IMG/VR virus record: IMGVR_UViG_2690316028_000002 | Coordinates: 1-13,281 of that record | DNA length: 13,281 nucleotides | Direction: 5' to 3' (one strand) | Source: a virus | Lineage: Duplodnaviria > Heunggongvirae > Uroviricota > Caudoviricetes | Shown here: positions 1 to 13,281 of the stretch, one piece after another | Numbering within the stretch: the first letter of the stretch is position 1 | Layout: every line of letters begins with the position of its first letter | Notes under the pieces: generated by a model | Database searches by the model: none | The model's input: the letters and a program-made list of their open reading frames with translations, nothing else | What the model was told of the DNA's origin: nothing | Position numbers and translations under genes: made by a program

Positions 1-773
1 GCCACATGGGCAATCTGTTCGGCCGTAACGTTGTGGAACTGCTGAGCCATCGCGATCAGGCCTGATGTAGGGTCAGTAGTGAGCTTGCCGTATGCGGCTG
101 CGACTTTTTCCACCGGCACGCCGGAGGCATCAGTAAATCGCGCCACCGCCTGGCTCATTTCATCAAAGCGCGAACTCGCGCCCACCCCCGCGTTGATAAG
201 CTCTCTCAGGGCTTCGCTGGTCTGATTGAACGTCAGCCCCGCTGCCTGGCCGTTTCGTGCCAGCGCCAACATACGATCGGCAGTCAATCCGGCCGTGTTC
301 CCCGACAGTACCAGCGTTTTGTTGAAGTCAGATAGTGTGGATGAGCCCTGGTACCAGGCATAGAACAGCGCACCCGTTGCGGCGGACAGCGCACCGATGC
401 CGACCATCAACGGTGAGATCGTACCCAGTAAGGCCCGGAATGTTGGTATTATCCCGCCAAAGGAGTCCTTAACCTGACCGCCCTGCTGAAGCAGAATAAG
501 CCATGGGTTCTGCCCGCCCGCTAGCTGCGTAGCTATATCGGTAAACTGCGCCGGAAGCATACGCATTGCTGCGTTATACTGGCCTATTGAAATACCCGCC
601 TTGCGCGCGGCGTTCTCCTGGCGGCTAAAGGACTGCTGGATCCGTAGCGCTTCGTCGTTCGCCGCGCTGCCAGTCTGCTTTAATTCTTTTTTGACGTAGT
701 TAAGCTGCTCGTTAAATTTCGTCGAGTTAACGTCAAGGTTAACGACCAGATCACCCACTGCCGTCTGGGCCAT
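1..773 (-). CDS. H: Tail tape measure protein (lambda gpH-like), N-terminal ~257 codons; 3' end lies beyond the window start
   Basis: ATG at 773..771 (plus 'cat'). Hand translation gives MAQTAVGDLVVNLDVNSTKFNEQLNYVKKELKQTGSAANDEALRIQQSFSRQENAARK..., which parallels the lambda gpH N-terminus as I recall it. Reading frame stays open to position 1. Overlaps the T frame stop (751..753) by 23 nt in a different frame. Confidence 0.88.
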   Translation of the reverse strand, partial: MAQTAVGDLVVNLDVNSTKFNEQLNYVKKELKQTGSAANDEALRIQQSFSRQENAARKAGISIGQYNAAMRMLPAQFTDIATQLAGGQNPWLILLQQGGQVKDSFGGIIPTFRALLGTISPLMVGIGALSAATGALFYAWYQGSSTLSDFNKTLVLSGNTAGLTADRMLALARNGQAAGLTFNQTSEALRELINAGVGASSRFDEMSQAVARFTDASGVPVEKVAAAYGKLTTDPTSGLIAMAQQFHNVTAEQIAHV

Positions 774-1116
774 AGCGCACGCCTCCTGAAATACCTGCAG
801 CCTTCGCCATCAGCGTATCGTCATCCGGATCATCGATGTCGATGGCTTCCGGTGCAGAGGAAAGAATGCTGAAACTGTCCGGGGTTAACTCCGGATCGGC
901 AAAAAACAGGGTTGAGATGGTGTAGAGCAAGCCGGAGAAATGTGCGTCCAGCTGCGCATCATGAAAGTAATTGTCCTGGTAGAAGATTTTCCAGTCGCCG
1001 TACTCCGTAGAGGACATGCCAGCAAGCATGGCACGCCAGTCCGGGCGACCGAACTCACGCGCCAGTTTCATGGCAAATTTCAGCTCACTGGCGAGGACTT
1101 TTCCGCAGTAACGGGT
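751..1116 (-). CDS. T: Tail assembly protein T reading frame (lambda gpT-like); probably made only as a G-T fusion by -1 ribosomal frameshifting
   Basis: Track ORF 751..1071 (MKLAREFGRPDWRAMLAGMSSTEYGDW...) matches the lambda gpT start region. The same frame stays open upstream to 1116 and is closed by TGA at 1117..1119, so it overlaps the 3' end of G in the -1 frame. No Shine-Dalgarno serves the internal ATG at 1071. Confidence 0.8.
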   Translation of the reverse strand, partial: TRYCGKVLASELKFAMKLAREFGRPDWRAMLAGMSSTEYGDWKIFYQDNYFHDAQLDAHFSGLLYTISTLFFADPELTPDSFSILSSAPEAIDIDDPDDDTLMAKAAGISGGVRYGPDGSG

Positions 1117-1502
1117 TCAGCGGGATCATTACGTTCTTCACCGGATGAAGTCGGTTCTTCAATGACAGGCGCAATCATCCCGGACAGGAGTTTCACCTTA
1201 TATTCCGCTTCGGCAACCAGTTCGGTCGGCCATGACTGCATGACCTCATCCTGAATCTTTGCCACTTCCGCCGCCGCATTTTCTCCCTGGGAGCCTTTCA
1301 GTTCGTGGCCGTGCCAGAGTGACATCGCCACGAGGAACGCCCCACTTTTTACGGTGAGGGTGATGGCCGCCTGAAAATCGCCAGCTTCAACTGCCTCCAG
1401 CTGCTTCAGGTATTCGAGGTATTCAATACGCTGAAGCGCCGAAAGCTGGAACAATGTGACGCTGCTGCCGTTGCATTCAAGCAGTTCGCTCTTTAGAAAC
1501 AT
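1080..1502 (-). CDS. G: Tail assembly chaperone (lambda gpG-like)
   Basis: 140-aa ORF, the same length as lambda G. ATG at 1502..1500 is preceded by GGAG. Position between V and T matches lambda synteny. Confidence 0.9.
   Translation of the reverse strand: MFLKSELLECNGSSVTLFQLSALQRIEYLEYLKQLEAVEAGDFQAAITLTVKSGAFLVAMSLWHGHELKGSQGENAAAEVAKIQDEVMQSWPTELVAEAEYKVKLLSGMIAPVIEEPTSSGEERNDPAEPVTAEKSSPVS
1098..1104 (-). promoter_or_regulatory. Candidate -1 programmed ribosomal frameshift heptamer (mRNA 5'-GGAAAAG-3') linking G to T
   Basis: The T frame is open only from 1116 downward and G stops at 1080..1082, so the shift must occur within 1083..1116. The only slippery-looking run there is GCG GAA AAG (zero frame) read as GGA AAA in the -1 frame. 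The lambda site is G GGA AAG, so this heptamer is non-canonical. Confidence 0.5.
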
Positions 1503-1538
1503 AATTACTCCGGGGGAACGGGGCTCGCGCCCCGGTTA

Positions 1539-2276
1539 TCAGGAAACAGTGACTTTGCAGATCGCCACAAAGTTACCGTCATTGCTCATAACGATGATTT
1601 CGACGGTGCCTGCCGCCACGCCGGTGACCGTCAGTGTGTTACCGTTAGCCGTAACTGTGGCTTTGGCCCGGTCAGCTGACGATACGCGGAAGGATTTATC
1701 TGACGCACTGGCCGGAAGAACAGATACAACCAGTTGCACAGTTTTACCGACCGCAACAGCTGCAGTGGATTTATCCAGGCTGATCCCCGTGACAGCAATC
1801 GGCGCGGCACCACTGTCTTCTGCCAGTGATGGTTTGCCGTTGTTGGTGATTTTGGCCGTCCGGGTCATGACCTCTTTGGACGTAATGGTTTTACCGAGGC
1901 TGCTCACCCAGCCCTTAAACACATCGACAACACCATTTGGGTATTTGATTTTATATCCCCTCACGGTGCCCTCATCGAACCAGATCACAAGGTCCTGCTG
2001 ACCGGAATCTCCCGGCATCCACGCGAGCGTCAGGTTGGTTTCACCGGCTGATTTCTGCCCCTGCATGGTTGATGTCCAGTCAGCATTCTCATCATCGATG
2101 TAGGTATCATCCTCAGATTCGGCGGTCAGTTCACCGGGCTGCAGGTCTTTAATCTTTGCCAGACGCAGCCAGTCAACATCTGAAAGCGGGTTGGCATAAG
2201 GGTCACCGGTTCCGGTGTAAACCCATAGGGTGGTACCAGCACCTTTTGTTGGTGCCAGCGGGTTTGGTGTGGCCAT
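1539..2276 (-). CDS. V: Major tail tube protein (lambda gpV-like) with a C-terminal Ig-like domain
   Basis: 245-aa ORF. N-terminus ...[26 protein letters not shown]... and the C-terminal T/V/S-rich segment parallel lambda gpV. ATG at 2276..2274 is preceded by GAGGA. Confidence 0.94.
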
Positions 2277-2283
2277 AGGGTCC

Positions 2284-2682
2284 TCACATGTCGTAAGTAA
2301 TGGAATATTTCAGGTCGGCAGAACTCCACAGCGCCATATCGTCATCGCGCTGGTAGTCATAACCCTGCTGAACCATTGTGGTGATAAGGGATTCAAGACC
2401 CGGAACCTCTGCGAGAACCGGATACACCCGCGTTTCCATCCAGTCATCCAGATCAGAATCAGGCACCTGAGCCCCAAGAAAGACTTCGATATGCAGAATG
2501 GCCTGCCAGCTGTCTGCATCCAGTTCTTCCCCGGTGTATTCCGCATCTGTCAGATAGACGGCTACAGCAGGGAAATCTTCCTCTTCGAGCACTGCAGGCC
2601 TGCCGTCAAAATAAATGGCGTCAGTACCAATCGCGCTTTCAAGCGCGTCAATAATTACCTTGCGGATATCGCTGTGTTTCAT
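2284..2682 (-). CDS. U: Tail terminator protein (lambda gpU-like)
   Basis: 132-aa ORF starting [15 protein letters not shown]... with ...FDGRPAV...[10 protein letters not shown]...EYTGEELD..., matching lambda gpU. ATGA start/stop overlap with Z. Confidence 0.94.
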
Positions 2683-3233
2683 CGTGTCAGAATGAGCCTG
2701 AGTTGGTTGGTAAGGGATGCCCGGAGCTCTTTGGGCATATCCGACTCCATAAGCTTCGGCAGTTCTTCTTTAAATGCCGTAGTTAACGGAGCTGCCAGCG
2801 GGATGCTGACTACTTCAATGGGATAACGGGGTTTTGACGTTCGCCTCATGACGTGCCAGCGGCCATTTTTAAGCTGCTGGATGAAACCACCCGGAAAACG
2901 GAACGGCCCTATGCGCAGAACGCTGTTGGCCCCTTTCTTATCCCTTTTTCTGCGGGAAAGGCGCACGCTTGCAGTGCCGAGTTTTATGGCCGGTAAATTT
3001 CCCCGGTTCACCCGGATAAGCGCACGGGGCTTATTGACCGTCGCACGCTTCACTCTGGCGCGTTGCTTTACCAGCTTTCTCGGTACGCGGGTGTCTTTTG
3101 ATACGACCGCAACGCTACGGCTGACAGCACGGTTTGCCACGCGGTTAACGGCCTGCGCCGACGCACGCGGGACAGCCGTTTTGCTGATGCTGTTAAGGTT
3201 CTCTATGGCCTGCTCAAGGCCTTTTATCGACAT
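2679..3233 (-). CDS. Z: Tail completion protein (lambda gpZ-like)
   Basis: 184-aa basic protein at the Z position between FII and U. ATG at 3233..3231 is preceded by GGAG. Confidence 0.88.
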   Translation of the reverse strand: MSIKGLEQAIENLNSISKTAVPRASAQAVNRVANRAVSRSVAVVSKDTRVPRKLVKQRARVKRATVNKPRALIRVNRGNLPAIKLGTASVRLSRRKRDKKGANSVLRIGPFRFPGGFIQQLKNGRWHVMRRTSKPRYPIEVVSIPLAAPLTTAFKEELPKLMESDMPKELRASLTNQLRLILTR

Positions 3234-3242
3234 AGGCGCTCC

Positions 3243-3596
3243 TTAACGGCGACGCGAGGAAGGTGGAGCAGAGCCGTTACCCAGCCAGATATGACAGGAA
3301 CCACAGTCATCCGGATCGATACGATCAACCCAGAATGACCGGCCGTTAATCGTCAGGGTGTCCATACGCTGCAGCTGGCTGACAGTGGAGGTTTCAACAA
3401 ACAGTGTCGGGCTGGTACCTTCAACACGGATCCCCGCTCCCGCATAACCAATGTTTTCTGGATCATCAAAGACACCGACCAGCGTGATGCCAGACAATGC
3501 GCCTGACATCACCTTTGCCTCTGTGCCCATCACACTGCGGATAGTGCCATCAGCTCGCGACATGGCCTCATCAAAGAGATTATCGAAATCAGCCAT
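3243..3596 (-). CDS. FII: Head-tail joining protein (lambda gpFII-like)
   Basis: 117-aa ORF starting MADFDNLFDEA... and ending ...RRR, the same length and termini as lambda gpFII. Confidence 0.93.
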   Translation of the reverse strand: MADFDNLFDEAMSRADGTIRSVMGTEAKVMSGALSGITLVGVFDDPENIGYAGAGIRVEGTSPTLFVETSTVSQLQRMDTLTINGRSFWVDRIDPDDCGSCHIWLGNGSAPPSSRRR

Positions 3597-3606
3597 GCGG
3601 CCCCCT

Positions 3607-4050
3607 TCAGACTTCGCGAGCCAGCCCCTTTGCGATCAGCTCATCGGCATCCTGTTCGGATACGCGGATAATCACTCCGGGCTCAACGATGGATACCGGT
3701 TCGTTACGCGTGGCATGCAGCGCGTCAACATGCAGGGTAGCCAGCGTTTCTACTGATACCCGGTCATCCGTTGTGACCGCTTCGTTTTTTACTTTTTCCG
3801 TGCCATCTACATCGCTGTCGGTGCTGTCGGTGCTGTCGGTGCTGTCGGTGCTGTCGGTGCTGTCGGTGCTGTCGGGAGCATTCTTCTCTCCGTTTTCACC
3901 GTCAATCGAACTGGCATCACCATCCAGCTCCTCTTCCAGCTCAGCAATACGCATCGTAAGTTCCTGAACCGTGCCGCTGGTGCTGACCTCGCGGTTAAGC
4001 TGGGTCCCAAGTTCATTCAGGCGGGCGACCAGCTTTTCTTTTTCTGTCAT
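3607..4050 (-). CDS. FI: DNA-packaging / head assembly accessory protein (lambda gpFI-like) with an internal (STD)n linker repeat
   Basis: Track ORF 3607..4086 begins at a GTG with no Shine-Dalgarno, inside a hairpin. The in-frame ATG at 4050..4048 is preceded by GGAG and gives MTEKEKLVARLNELGTQLNREV..., which parallels the lambda gpFI N-terminus. That start gives 147 aa. Confidence 0.82.
   Translation of the reverse strand: MTEKEKLVARLNELGTQLNREVSTSGTVQELTMRIAELEEELDGDASSIDGENGEKNAPDSTDSTDSTDSTDSTDSTDSDVDGTEKVKNEAVTTDDRVSVETLATLHVDALHATRNEPVSIVEPGVIIRVSEQDADELIAKGLAREV
3804..3866. repeat. Perfect 9-bp tandem repeat (plus-strand unit gctgtcggt, 6 copies plus a 7th imperfect copy) inside the FI coding sequence
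   Basis: Read directly from the sequence at 3804..3866. On the coding strand it encodes (Ser-Thr-Asp)6 followed by Ser-Asp. Confidence 0.9.
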
Positions 4051-4068
4051 GGGAAATACTCCAGAAAG

Positions 4069-4086
4069 GTGGCCCGACAGGGCCAC
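4069..4086 (-). other. Stem-loop between the E stop and the FI ribosome-binding site
   Basis: Perfect 7-bp GC-rich inverted repeat gtggccc / gggccac with a 4-nt loop, 9 nt downstream of the E stop codon on the mRNA strand. Confidence 0.35.
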
Positions 4087-4095
4087 TGGGGGAAG

Positions 4096-5121
4096 TTATG
4101 CCAGTTTGACGGAGACGAATGCGTCAGGGTCTGGCAGCAGCATCAGCGGAGCTGACTGAATCATGGTGAATTCGCGCGCCGGATCCCCCGACTGCACCCA
4201 GTTTTTCGGGTAGCGTGTCGAGGCATTGATACCTTCGCGCTGGGCATCAGCATCAAGAATGCAGCCATAGGTACGCAGGCCACGAGCCTGGGTATTCCCC
4301 AGCACCATTGTCAGGTCCGGCAGATAATTCTTTTTGACGTCGTTTTCGACGTACTGGCCGGAGTACACCACGATGGCCACATCGCCAAACATCCCCTTGT
4401 ATGAAACAGCCATACCCAGGTCTTTCACGGCAGTTTCCAGCTCAGAGTTAGAACCACGACGCGTATCCAGCTTCTTCTCAACAGCCTTGAAGGAACGGAA
4501 CAGCGCCCAGCCTTTCGGATCGAACACAATGATGTTGACCACACCGCTGGCGTTGAGCGCGTAGGCTTCAATGTCATCGGTCGGGTCATACGTTTCTTTG
4601 TCGCGGGTTGACCATGCAGCCGCACCGGCCTGGACAATGTTGTTACCAGCGCTGCGGCCCATATCGACTTCAACAGGCTCGAACGCTTCCCCGGTCATGG
4701 TGTATTTACCGCTGAGCACCGCCGAAACAGCCTGTTTCTCTTCGACCTGAGCAATCGCCAGCTCTTCATCCTTCATGTTCTGAAGGATAATGCGGCGACG
4801 GCGATAGACCGGGTCAGCGAGATTCTGCGGATCCTCATCCGGCAGGCGGCGGAGAGTCATCAGTGGGTTAACTTCGTGTTTCGGCTTCACATAACCCGGC
4901 GTGAATTCAGACGTGCTGCCGCCACGGGAGCGGATCACTTTGCCGGAGACAATCGGCGAGACGTAAAGCGCCATATTGACCAGGCCAGGAATTTGCGACA
5001 GGTAAACCTTCTCTGTACTGAAGGGATAGGTTTCGCGGAAAAAGATACGCAGGAAAAGCGGATCGAATTTGAATTTCTTCTCATTGACCGCCAGCAGTTG
5101 GGCAGTGGTGTAAACGGACAT
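4096..5121 (-). CDS. E: Major capsid protein (lambda gpE-like)
   Basis: 341-aa ORF, the same length as lambda gpE and near-identical along most of its length (MS.YTTAQLLA.NE.KFKFDPLFLR...FTMIQSAPLML). Confidence 0.97.
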   Translation of the reverse strand: MSVYTTAQLLAVNEKKFKFDPLFLRIFFRETYPFSTEKVYLSQIPGLVNMALYVSPIVSGKVIRSRGGSTSEFTPGYVKPKHEVNPLMTLRRLPDEDPQNLADPVYRRRRIILQNMKDEELAIAQVEEKQAVSAVLSGKYTMTGEAFEPVEVDMGRSAGNNIVQAGAAAWSTRDKETYDPTDDIEAYALNASGVVNIIVFDPKGWALFRSFKAVEKKLDTRRGSNSELETAVKDLGMAVSYKGMFGDVAIVVYSGQYVENDVKKNYLPDLTMVLGNTQARGLRTYGCILDADAQREGINASTRYPKNWVQSGDPAREFTMIQSAPLMLLPDPDAFVSVKLA

Positions 5122-5137
5122 AGATTTTTCCCGTAAA

Positions 5138-5159
5138 AAAAGCCGCGCAAGCGGCTTTT
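5138..5159 (-). terminator. Intrinsic-terminator-like hairpin in the D-E intergenic region
   Basis: Minus-strand RNA reads aaaagccgc-uugc-gcggc followed by a run of seven U. GC stem of 5 bp, extendable with A:U pairs. Lies between the D stop (5189) and the E start (5121). Confidence 0.4.
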
Positions 5160-5188
5160 ATGAATGATGATGGTTGTAGAAATGCGGA

Positions 5189-5521
5189 TTAAACGATGCT
5201 GATTGCAGTACCGGCGAACGCGTTACGTTTAATGTTGTCGTCGGTGACGGCAGATGGCCAGAGGACATCTTCAATACGGAAAGAGCCAGATTTGTAATAT
5301 GCCAGTTCCGCGCTGTTCTGGTCTGCGGTTACAGCCAGGATGCCCATTGCCGCGCCAGCATGAGCACCATCCCAGACGGTCAGCTTGCCAGAAGTGGCAT
5401 CCAGCATGAGCGGCGTCATGGCTGGAGTGGAAGCCGTCAGTTCGCCAGGACCATACGCAGTGTGCGCCGGGTCGCTGTTACCGAGCGGCTGGTTATGTGT
5501 GAAAACTTCAGTAATTGCCAT
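5189..5521 (-). CDS. D: Head decoration protein (lambda gpD-like)
   Basis: 110-aa ORF, the same length as lambda gpD; ...GNSDPAHTA...PAMTPLMLD...[10 protein letters not shown] matches. ATG is preceded by GAGG. Confidence 0.95.
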
Positions 5522-5530
5522 GATAGCCTC

Positions 5531-6136
5531 TTAAACGGGGGTGTTTAACAAATCGTCAGCGGCATCAGAAGATGCGCTACCTGCTGGGAGTGCACCGGGT
5601 GCTGTTTCCATCAAACGATCCAGCGCCGTATCGGTACGCGCCTGGGCACTTTGCGGTGCAGCAGCCAGAATGCGCTGTGCGCTCTCTACCGTCATACCCG
5701 GCGTTTCGGCCAGTGCTCGCGCCTGTGACTCACGCCCTTTAGCCTCATCGCAGTTCAGGATGCCCATGATGCGGCTATTCTCTGCAGCTACTGCTGCAGT
5801 AACCTGCGCACTGACATCTACAGGGGCCGCTACGGAAGCAATGGTCGTGTCAACGGTAGTGACCTGTTCAGCTGAGGCAGTTGTCTGAGTTGCTGCCTGG
5901 TCAACTGGCTTAGTGGTCACAGCTGAAGCAGAAGGTGATGGCATAGTTCCTCCAAGGGTTGTTTTTTTGCGTCTGTCGAGTGCTTCGCGCATCACGCCGA
6001 GCGCATCGGTATTGTTAACAAGTTCATCCGCCAGTCCGTTATCCAAAGACTCCTGGCCGGAGAATACTGCCGCTTCGGTGTCCAGCACGTCCTGAACAGA
6101 CATGCCGGTATAAGCGGAAACCTTTTCGGCAAACAT
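5531..6136 (-). CDS. Nu3: Scaffolding protein Nu3, in-frame nested start within the 3' part of C (putative)
   Basis: In lambda, Nu3 is translated from an internal in-frame start in C. Here an in-frame ATG at 6136..6134 (context ...ATRQ-M-FAEKVSAYTG...) gives a 201-codon product, the same length as lambda Nu3. No strong Shine-Dalgarno was seen; the alternative ATG is 11 codons downstream. Confidence 0.55.
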   Translation of the reverse strand: MFAEKVSAYTGMSVQDVLDTEAAVFSGQESLDNGLADELVNNTDALGVMREALDRRKKTTLGGTMPSPSASAVTTKPVDQAATQTTASAEQVTTVDTTIASVAAPVDVSAQVTAAVAAENSRIMGILNCDEAKGRESQARALAETPGMTVESAQRILAAAPQSAQARTDTALDRLMETAPGALPAGSASSDAADDLLNTPV

Positions 6137-6874
6137 CTGACGAGTGGCATCGATACGCGTCTGGAAATCAGCACGCACATCTTTCGGAAGCTTTTCGTAA
6201 GGGTTGCCGTCGACCTTGCGATCGCCGCTGTAAATCAGCGTGACCTCAACGCCGTTAGTTTTGAGCGCAGCGCCATAGTTGCTGTGCGCCATCATGACCC
6301 CAATGGAGCCGGTTCTGGCCGTTTGTGTGACCAGCCGTCGCGATGCCGAACTGGCTATAAGCTGCCCTGCACTGCAGTTCATGTCATTGGCCAGCGCCCA
6401 GATGGGTTTGATATCGCGCATACGGGCTATAATGTCGGCGCAGTCAAACGCCCCGGACACCATTCCACCCGGCGTATCCATATCCAGAAGAATGCCGTCA
6501 ACGCCGGGGTCACTGATTGCCTGCTGCAGGCGAGCAATGATCCCGTTGTAACCCGTCATGCCGGAATAAGGCTGAAGCGCACGGGTTTTACTGACCAGCG
6601 TGCCGGAAACCGGCAAGACCGCGATACCATTTGCCACCTGATAGCTGCGTGATGGACGGGGATCCATGTCATCATCCTCACCAAACAGCGCCAGCGGTTC
6701 GGCTATTTGTCCGGCATCAAGCGTGATGCCAGAGACGGTATCTGTCAGCCGGGTGATGCCCAACTGGCCAGCCAGCGCGCAAAAGAAAACCCGCGCATAG
6801 GCGGGTTCAAGCATCAGCGGCTCATTAAAGGCCATACTGGCAATATGCGGAAGATTACGCAGCTCGTGCGCCAT
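5531..6874 (-). CDS. C: Head maturation protease / scaffold protein (lambda gpC-like)
   Basis: 447-aa ORF starting [40 protein letters not shown]..., matching lambda gpC. Strong GAGGAGGA Shine-Dalgarno before the ATG at 6874. 20-nt overlap with the B 3' end. Confidence 0.94.
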   Translation of the reverse strand: MAHELRNLPHIASMAFNEPLMLEPAYARVFFCALAGQLGITRLTDTVSGITLDAGQIAEPLALFGEDDDMDPRPSRSYQVANGIAVLPVSGTLVSKTRALQPYSGMTGYNGIIARLQQAISDPGVDGILLDMDTPGGMVSGAFDCADIIARMRDIKPIWALANDMNCSAGQLIASSASRRLVTQTARTGSIGVMMAHSNYGAALKTNGVEVTLIYSGDRKVDGNPYEKLPKDVRADFQTRIDATRQMFAEKVSAYTGMSVQDVLDTEAAVFSGQESLDNGLADELVNNTDALGVMREALDRRKKTTLGGTMPSPSASAVTTKPVDQAATQTTASAEQVTTVDTTIASVAAPVDVSAQVTAAVAAENSRIMGILNCDEAKGRESQARALAETPGMTVESAQRILAAAPQSAQARTDTALDRLMETAPGALPAGSASSDAADDLLNTPV

Positions 6875-8447
6875 CTTGCTCCTCCTCGTTTGATTTTTTC
6901 ACTCCGGCCTCAAAAGCTGCAGCGGCCCATGCCGGTGGTTTCAGACCCGCAGCACGACGCTCCATGGTTTCCCGGACCTGCTGGGCAAAAATCTCCTGAT
7001 AATCATCACCGCGTTTGGCGCACTCTTTTTCATACGTGCTGAGACCTGCCTCAATGAGCATGACGGCCTCCTGTACCTCTTTCAGCCCGTCAATTGCCAT
7101 TCGACCAGAGCCAATCCAGTTGGCATTCCCCCAGGCTGTTCTCGCCTCCTGGAAACTGAACCGGGCTTTCGAAGGAAGCGTGACCACGCGGCGGACAATC
7201 GCCTCTTCAAGCCAGCAAAGAAACATCTGACAGGCCTGTCGGGATGCCACAAACTTGCGACGCCCCATAAAGTACGCCCAGGACTCGTTAGCACTTGCGC
7301 GTGCGGTCGAGTAGCTCATCTGCGAATAGTTTCGCGAAAGCTGCTCATACGACACACCAAGCCCAGCGGCAATATAACGCAGCAGGGACTGTTCAAAAGT
7401 CGAGTAGCCGTTATCGGTATCCTGCGCCGACTGAAGGTTGAGAGAATCACCCGGCAACAGGTGTGGAACCCTTGCCCCACCCAGGCGAACAGGCGCAGCT
7501 GAGTAATAGGACGCCATTTCACCGAGCCAGCCCGTAAGTTTGCTCTGCTGCTCTTTATTATCCGCGCCGAGAATAAAGTCCATCGCCGATTGGGTATCCA
7601 GTTCACTCTCGATGGTAGCGGCATACATAGCCTTCACTATCGCGCTCTGGAGCTGGGTATTTTGCAGGGTATCGAGCATTTTCATCTGCTCCATCACGCT
7701 GTAAAACGCATTGGCCCCACGGGTCTGTCCATCCTCCATCGGTTCGAATACATGGATAAATGAAGGTCGACCGCCGGGTAGTTCGCGAGGAATGTAGGTC
7801 CAGTTCTGCGCCATCCAGCCGGGATAACCATCGTCGCTGACGTAATATCCCAGCGCAGCACCGCTATCATTTATTTTCACACCGGCGCGACAGTTCCGGG
7901 TATCACCGATATTATTCGGATTGCTGACGCGCTTCGGACTGACCATTTTGAACTGAGTACGGAAAAGACGCGTTGAATCGCTGTCCCAGGTCGCCTGCGT
8001 GCATAATTCACCGTTAAACGCGTGCATGGCCACACCTTCTCGGATCATCATCGTAAACGTTCGCTTACGCTCGGCATCAATCCCGCAAAAGTCGTCCTCG
8101 GCATACTCATTCCATGCAGCTTCCACATCCCGCGAGAATGCCCGTGAATCCTCCTCATTTATTCCCAGATAACGCCAGCTTGGTCGATAACTGAGTCTGA
8201 AAAATGACCCGACGATGTGGTCCTGGTGGAGCTGCACGGCGTTTGCCGCGTAGCCATTATTTCGCACCAGATCGTCAGCGCGGGCATTTCCGCGAGAATA
8301 GTTGGGTAGGAGTGCGGCATCTGCACTTTCACTCGGCGGATTCCAGCCTCGCAGCTGCCCACCAAACCCGCCTCCACCGCCATGATATCCTGCGTATTCC
8401 CGAAGGGATGTTTTCCCGTCAGGTCCCACCAAAGATGGTATTTTCAT
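6855..8447 (-). CDS. B: Portal protein (lambda gpB-like)
   Basis: 530-aa ORF containing ...[32 protein letters not shown]..., very similar to lambda gpB. ATGA overlap with the W stop. Confidence 0.97.
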
Positions 8448-8650
8448 ACGTAAAACCCTGCTGGCCCCCGGCGTCGTGATGTGGTGCCAACCTGAGATTC
8501 AAGGTCAGCAATATATTTTTTGAGATCGCTGACTGAAGTGGCTGTAAATTCCACTCTTCGACCGTCTTTCTGTACCGTCGCCACGCGCTTTCCCATCATC
8601 AGGTCATGTAACGCAGCGCGCGCGGCATCCAGTTCAGTCTGTGTTGCCAT
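8444..8650 (-). CDS. W: Head-tail joining / head completion protein (lambda gpW-like)
   Basis: 68-aa ORF, the same length as lambda gpW; ...[41 protein letters not shown]...[10 protein letters not shown] matches. Start overlaps the A stop. Confidence 0.94.
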
Positions 8651-10572
8651 TATTCATCTCCAGATAATGCCCGCGCGTAATCCGCCAGGGTCTTGTTATT
8701 GTTACGGCTGCCTTCTTCCTCCAGCAGGCTGGCCAGAAGTGAATCAAGATTTAGCTGCCAGCGGGATATGCTTATACGCAGCGCCGCCAGTGCATAAACA
8801 AAGCAATCGAGCGCCTCATTTCGTCGTTTTTTGCTGTCCCAGACGATCTTTTTCTTTCCGTCTACCCATTTTTCCACCTGCTCTTCAGCTGTTAGTTGTT
8901 GGGCCTCTGTTAGATCGTAGATTTCTGGGTTATTCGGGAAATGAACCGCTCCCGCCAGCGGCTCGTCTCTTTGCGCCACCAGCGTGAAACGGTTATAAAT
9001 CTGCTCTTTTGCGGTGTCTGTTCCTACCTCTGTGAGGTAAACACCATTCTTGTTACGCTTGCGTGGCATGTTCGCCACTGGCTTTCCATAAACCGACGCC
9101 CCCTTTATAGGGATCACACGAAACAGACCGTGTTTTTTTGAGCGGTTGTAGACGATGGTGGGATCAATGCCGCCAATATCCCAGCAAGTGCGGGATATAA
9201 CCATTTCGAGACCGTTCTGGCGCTTATACGTCCTGTTGATCGCTTCATCAACTCGAGCGAGAGTCGACTCATCATCATGACGACCCATAATGATAATTTT
9301 GTCGATAAGCCAGCTTTCCTCTCCCGGCCCCCATCCCCAAACACGCATTTCGTAACGGTCAAGCTGGGAGTCAATACCCGCTGTCAGATATGCCACTCGC
9401 TCCGGCACAGACGCTTCAAAGTGCTCTTTTCGTTCCGCTAAAACTTCAGCATCGGGTCGTTCACCTATTTTCGGTTCCCACGTTTCGCCCAGGGTCGTGT
9501 TAACGAAAGTTTTTCGCTTACCCGTATCACCTTTTGTTTTTATCCAGTCCTTGACGATCTGCACCCAGGTTGTGAACGGGCTATATGCGGTCCAGATGTG
9601 GAATGTAACGCTGTCAGGAGGTTCAATTTCGGTACCGGATGAAGAAAACCAGTTAAGGCCGTCTCGTGTCCAGATACCTGTTTCATCACAAATATACCTG
9701 GCCTCCAGAAATTCCAGCTCCTGTTGTTTAATCACACAGGCATTGTGTTCACAGAGGTAGTAAACGCTGGCAGGTTCTCCCGGAGACCATTTGAAGCCAA
9801 ATGGTGTCTCTTTATCACCGAATTTCAGATACTGCTCTTCCCCACAGTGTGGGCATGGAACATGGAACCGAAGAAAATGTTCAGACTCCTTAGCAGCTCT
9901 TTCTATCTGGCACGTACCTTTGACTTTCGGTGTAGATCCGCGAATGGATTTCGGCCATACAGAACCCTCAATACGCTTATCACCCAGAAAGGTGGGAGAA
10001 CCTTCTTTCTCGATGTCATCATCGAAAGCGGCGAGCTCGTCGTAGCCAGCCACATCAACTGATTTTTCACGGTAGTTTTTTGCAGCCTTACCGCCCAGGC
10101 ACCAGAAACCACGACCATTCGAGAAACGCTTCATGCTCAGCGTATTGTCCCGGTGTTTTTTACCGTACCAGGGAGCAAGCGCCAGCAACGTCGGAATATC
10201 ACGAATGGTCGGTTCTACATGAGACTTCATGAAGTTTTCAGCATCACCGTCGGTTGGTAACCATATTAGGGAGTTACGCTGTTTATGTTGGATGAAATAT
10301 GCGTAAACGCCGAGCAACATTTTTGAGTAGCCGACACGAGCCGATTTAACGACATTCACCTCGCGAATATAGTCATTACCCATCGCATTCATAATTGCAC
10401 GCTGAAATGGCAGTGTTTCCCAGCGCCCTTCCTGGTAGGCAGACTCTTTCGGGAGATAATAATTCTCATCTGCCCATTCAACTGCTGTTTGCGGTTGCGG
10501 CCGGTACAGCGAACGTAACCCCGCCCGCGCAGAGTGCTGCAGCCCCTTAACCTGACTGTTCGATATATTCAC
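8650..10572 (-). CDS. A: Terminase large subunit (lambda gpA-like; ATPase/translocase plus cos endonuclease)
   Basis: 640-aa ORF starting MNISNSQV... with high similarity to lambda gpA throughout. The start codon is GTG at 10572..10570, immediately after an in-frame TGA, so no ATG is available. 26-nt overlap with the Nu1 3' end. Confidence 0.97.
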
Positions 10573-11092
10573 TCAGCAACCCCGGTATCATTTCATCCAG
10601 CGCAGCTGCCTTGTTCATGGCCTTAATGATGTCCTTCTTGAGGAAATCAATATGTCGGTTCTCCAGCTCCGGGAAGCGCCGCTGAACCGACAGAGGTATT
10701 CCATCGAGAATGCTGGCGATTTCTCCGGCTACCCGCGACAGCACGAACGTGCAGAATGCGGTCTCCACCACTTCAGCGGACTCTTTTGCATTTTTTAATT
10801 CCTGAGCGTCAGCCTGAGCTCGCGTAAGTCGGTGTCGCTCATATTCAATCGTGCCAGGTTGAAGATCGGACTCAGAAGCGATACGGAGATCTTCAACTTC
10901 CTTCCGCAACTTTTCATTTTCTATAGCTGCATCGCGCGCACTGTACCATTCGATTGCAGCAGCAGATTCAAAGAGAACCTCATTACCTTTGCCACCACCG
11001 CGGACAACCGGCATACCTTGCTCCTGCCAGTTCTGAATCGTTCGGACGCTTACCCCGAAAATTTCGGATAAGCGTTTTTTGTTAACCTCCAT
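10547..11092 (-). CDS. Nu1: Terminase small subunit (lambda gpNu1-like; cosB-binding winged-helix N-terminus)
   Basis: 181-aa ORF, the same length as lambda Nu1; MEVNKK...IRTIQNWQEQGMPV.RGGGKGNEV... matches closely. ATG at 11092..11090 is preceded by AGGAG. Confidence 0.96.
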   Translation of the reverse strand: MEVNKKRLSEIFGVSVRTIQNWQEQGMPVVRGGGKGNEVLFESAAAIEWYSARDAAIENEKLRKEVEDLRIASESDLQPGTIEYERHRLTRAQADAQELKNAKESAEVVETAFCTFVLSRVAGEIASILDGIPLSVQRRFPELENRHIDFLKKDIIKAMNKAAALDEMIPGLLSEYIEQSG

Positions 11093-11099
11093 GGCTTAC

Positions 11100-11260
11100 T
11101 CCTGGCAAAAAACAGAGAAAGGAAACAATCAACGGTAAACTTCCGTTTTCCTTGCTCAGCATTTCCTTTCTGGAGAGAGGACGTTTTTAACAAAAACAAT
11201 GAGTAAACAAGAAGAAGAACGGAAATGGCATAAACCAGAAAATTTTCATAAATAGCGAGA
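11100..11260 (-). promoter_or_regulatory. cosB-like terminase-binding region with R-element-like motifs
   Basis: GGAAAC/GTTTCC-type motifs lie at about 11110..11127, 11153..11169 and 11211..11228, separated by an AT-rich segment. The layout parallels lambda R1, R2, (IHF site), R3 as recalled. Boundaries are approximate. Confidence 0.6.
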
Positions 11261-11261
11261 A

Positions 11262-11285
11262 TCTGCGCGGACGCCGCCCCGTAAC
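11262..11285 (-). other. cosN-like nicking site; predicted 12-nt cohesive end 5'-GGGCGGCGTCCG-3' at 11279..11268
   Basis: The minus strand reads TTACG-GGGCGGCGTCCG-CGCAGA; the lambda junction as I recall it is TTACG-GGGCGGCGACCT-CGCGGG. Nick positions are assigned only by analogy. Confidence 0.6.
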
Positions 11286-11302
11286 AAGGCGGATCGCCGG
11301 AA

Positions 11303-11309
11303 AGGACCC
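11303..11309 (-). promoter_or_regulatory. cosQ-like element (minus-strand GGGTCCT)
   Basis: The heptamer sits inside a stretch (CCGGAAAGGACCCG) that matches the lambda right end as recalled, at similar spacing from cosN. Confidence 0.55.
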
Positions 11310-11337
11310 GCAAACGATAATAATTATCAATTGCATA

Positions 11338-12066
11338 CTATCGACGGCACTGCTGCCAGATAACACCACCGGGGAAACATTCCATCATGATGGCCGTGCG
11401 GACATAGGAAGCCAGTTCATCCATCGCTTTCTTGTCTGCTGCCATTTGCTTTGTGACATCCAGCGCCGCACATTCAGCAGCGTTTTTCAGCGCGTTTTCG
11501 ATCAACGTTTCAATGTTGGTATCAACACCAGGTTTAACTTTGAACTTATCGGCACTGACGGTTACCTTGTTCTGCGCTGGCTCATCACGCTGGATACCAA
11601 GGCTGATGTTGTAGATATTGGTCACCGGCTGAGGTGTTTCGATTGCCGCTGCGTGGATAGCACCATTTGCGATAGCGGCGTCCTTGATGAATGACACTCC
11701 ATTGCGAATAAGTTCGAAGGAGACGGTGTCACGAATGCGCTGGTCCAGCTCGTCGATTGCCTTTTGTGCAGCAGAGGTATCAATCTCAACGCCAAGCGTC
11801 ATCGAAGCGCAATATTGCTGCTCACCAAAACGCGTATTGACCAGGTGTTCAACGGCAAATTTCTGCCCTTCTGATGTCAGAAAGGTAAAGTGATTTTCTT
11901 TCTGGTATTCAGTTGCTGTGTGTCTGGTTTCAGCAAAACCAAGCTCGCGCAATTCGGCTGTGCCAGATTTGGCTGGCAGATCACCAGACAGCAACGCGCC
12001 ACGGAAAAACAGCGCATACAGAACATCCGTCGCCGCGCCGGACAACGTGATAATTTTATGACCCAT
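11338..12066 (-). CDS. Hypothetical protein, 242 aa, function unknown; cargo gene in late-operon orientation abutting cosQ
   Basis: ATG at 12066..12064 is preceded by AAGGAAA about 8 nt upstream. TAG stop at 11338..11340 lies 29 bp from cosQ. No motif I can recognise (no Walker A, no obvious catalytic signature). Similarity to the lambda right end stops at this gene. Confidence 0.75.
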   Translation of the reverse strand: MGHKIITLSGAATDVLYALFFRGALLSGDLPAKSGTAELRELGFAETRHTATEYQKENHFTFLTSEGQKFAVEHLVNTRFGEQQYCASMTLGVEIDTSAAQKAIDELDQRIRDTVSFELIRNGVSFIKDAAIANGAIHAAAIETPQPVTNIYNISLGIQRDEPAQNKVTVSADKFKVKPGVDTNIETLIENALKNAAECAALDVTKQMAADKKAMDELASYVRTAIMMECFPGGVIWQQCRR

Positions 12067-12085
12067 GATTTATTTCCTTTTAGAC

Positions 12086-12139
12086 GTGAGCCTGTCGCAC
12101 AGCAAAGCCGCCGAAAGTTAACGGTTTGCCCAGGCTCAC
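12086..12139. repeat. Perfect 9-bp inverted repeat (gtgagcctg ... caggctcac) with a 36-bp spacer, in the 5' leader of the 242-aa gene
   Basis: Arms at 12086..12094 and 12131..12139 are exact reverse complements. The spacer contains a GTTAAC palindrome. The repeat lies about 20 nt upstream of the 242-aa gene start codon. Confidence 0.8.
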
Positions 12140-12438
12140 AACTGAAAGACTTTCTACGGTGTGCGCGTGCGATGCGCGTAGAAGACTGATTTATCAACCT
12201 GTCTTTATATCAGGATTCATTACCTGACTATTTGTGGGTAAAGTTCGTAGTGCGCTGATCGTGCAAAATGATTTTAGTTGGGAACAGTTCGCAACTCTGT
12301 CCCATAAAAATCAGCATATTCCCATCTATCCCATATCCAGCGCATTGACCATCGGGATACTGAAGGGAGATTCCATCATCTCTTAGAAAGATCACCATCT
12401 CTTTTGTTTCAATTTGCATATAGCTACCTGGAGGATTT

Positions 12439-13053
12439 ATGAATACAAGGATTTTCATGGACTATTACCATGAGATTGATTTTCCATCTTTATTCGCGAG
12501 AGCAGTGGAAAGCGATGACGATGTGGGTACTACATTGCGCATTCACCTACTTTGTGAGCGCATGGTCGAAGCATGGATATGCGCATGCTGTGACTGCCAA
12601 GATCTCTTTGGAAGAGATAAAAACAAACTTTTAATCGAATGTAATACTAAAATATCCATGGCGGGAAACCTGGGAATCCCCACGGAACTTATGAAATCAC
12701 TTAAAACCATCAACTCAATGCGTAATGACCTTGCACACAATCCATCAATACAAAGCATTGCTGATTCAAGGATCCAGAGCCTGACGGATACTCTGACTGA
12801 ATACTTTAAACAGCATCCAACGGAACCCAGCATGGAAGAATCAAAACTGGGTATTTTTAACGCCGAGAATCAATTAACCGAAGAAGTTTCCTTAGATAGT
12901 GACAGTTCAAAAAACAGACTTAAGTTAATCTTGCTGTTCAGCAAGTTAATGCAGGCGTTAATGCAATTAGTTGCAGCTAATCATAATGGGCGCTGGGATA
13001 ACCAATTTAGCCAATTCGTTTACCATGTGACCATGAACGCAACAAAGAGATAA
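12439..13053 (+). CDS. Putative HEPN-domain protein (R-x4-H motif), 204 aa; AT-rich moron, candidate abortive-infection or exclusion RNase
   Basis: ATG at 12439 with GGAGG 4 nt upstream; TAA stop followed 5 nt later by a perfect hairpin. Orientation is opposite to the late operon and the gene is visibly AT-rich compared with the structural genes. The protein has ...SMRNDLAHN... (R95-x4-H100) and a Cys cluster (C48, C50, C51, C53). HEPN assignment rests on the motif only. Confidence 0.8.
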   Translation: MNTRIFMDYYHEIDFPSLFARAVESDDDVGTTLRIHLLCERMVEAWICACCDCQDLFGRDKNKLLIECNTKISMAGNLGIPTELMKSLKTINSMRNDLAHNPSIQSIADSRIQSLTDTLTEYFKQHPTEPSMEESKLGIFNAENQLTEEVSLDSDSSKNRLKLILLFSKLMQALMQLVAANHNGRWDNQFSQFVYHVTMNATKR

Positions 13054-13058
13054 ATCTA

Positions 13059-13077
13059 AGCCCGTTTTGTACGGGCT
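13059..13077. terminator. Hairpin between convergent genes (agcccgt-tttgt-acgggct), putative bidirectional terminator
   Basis: Perfect 7-bp stem with a 5-nt loop, 5 nt after the stop of the 204-aa gene and about 10 nt after the stop of the small minus-strand ORF. Flanks are moderately T-rich, more so on the minus strand. Confidence 0.5.
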
Positions 13078-13086
13078 GTTGCATTA

Positions 13087-13218
13087 TCACAGGCACTCAG
13101 TGAATGCCTGCTGTAATGCCGCGATCAGCCAATCAACAATTCTGGCTGCGTCACCTGGCGGAATGGTGAATGCCGGAAGTCTGTGCCATTTGGCTTTTGC
13201 CATCTGTTGCTCCGTCAT
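13087..13218 (-). CDS. Small hypothetical ORF (43 aa, or 38 aa from the second ATG), speculative
   Basis: Hand-translated: MTEQQMAKAKWHRLPAFTIPPGDAARIVDWLIAALQQAFTECL. Bounded upstream by an in-frame stop at 13234..13236. Weak Shine-Dalgarno. Convergent with the 204-aa gene and ends at the shared hairpin. Too short for the ORF track. Confidence 0.25.
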   Translation of the reverse strand: MTEQQMAKAKWHRLPAFTIPPGDAARIVDWLIAALQQAFTECL

Positions 13219-13281
13219 TATCCGTTGCAGGGGTTATTTTTGATTTATCCGCTCAGGGGGATATCCATTATCAAGCCCACC

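Follow-up and report, generated by a model that had tools for sequence, protein, structure and literature searches.

GGAAAAG, a probable programmed -1 frameshift site at the G/T tail chaperone junction of an N15-like lambdoid prophage from Escherichia coli

In phage lambda, expression of genes G and T reportedly involves a -1 ribosomal frameshift at G_GGA_AAG that yields G and GT, and the work is said to be that of Levin, Hendrix & Casjens in 1993 and of Xu, Hendrix & Duda in 2004 and 2013. For phage N15, the record of genes 14/15 (AF064539) marks positions 10027..10033, which are GGAAAAG, with the misc_feature 'slippery sequence for -1 translational frameshift', and gene 15 is described there as the 'downstream half of translational frameshift product' with its start at the heptamer. 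Phage phi80 (FN582354) has the same slippery-sequence feature on GGAAAAG, together with a joined gpG-T CDS. The site described here lies in a stretch of 13,281 nucleotides of the IMG/VR virus record IMGVR_UViG_2690316028_000002, the whole of which is referred to as the window. It is the site already annotated in N15 and phi80, known rather than new, and the present results leave the current understanding of the G/GT system unchanged.

The nearest phages by G-T DNA identity are HK225 (95.0%), N15 (94.6%) and mEp237 (92.2%), and alignment shows an identical GGAAAAG in all three, at equal position and within an equal 34-nt overlap. The G protein of the window is 94% identical to N15 gp14, and the few substitutions relative to N15 (e.g., TCC in place of the N15 CCC after AAG) amount to nothing of substance. 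Lambda shares with the window the same Pfam families, the V-G-T-H gene order, the -1 geometry, the A-site change of AAG to AAA by tRNA-Lys, and a heptamer at equal codon position, with five codons past AAG before the stop. In contrast, the P-site codon is GGA (Gly) in lambda and GAA (Glu) in the window, where the XXX part of the heptamer is inhomogeneous and a central G·U pair would be required; the G proteins are only ~44% identical, T after the site has 115 residues against ~144 in lambda, and the predicted downstream fold has a z of ~-4 against -1.4.

Two further groups of studies bear on a site of this kind. A_AAG tetramers of IS1/IS3-family elements (Sharma 2014, PMC4066793) likewise present the shift-prone AAG to the single tRNA-Lys of E. 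coli. In that survey, A_AAG was the most efficient, most shift-prone tetramer in E. coli given a downstream pseudoknot, and it is in natural use by IS elements; A_AAG without a stimulator was near background in vivo (0.147% vs 0.112%). The survey covered only X_XXZ_ZZN and Z_ZZN motifs, with G_GAA_AAG falling outside it. The IS1/IS3 tetramers need a strong downstream pseudoknot to exceed background, whereas the stimulator of the window is only predicted; a conserved G at position 1 further sets the window apart from a bare IS tetramer, pointing to some role for the P site and to an imperfect heptamer instead. In a reconstituted E. coli system free of stimulators, AUG GAA AAG gave mainly the 0-frame product and was termed "unfavourable" for slippage (Peng 2019, PMC6924986). 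That G GAA AAG mRNA has the same seven bases and two tRNAs as the window site, yielded mainly 0-frame peptide with wild-type EF-G, and was included as a less slippery counterpart of G GGA AAG, whereas the window holds a natural site in another mRNA context. In the dnaX context, replacing a single P-site A·U with G·U carries a penalty of ~5 kJ/mol (determined at codon position 1, not 2), the A-site move from AAG to AAA gains ~2.9 kJ/mol, and the G1 variant gave 28% frameshifting compared with ~80% for wild type (Bock 2019, PMC6787027).

The late operon in the window is complete and of lambda type (Nu1, A, W, B, C, D, E, FI, FII, Z, U, V, G, T, H), and all genes lie on the minus strand, with G and T flanked by V, for the tail tube, on one side and by H, for the tape measure, on the other. 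The window represents a structural module of N15-like type from a prophage of E. coli. The features relevant to the G/T junction are as follows.

1539..2276, minus strand: gene V, tail tube protein, directly upstream of G (Pfam Phage_TTP_12, E 2.4e-70, plus Big_2)
1080..1502, minus strand: gene G, tail assembly chaperone of 140 aa, from ATG at 1502 to the TGA stop at 1082..1080 (open reading frame and translation)
1117..1119, minus strand: TGA closing the T frame upstream, the 5' limit for a shift, read from the sequence
754..1116, minus strand: T reading frame, 121 open codons in the -1 frame with respect to G, closed by a stop at 753..751
1083..1116, minus strand: 34 nt shared by G and T, comprising the final 11 sense codons of G, inside which a shift must fall
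1098..1104, minus strand: putative shift site G_GAA_AAG, becoming GGA_AAA_G after a -1 slip; P-site GAA (Glu), A-site AAG (Lys)
754..1098, minus strand: T part of the predicted GT, with base 1098 read twice, then 115 codons (VLASELKFAMKLAREFGRPDW...)
1018..1092, minus strand: predicted RNA fold that begins 5 nt past the heptamer, a candidate stimulator
1069..1071, minus strand: in-frame ATG in T, 9 nt past the G stop, the annotated T start in HK225, mEp237 and RefSeq
1..773, minus strand: 5' part of gene H, tape measure protein, from ATG at 773, overlapping the end of T and running off the window (Pfam TMP_2, E 3.9e-72)

Gene G matches Pfam PF06894 Phage_TAC_2 (lambda gpG) with an E-value of 4.4e-53, and the T frame matches PF06223 Phage_tail_T with an E-value of 1.8e-12, both above the curated cut-offs. 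These matches and the V-G-T-H order bear out the earlier note on this DNA, which had seen the classic tail-chaperone G/GT arrangement; its description of T as opening after the TGA at 1117..1119 and overlapping the last 11 codons of G in the -1 frame agrees with the frames and the 34-nt overlap found here. The locus shows the gene position, the gpG and T homology, the overlapping -1 frame, the lack of a conserved T start, and the conserved slip-prone sequence of a lambda-type G/GT system. The segment 1083..1119 quoted in that note is the whole overlap plus the T-frame stop, whereas the heptamer itself occupies only 1098..1104.

Written as G codons, the overlap is CCC GTT ACT GCG GAA AAG TCC TCG CCA GTG AGC TGA. 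Moving each of its 11 codons by -1 leaves two matching bases of three only for GAA and AAG; the others retain fewer, with the exception of CCC, which has no C before it. Because only GAA and AAG can re-pair, GGAAAAG at 1104..1098 is the sole slip candidate in the overlap, as had been claimed beforehand. The heptamer had also been called non-canonical, and by the strict X_XXY_YYZ definition it is, although for the P-site half only: XXX is GGA and fails, while the A-site half passes (A_AAG to AAA). An in-frame A_AAG, a tetramer of the Z_ZZN type, is present at the heptamer; in-frame A_AAG is rare in the genes of the window (18 of 3281 codons), giving an expectation of 0.06 per 11 codons. On the minus strand, GGAAAAG occurs once in the whole window, and as a bare string it is not enriched there (3 copies vs 2.07 expected).

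Homologous junctions were collected from 56 viral-contig loci (IMG/VR, queried with the full-length predicted GT), 10 diverse phages and 62 loci from a species scan, the last using one genome per bacterial species and alignment of the T domain, with two search patterns that limit the forms detectable. Together they comprise 80 distinct junctions, a set in which the first query favors N15-like sequences; the species scan suffers less from such bias. Alignment of these G-T junctions placed the same heptamer at the same position in most of them.

GGAAAAG: 63 of 80 distinct junctions, at the homologous position
GGGAAAG: 5 of 80 (lambda)
GGTAAAG: 4 of 80 (Pantoea)
AAAAAAG: 2 of 80 (Stx phages)
AGAAAAG: 2 of 80 (Morganella)
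GGCAAAA: 2 of 80
GGCAAAG: 1 of 80
GGGAAAA: 1 of 80

The only feature invariant across the family is A_AAR, GGCAAAR being among the forms seen. GGAAAAG is found in 55 of the 56 IMG/VR viral-contig loci, the exception (L036) having GGCAAAG. It is also the commonest form in the species scan, with 32 loci in many enterobacterial genera (Trabulsiella, Citrobacter, Enterobacter, Kluyvera, Pluralibacter, Kosakonia, Sodalis, Klebsiella, Proteus, Providencia and others). In that scan, 19 loci had GGGAAAG, and 16 of them carry the identical lambda string in implausible hosts at ~1x coverage; from the identical overlap strings and the implausible hosts, these 16 are read as probable lambda DNA contamination. 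GGAAAAG is therefore not unusual for the lambda G/T family; it is the commonest heptamer at this site in the scans.

The surroundings of the heptamer are much less constant. Overlap length varies from 13 to 82 nt among relatives as the T-frame stop moves, and the position of the heptamer stays constant. The 0-frame stop lies immediately after AAG in Proteus, Providencia and Morganella, and in Providencia heimbachae the overlap is just 13 nt (TGA ATC ACT GGA AAA GTA G), holding little besides GGAAAAG. With so short an overlap there, and with the stop directly after AAG elsewhere, a shift cannot occur anywhere else. Translation of both frames in diverse members showed conservation of the G frame up to ...EPVTA[EK] and of the -1 frame from [GK][AV]LASEL.F on, while upstream of the heptamer the -1 frame of these members contains stops and no conservation. 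Since the conserved frame switches at the heptamer, the shift is placed there and a sequencing error is excluded.

The genes are identified, the geometry of their frames is established, and the site is shown to be the only one in the overlap and to be strongly conserved; from this we infer the slip itself. Very probably, GGAAAAG is where ribosomes make a programmed -1 shift between the tail chaperone genes G and T of this N15-like lambdoid E. coli prophage. Most ribosomes would reach the G stop and make the 140-aa gpG, and a minority would move one base back at G_GAA_AAG (1104..1098), enter the T frame, and make a GT protein of 250 aa. In the predicted GT, 135 and 115 residues meet at the junction ...PAEPVTAEK|VLASELKFAMKLAREFGRPDW..., and a query with this sequence retrieved relatives spanning its whole length from 56 viral contigs. 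On the lambda analogy, the tape measure protein would be coated by gpG and by the G portion of GT, and the T portion would bring in the tail tube protein.

At the decoding level, tRNA-Lys (mnm5s2UUU) would move from AAG to AAA, a move favored in E. coli, and concurrently tRNA-Glu (mnm5s2UUC) would move from GAA to GGA, keeping pairs 1 and 3 with a central G·U at position 2. A tandem slip with such near-cognate re-pairing at the P site is most likely. The middle-position G:U pair foreseen by the earlier note is what the xUUC anticodon of tRNA-Glu gives on passing from GAA to GGA, with pairs 1 and 3 retained. No member of the GGAAAAG class has AAA in place of AAG, or GAG in place of GAA; these observations and the invariance of A_AAR point to the tRNA-Lys move from AAG to AAA as the core event. 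A G stands immediately before GAA_AAG in 63 of 65 distinct junctions, even though the preceding codon may be GCG, CTG, CCG, GTG or TTG, and the seven upstream codons show every base in third position, with no base there exceeding 57%. That position-1 G is kept despite free third positions upstream argues that the P-site codon also matters; it would retain the G:C36 pair of tRNA-Glu after the shift, with position 2 becoming G·U35. In the AGAAAAG, GGCAAAG and GGTAAAG relatives, however, the P-site tRNA is unable to re-pair well, and these exceptions (AGAAAAG, GGTAAAG and GGCAAAR) indicate that good re-pairing in the P site is not essential, which weakens the tandem-slip part of the model.

Downstream of the heptamer, helix A of the predicted structure joins 1092..1083 to 1027..1018 and encloses a hairpin, built from helices B and C, at 1064..1029. 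A stretch of 105 nt running from the heptamer onward has a minimum free energy of -45.5 kcal/mol and a z of -3.7 to -4.1; when the mRNA of the late operon was scored in 314 windows of this length, a single one came out lower, and it overlaps the present one. The region also codes for a highly conserved peptide, and sequence conservation alone is uninformative there. In 26 aligned relatives, covariation consists of 2 compensatory pairs, and 92.6% of cells are paired vs 91.0% for column shuffles. RNAalifold on 60 diverse junctions returned no consensus structure, and distant members fold differently. The z of the downstream fold ranges from +1.3 to -4.25 across relatives and from +1.0 to -4.25 among distant GGAAAAG members, and no consistent relation between a weaker heptamer and a stronger fold was seen across the relatives. 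A short downstream hairpin (58 nt) was no better than shuffled sequence, with a z of -0.7. By eye, no Shine-Dalgarno-like stimulator lies within ~30 nt upstream of the heptamer in the window; phi80 and Flotzy have GGAGG ~27 nt upstream, too far by the standard of dnaX and IS911. Rfam gave no family match in the window. The downstream fold is thus proposed as a clade-specific candidate stimulator, and would be the best candidate for a helper in the N15/window clade.

Accounts that dispense with a ribosomal frameshift fare poorly against this evidence. A short homopolymer, AAAA, is present in the site, and RNA polymerase slippage on it (one A fewer, or two more) would bring T into frame with no role for the ribosome. 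Transcriptional slippage, a subject reviewed in PMC5009743, is known on runs of ~7-9, and AAAA is far shorter; moreover, the position-7 G, and with it AAG rather than AAA, is strictly kept in the class, which fits decoding by tRNA-Lys and leaves polymerase slippage very improbable. A further proposal, that the prophage is decaying and that its heptamer is a true GGGAAAG altered by an inactivating mutation of recent date or by faulty sequencing, could draw on the single G to A change that separates it from the lambda site and on the RefSeq pseudogene flag on T in one host genome. The earlier note had allowed that an error might hide a true GGGAAAG, and this is excluded by the conservation of GGAAAAG in phages (N15, HK225, mEp237 and phi80), viral contigs and 32 species-level genomes. 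As the remaining late operon is also intact, error or decay is scarcely conceivable, and was rejected as refuted by the conservation data. T might instead be made mainly as a separate protein of 106 aa, by re-initiation at ATG 1071 after the G stop and with no frameshift. The ATG is there, T is annotated from it in HK225, mEp237 and RefSeq PGAP, and short-range termination-reinitiation is possible in bacteria. However, the codon at 1071 is Met only in the N15/HK225/mEp237/window group and is CTG (Leu) in close relatives (L046-L059), lambda and phi80. No Shine-Dalgarno sequence is placed so that it could serve the ATG: as read from the sequence, the closest run rich in purines, GTGAG, ends 12 nt upstream, too far for ribosome binding. 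Conservation of the T frame (GK[AV]LASEL.F) extends upstream of the ATG back to the heptamer and no further, and the heptamer is fixed whereas the G stop shifts 0, 1 or 5 codons past AAG according to lineage. For lambda, T is known only within the gpGT fusion, so far as Levin 1993 is relayed in PMC5009743 and PMC3296357. A T protein made mainly on its own is consequently improbable: ATG 1071 is probably not a functional T start and independent initiation there is unlikely to be the main route to T, although some re-initiation may occur. The earlier statement that T has no usable start was slightly overstated, in that an in-frame ATG is present at 1071..1069; it holds as regards the missing Shine-Dalgarno sequence and the poor conservation of that codon.

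A closer competitor keeps the frameshift and alters the mechanism only, with the same site and the same product. Here tRNA-Lys alone would slip on A_AAG, re-pairing in the P site would be irrelevant, and a stimulator (the predicted downstream fold in this clade, an adjacent stop in others) would supply the efficiency. This single-tRNA slip would account for A_AAR being the sole invariant next to P-site codons as different as GAA, GGA, GCA, GUA and AAA, and for the A at position 1 in Morganella. It is in keeping with the rank of A_AAG among E. coli tetramers with a pseudoknot and its use by IS elements (Sharma 2014, PMC4066793), with a fold beginning 5 nt past the heptamer at a z of ~-4 in the most extreme region of the operon, and with the stop right after the site in every A_AAA variant and in the Morganella AGAAAAG. 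A pure tetramer leaves unexplained, however, the position-1 G in 63 of 65 GAA_AAG junctions with their five preceding codons, and the fold it would lean on has weak covariation (the 2 compensatory pairs) and is not common to distant GGAAAAG members. The single-tRNA slip is therefore a possible mechanism that we do not favor, and the tandem slip with near-cognate P-site re-pairing is retained as the preferred one.

For the tandem slip at GGAAAAG, efficiency is probably a few-fold below that of the lambda GGGAAAG unless a helper is nearby. The mainly 0-frame product in vitro and the near-background level of bare tetramers imply either such a helper or a low requirement for GT. Of the two consequences that the earlier note drew from the P-site G:U, lower efficiency is plausible in light of Peng 2019, and different tRNA usage found no support, there being no tRNA gene in the window. 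In the literature searched, which excludes Xu et al. 2004/2013, no GT product, junction peptide or efficiency was found for GGAAAAG in any phage; the one study of this heptamer in frameshifting that came up was the in vitro work of Peng 2019, and a search on phi80 yielded nothing of use. The heptamer is a conserved natural -1 site on the very sequence used in vitro as a less slippery comparison (PMC6924986), and its rate in vivo would reveal the cost of a central G·U in the P site. With both mnm5s2U tRNAs (Glu and Lys) in play, phages of this class are possibly more sensitive than lambda to thiolation of host tRNA.

A broader generalization can be framed from the junctions, although we consider it somewhat unlikely: GGAAAAG, not GGGAAAG, would be the usual lambda G/T shift site, under a looser rule G_GNA_AAR, with clade-specific local helpers offsetting the lower slipperiness. 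The P-site tRNA would then keep only the first-position G:C and a near-cognate pair, and the helpers would be the fold at 1092..1018 in the N15/window clade and the stop right after AAG in Proteus, Providencia and Morganella. If true, this site would lend itself naturally to asking what degree of P-site mismatch at the second position is accepted in bacterial -1 frameshifting.

A practical consequence concerns annotation. RefSeq and several phage records list T as a separate or incomplete gene from ATG 1071, whereas the evidence favors a 250-aa GT joined at 1098. RefSeq flags T as incomplete, and as a pseudogene in one host genome; this reflects a T shorter than that of lambda, not disruption. 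The G-T region was found in 31 of 5426 complete E. coli genomes, the best match (99.9%) being to strain MSB1_9D.

At the position homologous to the shift site of the window (G_GAA_AAG), two Morganella loci (L121 and L122) carry A_GAA_AAG followed by TAA, and loci from Kluyvera gsp. 1 (L123), Ewingella (L125) and Providencia rustigianii (L126) carry G_GCA_AAA or G_GGA_AAA, followed by TAG. The homologous heptamer is G_GUA_AAG in Pantoea (L128-L131) and G_GCA_AAG in an IMG/VR locus (L036). A 0-frame stop lies immediately 3' of the site in each of the three distinct sequences whose heptamer ends in the weaker motif A_AAA, and the Morganella AGAAAAG site has one as well. Because the stop adjoins every A_AAA site together with that of Morganella, sequence comparison suggests that it is the helper of the shift in these loci. 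An identical lambda G-T sequence was also recovered from genome contigs (L088-L094, L096-L100, L104, L113, L118 and L132) that are short and of roughly 1x coverage, from assemblies of unrelated taxa, among them Neobacillus, Kitasatospora, Chromatium and Leeuwenhoekiella, as well as Enterococcus, Shewanella and Pseudoxanthomonas; these copies are almost certainly lambda DNA contamination.

The part of T that follows the heptamer has 115 residues in the window (754..1098, minus strand), compared with about 144 in lambda, and is without the C-terminal stretch that in lambda holds a second GG[VI]R[YF]G-like motif. In E. coli MSB1_9D, RefSeq flags T as a pseudogene ("incomplete; missing C-terminus"); this flag follows from T of the window being shorter than that of lambda, and looks like an annotation artefact. 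At its 3' end T runs into the tape measure gene H, and upstream of G, a GC-rich hairpin follows V:

751..773, minus strand: T/H overlap, 23 nt in common (H start ATG at 773; T stop 753..751)
1519..1534, minus strand: hairpin CGGGGC-GCGA-GCCCCG, in the V-G gap (V stop 1541..1539; G start 1502)

The 23-nt overlap occurs likewise in N15 and HK225, and with H beginning before T ends, G, GT and H form a tight cluster on a single mRNA. The hairpin is the counterpart of features annotated in HK225 and N15 as "stem_loop" and "putative rho-indep. transcription terminator". Directly 3' of it in the window stands TTCCCCC, not a T run, and it was not among the matches of a terminator scan of the window; it might reduce expression of G, T and H relative to V.

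The ORFs past Nu1, at 11341..13050, received little or no family assignment from Pfam, and this region is probably either the adjacent module of the prophage or its end:

11341..12066, minus strand: ORF, weak Phage_Tail_Tip match
12231..12458, minus strand: ORF, no Pfam match
12439..13050, plus strand: ORF, no Pfam match

Within gene W, a canonical lambda-type heptamer, G_GGA_AAG, lies in frame at 8588..8594 (minus strand), perfectly matching the lambda G-T slippery sequence but in a different gene. A -1 slip there is predicted to replace the last 47 codons with a 27-codon out-of-frame tail, and the heptamer is probably incidental.

Follow-up and report, generated by a model that had tools for sequence, protein, structure and literature searches.

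One of the closest described systems is lambda gpFI (PF14000; PDB 2LSM), a protein of the same family as the one analysed here, encoded likewise between E and FII and sharing a three-part layout of a helical N-terminal domain, a long acidic flexible linker and a small C-terminal domain. Popovic and colleagues are said to have found in 2012 that the C-terminal domain of lambda gpFI binds gpE, and disorder was reportedly described for the protein in the same work. gpFI is described as linking the capsid to the terminase-DNA complex when packaging begins; it is essential in vivo and dispensable in vitro, and the need for it is bypassed by suppressor mutations in terminase or capsid (PMC13595911). 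Binding to the major capsid protein and stimulation of packaging by terminase into proheads are known for lambda gpFI only (PMC13595911). The gpFI linker also serves to illustrate disordered linkers in a further paper (PMC10968229). The FI homolog considered here is encoded within a stretch of viral DNA of 13,281 nucleotides, which was analysed as a whole and which we call the window. This homolog is unlike lambda gpFI in three respects, in that the lambda linker lacks a repeat, the lambda protein has 132 amino acids (from NC_001416, 7202-7600) against 147, and overall identity between the two is 43%. The excess over lambda gpFI, put at about 15 residues in a sequence-only reading of the window, is thus exact. 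The FI proteins of phi80, N15 (gp9), HK225, mEp237 and Enterobacter phage MStein-2023a belong to the window's own subtype, with 85-95% identity and an array of GACAGCACC units at the same codon, and they differ from it in copy number, with 3, 5, 3, 2 and 8 units, respectively, against the six of the window.

Two other classes of repeat invite comparison. The passages concerned with staphylococcal Ser-Asp (SD) repeat proteins and with Borg tandem repeats describe in-frame variable-number tandem repeats (VNTRs; PMC3324548, PMC9879509) which, like the FI array, are perfect, have a unit that is a multiple of 3 and are rich in Ser, Asp and Thr. On the same accounts, these repeats also resemble the FI array in varying in copy number between strains and in creating or extending disordered spacers (PMC3324548, PMC9879509). 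The FI array differs from the repeats described in those passages in being much shorter (1-10 units) and in belonging to a cytoplasmic phage assembly chaperone, not a surface protein. Slipped-strand contingency genes likely share its mutational mechanism, the misalignment of short perfect repeats, but in those genes units that are not a multiple of 3, or repeats in promoters, switch expression, whereas the FI array changes length only. We know of no link between the FI array and host interaction. Our search of the literature found no paper on the peptide DSTDST or on a repeat in phi80 or N15 FI, and the array is a previously undescribed, fairly ordinary example of a well-known kind, namely the in-frame VNTRs by which disordered linkers are lengthened.

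The FI gene and its tandem array

The window contains, all on the minus strand, the lambda-type head and tail module Nu1-A-W-B-C-D-E-FI-FII-Z-U-V-G-T (with A the terminase, B the portal and C the protease), and FI is flanked by E (major capsid) and FII (head-tail joining) in the manner of a lambda-type head module. The FI reading frame matches PF14000 (Packaging_FI) with 181.7 bits against a cut-off of 27 (E 1e-53), residues 3-144 covering profile positions 1-131 of 131, and homologous genes carry the annotation FI in N15, HK225, phi80 and E. coli. This score and the location between E and FII bear out the identification as an FI homolog that had been made from the letters of the window. The features to which we refer are listed here in window positions.

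3607..4050, minus strand: FI homolog (DNA-packaging chaperone), 147 aa plus stop, with its ATG at 4050 (translation, Pfam)
3919..4050, minus strand: conserved N-terminal domain, residues 1-44, with two predicted helices (invariant columns; pLDDT 92-94)
3760..3924, minus strand: variable acidic linker containing the array, residues 43-97, 55 aa (alignment, AlphaFold, composition)
3610..3759, minus strand: conserved C-terminal domain, residues 98-147 (homology to the solved lambda gpFI C-domain)
3814..3875, minus strand: whole tandem array, 62 nt (Tandem Repeats Finder)
3820..3873, minus strand: six perfect GACAGCACC units, (Asp-Ser-Thr)6, FI residues 60-77
3814-3819, minus strand: partial seventh unit GACAGC, Asp-Ser, residues 78-79
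4069-4086, minus strand: G+C-rich hairpin GTGGCCC-TGTC-GGGCCAC between the E stop (4096) and the FI ATG (4050) (sequence)

Tandem Repeats Finder reports one strong array in the 13.3-kb window, at 3814-3875, with period 9, 6.9 copies, 100% matches, no indels and a score of 124. The unit GACAGCACC has six exact head-to-tail matches at 3820-3873 on the minus strand and none elsewhere in the window, and in dinucleotide-preserving shuffles the mean number of matches was 0.10, with none of 200 reaching six. Three or more identical units placed head to tail characterise a VNTR, and the FI array has six. After the partial unit GACAGC the array is interrupted by GAT, which makes the seventh copy an imperfect one. 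The in-frame translation is ...NAP-(DST)6-DS-DVDG..., in which (DST)6 is the same repeat as (STD)6, and the plus strand of the array reads GCTGTCGGT. The sequence-only reading was therefore right to describe six exact 9-bp copies and an imperfect seventh, in frame within FI; the coordinates that it gave, 3804-3866, lie about 10 nt too far to the left. The coding strand of the array is the minus strand, and that reading made no mention of strand. An antisense open reading frame at 3689-3967 on the plus strand, in which the array would be read as Leu-Ser-Val, was considered and found to be without support, the Pfam match being in the minus-strand frame.

The array lies between two conserved domains. 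In an alignment of 14 sequences including lambda, conservation is found in residues 1-43 and 98-147, and residues 44-97 differ in sequence as well as in length. Residues 93-145 match chain A of 2LSM, in which the C-terminal domain of the lambda protein was solved (E 6.3e-10). AlphaFold, run with a 28-sequence alignment as input, predicts two confident helices at residues 3-18 and 28-44 (pLDDT 92-94), and gives residues 50-123, including the array, no secondary structure and a pLDDT of ~43-46, with ~43-45 over residues 60-80; the score of the C-terminal domain is also poor, so that low pLDDT alone is weak evidence of disorder here. The 55 residues of the linker include 18 Asp/Glu, 4 Lys/Arg, 18 Ser/Thr and 4 hydrophobic residues, and the features by which disordered linkers are recognised in sequence (low conservation, varying length, few hydrophobics and no predicted secondary structure) are all present. 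Because of the 2LSM match, the pattern of conservation, the AlphaFold model and the linker composition, we conclude that the array (residues 60-79) sits mid-way along an acidic, probably disordered inter-domain linker. The earlier proposal that the repeat occupies an acidic linker between domains agrees with the 2LSM match, the alignment and the model. We also considered the N-terminal domain as a DNA-binding motif of the HeH/SAP/Rho_N type, for which there were sub-threshold matches only (SAP_new25, E 0.13).

The hairpin at 4069-4086 lies outside the repeat and is described for context only. It is followed by CTTTCTGG, and a rho-independent terminator is annotated at the equivalent position in HK225 and N15; a simple terminator scan did not flag the hairpin of the window. 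In RefSeq, the start of phi80 FI is an upstream GTG within the hairpin (GVALSGHLSGVFP...), which gives a protein of 150 aa; this start is probably too early.

Copy number and unit turnover

A scan of IMG/VR added 59 further loci to the phages named above. Among 57 non-redundant complete FI genes, 1, 2, 3, 4, 5, 6, 7 and 8 copies are found in 5, 8, 11, 15, 11, 4, 1 and 2 genes, respectively, and arrays cut by contig ends contain at least 7 and at least 10 units. Copy number in N15/phi80/mEp237-type phages and prophages accordingly ranges from 1 to at least 10, with a unimodal distribution whose mode is 3-4. Linker length across the family is 40-80 aa, with a mode of 46, and the linker of the window has 55. 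A protein-based scan of one genome per species yielded no confirmed relative.

The same variation is seen between identical flanks, which is the pattern that a VNTR displays. One FI allele, in which all 387 non-array bases are identical, occurs with 2, 3, 4, 5 and 6 copies, and of the eight alleles that recur, seven vary in copy number, the eighth being N15 counted twice. The 387-base allele is present in 32 of 5,426 complete E. coli genomes, where the gene is 408 (two genomes), 417 (five), 426 (20), 435 (four) or 444 nucleotides long (one). Identities in these 32 genomes are those expected from gap-only differences except in two records (98.8% and 97.4%), which also carry a few substitutions. 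A metagenome contig (L094), aligned to window positions 1-10050, differs there by 3 mismatches and by one gap of 27 nt, equivalent to 3 versus 6 copies, and the 138-aa protein that it encodes (P0001) is the same as window FI minus three units. The exact 147-aa FI protein of the window was not found among 15 billion proteins. Copy number is thus not invariant among homologs and prophages, and the prediction that it would differ between isolates held both across the family (1 to at least 10) and on identical flanks (2-6).

Over laboratory time the picture is one of constancy. Each of the three phi80 phage records has 3 units, phi80-like matches in the E. coli genomes XL10-gold and JCL301 have 3 units each, and a protein of phi80 length (P0134, 138 aa) occurs on at least 1000 contigs. 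In the E. coli 2020S05-013 lineage, 4 units are present in 7/7 assemblies. Short arrays appear to be stable on the laboratory scale, and the tract does not appear to be hypermutable there.

The units themselves are uniform: 243 of 248 are one of three exact 9-mers, namely GACAGCACC (DST, 131 units), GGCAGCACC (GST, 89) and GACAGCGCC (DSA, 23). Most arrays consist of a single unit type, and a few mix GST and DST. The flanks within FI diverge by 10-40% between lineages, and relative to them the units are homogenised at the nucleotide level, as is the case for VNTRs. The combination of perfect units and diverged flanks indicates turnover at the level of DNA and not peptide selection alone, and points to ongoing slippage or unequal exchange at the array. 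We also considered a hairpin-forming repeat and rejected it, the predicted DNA fold being weaker than that of shuffles (z +1.58), and without hairpin potential the most economical mechanism is simple misalignment or unequal exchange. Sequence comparison suggests a mechanism in which identical 9-nt units would misalign during replication (slipped-strand mispairing) and whole units would be gained or lost; unequal exchange between sister or co-resident copies would be an alternative route to the same outcome. Each such event would add Asp-Ser-Thr to the linker or remove it, three residues per copy. Every complete homolog is in frame whatever its copy number, because the 9-nt unit is a multiple of 3, and a change in copy number is therefore a modulation of length and not an on/off switch.

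Mosaic context and the meaning of copy number

The closest matches to the module are the coliphages mEp237 and Phi06_2987, with 97% identity over 83-85% of the window, followed by HK225, N15 and phi80. In a sliding comparison, the window is 100% identical to mEp237 (L071) across C, D and E, from 6040 to ~4000, and 100% identical to phi80 (L070) from 5560 to ~3760, both array flanks included. Downstream of ~3760, identity is ~90% to mEp237 and ~70% to phi80. The flanks of the array are of phi80 type and the rest of the head module is closest to mEp237; as judged by these alignments, FI is at a mosaic junction. At the other end of the module, the matches to mEp237, HK225 and N15 end near 11092-11335, beyond Nu1 and cos, and window positions 11338-13281 are outside the shared part. 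An open reading frame there (11338-12066, minus strand) has a weak Phage_Tail_Tip match only, and two others (12228-12458, minus strand, and 12439-13053, plus strand) have no Pfam match.

By analogy with lambda gpFI, the linker would tether the N-terminal helical hairpin to the C-terminal domain (reportedly the gpE-binding part in lambda), and copy number would set the length of this tether. Selection would then act only so that the tract stays in frame, acidic, rich in Ser/Thr and without structure. Because the linker tolerates a range of 40-80 residues, most length variation is probably neutral or nearly so. Stabilising selection for a given tether length could account equally well for the unimodal distribution of copy number, which leaves room for weak stabilising selection or tuning. 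Taking the evidence together, we think it likely that the tract is an in-frame VNTR in the disordered acidic linker of FI, in which slippage or exchange alters the length of a tether with near-neutral consequences.

A more strongly adaptive reading, which on balance seems unlikely to us, is that copy number acts as a tuning knob, being selected to fit the tether to the capsid, terminase and portal combination of each mosaic phage, with the mutable repeat allowing FI to re-optimise quickly after recombination of head genes. The position of FI at a mosaic junction is consistent with such tuning, as are the unimodal rather than flat distribution of copy number, the similar linker lengths of repeat-free relatives (lambda, L056 and L061) and the observation that the 5- and 6-copy alleles L006 and L007 adjoin a different capsid protein accession than do 4-copy alleles. 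However, a single FI allele tolerates 2-6 copies among prophages that otherwise resemble one another and the linker spans a two-fold range (40-80 aa), and the fact that lambda gpFI is dispensable in vitro and can be bypassed by suppressors also argues against tight geometric constraints (PMC13595911). A related and rather doubtful idea is that the linker repeat is an evolvable length dial, with which recombinant phages, by rapidly gaining or losing DST units, could re-tune the chaperone's two halves or re-pair them; we raise it because FI bridges a capsid-binding C-terminal domain and a terminase-facing N-terminal domain and sits at a mosaic junction. Such a dial could include occasional crossover within the shared array. 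If it exists, copy number should follow the genotype at the capsid and terminase genes and have a measurable effect on packaging efficiency. The array might instead matter mainly as a recombination joint, that is, as a stretch of identity for swapping the N- and C-terminal modules of FI between phages, since the perfect repeat is common to FI alleles that otherwise differ by 10-15%. We consider this improbable. It draws on E. coli MSB1_9D, which has two FI prophages (NZ_LR890349.1, 1730824-1731249 and 2811860-2812285) with 4 units each. Prophage 1 (L005, the former) is window-like upstream of the array (474/477) and again 120-500 nt downstream of it (379/380), and its array and the next 120 nt are instead of mEp237 type (116/120), like the second prophage of the same genome. 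This patch looks like a conversion tract bounded by the array, but it is one example. In a four-gamete scan of 29 distinct FI alleles, moreover, incompatible site pairs that span the array are not in excess (0.15 against a background of 0.08-0.54), and the window itself is of phi80 type on either side of the array, its own mosaic junction lying ~60-100 nt downstream.

Mis-assembly of the repeat, whether as the source of the six copies of the window or of the differences among homologs, is very improbable. Short-read assemblies do break at the array, with seven IMG/VR contigs and several database proteins ending inside it, and the absence of the exact window protein from the 15-billion-protein collection would also fit an assembly error. 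Against this, the array, at 62 nt, fits within typical reads and within the k=141 used for contig L094, copy number differs among the individually sequenced cultured phages N15, phi80, HK225 and mEp237, and complete genomes in RefSeq vary too, always by exact multiples of 9. Least credible of all is a phase-variable contingency locus, in which slippage would switch FI expression on and off. The presence of a perfect short tandem repeat in a coding region is the sole point in its favour, and the 9-nt unit never shifts the frame, all complete homologs are in frame and neither the start codon nor any promoter is near the array. Neither a frame shift nor a change in promoter spacing, one of which such a locus requires, is found at the FI array.

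The array provides a natural allelic series in which near-identical backgrounds carry from 1 to at least 10 units and the linkers range over 40-80 residues. The series could be cloned directly into phi80, N15 or lambda hybrids, where it would bear on the tether model of gpFI, in which the protein flexibly joins prohead and terminase. The array also offers a small VNTR marker that separates otherwise identical N15/phi80/mEp237-type prophages of E. coli and Enterobacter, and it is a recurrent break point in short-read assemblies. The IMG/VR contigs that end in or at the array are L059, L063-L068, L079 and L082, the partial proteins that do so are P0123, P0124, P0127, P0128, P0138, P0144 and P0146, and the isolate genome IMG 2703718696 has two contigs that stop within the array, one of them with at least 10 units. 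Because contigs end in the array, long alleles are under-sampled.

Related repeats in other FI genes and elsewhere

A sister group of FI proteins (P0006-P0051 and others; L010, L011) has a longer degenerate repeat, DSTDIDTDTNIDT..., in place of the simple DST array. The proteins come from Enterobacter, Klebsiella and some E. coli, and their repeat also varies in length, giving proteins of 137-172 aa. The idea that the unit is a module specific to FI was rejected: the 27-mer (GACAGCACC)3 is also found in phage genes other than FI, and at least 120 GTDB genomes (L095-L214), mostly of Actinomycetota, contain it, with up to 13 units among the matches listed. An unrelated small phage open reading frame (L072, 2987-3289; IMGVR_UViG_3300011586_000012) contains three GACAGCACC units, likewise read as DST, which link a short N-terminal segment to a region whose Rho_N/HeH match is below threshold (E 0.0026). 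From its sequence, this array is apparently an independent origin of the same linker repeat.

Follow-up and report, generated by a model that had tools for sequence, protein, structure and literature searches.

A lambda-type cos site with the N15 form of cosN, predicted in a phi80/mEp237/HK225-like lambdoid (pro)phage of Escherichia coli

The stretch of DNA analysed here (the window, 13,281 nucleotides in its full length) carries a run of terminase and head genes on its minus strand, and all features of the cos site are read on that same gene strand. Positions within the site are counted from window 11279, the first G of the putative overhang, taken as bp 1. From 11309 to 11262 the minus strand reads GGGTCCTTTCCGGCGATCCGCCTTGTTACG, then GGGCGGCGTCCG, then CGCAGA. 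The segment opens with GGGTCCT (11309..11303, minus strand, bp -30 to -24), recognized from its sequence and by comparison with lambda and phi80 as cosQ, the 7-bp signal for termination of packaging. The cosQ site is highly conserved (PMC4669245), and alignment gives it the same sequence and the same distance to the overhang in lambda, phi80, and the window. The phi80 record has a cosQ region annotated at the equivalent place.

Sequence and homology put cosN, the 12-bp cohesive-end sequence together with the CG dinucleotides that flank each nick, at 11266..11281 (minus strand). The predicted 12-nt 5' cohesive end within it, GGGCGGCGTCCG (11279..11268, minus strand, bp 1-12), is identical to bases 1-12 of N15. 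By homology, the nicks would fall at 11280/11279 on the minus (gene) strand and at 11268/11267 on the plus strand; in lambda, the bottom-strand nick lies between bp 12 and 13 (PMC9026076). The overhang is preceded by TTACG and followed by CGCAG. The left half of the overhang (GGGCGG CG) is kept, bp 1-8 being those of lambda, and there is a CG on either side. The symmetry of lambda cosN is likewise retained, and the outer flanks add one more symmetric pair. Between cosN and cosB lies the I2 spacer (11231..11267, minus strand, bp 13-49). It has no indel relative to lambda, so the distance from cosN to R3, known to be critical (PMC4669245, PMC9026076), is preserved.

The core of the R elements, TTTCCKTTCT, has exactly three matches in the 13.3-kb window, all of them in cosB and in the order R3 (minus), R2 (plus), R1 (minus). 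Chance would provide 0.07 matches, and three were reached in none of 200 shuffles. The cores lie at bp 55-64, 109-118, and 155-164, as compared with 55-64, 109-118, and 156-165 in lambda. R3, the predicted binding site for TerS, occupies 11215..11230 (minus strand, bp 50-65), with its core, TTTCCGTTCT, at 11225..11216 (bp 55-64). With the extent of R3 and its critical bases taken from PMC9026076, bp 56, 58, and 59 are T, C, and C, just as in lambda. The R2 core, TTTCCTTTCT (11162..11171, plus strand, bp 109-118), is inverted with respect to R3 and R1; it was recognized by its motif, and an IR1 is annotated at 109-118 in phi80. The R1 core, again TTTCCTTTCT (11116..11125, minus strand, bp 155-164), was found by the same motif and corresponds to the phi80 IR1 at 156-165.

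The interval between R3 and R2, the equivalent of I1, holds AAACAATGAGTAA (11194..11206, bp 74-86, on the plus strand and so opposite to the genes), a weak candidate with two mismatches to the IHF consensus, WATCAANNNNTTR. It lies where phi80 has a match with one mismatch, and about 0.27 matches as poor as this one are expected per 44 bp. A scan of the window for the IHF consensus with at most one mismatch returned none, whereas lambda and phi80 have one such match each, better than that of the window. The first-pass annotation of this DNA had described cosQ, cosN, and cosB in the order and spacing of lambda upstream of Nu1, and the motif positions match lambda as it said. It bounded the site at 11262-11309, an interval that takes in cosQ and cosN but leaves cosB, at about 11116-11230, outside.

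The genes that follow are those to be expected of a phage with such a site. Nu1, the small subunit of terminase (TerS), is a protein of 181 aa encoded at 11092..10547 (minus strand) from an ATG at bp 188 (11092), and it is identified by Pfam PF07471 (1.6e-95) and by PHROG 57, terminase small subunit. The recognition helix of its winged helix-turn-helix, VRTIQNWQ, has Q20 and E24, as in lambda. A, the large subunit (TerL; 10572..8650, minus strand, 640 aa), has the ATPase and endonuclease domains (Pfam PF05876 and PF20454) and would be the enzyme that nicks cosN. Both Nu1 and gpA are intact and match their Pfam families over the full length. Downstream of A, still on the minus strand and in lambda order, come W, B, C, D, E, FI, FII, Z, U, V, and G. 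By global alignment, TerS as a whole is 93.9% identical to that of phi80, 86.7% to that of lambda, and 56.4% to that of N15; over residues 1-68, the DNA-binding domain, the values are 94.1%, 77.9%, and 27.9%. The corresponding identities of TerL, over the whole protein, are 93.9%, 88.0%, and 88.0%.

Packaging specificity resides in TerS and cosB (PMC4669245, PMC9026076). The determinants that separate lambda from phage 21 are residues 20 and 24 of TerS and, in R3, bp 56 (T:A), 58 (C:G), and 59 (PMC4669245, PMC9026076). The window is lambda-type at both TerS residues and at all three R3 positions, and lambda packaging specificity is therefore predicted for it. The identity between lambda gpA and N15 gp2 came out at 87.1% in my own global alignment (DE3 record), as opposed to the 64.9% quoted in PMC4669245, a discrepancy that leaves the conclusion unaffected.

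It is in the cohesive end and its surroundings that the window departs from lambda. The lambda cos annotated in the DE3 record is GGGCGGCGACCT, which is the sequence that the first-pass annotation had given, correctly, for lambda. The overhang of the window differs from it at two positions, bp 9 (A>T) and bp 12 (T>G), near its end as had been claimed. The flank to the right of cosN had also been said to differ, and it does, at bp 16, 18, and 21 (CGCAGATTC in the window, CGCGGGTTT in lambda). A further four substitutions relative to lambda lie in the interval between cosQ and cosN. Comparison with cos sequences from the databases, run for lambda and for phi80, confirmed the differences from lambda; the right flank of phi80 and N15 is the window's version, not that of lambda. 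Over the 48 bases, counted by me from the alignment, the window is identical to lambda at 40, to phi80 at 46, to N15 at 46, and to mEp237 and HK225 at all 48.

The overhang, called divergent in the first-pass annotation, is nonetheless no novelty. Bases 1-12 of the N15 record (AF064539) are GGGCGGCGTCCG, annotated there as a sticky end, a single-stranded 5' extension unlike the one of lambda, and this is the overhang of the window, base for base. According to PMC4669245, which cites Murray, Murray & Bertani (1975) on the point, the cohesive end of phiD326 differs from that of lambda at positions 9 and 12, like N15. Lambda-like phages often differ within bp 7-12, but they conserve cosQ, the left half of cosN, and the CG flanks (PMC4669245). 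mEp213 and LLS provide a further natural variant of the right half (PMC12315714). Both changes in the window's overhang sit at positions that are already non-symmetric in lambda. Very probably they are a neutral natural allele, already catalogued, and not a change in the specificity of terminase. Earlier reports or deposited records already cover the cosN allele and its occurrence in nature, and even the exact combination cosN(N15)/cosB(lambda).

Comparison with individual phages shows where each part of the site has its counterpart. mEp237 (JQ182730) and HK225 (JQ086371) do not differ from the window anywhere between cosQ and R3, both elements and the overhang GGGCGGCGTCCG included, and from Nu1 to the tail genes their DNA is 97% and 94% identical to it, respectively. 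The identity of mEp237 extends through R2 and R1, and HK225 has scattered substitutions, located near R2 and ahead of the ATG. The two were deposited as complete phage genomes and were isolated as phages. In the stretches fetched from the two records, no cos feature overlapped the site. phi80 (JX871397) is like the window in cosQ, the spacer, the I2 flank, and the architecture and positions of R3, R2, and R1. It is unlike the window in having the lambda allele of cosN, GGGCGGCGACCT, and D24 in TerS, where the window and lambda have E24. Lambda shares with the window the architecture of cosQ, cosN, I2, R3, R2, R1, Nu1, and A (the window having a weak candidate in the place of I1), the distance from cosN to R3, the core and critical bases of R3, and Q20 and E24 of TerS; it differs at bp 9 and 12 of the overhang, at bp 16, 18, and 21 of I2, and at the four positions between cosQ and cosN. 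N15 has the same 12-nt end, GGGCGGCGTCCG, and the same I2 flank, CGCAGATTCTCGCTAT. It differs in its simple cosB (a single, unrelated R3, with rR2 inside gene 1), in the DNA-binding domain of its TerS, and in having a packaging specificity of its own. Finally, the same allele combination has been made by hand: phi1201, a lambda engineered to be cosQ(lambda) cosN(N15) cosB(lambda), gives a wild-type yield (Feiss et al. 2015; PMC4669245 Table 4). The difference is that phi1201 is a laboratory construct in a lambda background, and the window would be a natural, phi80-like version.

I propose with considerable confidence that we have here the working cohesive-end site of an E. coli lambdoid (pro)phage akin to phi80, mEp237, and HK225. 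The sequence itself shows the anatomy, the homology, and the exact match to the end of N15, and these mark a cos site that is real, of a known kind, and almost certainly functional. What would be joined in this one phage, very probably, is a complex cosB and Nu1 of the lambda type and the N15/phiD326 allele of cosN.

A functional cos site should mark the ends of the virion DNA, as the first-pass annotation had said of this one. A megablast of the whole window aligned position 1 of the N15 record and position 1 of the phi80 record to the same place, window 11279. Because these deposited left ends both align to 11279, it is very likely that the site marks the virion ends and that 11279 is the left one. 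There is also an unannotated contig, Escherichia phage Phi06_2987 S (KM389287), which over 11273..11050 matches the window with 100% identity and stops at 11273, inside cosN, at bp 7 of the overhang. This is suggestive: a contig end here fits linear virion DNA that ends at this place, and a chance end within a target of 12 bp is unlikely. Falling at bp 7 and not at bp 1, it supports the locus, not the exact position of the nick. A literature search on how the DNA of Phi06_2987 (KM389287) was prepared found no paper, and the contig end within cosN therefore remains suggestive only. If 11279 is the left end, then it is the natural point from which to number the genome of this phage, and equally those of mEp237 and HK225, both deposited as records that open at the ATG of Nu1. 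The predicted sticky ends would be compatible with those of N15 and imperfectly so (two mismatches) with those of lambda. The value of the site lies chiefly in the correct annotation of genome ends.

How such a site would work can be taken from the model for lambda (PMC4669245, PMC9026076). By homology with lambda, the winged helix-turn-helix domains of a dimer of Nu1 would dock on R3 and on the inverted R2, across the bend that intervenes, with R1 as an accessory. The docked Nu1 would then anchor gpA, which would make staggered nicks in cosN, 12 bp apart: on the gene strand 5' of 11279 (bp 1), and on the other strand between 11268 and 11267 (bp 12/13). The outcome would be virion DNA with ends of 5'-GGGCGGCGTCCG, and cosQ together with cosN would end packaging when the next cos of the concatemer is reached. 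I infer the nicking positions, any use of IHF, and the specificity from that model.

The same allele can be followed through other genomes. In complete E. coli genomes, the cos region is found at 99.7% identity in five and at 95-99% in 23 more. IMG/VR contains 48 contigs with an exact N15-type cosN and its flanks. About 37 of the 48 have it together with a lambda-type R3 and a Nu1 N-terminus of the form MEVNKK..RTIQNWQ(E/D)QGMP; the rest have a simple cos of the N15 type (8), a third type of cosB (3), or some other arrangement (1). The window is a mosaic, the N15 allele of cosN with all else phi80- or lambda-like, and a common mosaic at that. A scan of IMG/VR with bp 9 and 12 left degenerate found T9/G12 in about 4% of the matches listed, and among these it was always accompanied by the phi80/N15-type flank CGCAGATTCT. 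Single-change alleles were also present among the matches listed, T9/T12 at no fewer than three sites and A9/G12 at one or more. All four combinations at bp 9 and 12 (A/T, T/G, T/T, and A/G) are thus natural, as at the IMG/VR sites GGGCGGCGTCCT and GGGCGGCGACCG. Alleles with one change could be intermediates, or else products of the repair of mismatched cohesive ends.

Among genome contigs, a scan with a 21-mer that included the flanks gave no match. A relaxed scan with an 18-mer gave 100, of which only five were true cos sites, with a lambda-type R3 (Kluyvera, Buttiauxella, and one further locus). The other 95 were attributed to chance; most of them lay in G+C-rich genomes, for example those of Streptomyces and Microbacterium, and 94 had no cosQ or I2 context of any kind. 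The remaining one, a locus of Streptosporangium (L200), passed a loose filter but was likewise without cos context. The overhang sequence alone is not diagnostic of cos.

In three IMG/VR loci (L134, L143, and L156), the N15-type cosN is accompanied by an unchanged I2 flank, and next to these comes the third kind of cosB, in which CCTGAAACTGATGTCCGGTTC is followed about 55 bp downstream by an inverted AACCGGACATG. In the two longer contigs among them, a gpA-like ORF starts near bp 679. A scan from ATG codons found no Nu1 of the lambda type, and their TerS may be a different one. Another locus (L163) has an N15-type cosN, a variant of cosQ (GGGGCCT), and as its first gene a Cys-rich ORF of 122 aa that begins at bp 106, close to the start reported for rpp in PICIs (bp 102). 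It may be the cos of a satellite or of something like a PICI.

What, if anything, does the allele do? The first-pass annotation held that the divergent cosN would alter the specificity of cleavage at cos and the compatibility of this phage with packaging based on lambda. Differences from lambda do exist, two in the 12-base overhang and three in the right flank, and there is a single reported cost, a yield about fourfold lower when the two ends of a chromosome are mismatched, one from lambda and the other from N15 (PMC4669245). But published experiments contradict the claim: lambda carrying cosN(N15) and cosB(lambda) yielded a normal 132 pfu per cell, against 120 for the wild type (Feiss et al. 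2015, PMC4669245, Table 4). A hybrid with N15 specificity was equally indifferent to the allele of cosN (PMC4669245), and the authors of the study concluded that the terminases are not specific for cosN and that cleavage is not measurably affected by changes in bp 7-12 (PMC4669245). The site is functionally asymmetric, bp 7-12 being the half that adjoins cosB, where mutations have minimal effect (PMC4669245); they are tolerated because TerS bound at R3 anchors TerL (PMC4669245). Against an altered specificity there are, moreover, the critical bases of R3 and residues 20 and 24 of TerS, which are lambda-type in the window, and the fact that its right-flank differences are common to phi80, a phage with the cosN of lambda. 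The claim has already been largely refuted by published data, and it would be most surprising if it were true. The example provided by the window, a natural cosN(N15) with cosB(lambda), fits instead the conclusion of Feiss et al. that drift is free at bp 7-12 of cosN, in contrast to its left half, cosQ, and the spacing from cosN to R3, all of which are conserved. A more modest role, in which right-half alleles of cosN act as a weak compatibility marker among phages, perhaps also satellites, that share one packaging specificity, is doubtful. Were it real, T9/G12 in company with a cosB of lambda specificity could slightly penalize mixing with lambda-allele phages at the level of the concatemer, and alleles with one change would have arisen by heteroduplex repair.

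The alternatives that remain concern what kind of element the site belongs to. It might be an inert relic, the cos of a defective prophage that makes no virions, in which case no genome ends would ever be made here. Only 13 kb are in view, and partial remnants of lambdoid phages are frequent: 4375 of 5426 E. coli genomes match some part of the window, and only 33 cover 80% of it or more. It is nevertheless quite unlikely, given that all the packaging and head genes in the window are full-length ORFs, that mEp237 and HK225 have the very same sequence from cosQ to R3 inclusive, and that lysis genes lie upstream and a complete tail module downstream in the closest chromosomal relative. One might also take the cosN allele, which is that of N15, and structural genes that are about 90% identical to those of N15 in DNA as signs of an N15-type cos, with a simple cosB, N15 packaging specificity, and a prophage in the form of a linear plasmid. 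Yet N15 has its R3, GAGGTTGTTGTT, at bp 48-59, has no I1, R2, or R1, and begins gene 1, which encodes its TerS, at bp 89. The window has R3, R2, and R1 of the lambda type and a Nu1 that starts at bp 188 and is, over residues 1-68, only 27.9% identical to N15 gp1. On these grounds a simple cos of the N15 type was rejected, and it is scarcely credible. A PICI cos was rejected as well, since a full head module (Nu1, A, W, B, C, D, and E) follows the site. The functional cos of a phi80-like lambdoid phage is the reading I prefer.

The surroundings of the site offer a few further observations. Two minus-strand ORFs, 11050..11313 (87 aa, TTG start) and 11187..11369 (60 aa, GTG start), span cosQ, cosN, and cosB, and in the record of mEp237 a "hypothetical protein" (mEp237_063) is annotated at 44066-44281, overlapping the cos site. 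These are probably artefacts of annotation over a non-coding packaging site. The gene directly upstream of cos (11338-12066, minus strand) encodes a protein of 242 aa, homologous to N15 gp59 and to ORF x171.28 of phi80. RefSeq names it "Fur-regulated protein"; it belongs to PHROG 17079, of unknown function, and its only Pfam match, to Phage_Tail_Tip, is marginal. As the last gene before cos, it is conserved in N15, in phi80, and in this phage. A mosaic junction lies beyond it, at about 12183. Past the junction are an ORF of 76 aa (12228..12458, minus strand; PHROG 20632) and another of 204 aa (12439..13053, plus strand; PHROG 5483); neither has a Pfam match, and their PHROGs are without assigned function. 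In most of the phage records and close relatives from E. coli, the similarity to the window stops at about 12183; in two genomes, LT883142 and MS 115-1, it reaches further into the segment of about 12183-13281.

Follow-up and report, generated by a model that had tools for sequence, protein, structure and literature searches.

Gene 66 is a 242-codon gene on the minus strand at 11338-12066 of the window, which is the whole 13,281-nucleotide stretch of viral DNA analysed here. The window belongs to a lambdoid siphophage in reverse reading, with Nu1 (10547-11092), A (8650-10572), and other head and tail genes on the minus strand. Gene 66 corresponds to PHI80_66 of phage phi80 (ORF x171.28; NCBI "Fur-regulated protein"; PHROG 17079), annotated in phi80 as "hypothetical protein; ORF x171.28; similar to N15 gp59". 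Its ATG lies at 12064-12066 and its stop codon at 11338-11340, and a Shine-Dalgarno sequence (AAGGA, 12075-12079 in the minus-strand sense) precedes the ATG with a 5-base spacer. The gene runs in the same direction as Nu1 and A and as the lysis genes of phi80, the phage that it matches. An earlier sequence-only reading had described a good ribosome-binding site and co-orientation with the late operon, and both descriptions hold.

The gene ends beside cos. Transfer of the phi80 annotation and alignment to the lambda right end place the cosQ heptamer at 11303-11309 and the 12-nt cosN cohesive end at 11268-11279 (minus strand), which are 28 and 58 nt, respectively, from the stop codon of gene 66. 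Similarity to lambda spans cosN, cosQ, and a TGATAAT(C/T)ATTATC palindrome, and the alignment stops a few bases from the stop codon, in agreement with the earlier reading. From the cohesive end onward (11272-12500), the window is 99.7% identical in nucleotides to the phi80 right end, and the gene 66 protein (gp66) is 99.6% identical to PHI80_66 (AFV29203.1), which occupies the same place beside cosQ. The left arm of the window is 97% identical to mEp237, 90% to N15, and 89.6% to phi80.

Comparison with orthologs and paralogues gives pN/pS ratios of about 0.13 over the N-terminal 82 codons and 0.3-0.5 over the rest, with synonymous divergence among relatives of up to 0.5-0.65. These ratios indicate that gene 66 is functional and under purifying selection; together with the phi80 annotation and 642 database relatives, they establish the 242-codon reading frame as a real gene. 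The antisense ORF PHI80_65 (11890-12189, plus strand) has no PGAP call and is probably spurious. A membrane or secreted location for gp66 was rejected, given a maximum hydropathy of 1.28 and the lack of a signal peptide.

The 642 relatives, found in a large protein collection, are mostly from prophages of Citrobacter, Salmonella, Enterobacter, and E. coli and carry the NCBI name "Fur-regulated protein". Clustered at 50% identity, they make up just 108 groups in a set of 1.84 billion proteins. Only 12 loci of the family occur in a one-genome-per-species GTDB set, and the leader that precedes the gene is present in 97 of 5426 E. coli genomes. By these counts, the family is small and confined to Enterobacterales. 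Gene 66 is also found in the genomes of the common laboratory strains DH5alpha, DH10B, TOP10, and JM83, where PGAP labels it a hypothetical protein; its presence there is presumably due to the phi80dlacZ prophage.

Searches of Pfam, NCBIfam, and PADLOC place gp66 in no characterised family; the sole Pfam match is a marginal one to PF09327. Matches to CcdA and to metal repressors fall far under their cut-offs, and no defence or anti-defence model in PADLOC matches. In PHROGs, the protein falls among families without a known function (PHROG 17079). The earlier remark that gp66 fits no recognisable family is thus right for characterised families and too broad otherwise, since the protein was already filed under PHROG 17079, x171.28, and "Fur-regulated protein". 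Its description as uncharacterised stands, with no function assigned in any of its records. The family is rare and none of its members has a known role, so homologs with a morphogenetic or lysis role are not a general feature of this position in lambdoid phages. A limited literature search found nothing on gene 66, its domains, the likeness of its end to tape measure proteins (TMPs), the swapping of its heads, or its leader.

The best site in a Fur-box scan of the window is a palindrome at 11310-11334 (GATAATAATTATC core at 11316-11328), with 4 of 19 positions mismatched in two registers and 0.05 such sites expected by chance. Situated 9 nt beyond the stop codon and short of cosQ, it overlaps a weak sigma70-like site. 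The palindrome is conserved in lambda, phi80, and mEp213, of which lambda and mEp213 are without gene 66. Between 11350 and 13281 there is no Fur-box match with six or fewer mismatches, and none lies upstream of gene 66 or of the 76-aa "x171.8" ORF. With the only Fur-box-like site located 3′ of the gene and beside cosQ, the "Fur" name finds no support in position.

The name presumably goes back to a Fur-titration clone, in which case the palindrome on the cosQ side, and not a promoter of gene 66, was probably the titrating site. Fur control of gene 66, with expression from the prophage under iron limitation, would account for the NCBI and phi80 annotation names, for a good Fur-box-like palindrome so near the stop codon, and for the presumed clone. 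It is nevertheless very improbable: the palindrome follows the gene and is shared with lambda, which lacks it, neither a Fur box nor a sigma70-like promoter lies upstream of gene 66 or the 76-aa ORF, and a 2026 study of a phi80 lysogen drew no link between phage production and iron uptake.

On the coding strand of 11000-13281, no sigma70-like promoter was found upstream of gene 66. The sole sigma70-like site is weak (11344 to 11317), lies downstream of the gene near cosQ, and points toward cos and Nu1. Terminator-like hairpins occur in the gene 66 leader, which in related phages is immediately preceded by an intrinsic terminator. The lack of an upstream promoter and the terminator before the leader together suggest that gene 66 is most likely expressed only through Q-antiterminated late transcription. 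Like a moron, gene 66 is present, absent, or exchanged among similar phages; the other hallmarks of a moron, its own promoter upstream and a terminator downstream, are lacking, and cos lies directly 3′ of the gene.

Gene 66 is preceded by a structured 5′ leader of about 105 nt (12067-12183, minus strand) that is near-invariant in at least 120 viral contigs, as retrieved from IMG/VR with an exact 24-nt seed. Conservation was assessed in 115 contigs obtained with the 24-nt seed and in unrelated phage genomes, and the leader is better conserved than the adjoining synonymous coding sites, which are saturated (pS 0.5-0.65). Its folding is significantly more favourable than that of shuffled sequence (z = -3.5). 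In the predicted fold, a hairpin at about 12085-12140 brings UCUUU (12145-12149) onto the AAAGG of the Shine-Dalgarno region (12076-12080). Some Citrobacter loci have a shortened leader without the hairpin, which shows that the hairpin is not obligatory. The leader matches no Rfam family; it may clamp translation, be a site of processing, or mark a junction for recombination.

Behind the leader stands an exchangeable cassette. In an alignment of the gp66 family, variation is found in the N-terminal domain and the middle, whereas the final ~35 residues stay constant; relatives usually retain the leader as well. The N-terminal types that occur in this position number at least five and are unrelated: type A begins MKKTLSLKDAM, type B is a winged helix, type C is FN3-like and includes N15 gp59, and others are beta-rich. 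Two further genes preceded by the leader, encoding a GT2-like protein of 485 aa and an HNH endonuclease, lack the family C-terminus. All head types keep the terminal TMP signature, including its final basic residues. Phages whose Nu1 proteins are 94-100% identical carry either a type A or a type B cassette. The junction between lysis and cos, suspected from the outset of being a variable slot, is therefore variable indeed, with different cassettes in phages of near-identical Nu1 and at least five head types behind one leader.

The cassette occupies two slots. The first is the lysis-packaging junction, as in the window, and the second lies between the major tail gene and the genes for the tail chaperone and TMP. 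The second slot holds HK639_13, 8 of the 10 type C cassettes (FN3-type paralogues with sufficient flank), and two type B loci; the placement of those type C cassettes between the major tail gene and the TMP gene speaks for a role at the tail tip. N15 gp59 and HK639_13 resemble gp66 in having a middle like the shaft and central fibre, a helix-PGGxIW-basic tail, and a location in the late operon. They differ in their N-terminal domain, which is FN3-like and gpJ-like in the former two and a winged helix in gp66, and HK639_13 lies inside the tail gene cluster whereas gp66 is encoded at the lysis-packaging junction.

One 224-aa member of the family, P0089, is found in identical form upstream of a lambda-type (gpE/gpD) head module at one locus and of an HK97-type module at two, and it accompanies both Nu1/gpA and HNH/Terminase_4 packaging systems. 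Its occurrence with both types of head module argues against a capsid or packaging partner. A role in capsid decoration or as a packaging accessory was rejected on this basis.

The N-terminal head of gp66 (aa 5-80; 11827-12054, minus strand) is an acidic domain with a winged-helix-like fold and represents type B among the swappable heads. With an alignment of 117 sequences, AF2 predicts residues 5-78 with confidence (pLDDT about 87), compared with a pLDDT of 31 for gp66 from a single sequence. The predicted fold is a MarR-like winged helix, and the domain matches no Pfam family. It has a pI of 6.0 and a net charge of -2, it presents no basic DNA-binding surface, and no helix-turn-helix model of Pfam or NCBIfam matches gp66. 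In contrast to MarR, PadR, and HxlR transcription factors, with which it shares 10-20% identity and no sequence-family membership, the head is acidic and lacks the MarR dimerisation helices. Given this acidic domain, a role of gp66 as a classical DNA-binding regulator was rejected. Stand-alone acidic homologs of the head, with pI values of 4.6-6.8, are found in virulent Ackermannviridae and in jumbo phages, both of which are without lambda-type tails. By pN/pS, the head is the part of gp66 under the strongest constraint.

The middle of gp66 bears a weak resemblance to the tail fibre protein gpJ. It contains a helix at aa 97-113 (SAAQKAIDELDQRIRDT; 11728-11778, minus strand), predicted by AF2 and marked by the conserved motif VE.DTS.AQKA.DELD..IR, that resembles the alpha-helical shaft of gpJ; a profile of the gp66 family aligns weakly with residues 806-887 of lambda J in hhalign. 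The helix is followed at aa 119-176 (11539-11712, minus strand) by degenerate repeats of the gpJ central straight fibre (SFIKDAAIANGAI; IYNISLGIQ...KVTVSADKFKV). PF09327 (Phage_Tail_Tip, formerly DUF1983) matches aa 119-151 marginally (23.3 bits, cutoff 22), whereas gp66 paralogues score 32-34 bits. In this part of lambda gpJ, FNIII is followed by the alpha-helical shaft, which leads into the beta-prism central straight fibre (PMC11101478).

Further comparisons extend this likeness to the family. The repeats GxVFIKDAxI and YxVKLN..GK.xxAGxxLGVE...ADRFxV (with an ADRFKV variant) follow most head types and are shared with gpJ, in which they belong to PF09327; the match of gp66 itself is degenerate. 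The family HMM matches phi80 J at residues 775-1098 (E 4e-16), and the alignment with J is confined to residues 775-1127. Repeat profiles of the family match the F2-pyocin fibre and a J-like gp24 in the PDB, and type C proteins align with gpJ of distant siphophages along 224 residues. Unlike gpJ, a hub protein of ~1100 aa with hub, FNIII, and receptor-binding domains, gp66 is a free-standing protein of 242 aa without a hub or receptor-binding domain. The AF2 model of aa 114-179 is of low confidence and unreliable, and the fibre module is slight or missing in phiKO2 gp59 and in the mEp versions of 155 aa. Both observations count against placing gp66 at the tail tip.

The C-terminal end of gp66 is formed by a long helix and a terminal element (...AIMMECFPGGVIWQQCRR, aa 182-242; 11341-11523, minus strand). 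AF2 predicts a helix at residues 182-230 (pLDDT 80-90), then PGG and a short helix; the signature reads PGGVIW..RR, and the protein ends FPGGVIWQQCRR. Over its final ~33 aa (11341-11439), gp66 matches lambda-type TMPs at their extreme C-terminus. A 34-position HMM built from the C-termini of the cassette family alone (A7) matches the N15 and mEp237 TMPs over their final 29 residues (810-838 of 838; E=5e-9, 33.8 bits). Among 4468 ORFs from all loci, the only proteins of at least 500 aa that it matches are four HK639-type TMPs (E~1e-4), in which the match ends 5 residues short of the C-terminus. In the PDB, it matches best at the C-terminal end of the F2-pyocin tape measure (25vf_5, residues 588-607 of 612, E=0.087), a link missed by PDB searches with whole-protein gp66 profiles. 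Reciprocal tblastn with the TMP tail retrieved TMP C-termini from many genera and the cassette gene of FSL SP-016, and the whole-family HMM also reaches the very end of the phi80 tape measure.

The likeness can be followed in the terminal residues themselves. The N15 TMP ends ...AIQPGGLIWNATNRR, N15 gp59 ends ...HCRPGGIIWQATRRNR, and the window protein ends ...MECFPGGVIWQQCRR. At loci with the cassette in the tail cluster, the TMP ends ...VIQKHLKPGGMIYNFSKGR and the cassette protein ends ...AIRNALKPGGLLFKR; lambda gpH ends ...ARDEIQTQMRDGGLFSGGGR. The tail of phi80's own TMP (...EMSAGGVLYSRRTQ) is far less similar to the end of gp66 than the N15/mEp237 type, and cassettes and TMP tails co-vary incompletely, with loci L067 and L096 as exceptions; both points weigh against action at the tail tip. 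Pfam has no model over the terminal element, and Tape_meas_lam_C covers residues 634-707 of the N15 TMP.

The end of gp66 has the features of a tip-docking element, namely an amphipathic end helix, a (P/A/D)-G-G-hydrophobic-aromatic motif, and a short basic tail. Neither PF06791 nor PF09718 matches gp66 at E<=1, while the N15 TMP has both (55-257 and 634-707), and, lacking the TMP_2 and Tape_meas_lam_C domains, gp66 is not itself a tape measure protein. In lambda, gpH is cleaved to gpH* and a C-terminal fragment, gpHC (PMC10721106, PMC12617516). Cryo-EM structures show a coiled coil of three helices, built from gpH residues 818-842 (or 818-849), resting on the gpI plug within the lumen of the tail tip, where it remains as a portion of gpHC (PMC10721106, PMC12617516). 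Both gp66 and gpHC (gpH ~690-853) end in an amphipathic helix, x-G-G-hydrophobic-aromatic, and basic or glycine residues. In contrast to gpH, gp66 is separately encoded and has no length-determining helical body, and its binding to gpI is hypothetical.

At the level of sequence, gp66 is a three-module chimera in which a swappable head is joined to a segment resembling the shaft and fibre of gpJ and to a TMP C-terminal end. The earlier expectation that a gene in this position would be accessory rather than structural is not borne out by this composition: every recognisable part apart from the N-terminal domain is derived from the tail tip (gpJ repeats and TMP end), and no defence or anti-defence model matches. 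It is probably at the tail tip that gp66 acts, and not as a free host-interaction factor. Delivery to the gpI/gpJ tip complex by the C-terminal element is the most economical reading. The form of it favoured here, tentatively, is that gp66 may be a late-expressed and probably trimeric accessory protein that is addressed to the tail tip and becomes a minor component of the virion.

In such a scheme, gene 66 would be transcribed by the Q-modified polymerase alone, within the late transcript, and the C-terminal element of gp66 would dock to the partner of the TMP, either a gpI-type plug or the gpJ hub. Docking of this kind would bring gp66 inside the tail tip or onto its surface and make it a minor constituent of the virion. 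The protein may then exit with the plug and tape measure when infection starts, and the product of a late gene could in this way take effect at the very outset in the next host. The lumen of the tail, about 3 nm across, is already taken up by the tape measure (PMC11101478). Three folded winged-helix domains may not fit within it, a point against loading at the tip, and a free mimic of the TMP tail could equally compete with the TMP and inhibit assembly.

The same homologies to the TMP tail and gpJ would be expected if gp66 were a transient tail-assembly factor or competitor that stays outside the virion and binds the gpJ-gpI-gpL initiator through its TMP-like helix. Such a protein could act as a chaperone or cap for the initiator until the TMP arrives, or could poison tail assembly in co-infecting relatives. 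Of the six tape-measure C-termini in lambda, just three engage gpI (PMC12617516), and the exchange of cassettes between near-identical phages fits an arms race. This reading is rather unlikely, as a self-encoded competitor of the TMP would cut the yield of the phage's own progeny, and a specific competitor should co-vary with TMP tails, for which the co-variation is just partial. About equally unlikely is a function away from the tail, in host takeover, anti-defence, or exclusion, in which the acidic head binds a host protein, the C-terminal parts only oligomerise, and the tail-like sequence reflects origin and not function. The hypervariable slot, the swappable and most strongly constrained head, and the stand-alone homologs in Ackermannviridae and jumbo phages without lambda-type tails all agree with it. 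However, no match in PADLOC, Pfam, or NCBIfam is of such a kind, anti-defence is normally needed early and fits poorly with expression that appears to be late only, and oligomerisation alone would not need the exact TMP signature that is kept across head types.

A DNA-binding regulator, or an accessory of cos or packaging that acts through the winged helix, is highly unlikely. The MarR-like fold, the position of the gene next to cos, and a helix-rich C-terminus superficially like the architecture of small terminases would suit it, but the domain and its homologs are acidic and match no HTH model, an identical protein accompanies both Nu1/gpA and HNH/Terminase_4, and paralogues have an FN3-like domain in place of the winged helix.

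An extension of the tail-tip assignment, doubtful at present, is that gp66-type proteins are unrecognised cargo of the tail lumen, in which a portable TMP-derived peptide (helix, PGG-hydrophobic-W, basic tail) would serve as an address to the gpI plug, the protein would be expelled before the DNA into the next host, and the head would act as an effector. Under such an arrangement, the part that is exchanged would sit between two conserved borders, the ultraconserved leader and the C-terminal address, and the whole would make up a recombination cassette.

Gene 66 and its annotation were already known, and what is new is the domain make-up of its product, the homology of its end to TMP tails, the family with its swapped heads, and the conserved leader. 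Decades after its first annotation, and although common cloning strains such as DH5alpha, DH10B, and TOP10 harbour it, the gene still bears a name that is probably misleading. The TMP-like end and fibre-derived middle provide the first testable hypothesis for the gene 66 family, and they suggest a general route by which siphophages could fix exchangeable domains onto the tail tip or place them inside it. If gp66 is delivered on infection, lambda-like phages would bring effectors into the cell before any gene expression. Even if gp66 is merely an assembly factor, the conserved leader and swappable heads mark a hotspot of diversification in the lambdoid late operon.

The structured leader is a near-invariant stretch of about 105 nt on the minus strand (12067-12183), immediately 5′ of the ATG of the 242-aa cassette gene (11338-12066, minus strand). 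The same leader precedes unrelated cassette genes, whose products include fibre-like proteins, an HNH endonuclease, and a 485-aa protein resembling GT2. More than 120 viral contigs contain it, whereas among 5426 E. coli genomes just 97 do. A UCUUU motif within it is predicted to pair with the Shine-Dalgarno region, and comparison of the leader with Rfam returned no match.

The phi80 annotation places a 99-aa antisense ORF, PHI80_65, on the plus strand (11890-12189) across the leader and the 5′ end of the cassette gene. This ORF is probably spurious because it has no family match and is absent from the PGAP annotation. Upstream of the cassette gene is a divergent pair whose 5′ ends overlap by 20 nt: a 76-aa ORF, "x171.8" (12228-12458, minus strand; PHROG 20632), and a 204-aa ORF (12439-13053, plus strand; PHROG 5483) with weak PADLOC matches to CARF/HEPN (E 0.004-0.008).

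On the other side of the gene, a mosaic junction coincides with cos (about 11272-11280). Left of the cohesive end, the window is mEp237-like at 97%, N15-like at 90%, and phi80-like at just 89.6%; right of the cohesive end, it matches phi80 at 99.7%. Just upstream of cosQ is a Fur-box-like palindrome, TGATAAT(C/T)ATTATC (11310-11334), which is kept in lambda, phi80, mEp213, and the window, with its lambda counterpart at about 2150-2170 of the lambda right-end locus (L132). The palindrome overlaps a weak sigma70-like site that faces cos and the packaging gene Nu1. The palindrome may be either a cos subsite or a genuine Fur site, and the cassette gene probably owes its "Fur-regulated" name to it.

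The winged-helix head, the N-terminal domain of the cassette protein, has a stand-alone homolog of 78 aa in orf185 of phage CBA120 (L006, 2489-2725). In Ackermannviridae, the gene for this homolog comes immediately after the major capsid gene gp23, and PhiPA3, Noxifer, and RisingSun encode small proteins of a similar kind. A short contig in a myxobacterial draft assembly (Archangium violaceum Cb vi76 contig00211, 5550 bp; L139) carries the cassette gene at 100% identity, most likely because phi80 or DNA of an E. coli cloning strain contaminated the assembly.

In Salmonella and Citrobacter prophages, the interval separating the cassette from the lysis genes holds small ORFs that match Pfam "Sequestin" (PF21825) or "YnfU" (PF23499) (5152-5346 in L133-L135; about 5750-5913 in L136-L138), together with a 104-aa ORF on the reverse strand. 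In HK97-type prophages from IMG/VR (L014, L023, L024, L013, and L021), a 75-aa ORF (MRITVLDDDPG...) often comes after the cassette gene, along with genes for a GT2-like protein of 485 aa and for a second product of about 190 aa, all located upstream of the HNH, TerS, and TerL genes. This arrangement may constitute a late glycosylation operon tied to the fibre-like protein.

Follow-up and report, generated by a model that had tools for sequence, protein, structure and literature searches.

A phi80-type Tai/Ati defence module between the lysis genes and cos of a lambdoid prophage

Background

The locus studied here raises the question of what a lambdoid prophage carries between its lysis genes and its cos site, and of what is done there by a gene oriented against late transcription. 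By the window we mean the whole stretch of DNA analysed, 13,281 nt in length (record IMGVR_UViG_2690316028_000002), and all positions refer to it. A first-pass annotation, made from the letters alone, had described at this point a two-gene cargo island and a likely accessory or defence hotspot. We consider the region to be an accessory module at the right end of a lambdoid prophage of phi80 type, where a defence gene and its antidote form a noncontiguous operon, with a probability of roughly 0.8 for the module as a whole.

Results

By megablast, the right end of coliphage phi80 (coordinates 44261-46146) matched the window from 11272 to 13157 with 99.6% DNA identity. The defence gene TaiEcA was defined as JX871397 44,365-44,979, i.e. 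PHI80_63 (He et al., Nat Commun 2024, PMC11364771). At the protein level, Tai differs from PHI80_63 by two amino acids (202 of the 204 residues are identical), orf66 from PHI80_66 by one and Ati from PHI80_64 by none. Judging from these matches, it is nearly certain that 11272-13157 is the already published TaiEcA/AtiEcA module of phi80 in the slot that goes from the lysis genes to cos. The two genes are oriented and overlap as in phi80 and likewise precede the small terminase gene, whereas the backbone differs, the cos/Nu1/A flank being HK225-type and rha being replaced, with a 33-nt remnant left.

The open reading frames of 204 aa (plus strand) and 242 aa (minus strand), as well as the 372-bp gap between them (12067-12438), were confirmed (Table 1). 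This gap had been taken as a divergent control region; it holds instead the ati frame and a 102-nt leader, so that the supposed two-gene island, in which the antidote gene had been missed, comprises at least three genes: tai, ati (orf64) and orf66. The 76-aa form of ati overlaps the start of tai by 20 nt; its homologues are mostly 63 aa long, with M14 invariant. The G+C content of tai (0.403) and of ati (0.398) is below that of the window (0.525); for the leader it is 0.55 (over 12075-12180).

Table 1. Coordinates of the module, its sub-features and its edges
Feature	Position	Strand	Description
cos right side	11268..11334	-	last bases of the cohesive end (about 11268-11279) and cosQ (about 11280-11334); phi80 annotation transferred
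orf66, N15 gp59-like	11338..12066	-	242 aa; late transcription direction; 1 aa from PHI80_66
J-like segment of orf66 (aa 82-141)	11644..11823	-	similar to the central straight fibre domain of tail tip protein J
conserved noncoding leader	12076..12177	-	102 nt, immediately 5' of the Shine-Dalgarno sequence and ATG of orf66
atiEcA (phi80 orf64)	12228..12458	-	76 aa annotated; 63-aa core at 12228-12419; late transcription direction
taiEcA (phi80 orf63)	12439..13053	+	204 aa, HEPN-fold defence protein; opposite to the late operon
HEPN Rx4H motif of Tai, R95-N-D-L-A-H100	12721..12738	+	conserved; aligned with HepS RNKYAH
GC-rich hairpin	13059..13077		7 bp, directly after the tai stop
rha 3' remnant and hairpin	13081..13157	-	last 10 codons and stop of rha at 13125-13157; hairpin at 13081-13119 after the rha end
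43-aa ORF	13087..13218	-	chimera across 13157/13158; recombination scar

A comparison of the ends placed the left limit of the phi80-type sequence at 11272, within cosN; to the left of this point the cos/Nu1 flank is HK225-type (HK225 match at 11100-11335, i.e. the leftmost 236 query bases, 97%). The right limit is 13157, with a recombination junction at 13157/13158, and a 40-nt stretch of the rha remnant/hairpin segment is 100% identical in several Klebsiella phages. The small convergent ORF suggested at this edge is present, but it is a chimera left by recombination: the first ~20 codons correspond to the beginning of an unrelated gene, one of the type found in E. coli CX05 (123 aa), and the remainder is the 3' end of phi80 rha read out of frame. 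It is not annotated in MS 115-1, and as a carrier of the Rha C-terminus it was ruled out, the Rha tail being in another frame. Likewise, the GC-rich hairpin after the plus-strand stop is real (RNA folds of -12.5 kcal/mol on the plus and -11.6 kcal/mol on the minus strand), but its reading as the gene's own terminator was not confirmed, there being no U tract on either strand and no report of it by the terminator scan.

The module lies in the window between the lysis side and cos/Nu1, hence in an accessory slot upstream of the packaging genes; the usual location of Tai genes is described as 'before terS' (He et al. 2024, PMC11364771). In MS 115-1, whose locus is nearly identical, Q and then the genes for holin, lysozyme and lysis protein precede the module and Nu1/A follow it, with all of these genes on a single strand. 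The alignment of this junction across relatives showed a variable cassette content and not a core region, as had been anticipated for a defence hotspot. HK225 shares the cos and Nu1 flank, yet its Rz gene ends ~100 bp from cos, without cargo; EC23HZZ201 keeps the 242-aa gene and has an S49 peptidase in place of tai/ati; mEp237 and mEp213 carry other small genes in the slot; MS 115-1 and Nissle 1917 have the same three genes adjoining two different terminase types. Of the viral loci that carry the leader and extend 1.5 kb or more upstream of it, 93 in number, only 9 had a Tai-family gene directly upstream of the leader. Phage lambda was absent from the megablast matches, in keeping with the remark that the region is unlike the lambda right end. 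The lambda genes bor and lom, the analogy drawn earlier, are like tai accessory genes in the late operon with expression in the prophage state; bor runs against late transcription, and both encode envelope proteins for the host. However, they form no defence/antidote pair and, with lambda absent from those matches, have no sequence similarity to the module. The main points of the first-pass annotation thus stand, and the system that they describe is one already published.

Motif, fold and homology all backed the view of the plus-strand gene as HEPN-like. The Rx4H motif of Tai does not vary among 19 close homologues. In a diverse set of 80, only 17-40% identical to the query, its R95, N96 and H100 are kept in 90% or more. 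The AF2 model (pLDDT 86.7) has an all-alpha HEPN fold. HepS of Salmonella Gifsy-1 (Sargen et al., Nature 2026, PMC13043305; PDB 9oij, 9oik) was matched by the Tai family profile with an E-value of 5.3e-15, the RNxxAH of Tai being aligned with the HepS catalytic motif RNKYAH (catalytic H105), and homology to HepS was found in both sequence and structure, at ~15% identity in the structural alignment. The non-catalytic HEPN-fold proteins MtlR and YggD also ranked high among the structural matches. Neither Tai nor Ati was assigned to a significant family by Pfam, NCBIfam or PADLOC, with weak CARF-HEPN and Abi matches only. The C-terminal tail of Tai (aa 182-198) is conserved and of low confidence in the model, as in apo HepS, which may hint at recognition of a J peptide as in HepS, although this is suggestive only. 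No sigma-70 promoter for tai was found in the default scan, and the relaxed scan gave one poor candidate (12345-12372).

For orf66, RefSeq names are 'Fur-regulated protein' or 'phage tail tip fiber protein'; a literature search on the origin of the former gave nothing relevant. It matched phrog_17079 (E 1.9e-169), and most of its 633 homologues come from prophages of Citrobacter, Salmonella and E. coli. Its J-like segment covers the equivalent of the HepS trigger peptide (lambda J 902-933, corresponding to phi80 J about 1090-1125), with F126 aligned to lambda J F924 and this Phe invariant in a four-way alignment. Pfam PF09327, which spans residues 845-972 of lambda J, scored 23.3 bits in orf66 (cut-off 22) and 27-34 bits in its relatives; by BLASTP, orf66 was 33% identical to phi80 J 1063-1129 over 67 aa (E 3e-4). 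On the other side, hhalign gave no significant match when the orf66 family was compared with only the fibre domain of lambda J, the orf66 profile had no match among PDB sequences, and the AF2 model was unusable (pLDDT 39).

The leader is ~95% identical across 8 phages with unrelated flanks, and its central 32-mer occurs in at least 120 IMG/VR contigs; we found the leader in 97 of 5426 E. coli genomes. In other phages, the genes behind it mostly carry PF09327 fragments. A predicted long hairpin pairs with the Shine-Dalgarno sequence (-41.5 kcal/mol, z -2.0), with no compensatory change in 90 sequences, which were chosen by the exact 32-mer and hence biased to conservation. A search of 10900-13281 against Rfam gave no match to the leader at E<=1, and a single chance-level hit (snoU105B, E 0.93) elsewhere in this region.

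Discussion

The biology of the module is known in good part from phi80. TaiEcA is made constitutively in the uninduced lysogen (PMC11364771), as had been expected of the HEPN-like gene, and the defence leaves superinfecting lambdoid phages tailless, with tailless capsids seen by electron microscopy, while phage DNA replication is normal and the capsids are otherwise assembled (PMC11364771). Escape mutations, in gp20 of HK106 and HK544, map to the C-terminal part of J. He et al. took Tai to inhibit assembly directly; the insolubility of J kept them from showing that TaiEcA binds it (PMC11364771). As for the antidote, deletion of phi80 orf64 lowered the titre, and the survivors had transposon insertions in orf63; HK106 given atiEcA grows on phi80 lysogens; Ati-Tai binding was shown for another Tai/Ati pair (PMC11364771). 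Here too, ati is adjacent to tai, oppositely oriented and in the late operon, the upstream lysis genes and Q being seen in MS 115-1.

The earlier idea that late transcription switches the defence gene off by antisense, which matches the published 'noncontiguous operon' model, was borne out in part: Q overexpression lowers TaiEcA, but TaiEcA levels did not fall after induction with mitomycin C (PMC11364771). Self-protection depends essentially on the AtiEcA protein, absent from that reading.

We propose that taiEcA, from its own promoter and constitutively, as reported in the literature for the phi80 lysogen, would supply a protein that recognises J, the central tail fibre protein, of a second lambdoid phage developing in the same cell, the published basis being the escape mutations in J. 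Since Tai appears to be a HepS-family HEPN protein with its catalytic residues kept, it is most likely nascent J that is bound, in the central straight fibre region, blocking J trimerisation; bound Tai would probably also become an active RNase, most likely one that cleaves tRNA anticodons like HepS. The infecting phage would then release tailless, non-infectious capsids. In turn, atiEcA would lie in the Q-dependent late transcript, which runs from the lysis genes through the region to cos, Nu1 and A, and would therefore be made only in lytic growth; Ati would neutralise Tai so that the phage's own J-dependent tails, whose J gene in this prophage lies outside the window, can form, and late transcription, antisense to tai, would lower Tai somewhat. 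The leader and orf66 would belong to the same late transcript and be separable from tai/ati.

The assignment of Tai to the HEPN family of Gifsy-1 HepS, whose catalytic Arg, Asn and His it keeps, is our own inference from homology. He et al. did not describe Tai as a HEPN protein, nor is Gifsy-1 HepS among the Tai homologues that they listed (PMC11364771); no paper in the literature searched mentions both. HepS, an anticodon nuclease activated by J, in addition interferes with J folding (PMC13043305), and Tai and HepS have in common a population-level phenotype, with protection at low MOI and collapse at high MOI (PMC11364771; PMC13043305). The two systems also differ. HepS stands alone, without an inhibitory partner, whereas the cognate antidote gene is present here, and phi80, unlike the HepS case, keeps a sensitive J alongside it. 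Lambda triggers HepS and is restricted by it, but by none of the Tai versions tested, so the specificity differs. Tha of Staphylococcus aureus prophages, which we compared by its description, is a non-specific RNase triggered by a different tail protein and, per Sargen et al., an 'entirely different system'.

The conservation of the catalytic motif is the reason for which an RNase activity of Tai can be supposed, and we lean somewhat towards a HepS-like nuclease step. It is unlikely, though by no means far-fetched, that Tai instead acts purely stoichiometrically, binding J and blocking tail-tip assembly as proposed by He et al., with the HEPN fold as a scaffold and a non-catalytic Rx4H motif. 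The capsids otherwise complete and the undisturbed DNA replication would agree with this, as would MtlR and YggD among the structural matches and the fact that HepS is also thought to hinder J trimerisation by binding (PMC13043305). Against it, R95, N96 and H100 are kept across homologues so divergent that, without a catalytic role, this would be hard to account for; HepS with the H105A change no longer defends, and HepS reaches the same outcome, i.e. no infectious particles with little effect on DNA replication, through tRNA cleavage (PMC13043305). Very improbable, in our opinion, is a role of tai/ati as an addiction module, in which a HEPN toxin and its antitoxin would stabilise the prophage and act against phages only incidentally. 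A HEPN protein next to a small overlapping neutralising partner, the selection for tai inactivation upon ati loss and the weak Abi and CARF-HEPN matches recall such modules, but an antidote in the late operon is not expected in the lysogen, and lysogens with constitutive Tai are yet healthy; ati loss costs phage titre after induction and not cell death, plasmid-expressed Tai versions protected cultures at low MOI, and HepS overexpression is not toxic. In systems of the HEPN-MNT type the partner is co-expressed, whereas Ati is late-expressed and has no nucleotidyltransferase or other Pfam match, and Tai alone is not toxic according to the literature.

It is doubtful whether orf66 is itself a part of the system, mimicking the J trigger either to divert HepS/Tai-type sensors as a decoy or to poison the J trimers of a competitor in a dominant-negative way. 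The similarity over the HepS trigger region with the conserved Phe would fit this role, together with the PF09327 fragments in genes behind the same leader elsewhere, the Tai-family genes directly upstream of it in 9 of 93 loci and the same layout (Tai, small ORF, leader, gp59-like gene) in Salmonella phage FSL SP-016, whose TaiSalA is only 23% identical to TaiEcA. However, the deletion of orf64 is the only one named by He et al. as lowering the phage titre (PMC11364771), and the 633 homologues of orf66, mostly without Tai, compare with 19 TaiEcA-type genes. Moreover, the similarity is short and, for orf66, marginal, the motif recurs as a structural repeat in fibre proteins, and no structure model is usable.

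Conclusions

The island itself is nothing new: it is the published phi80 Tai/Ati in another lambdoid backbone. The leader is a widespread, undescribed conserved element before accessory (moron-type) genes of temperate enterobacterial phages, and the J-like segment of orf66 suggests a possible class of trigger mimics. We can offer only as a speculative and unlikely combination that Tai and HepS form one prophage family of HEPN nucleases triggered by nascent J, so that 'tail assembly inhibition' would be at least partly abortive-infection tRNA cleavage, and that orf66/gp59-like genes, a mosaic of J central-fibre fragments always behind a nearly invariant leader, are trigger mimics serving as decoys or as poisons of rival J trimers. 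What may be of interest is the link between Tai, described in 2024 as a direct tail-assembly blocker, and HepS, described in 2026 as a J-activated tRNA nuclease, which are apparently of one family. Were Tai catalytic, the proposed mechanism of an entire family of defences in phages and satellites would need revising, and Ati would be the first known protein inhibitor of a HepS-type nuclease.

Identity and limits of the region

The window carries a lambdoid prophage that reads on the minus strand, and an ORF call on it recovered every ORF listed in the first-pass annotation, whose island lies on the other side of cos from Nu1 and the terminase. In a megablast search against phage records, phage phi80 was the sole near-full match to positions 11100-13281. 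Precisely, positions 11272-13157 correspond to JX871397 44261-46146 with 99.6% identity (8 mismatches over 1886 nt), a stretch annotated in phi80 as cosQ, PHI80_66 ('similar to N15 gp59'), PHI80_65 (doubtful, overlapping), PHI80_64, PHI80_63 and the end of rha. Amino-acid differences from phi80 amount to one in orf66, none in orf64 (ati) and two in orf63 (tai). The Tai/Ati module of the window is a system already known from the literature; the first-pass observation was mostly right, and its interpretation was right in substance.

Features of the right end and of the adjoining packaging genes, in window coordinates
Feature	Positions	Strand or direction	Length	Basis or remark
Portal and head genes		leftwards		ORF call
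Large terminase	8650-10572	leftwards		ORF call
Nu1	10547-11092	leftwards		Pfam Phage_Nu1, E 1.6e-95
Mosaic junction	11266-11281			inside cosN
orf66 (PHI80_66)	11338-12066	-	242 aa
orf66 segment similar to phi80 J	11644-11823	-		orf66 aa 82-141
PHI80_65	11890-12189	+	99 aa	antisense to orf66 start and leader
Leader	12076-12177	-	102 nt	noncoding, directly upstream of orf66 SD
ati (PHI80_64), long form	12228-12458	-	76 aa	starts at 12458; overlaps tai start
ati, core form	from 12419	-	63 aa	form of most gene callers; begins at the only invariant Met
tai (PHI80_63)	12439-13053	+	204 aa
Tai C-terminal tail	12982-13032	+		residues 182-198
Hairpin after tai	13059-13077
Strong hairpin	13081-13120	-	40 nt	-23.5 kcal/mol, just past the rha stop remnant

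The phi80-type sequence has its left limit within cosN, with a cos/Nu1 flank of HK225 type to the left of it, and its right limit at 13157/13158, within the former rha. From cosQ on, past the mosaic junction, the sequence is phi80-type; the cohesive-end sequence on the minus strand is GGGCGGCGTCCG in the window versus GGGCGGCGACCT in phi80. The possible small convergent ORF of the first-pass annotation (43 aa) turned out to be a scar, in which two unrelated pieces are joined at 13157/13158: its first codons (MAKAKWHRLPAFTIP) correspond to the beginning of a 123-aa gene in the equivalent post-lysis position of E. coli CX05, and the part past the junction comes from the phi80 rha tail read in the wrong frame. 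The ORF was ruled out as the Rha C-terminus, the true one (QVTQPELLIG*) being in another frame. A hairpin had been claimed after tai, and it is present but lacks a U tract. The strong hairpin beyond it is 100% identical over its 40 nt in several Klebsiella phages otherwise unrelated to the region.

The 372-bp AT-rich interval at 12067-12438 has a G+C content of 0.435; what had been described as a divergent control region is mostly occupied, on the minus strand, by ati and the conserved leader. Both tai and ati have a G+C content of 0.40, lower than that of orf66 (0.50) or of the window (0.525), which is consistent with foreign cargo. PHI80_65, which differs from its phi80 counterpart by two residues, is probably not a real gene.

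Variability of the slot

The proposal of a variable accessory slot was borne out, since the relatives differ at this junction and the same genes are not found in essentially all of them. HK225 has the cos flank of the window, with about 100 bp between the end of Rz and cos; in EC23HZZ201 orf66 is retained and an S49 peptidase takes the place of tai/ati; mEp237 and mEp213 carry truncated orf66-like genes plus other small ORFs. All three of tai, ati and orf66 are present in MS 115-1 (lambda-type Nu1/A) and Nissle 1917 (DUF1441-type terminase), and in an Enterobacter prophage tai/ati stand ahead of an HNH/Terminase_2 packaging module. At a coverage of at least 80%, the region was found in only 80 of 5426 complete E. 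coli genomes; many of those listed, DH10B, DH5a and JM83 among them, are laboratory strains.

Published biology of Tai and Ati

He et al. 2024 (PMC11364771) identified phi80 orf63 as TaiEcA, which belongs to the 'tail assembly inhibition' defences carried by phages, PICIs and P4-like satellites; the coordinates of TaiEcA in Table S3 of that paper (JX871397 44,365-44,979) are exactly those of PHI80_63. As reported there, the lysogen makes TaiEcA constitutively, DNA entry and replication are not blocked, HK106 and HK544 release tailless capsids, and escape mutations map to the C-terminal part of J, the central tail fibre. The J of phi80 is itself sensitive, and AtiEcA, encoded by orf64, serves as the antidote: among single deletions of orf62, orf64, orf65 and orf66, a loss of titre was reported only for orf64, survivors carried transposon insertions in orf63, and HK106 given atiEcA grew on phi80 lysogens. 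The two genes were described as a 'noncontiguous operon', with ati carried on the late transcript that depends on Q, and tai lying on the opposite strand; Q overexpression lowered TaiEcA, and no drop was seen after mitomycin C induction (PMC11364771).

Tai as a HEPN protein and its relation to HepS

For Tai no Pfam family was found, and PADLOC and PHROGs gave only faint CARF-HEPN and Abi matches. The R95-N-D-L-A-H100 motif is invariant in 19 close homologues. Among the 207 cluster representatives of the family obtained by a full HMMER search, R95, N96 and H100, together with L33, H36, E40, K71, A75 and N92, are at least 90% conserved in 80 representatives with 17-40% identity to the query. The Tai family profile matches HepS, the HEPN anticodon nuclease of Salmonella Gifsy-1, with an E value of 5.3e-15, aligning RNxxAH to the HepS motif RNKYAH, which includes the catalytic H105 (Sargen et al. 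2026, PMC13043305). Motif conservation and this match upheld the first-pass HEPN-like call.

HepS is a constitutively made, self-inhibited tetramer activated by direct binding of J residues 902-933, with F924S as an escape mutation; the binding is thought to also prevent J trimerisation, and protection is obtained at low MOI only (PMC13043305). Tai resembles it at the population level, in its low-MOI protection. From the conserved HEPN motif, the profile match and this shared behaviour we infer that Tai would be a J sensor of the HepS family, with a catalytic site that is probably used. Unlike HepS, Tai has a cognate antidote and a different genomic position, and its specificity differs because lambda escapes the Tai versions tested. 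The text of He et al. (PMC11364771) nowhere mentions HEPN, the HepS paper (PMC13043305) does not mention phi80, and among the papers searched none joined 'HepS' or 'HEPN' with 'tail assembly inhibition'.

The AF2 model of Tai is confident overall (pLDDT 86.7), with low confidence from about residue 181 and pLDDT below 50 for residues 188-204. The C-terminal tail is conserved in the 19 close homologues, where H182, W186, N188 and Q192 are invariant. The termini of HepS are disordered until a beta-sheet forms with the J peptide (PMC13043305).

orf66 and the tail fibre J

For orf66 633 homologues were detected, named 'Fur-regulated protein' or 'phage tail tip fiber protein' in RefSeq. Its residues 119-151 pass PF09327 with 23.3 bits (Pfam threshold 22; relatives 27-34 bits), a family spanning residues 845-972 of lambda J, the central straight fibre domain with the HepS trigger peptide. 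The segment similar to phi80 J aligns to J residues 1063-1129 (67 aa, 33% identity, E 3e-4). A four-way alignment has just three invariant columns, and lambda J F924 stands in one of them; its equivalent, orf66 F126, is invariant in 24 of 24 aligned family sequences. The HepS trigger peptide has its equivalent within the J-like fragment, this Phe included. With hhalign, the family was not significantly similar to lambda J alone. The similarity extends over a short segment only, the motif recurs as a unit along the fibre, the AF2 model of orf66 is of low confidence (pLDDT 39), and most orf66 homologues are not accompanied by Tai; we regard the hypothesis that orf66 mimics J, either as a decoy or as a poison of assembly, as unlikely.

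The conserved leader

The leader is about 95% identical in phi80, mEp213, mEp237, HK639, Fostie, Salmonella FSL SP-016 and Aeromonas AsXd-1, with unrelated flanks; it occurs in 97 of 5426 E. coli genomes, and its central 32-mer in at least 120 IMG/VR contigs. Most copies come after a hairpin that resembles a terminator and has a T run. The genes whose SD and ATG follow the leader form 14 sequence clusters and vary widely at their N-termini. J-fibre fragments (PF09327) were found in 5 of 6 scanned representatives of these genes (one below the Pfam cut-off); other genes downstream of the leader are unrelated, such as a 485-511-aa family. In HK639, leader and gene form a unit within the tail gene cluster.

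The leader is predicted to fold into a hairpin in which UCUUU base-pairs with the SD, sequestering it; neither covariation, in 90 sequences, nor an Rfam family was found for the leader, which may serve to control translation, mark a site of RNA processing or be a conserved junction that promotes cassette exchange.

The gene order in FSL SP-016 (TaiSalA, small ORF, leader, gp59-like gene) mirrors that of phi80. The small ORF (111 aa; 2621-2956, minus strand) is at the position of phi80 ati, and 10 loci have a related ORF upstream of the leader. As a candidate, the small ORF may encode a non-homologous antidote to proteins of the TaiSalA type.

The remaining value of the region is in three leads: the homology of Tai to HepS, the J-like orf66, and the leader, a nearly invariant element ahead of diverse accessory genes in temperate enterobacterial phages.

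Follow-up and report, generated by a model that had tools for sequence, protein, structure and literature searches.

Sequence kinship between the phi80 prophage defense protein TaiEcA and the HEPN nuclease HepS

What is an AT-rich gene that runs against all of its neighbors doing in the late region of a lambdoid prophage, and does its product, in which the earlier note had seen the R-x4-H signature of HEPN RNases and a candidate for phage defense, belong to a system that has already been described? The window (the whole stretch of viral DNA analyzed here, 13,281 nucleotides) is a lambda/phi80-type late region on the minus strand with lambda-type packaging and head genes (Nu1, A, W, B, C, D, E etc.), and the gene in question lies on the plus strand between the lysis side and Nu1/cos, where all neighboring late genes are on the minus strand (Table 1). 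Its description as an AT-rich moron of opposite orientation with its own Shine-Dalgarno sequence is accurate, i.e., the ORF is intact and is transcribed opposite to the minus-strand late genes, GC content is 0.39-0.42 over positions 12201-13000 against 0.50-0.58 in the head genes, and a GGAGG at 12430-12434 precedes the ATG by 4 nt.

Table 1 Features of the tai/ati region and of related loci (positions refer to the window unless a locus is named)
Feature	Position	Strand	Description
taiEcA allele	12439..13053	+	204 aa, 23.4 kDa, Tai defense protein, HEPN fold, motif R95-N96-x3-H100
atiEcA	12228..12419	-	63-aa anti-Tai counter-defense protein, late-operon strand
Spacer between start codons	12420..12438	.	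19 bp; back-to-back ribosome-binding sites, GGAGG on the plus strand (tai) and AGGT on the minus strand (ati)
Hairpin AGCCCGT-TTTGT-ACGGGCT	13059..13077	.	perfect 7-bp stem, 5-nt loop, 5 nt after the tai stop
Short conserved stretch	13081-13120		40 bp, contains hairpin CAGGCA-N9-TGCCTG
Antisense ORF	11890-12189	+	99 aa, within the gp59-like gene, annotated as phi80 gp50
N15 gp59-like protein	11338-12066	-	242 aa, two genes from tai
Nu1	10547-11092	minus
Terminase A	8650-10572	minus
Second Ati-like domain protein	L009 4266-4610; L010 2-295	-	Ati-like domain
J of the MS 115-1 prophage	L050 4545-8489		1314 aa

The gene is already known: it is taiEcA, a published defense gene of phage phi80, and the earlier note's remark that it could not be assigned to a named family is thereby superseded. 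The chromosome of E. coli MS 115-1 matches the window at 99.9% identity and phage phi80 matches it at 99.6% DNA identity as far as position 13157; the element is a mosaic phi80-like prophage of that strain. The encoded protein is 99% identical (two amino-acid differences) to phi80 gp52, labeled 'hypothetical protein' in the phi80 record (44365-44979), and it is these coordinates that He et al. [quoted passage not shown] With a 3xFLAG tag the window protein has a calculated mass of 26.09 kDa, the published value being 26.1 kDa, and the sole other phage match by tblastn (FSL SP-016, 36278-36748) is the published TaiSalA. In phi80, gp52 separates rha and the lysis genes from gp51 ('putative Fur-regulated protein'), an N15 gp59-like gene and cos, and the window gene likewise occupies the mobile-element hotspot before terS, is transcribed against the late operon and adjoins a gene on the late-operon strand that corresponds to phi80 gp51. 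We identify this neighbor as the cognate anti-Tai gene atiEcA (also called orf64 by He et al., PMC11364771) because their Table S5 gives identities with 76 as the denominator, which is the number of residues in gp51. Homologues 47% identical to Tai are paired with an Ati homologue of 35-37% identity, much as in the published TaiYerA/AtiYerA pair (47% and 35-40%). That the locus is the two-gene Tai/Ati cassette of phi80, residing in a phi80-like prophage of E. coli MS 115-1, is a reading we hold with high confidence.

The nucleotide match to phi80 breaks off at 13157, within the 3' end of rha. J of the MS 115-1 prophage shares 57% identity with phi80 J as a whole; its central-fiber segment is identical, and its receptor-binding end is different and longer. 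Positions 12200-13157 were matched in 116 of 5426 complete E. coli genomes. Both ati and tai also occur at 99.6% identity in the phi80dlac remnant of DH5alpha, DH10B, TOP10, JM83, XL10-Gold, HST04 and NEB 5-alpha/10-beta.

According to He et al. (PMC11364771), TaiEcA is made constitutively in the phi80 lysogen and blocks the incoming lambdoid phages HK106, HK544 and HK578 late in infection, when phage DNA replicates and capsids form, and tails are absent; escape substitutions lie in the central tail fiber J, in its C-terminal part. Protection acts at the population level, infected Tai cells still lyse and release capsids, and the authors understood this as a direct, non-abortive block of tail assembly by a family without homology to known systems (PMC11364771). 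The suspicion of a prophage defense gene is thus borne out by the published function of a 99%-identical allele, which was established experimentally, deletion and complementation included (PMC11364771), and this leaves hardly any credence for a lysogenic-conversion or virulence moron outside phage defense. A regulator of the MtlR/YggD type, the other form of that reading, fares no better: neither profile search of solved-structure sequences gave such a match, and HepS and Csm6 were found instead.

The gene is also not solitary, as the earlier note had it. Although the neighbors indeed carry no MNT domain, a conserved divergent 63-aa gene, ati, starts 19 bp upstream, and with an HMM of the small protein an Ati homologue was located divergently, 19-21 bp upstream of a Tai-type gene, in 38 of the 40 loci fetched. 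The cassettes sit either between lysis and terminase genes or between tail-tube and tape-measure genes, with ati always on the strand of the surrounding late genes. He et al. (PMC11364771) found that phi80's own J is a Tai target, on account of which the phage carries atiEcA in its Q-dependent late operon, that deletion of ati cripples phi80, with delta-ati survivors carrying insertions in tai, and that the partners of one Tai-Ati pair interacted when examined by two-hybrid assay; in their 'noncontiguous operon', Q-driven late transcription reads ati and lowers Tai. A HEPN protein adjoining a small conserved partner that binds it, and whose deletion selects for tai inactivation, might suggest a classical type II toxin-antitoxin pair, in which the antitoxin is continuously needed for cell survival. 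However, tai and ati are divergent and not co-transcribed, Ati, encoded on the late-operon strand, should appear in the lytic cycle only whereas Tai is constitutive in healthy lysogens, two close homologues (L004 and L032) keep an intact tai beside a degraded remnant of ati, and distant family members (P0031, P0123) have no adjacent ati. Neither is there an MNT-type partner or a HepT or Abi_2 Pfam match for TaiEcA, and we consider a toxin-antitoxin system of this kind very improbable.

The Tai/Ati pair is under constraint on both sides, with dN/dS values of 0.05-0.19 for tai and 0.12-0.57 (mostly 0.2-0.3) for ati, both indicating purifying selection. Ati homologues share the motif M-x-I-F-L-R-D-D-G-x-S-L-Q, and the AF2 model of Ati has four beta strands (pLDDT 84); a fold search with this model gave no significant match to a known fold, nor did a search of the BFVD viral fold library give any. 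The phi80 record has Ati as 76 aa, starting at 12458 on the minus strand and overlapping the first 20 nt of tai, and RefSeq has it as 63 aa. Comparative data favor the ATG at 12419, giving 63 aa, as the conserved start, and the 13-codon extension is probably an annotation artefact, since the upstream ATG of the longer form is absent, replaced by ATA or blocked by a stop in most homologues; the sequence of the extension is constrained by the Tai N-terminus on the opposite strand. Between the window and one other locus (L005), Ati is 89% identical and Tai 62%, for which reason we regard the two proteins as having partly separate histories, i.e., the cassette is mosaic, which sits uneasily with a strict one-to-one co-evolution.

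In the cassettes located between tail genes, ati has as its neighbor a gene for a 114-aa protein in which an Ati-like domain recurs in weaker form (E about 1e-7), which suggests a duplication of the counter-defense.

Which protein family, then, does TaiEcA belong to? Conventional searches gave little: TaiEcA had no match in Pfam or NCBIfam, neither PF07751 nor HepT among them, only weak CARF_HEPN matches in PADLOC (weak matches to HEPN models also occur in Pfam), membership of a PHROGs family of unknown function with an 'abortive infection' match at E 0.022, nothing meaningful in a single-sequence search of the PDB, and only 19 clusters, all enterobacterial, in a word-indexed protein search. 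An exhaustive profile search was far richer, with 211 clusters at E < 1e-3, almost all of them standalone proteins of 170-215 aa; R-[NDHST]-x3-H is present in 160 of the 168 proteins retrieved, the remaining eight being mostly short fragments. In an alignment of 137 diverse members (16-73% identical to TaiEcA), invariance is confined to R95, N96 and H100, with H36, E40 and K71 nearly invariant, and the R and H of the HEPN-type motif that had been read from the single sequence (SMRNDLAHN, R95 to H100) are therefore kept in 137 of 137. The fold search likewise agreed with expectation and found a HEPN fold, its matches being a series of HEPN toxins, the sacsin HEPN domain and Csm6. These sequence and fold comparisons support the assignment of TaiEcA as a HEPN protein.

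The closest characterized relative is HepS (STM14_3211), a solo HEPN abortive-infection anticodon nuclease of the Salmonella prophage Gifsy-1 (Sargen et al., Nature 2026, PMC13043305; PDB 9oij, 9oik). The profile of the close Tai clade finds HepS among PDB sequences at E 7e-4, and the 137-sequence family profile does so at E = 7.7e-19 over HepS residues 22-190, nearly its full length; in the reverse direction, the HepS fragment (residues 22-190, rebuilt from the printed HMMER alignment) finds family representatives with a best E of 2e-16, while the direct pairwise match of TaiEcA and HepS is short (30 aa, E 6e-6). Because the searches match both ways, TaiEcA-like proteins and HepS are, as judged by sequence profiles, one family. 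The HEPN fold, the R-x4-6-H motif, the significant sequence relation and the format of a standalone protein below 250 aa all place TaiEcA with HepS, and only the designation 'Solo', for a protein with no partner, does not extend to it, as Ati accompanies the TaiEcA clade. Two further scans returned little: one of genome contigs with alignment A1 gave two loci only, and one with P0023 gave nothing. The Tai paper (PMC11364771) never mentions HEPN, the HepS paper (PMC13043305) never mentions Tai, and the link is absent from the literature searched; it is the new point here, the element itself being known.

HepS is constitutively made and has no partner; its resting form is an inactive tetramer, which opens when a 32-residue segment of the J central straight fiber, around lambda F924, binds to it directly (PMC13043305). 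Its N101, the counterpart of TaiEcA N96, contacts the anticodon in the authors' docked HepS-tRNA model, and Gifsy phages avoid HepS with I instead of F at the F924 position (PMC13043305). In phi80 and the MS 115-1 prophage, J has an identical central-fiber segment in which F is kept at that position, and this fits the need for Ati rather than for a silent J variant. As for how Ati might work, a mimicry of the lambda J trigger peptide (GNIQIFMG vs GNQIFMN) was considered and dropped, the hhalign comparison not being significant (probability 0.4%, E 0.15).

In the light of the Tai-HepS homology and the invariant R-N-x3-H, we predict for Tai proteins a HEPN-type RNase activity that is set off by a tail fiber or tail needle protein. 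The published model says otherwise, i.e., that Tai is a pure stoichiometric binder which sequesters or misfolds the central tail fiber, the HEPN scaffold serving as nothing but a platform and no RNA being cleaved. We think this unlikely, while granting it appreciably more weight than the toxin-antitoxin reading: R, N and H of the motif are the sole invariant columns in 137 sequences, which is hard to explain for a binding scaffold, and defense by the homologue HepS needs H105, even though its authors also infer a block of tail-tip folding (PMC13043305). A J-triggered RNase activity of Tai, as predicted from its unification with HepS, we put at even odds or somewhat better.

Other parts of the protein may speak of specificity. 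Among 20 close homologues R95, N96, A99 and H100 are invariant, and the full set of invariant columns in this clade is R34, H36, E40, R41, E44, W46, C48, C68, K71, N92, R95, N96, A99 and H100. The cysteine cluster singled out by the earlier note (C48-x-C50-C51-x-C53) does exist in TaiEcA, but in the close clade C48 alone is invariant while C51 and C53 are variable, and the wider family conserves none of the cysteines; we therefore rejected it as a metal site. Residues 121-156, 169-180 and 193-204 are variable and are candidates for trigger specificity, which fits the published finding that different Tai versions select different J mutations.

How the two genes are expressed is less evident from the DNA. 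The spacer of 19-21 bp and its CCTCC/GGAGG-type sequence are kept across 13 diverse cassettes and, as it holds back-to-back ribosome-binding sites, each promoter must lie inside or beyond the other gene. A sigma-70 promoter scan upstream of tai, and for ati, returned no strong, convincing or conserved site, so that an autonomous tai promoter is not evident by sequence; the autonomous expression that had been proposed nevertheless agrees with constitutive production in the lysogen (PMC11364771). The hairpin described after the tai stop is real and perfect, and the 51-nt stretch that holds it folds at -15.5 kcal/mol (z = -3.0), but the plus strand has no proper U-tract (GTTGCATT), and for want of this T run the terminator scan made no call; the T-richer tail is on the minus strand. 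The hairpin may be a bidirectional terminator between tai and the converging late genes (rha in phi80).

Beyond it lies the 40-bp stretch listed in Table 1, which recurs at 97.5-100% identity in unrelated Klebsiella, Pectobacterium (ZF40) and Elizabethkingia (EKP1) phages and in E. coli phage mEp390. In every annotated case it is directly 3' of the stop codon of a different minus-strand gene, e.g., rha in phi80, an N15 gp56-like gene in mEp390 and a Mom-like gene in ZF40. The Rfam scan of 11000-13281 was empty and thus gave no match for this stretch, for which a portable terminator or a sequence marking module boundaries are possible readings.

On the other side of ati, the N15 gp59-like protein has a marginal Pfam match to Phage_Tail_Tip, the J central-fiber domain (residues 119-151, 23.3 bits against a cut-off of 22), and the matched segment contains SFIKDAAI, a sequence similar to the core of the HepS trigger (IFMNDVFL, lambda J 923-930). 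The tai gene of FSL SP-016 (TaiSalA) is also adjoined by a gp59-like, COG4733-annotated gene, with AFIKNAFI. We considered this neighbor as a J-derived trigger or decoy and set the idea aside, the Pfam match being marginal, BLAST showing no similarity between the gp59-like protein and lambda J, and published deletions of other genes in the region (neighboring orfs) having no phenotype (He et al., PMC11364771). The 99-aa ORF antisense to this gene has no Pfam or PHROG match and no RefSeq call, and is probably not a gene.

Taken together, we postulate the following course of events. TaiEcA would be a HEPN protein of the HepS family, probably resting as an inactive oligomer. Nascent tail-fiber protein would bind Tai and would probably be sequestered by it, and the same binding would probably open the paired R-x4-H sites for cleavage of tRNA anticodon loops; the candidates for choosing the trigger are segments 121-156 and the C-terminal tail of Tai. 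Ati, a small beta protein, would be made only when late transcription crosses the cassette, antisense to tai, and would probably hold Tai in its inactive state. The most far-reaching form of this proposal has Tai and HepS as one HEPN nuclease family activated by tail fiber or needle, the tailless phenotype as arising at least partly from trigger-dependent tRNA cleavage, and Ati as the first protein dedicated to inhibiting this family, perhaps as a beta-strand pseudo-trigger that fills the sensor site while the active site stays closed; for this we would put the chances at about even.

The locus itself brings little that is new, since this gene pair was characterized genetically, and in the same phage, in 2024. 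The useful result is the link, i.e., that the Tai paper, with its non-abortive and purely steric mechanism, and the HepS paper deal with one family that has an invariant catalytic motif, and it raises a sharp question: does TaiEcA cut tRNA on meeting J? With Ati, moreover, a naturally occurring protein inhibitor of a HepS-like enzyme would be at hand. In practical terms, common cloning strains that carry tai and ati in phi80dlac may restrict Tai-sensitive lambdoid phages or alter their plating.

Compared with TaiEcA/AtiEcA of phi80, the window has the same gene pair, the same synteny and the same divergent arrangement interrupting a Q-dependent late operon, while the host prophage is mosaic, with similarity ending at 13157 and a different receptor-binding end of J; the defense phenotype is that of the phi80 allele, from which the MS 115-1 allele differs by two residues. 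The well-known HEPN systems are more remote. In contrast to HEPN-MNT (HepT) modules, type II systems of an MNT antitoxin and a HepT-like domain, and to Csm6/Csx1, TaiEcA has neither an MNT or CARF partner or domain nor a Pfam HepT-like match, the neighboring genes are without an MNT domain, and Ati, unlike an MNT partner, is a beta protein without a known fold match. The Abi_2 family (AbiD/AbiF, Pfam PF07751) has no match in TaiEcA and matches 7 of its 137 relatives weakly. Tha, a HEPN RNase of Staphylococcus prophages (Rostol et al. 2024), resembles Tai, in those parts of the published accounts drawn on here, as a prophage HEPN effector with a tail-component trigger whose defense and self-protection are combined in a noncontiguous operon; as far as the same accounts go, and in a comparison by description only, the HepS authors set it apart as an entirely different system with another tail trigger and a non-specific RNase. 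The nearest comparison is with HepS itself, to which TaiEcA is about 14% identical in a structural alignment. Cleavage of tRNA and the tetramer are experimental findings on HepS and, by homology, predictions for TaiEcA; lambda triggers HepS yet is not restricted by the Tai versions tested, and therefore, within what appears to be a single family, the triggers differ.
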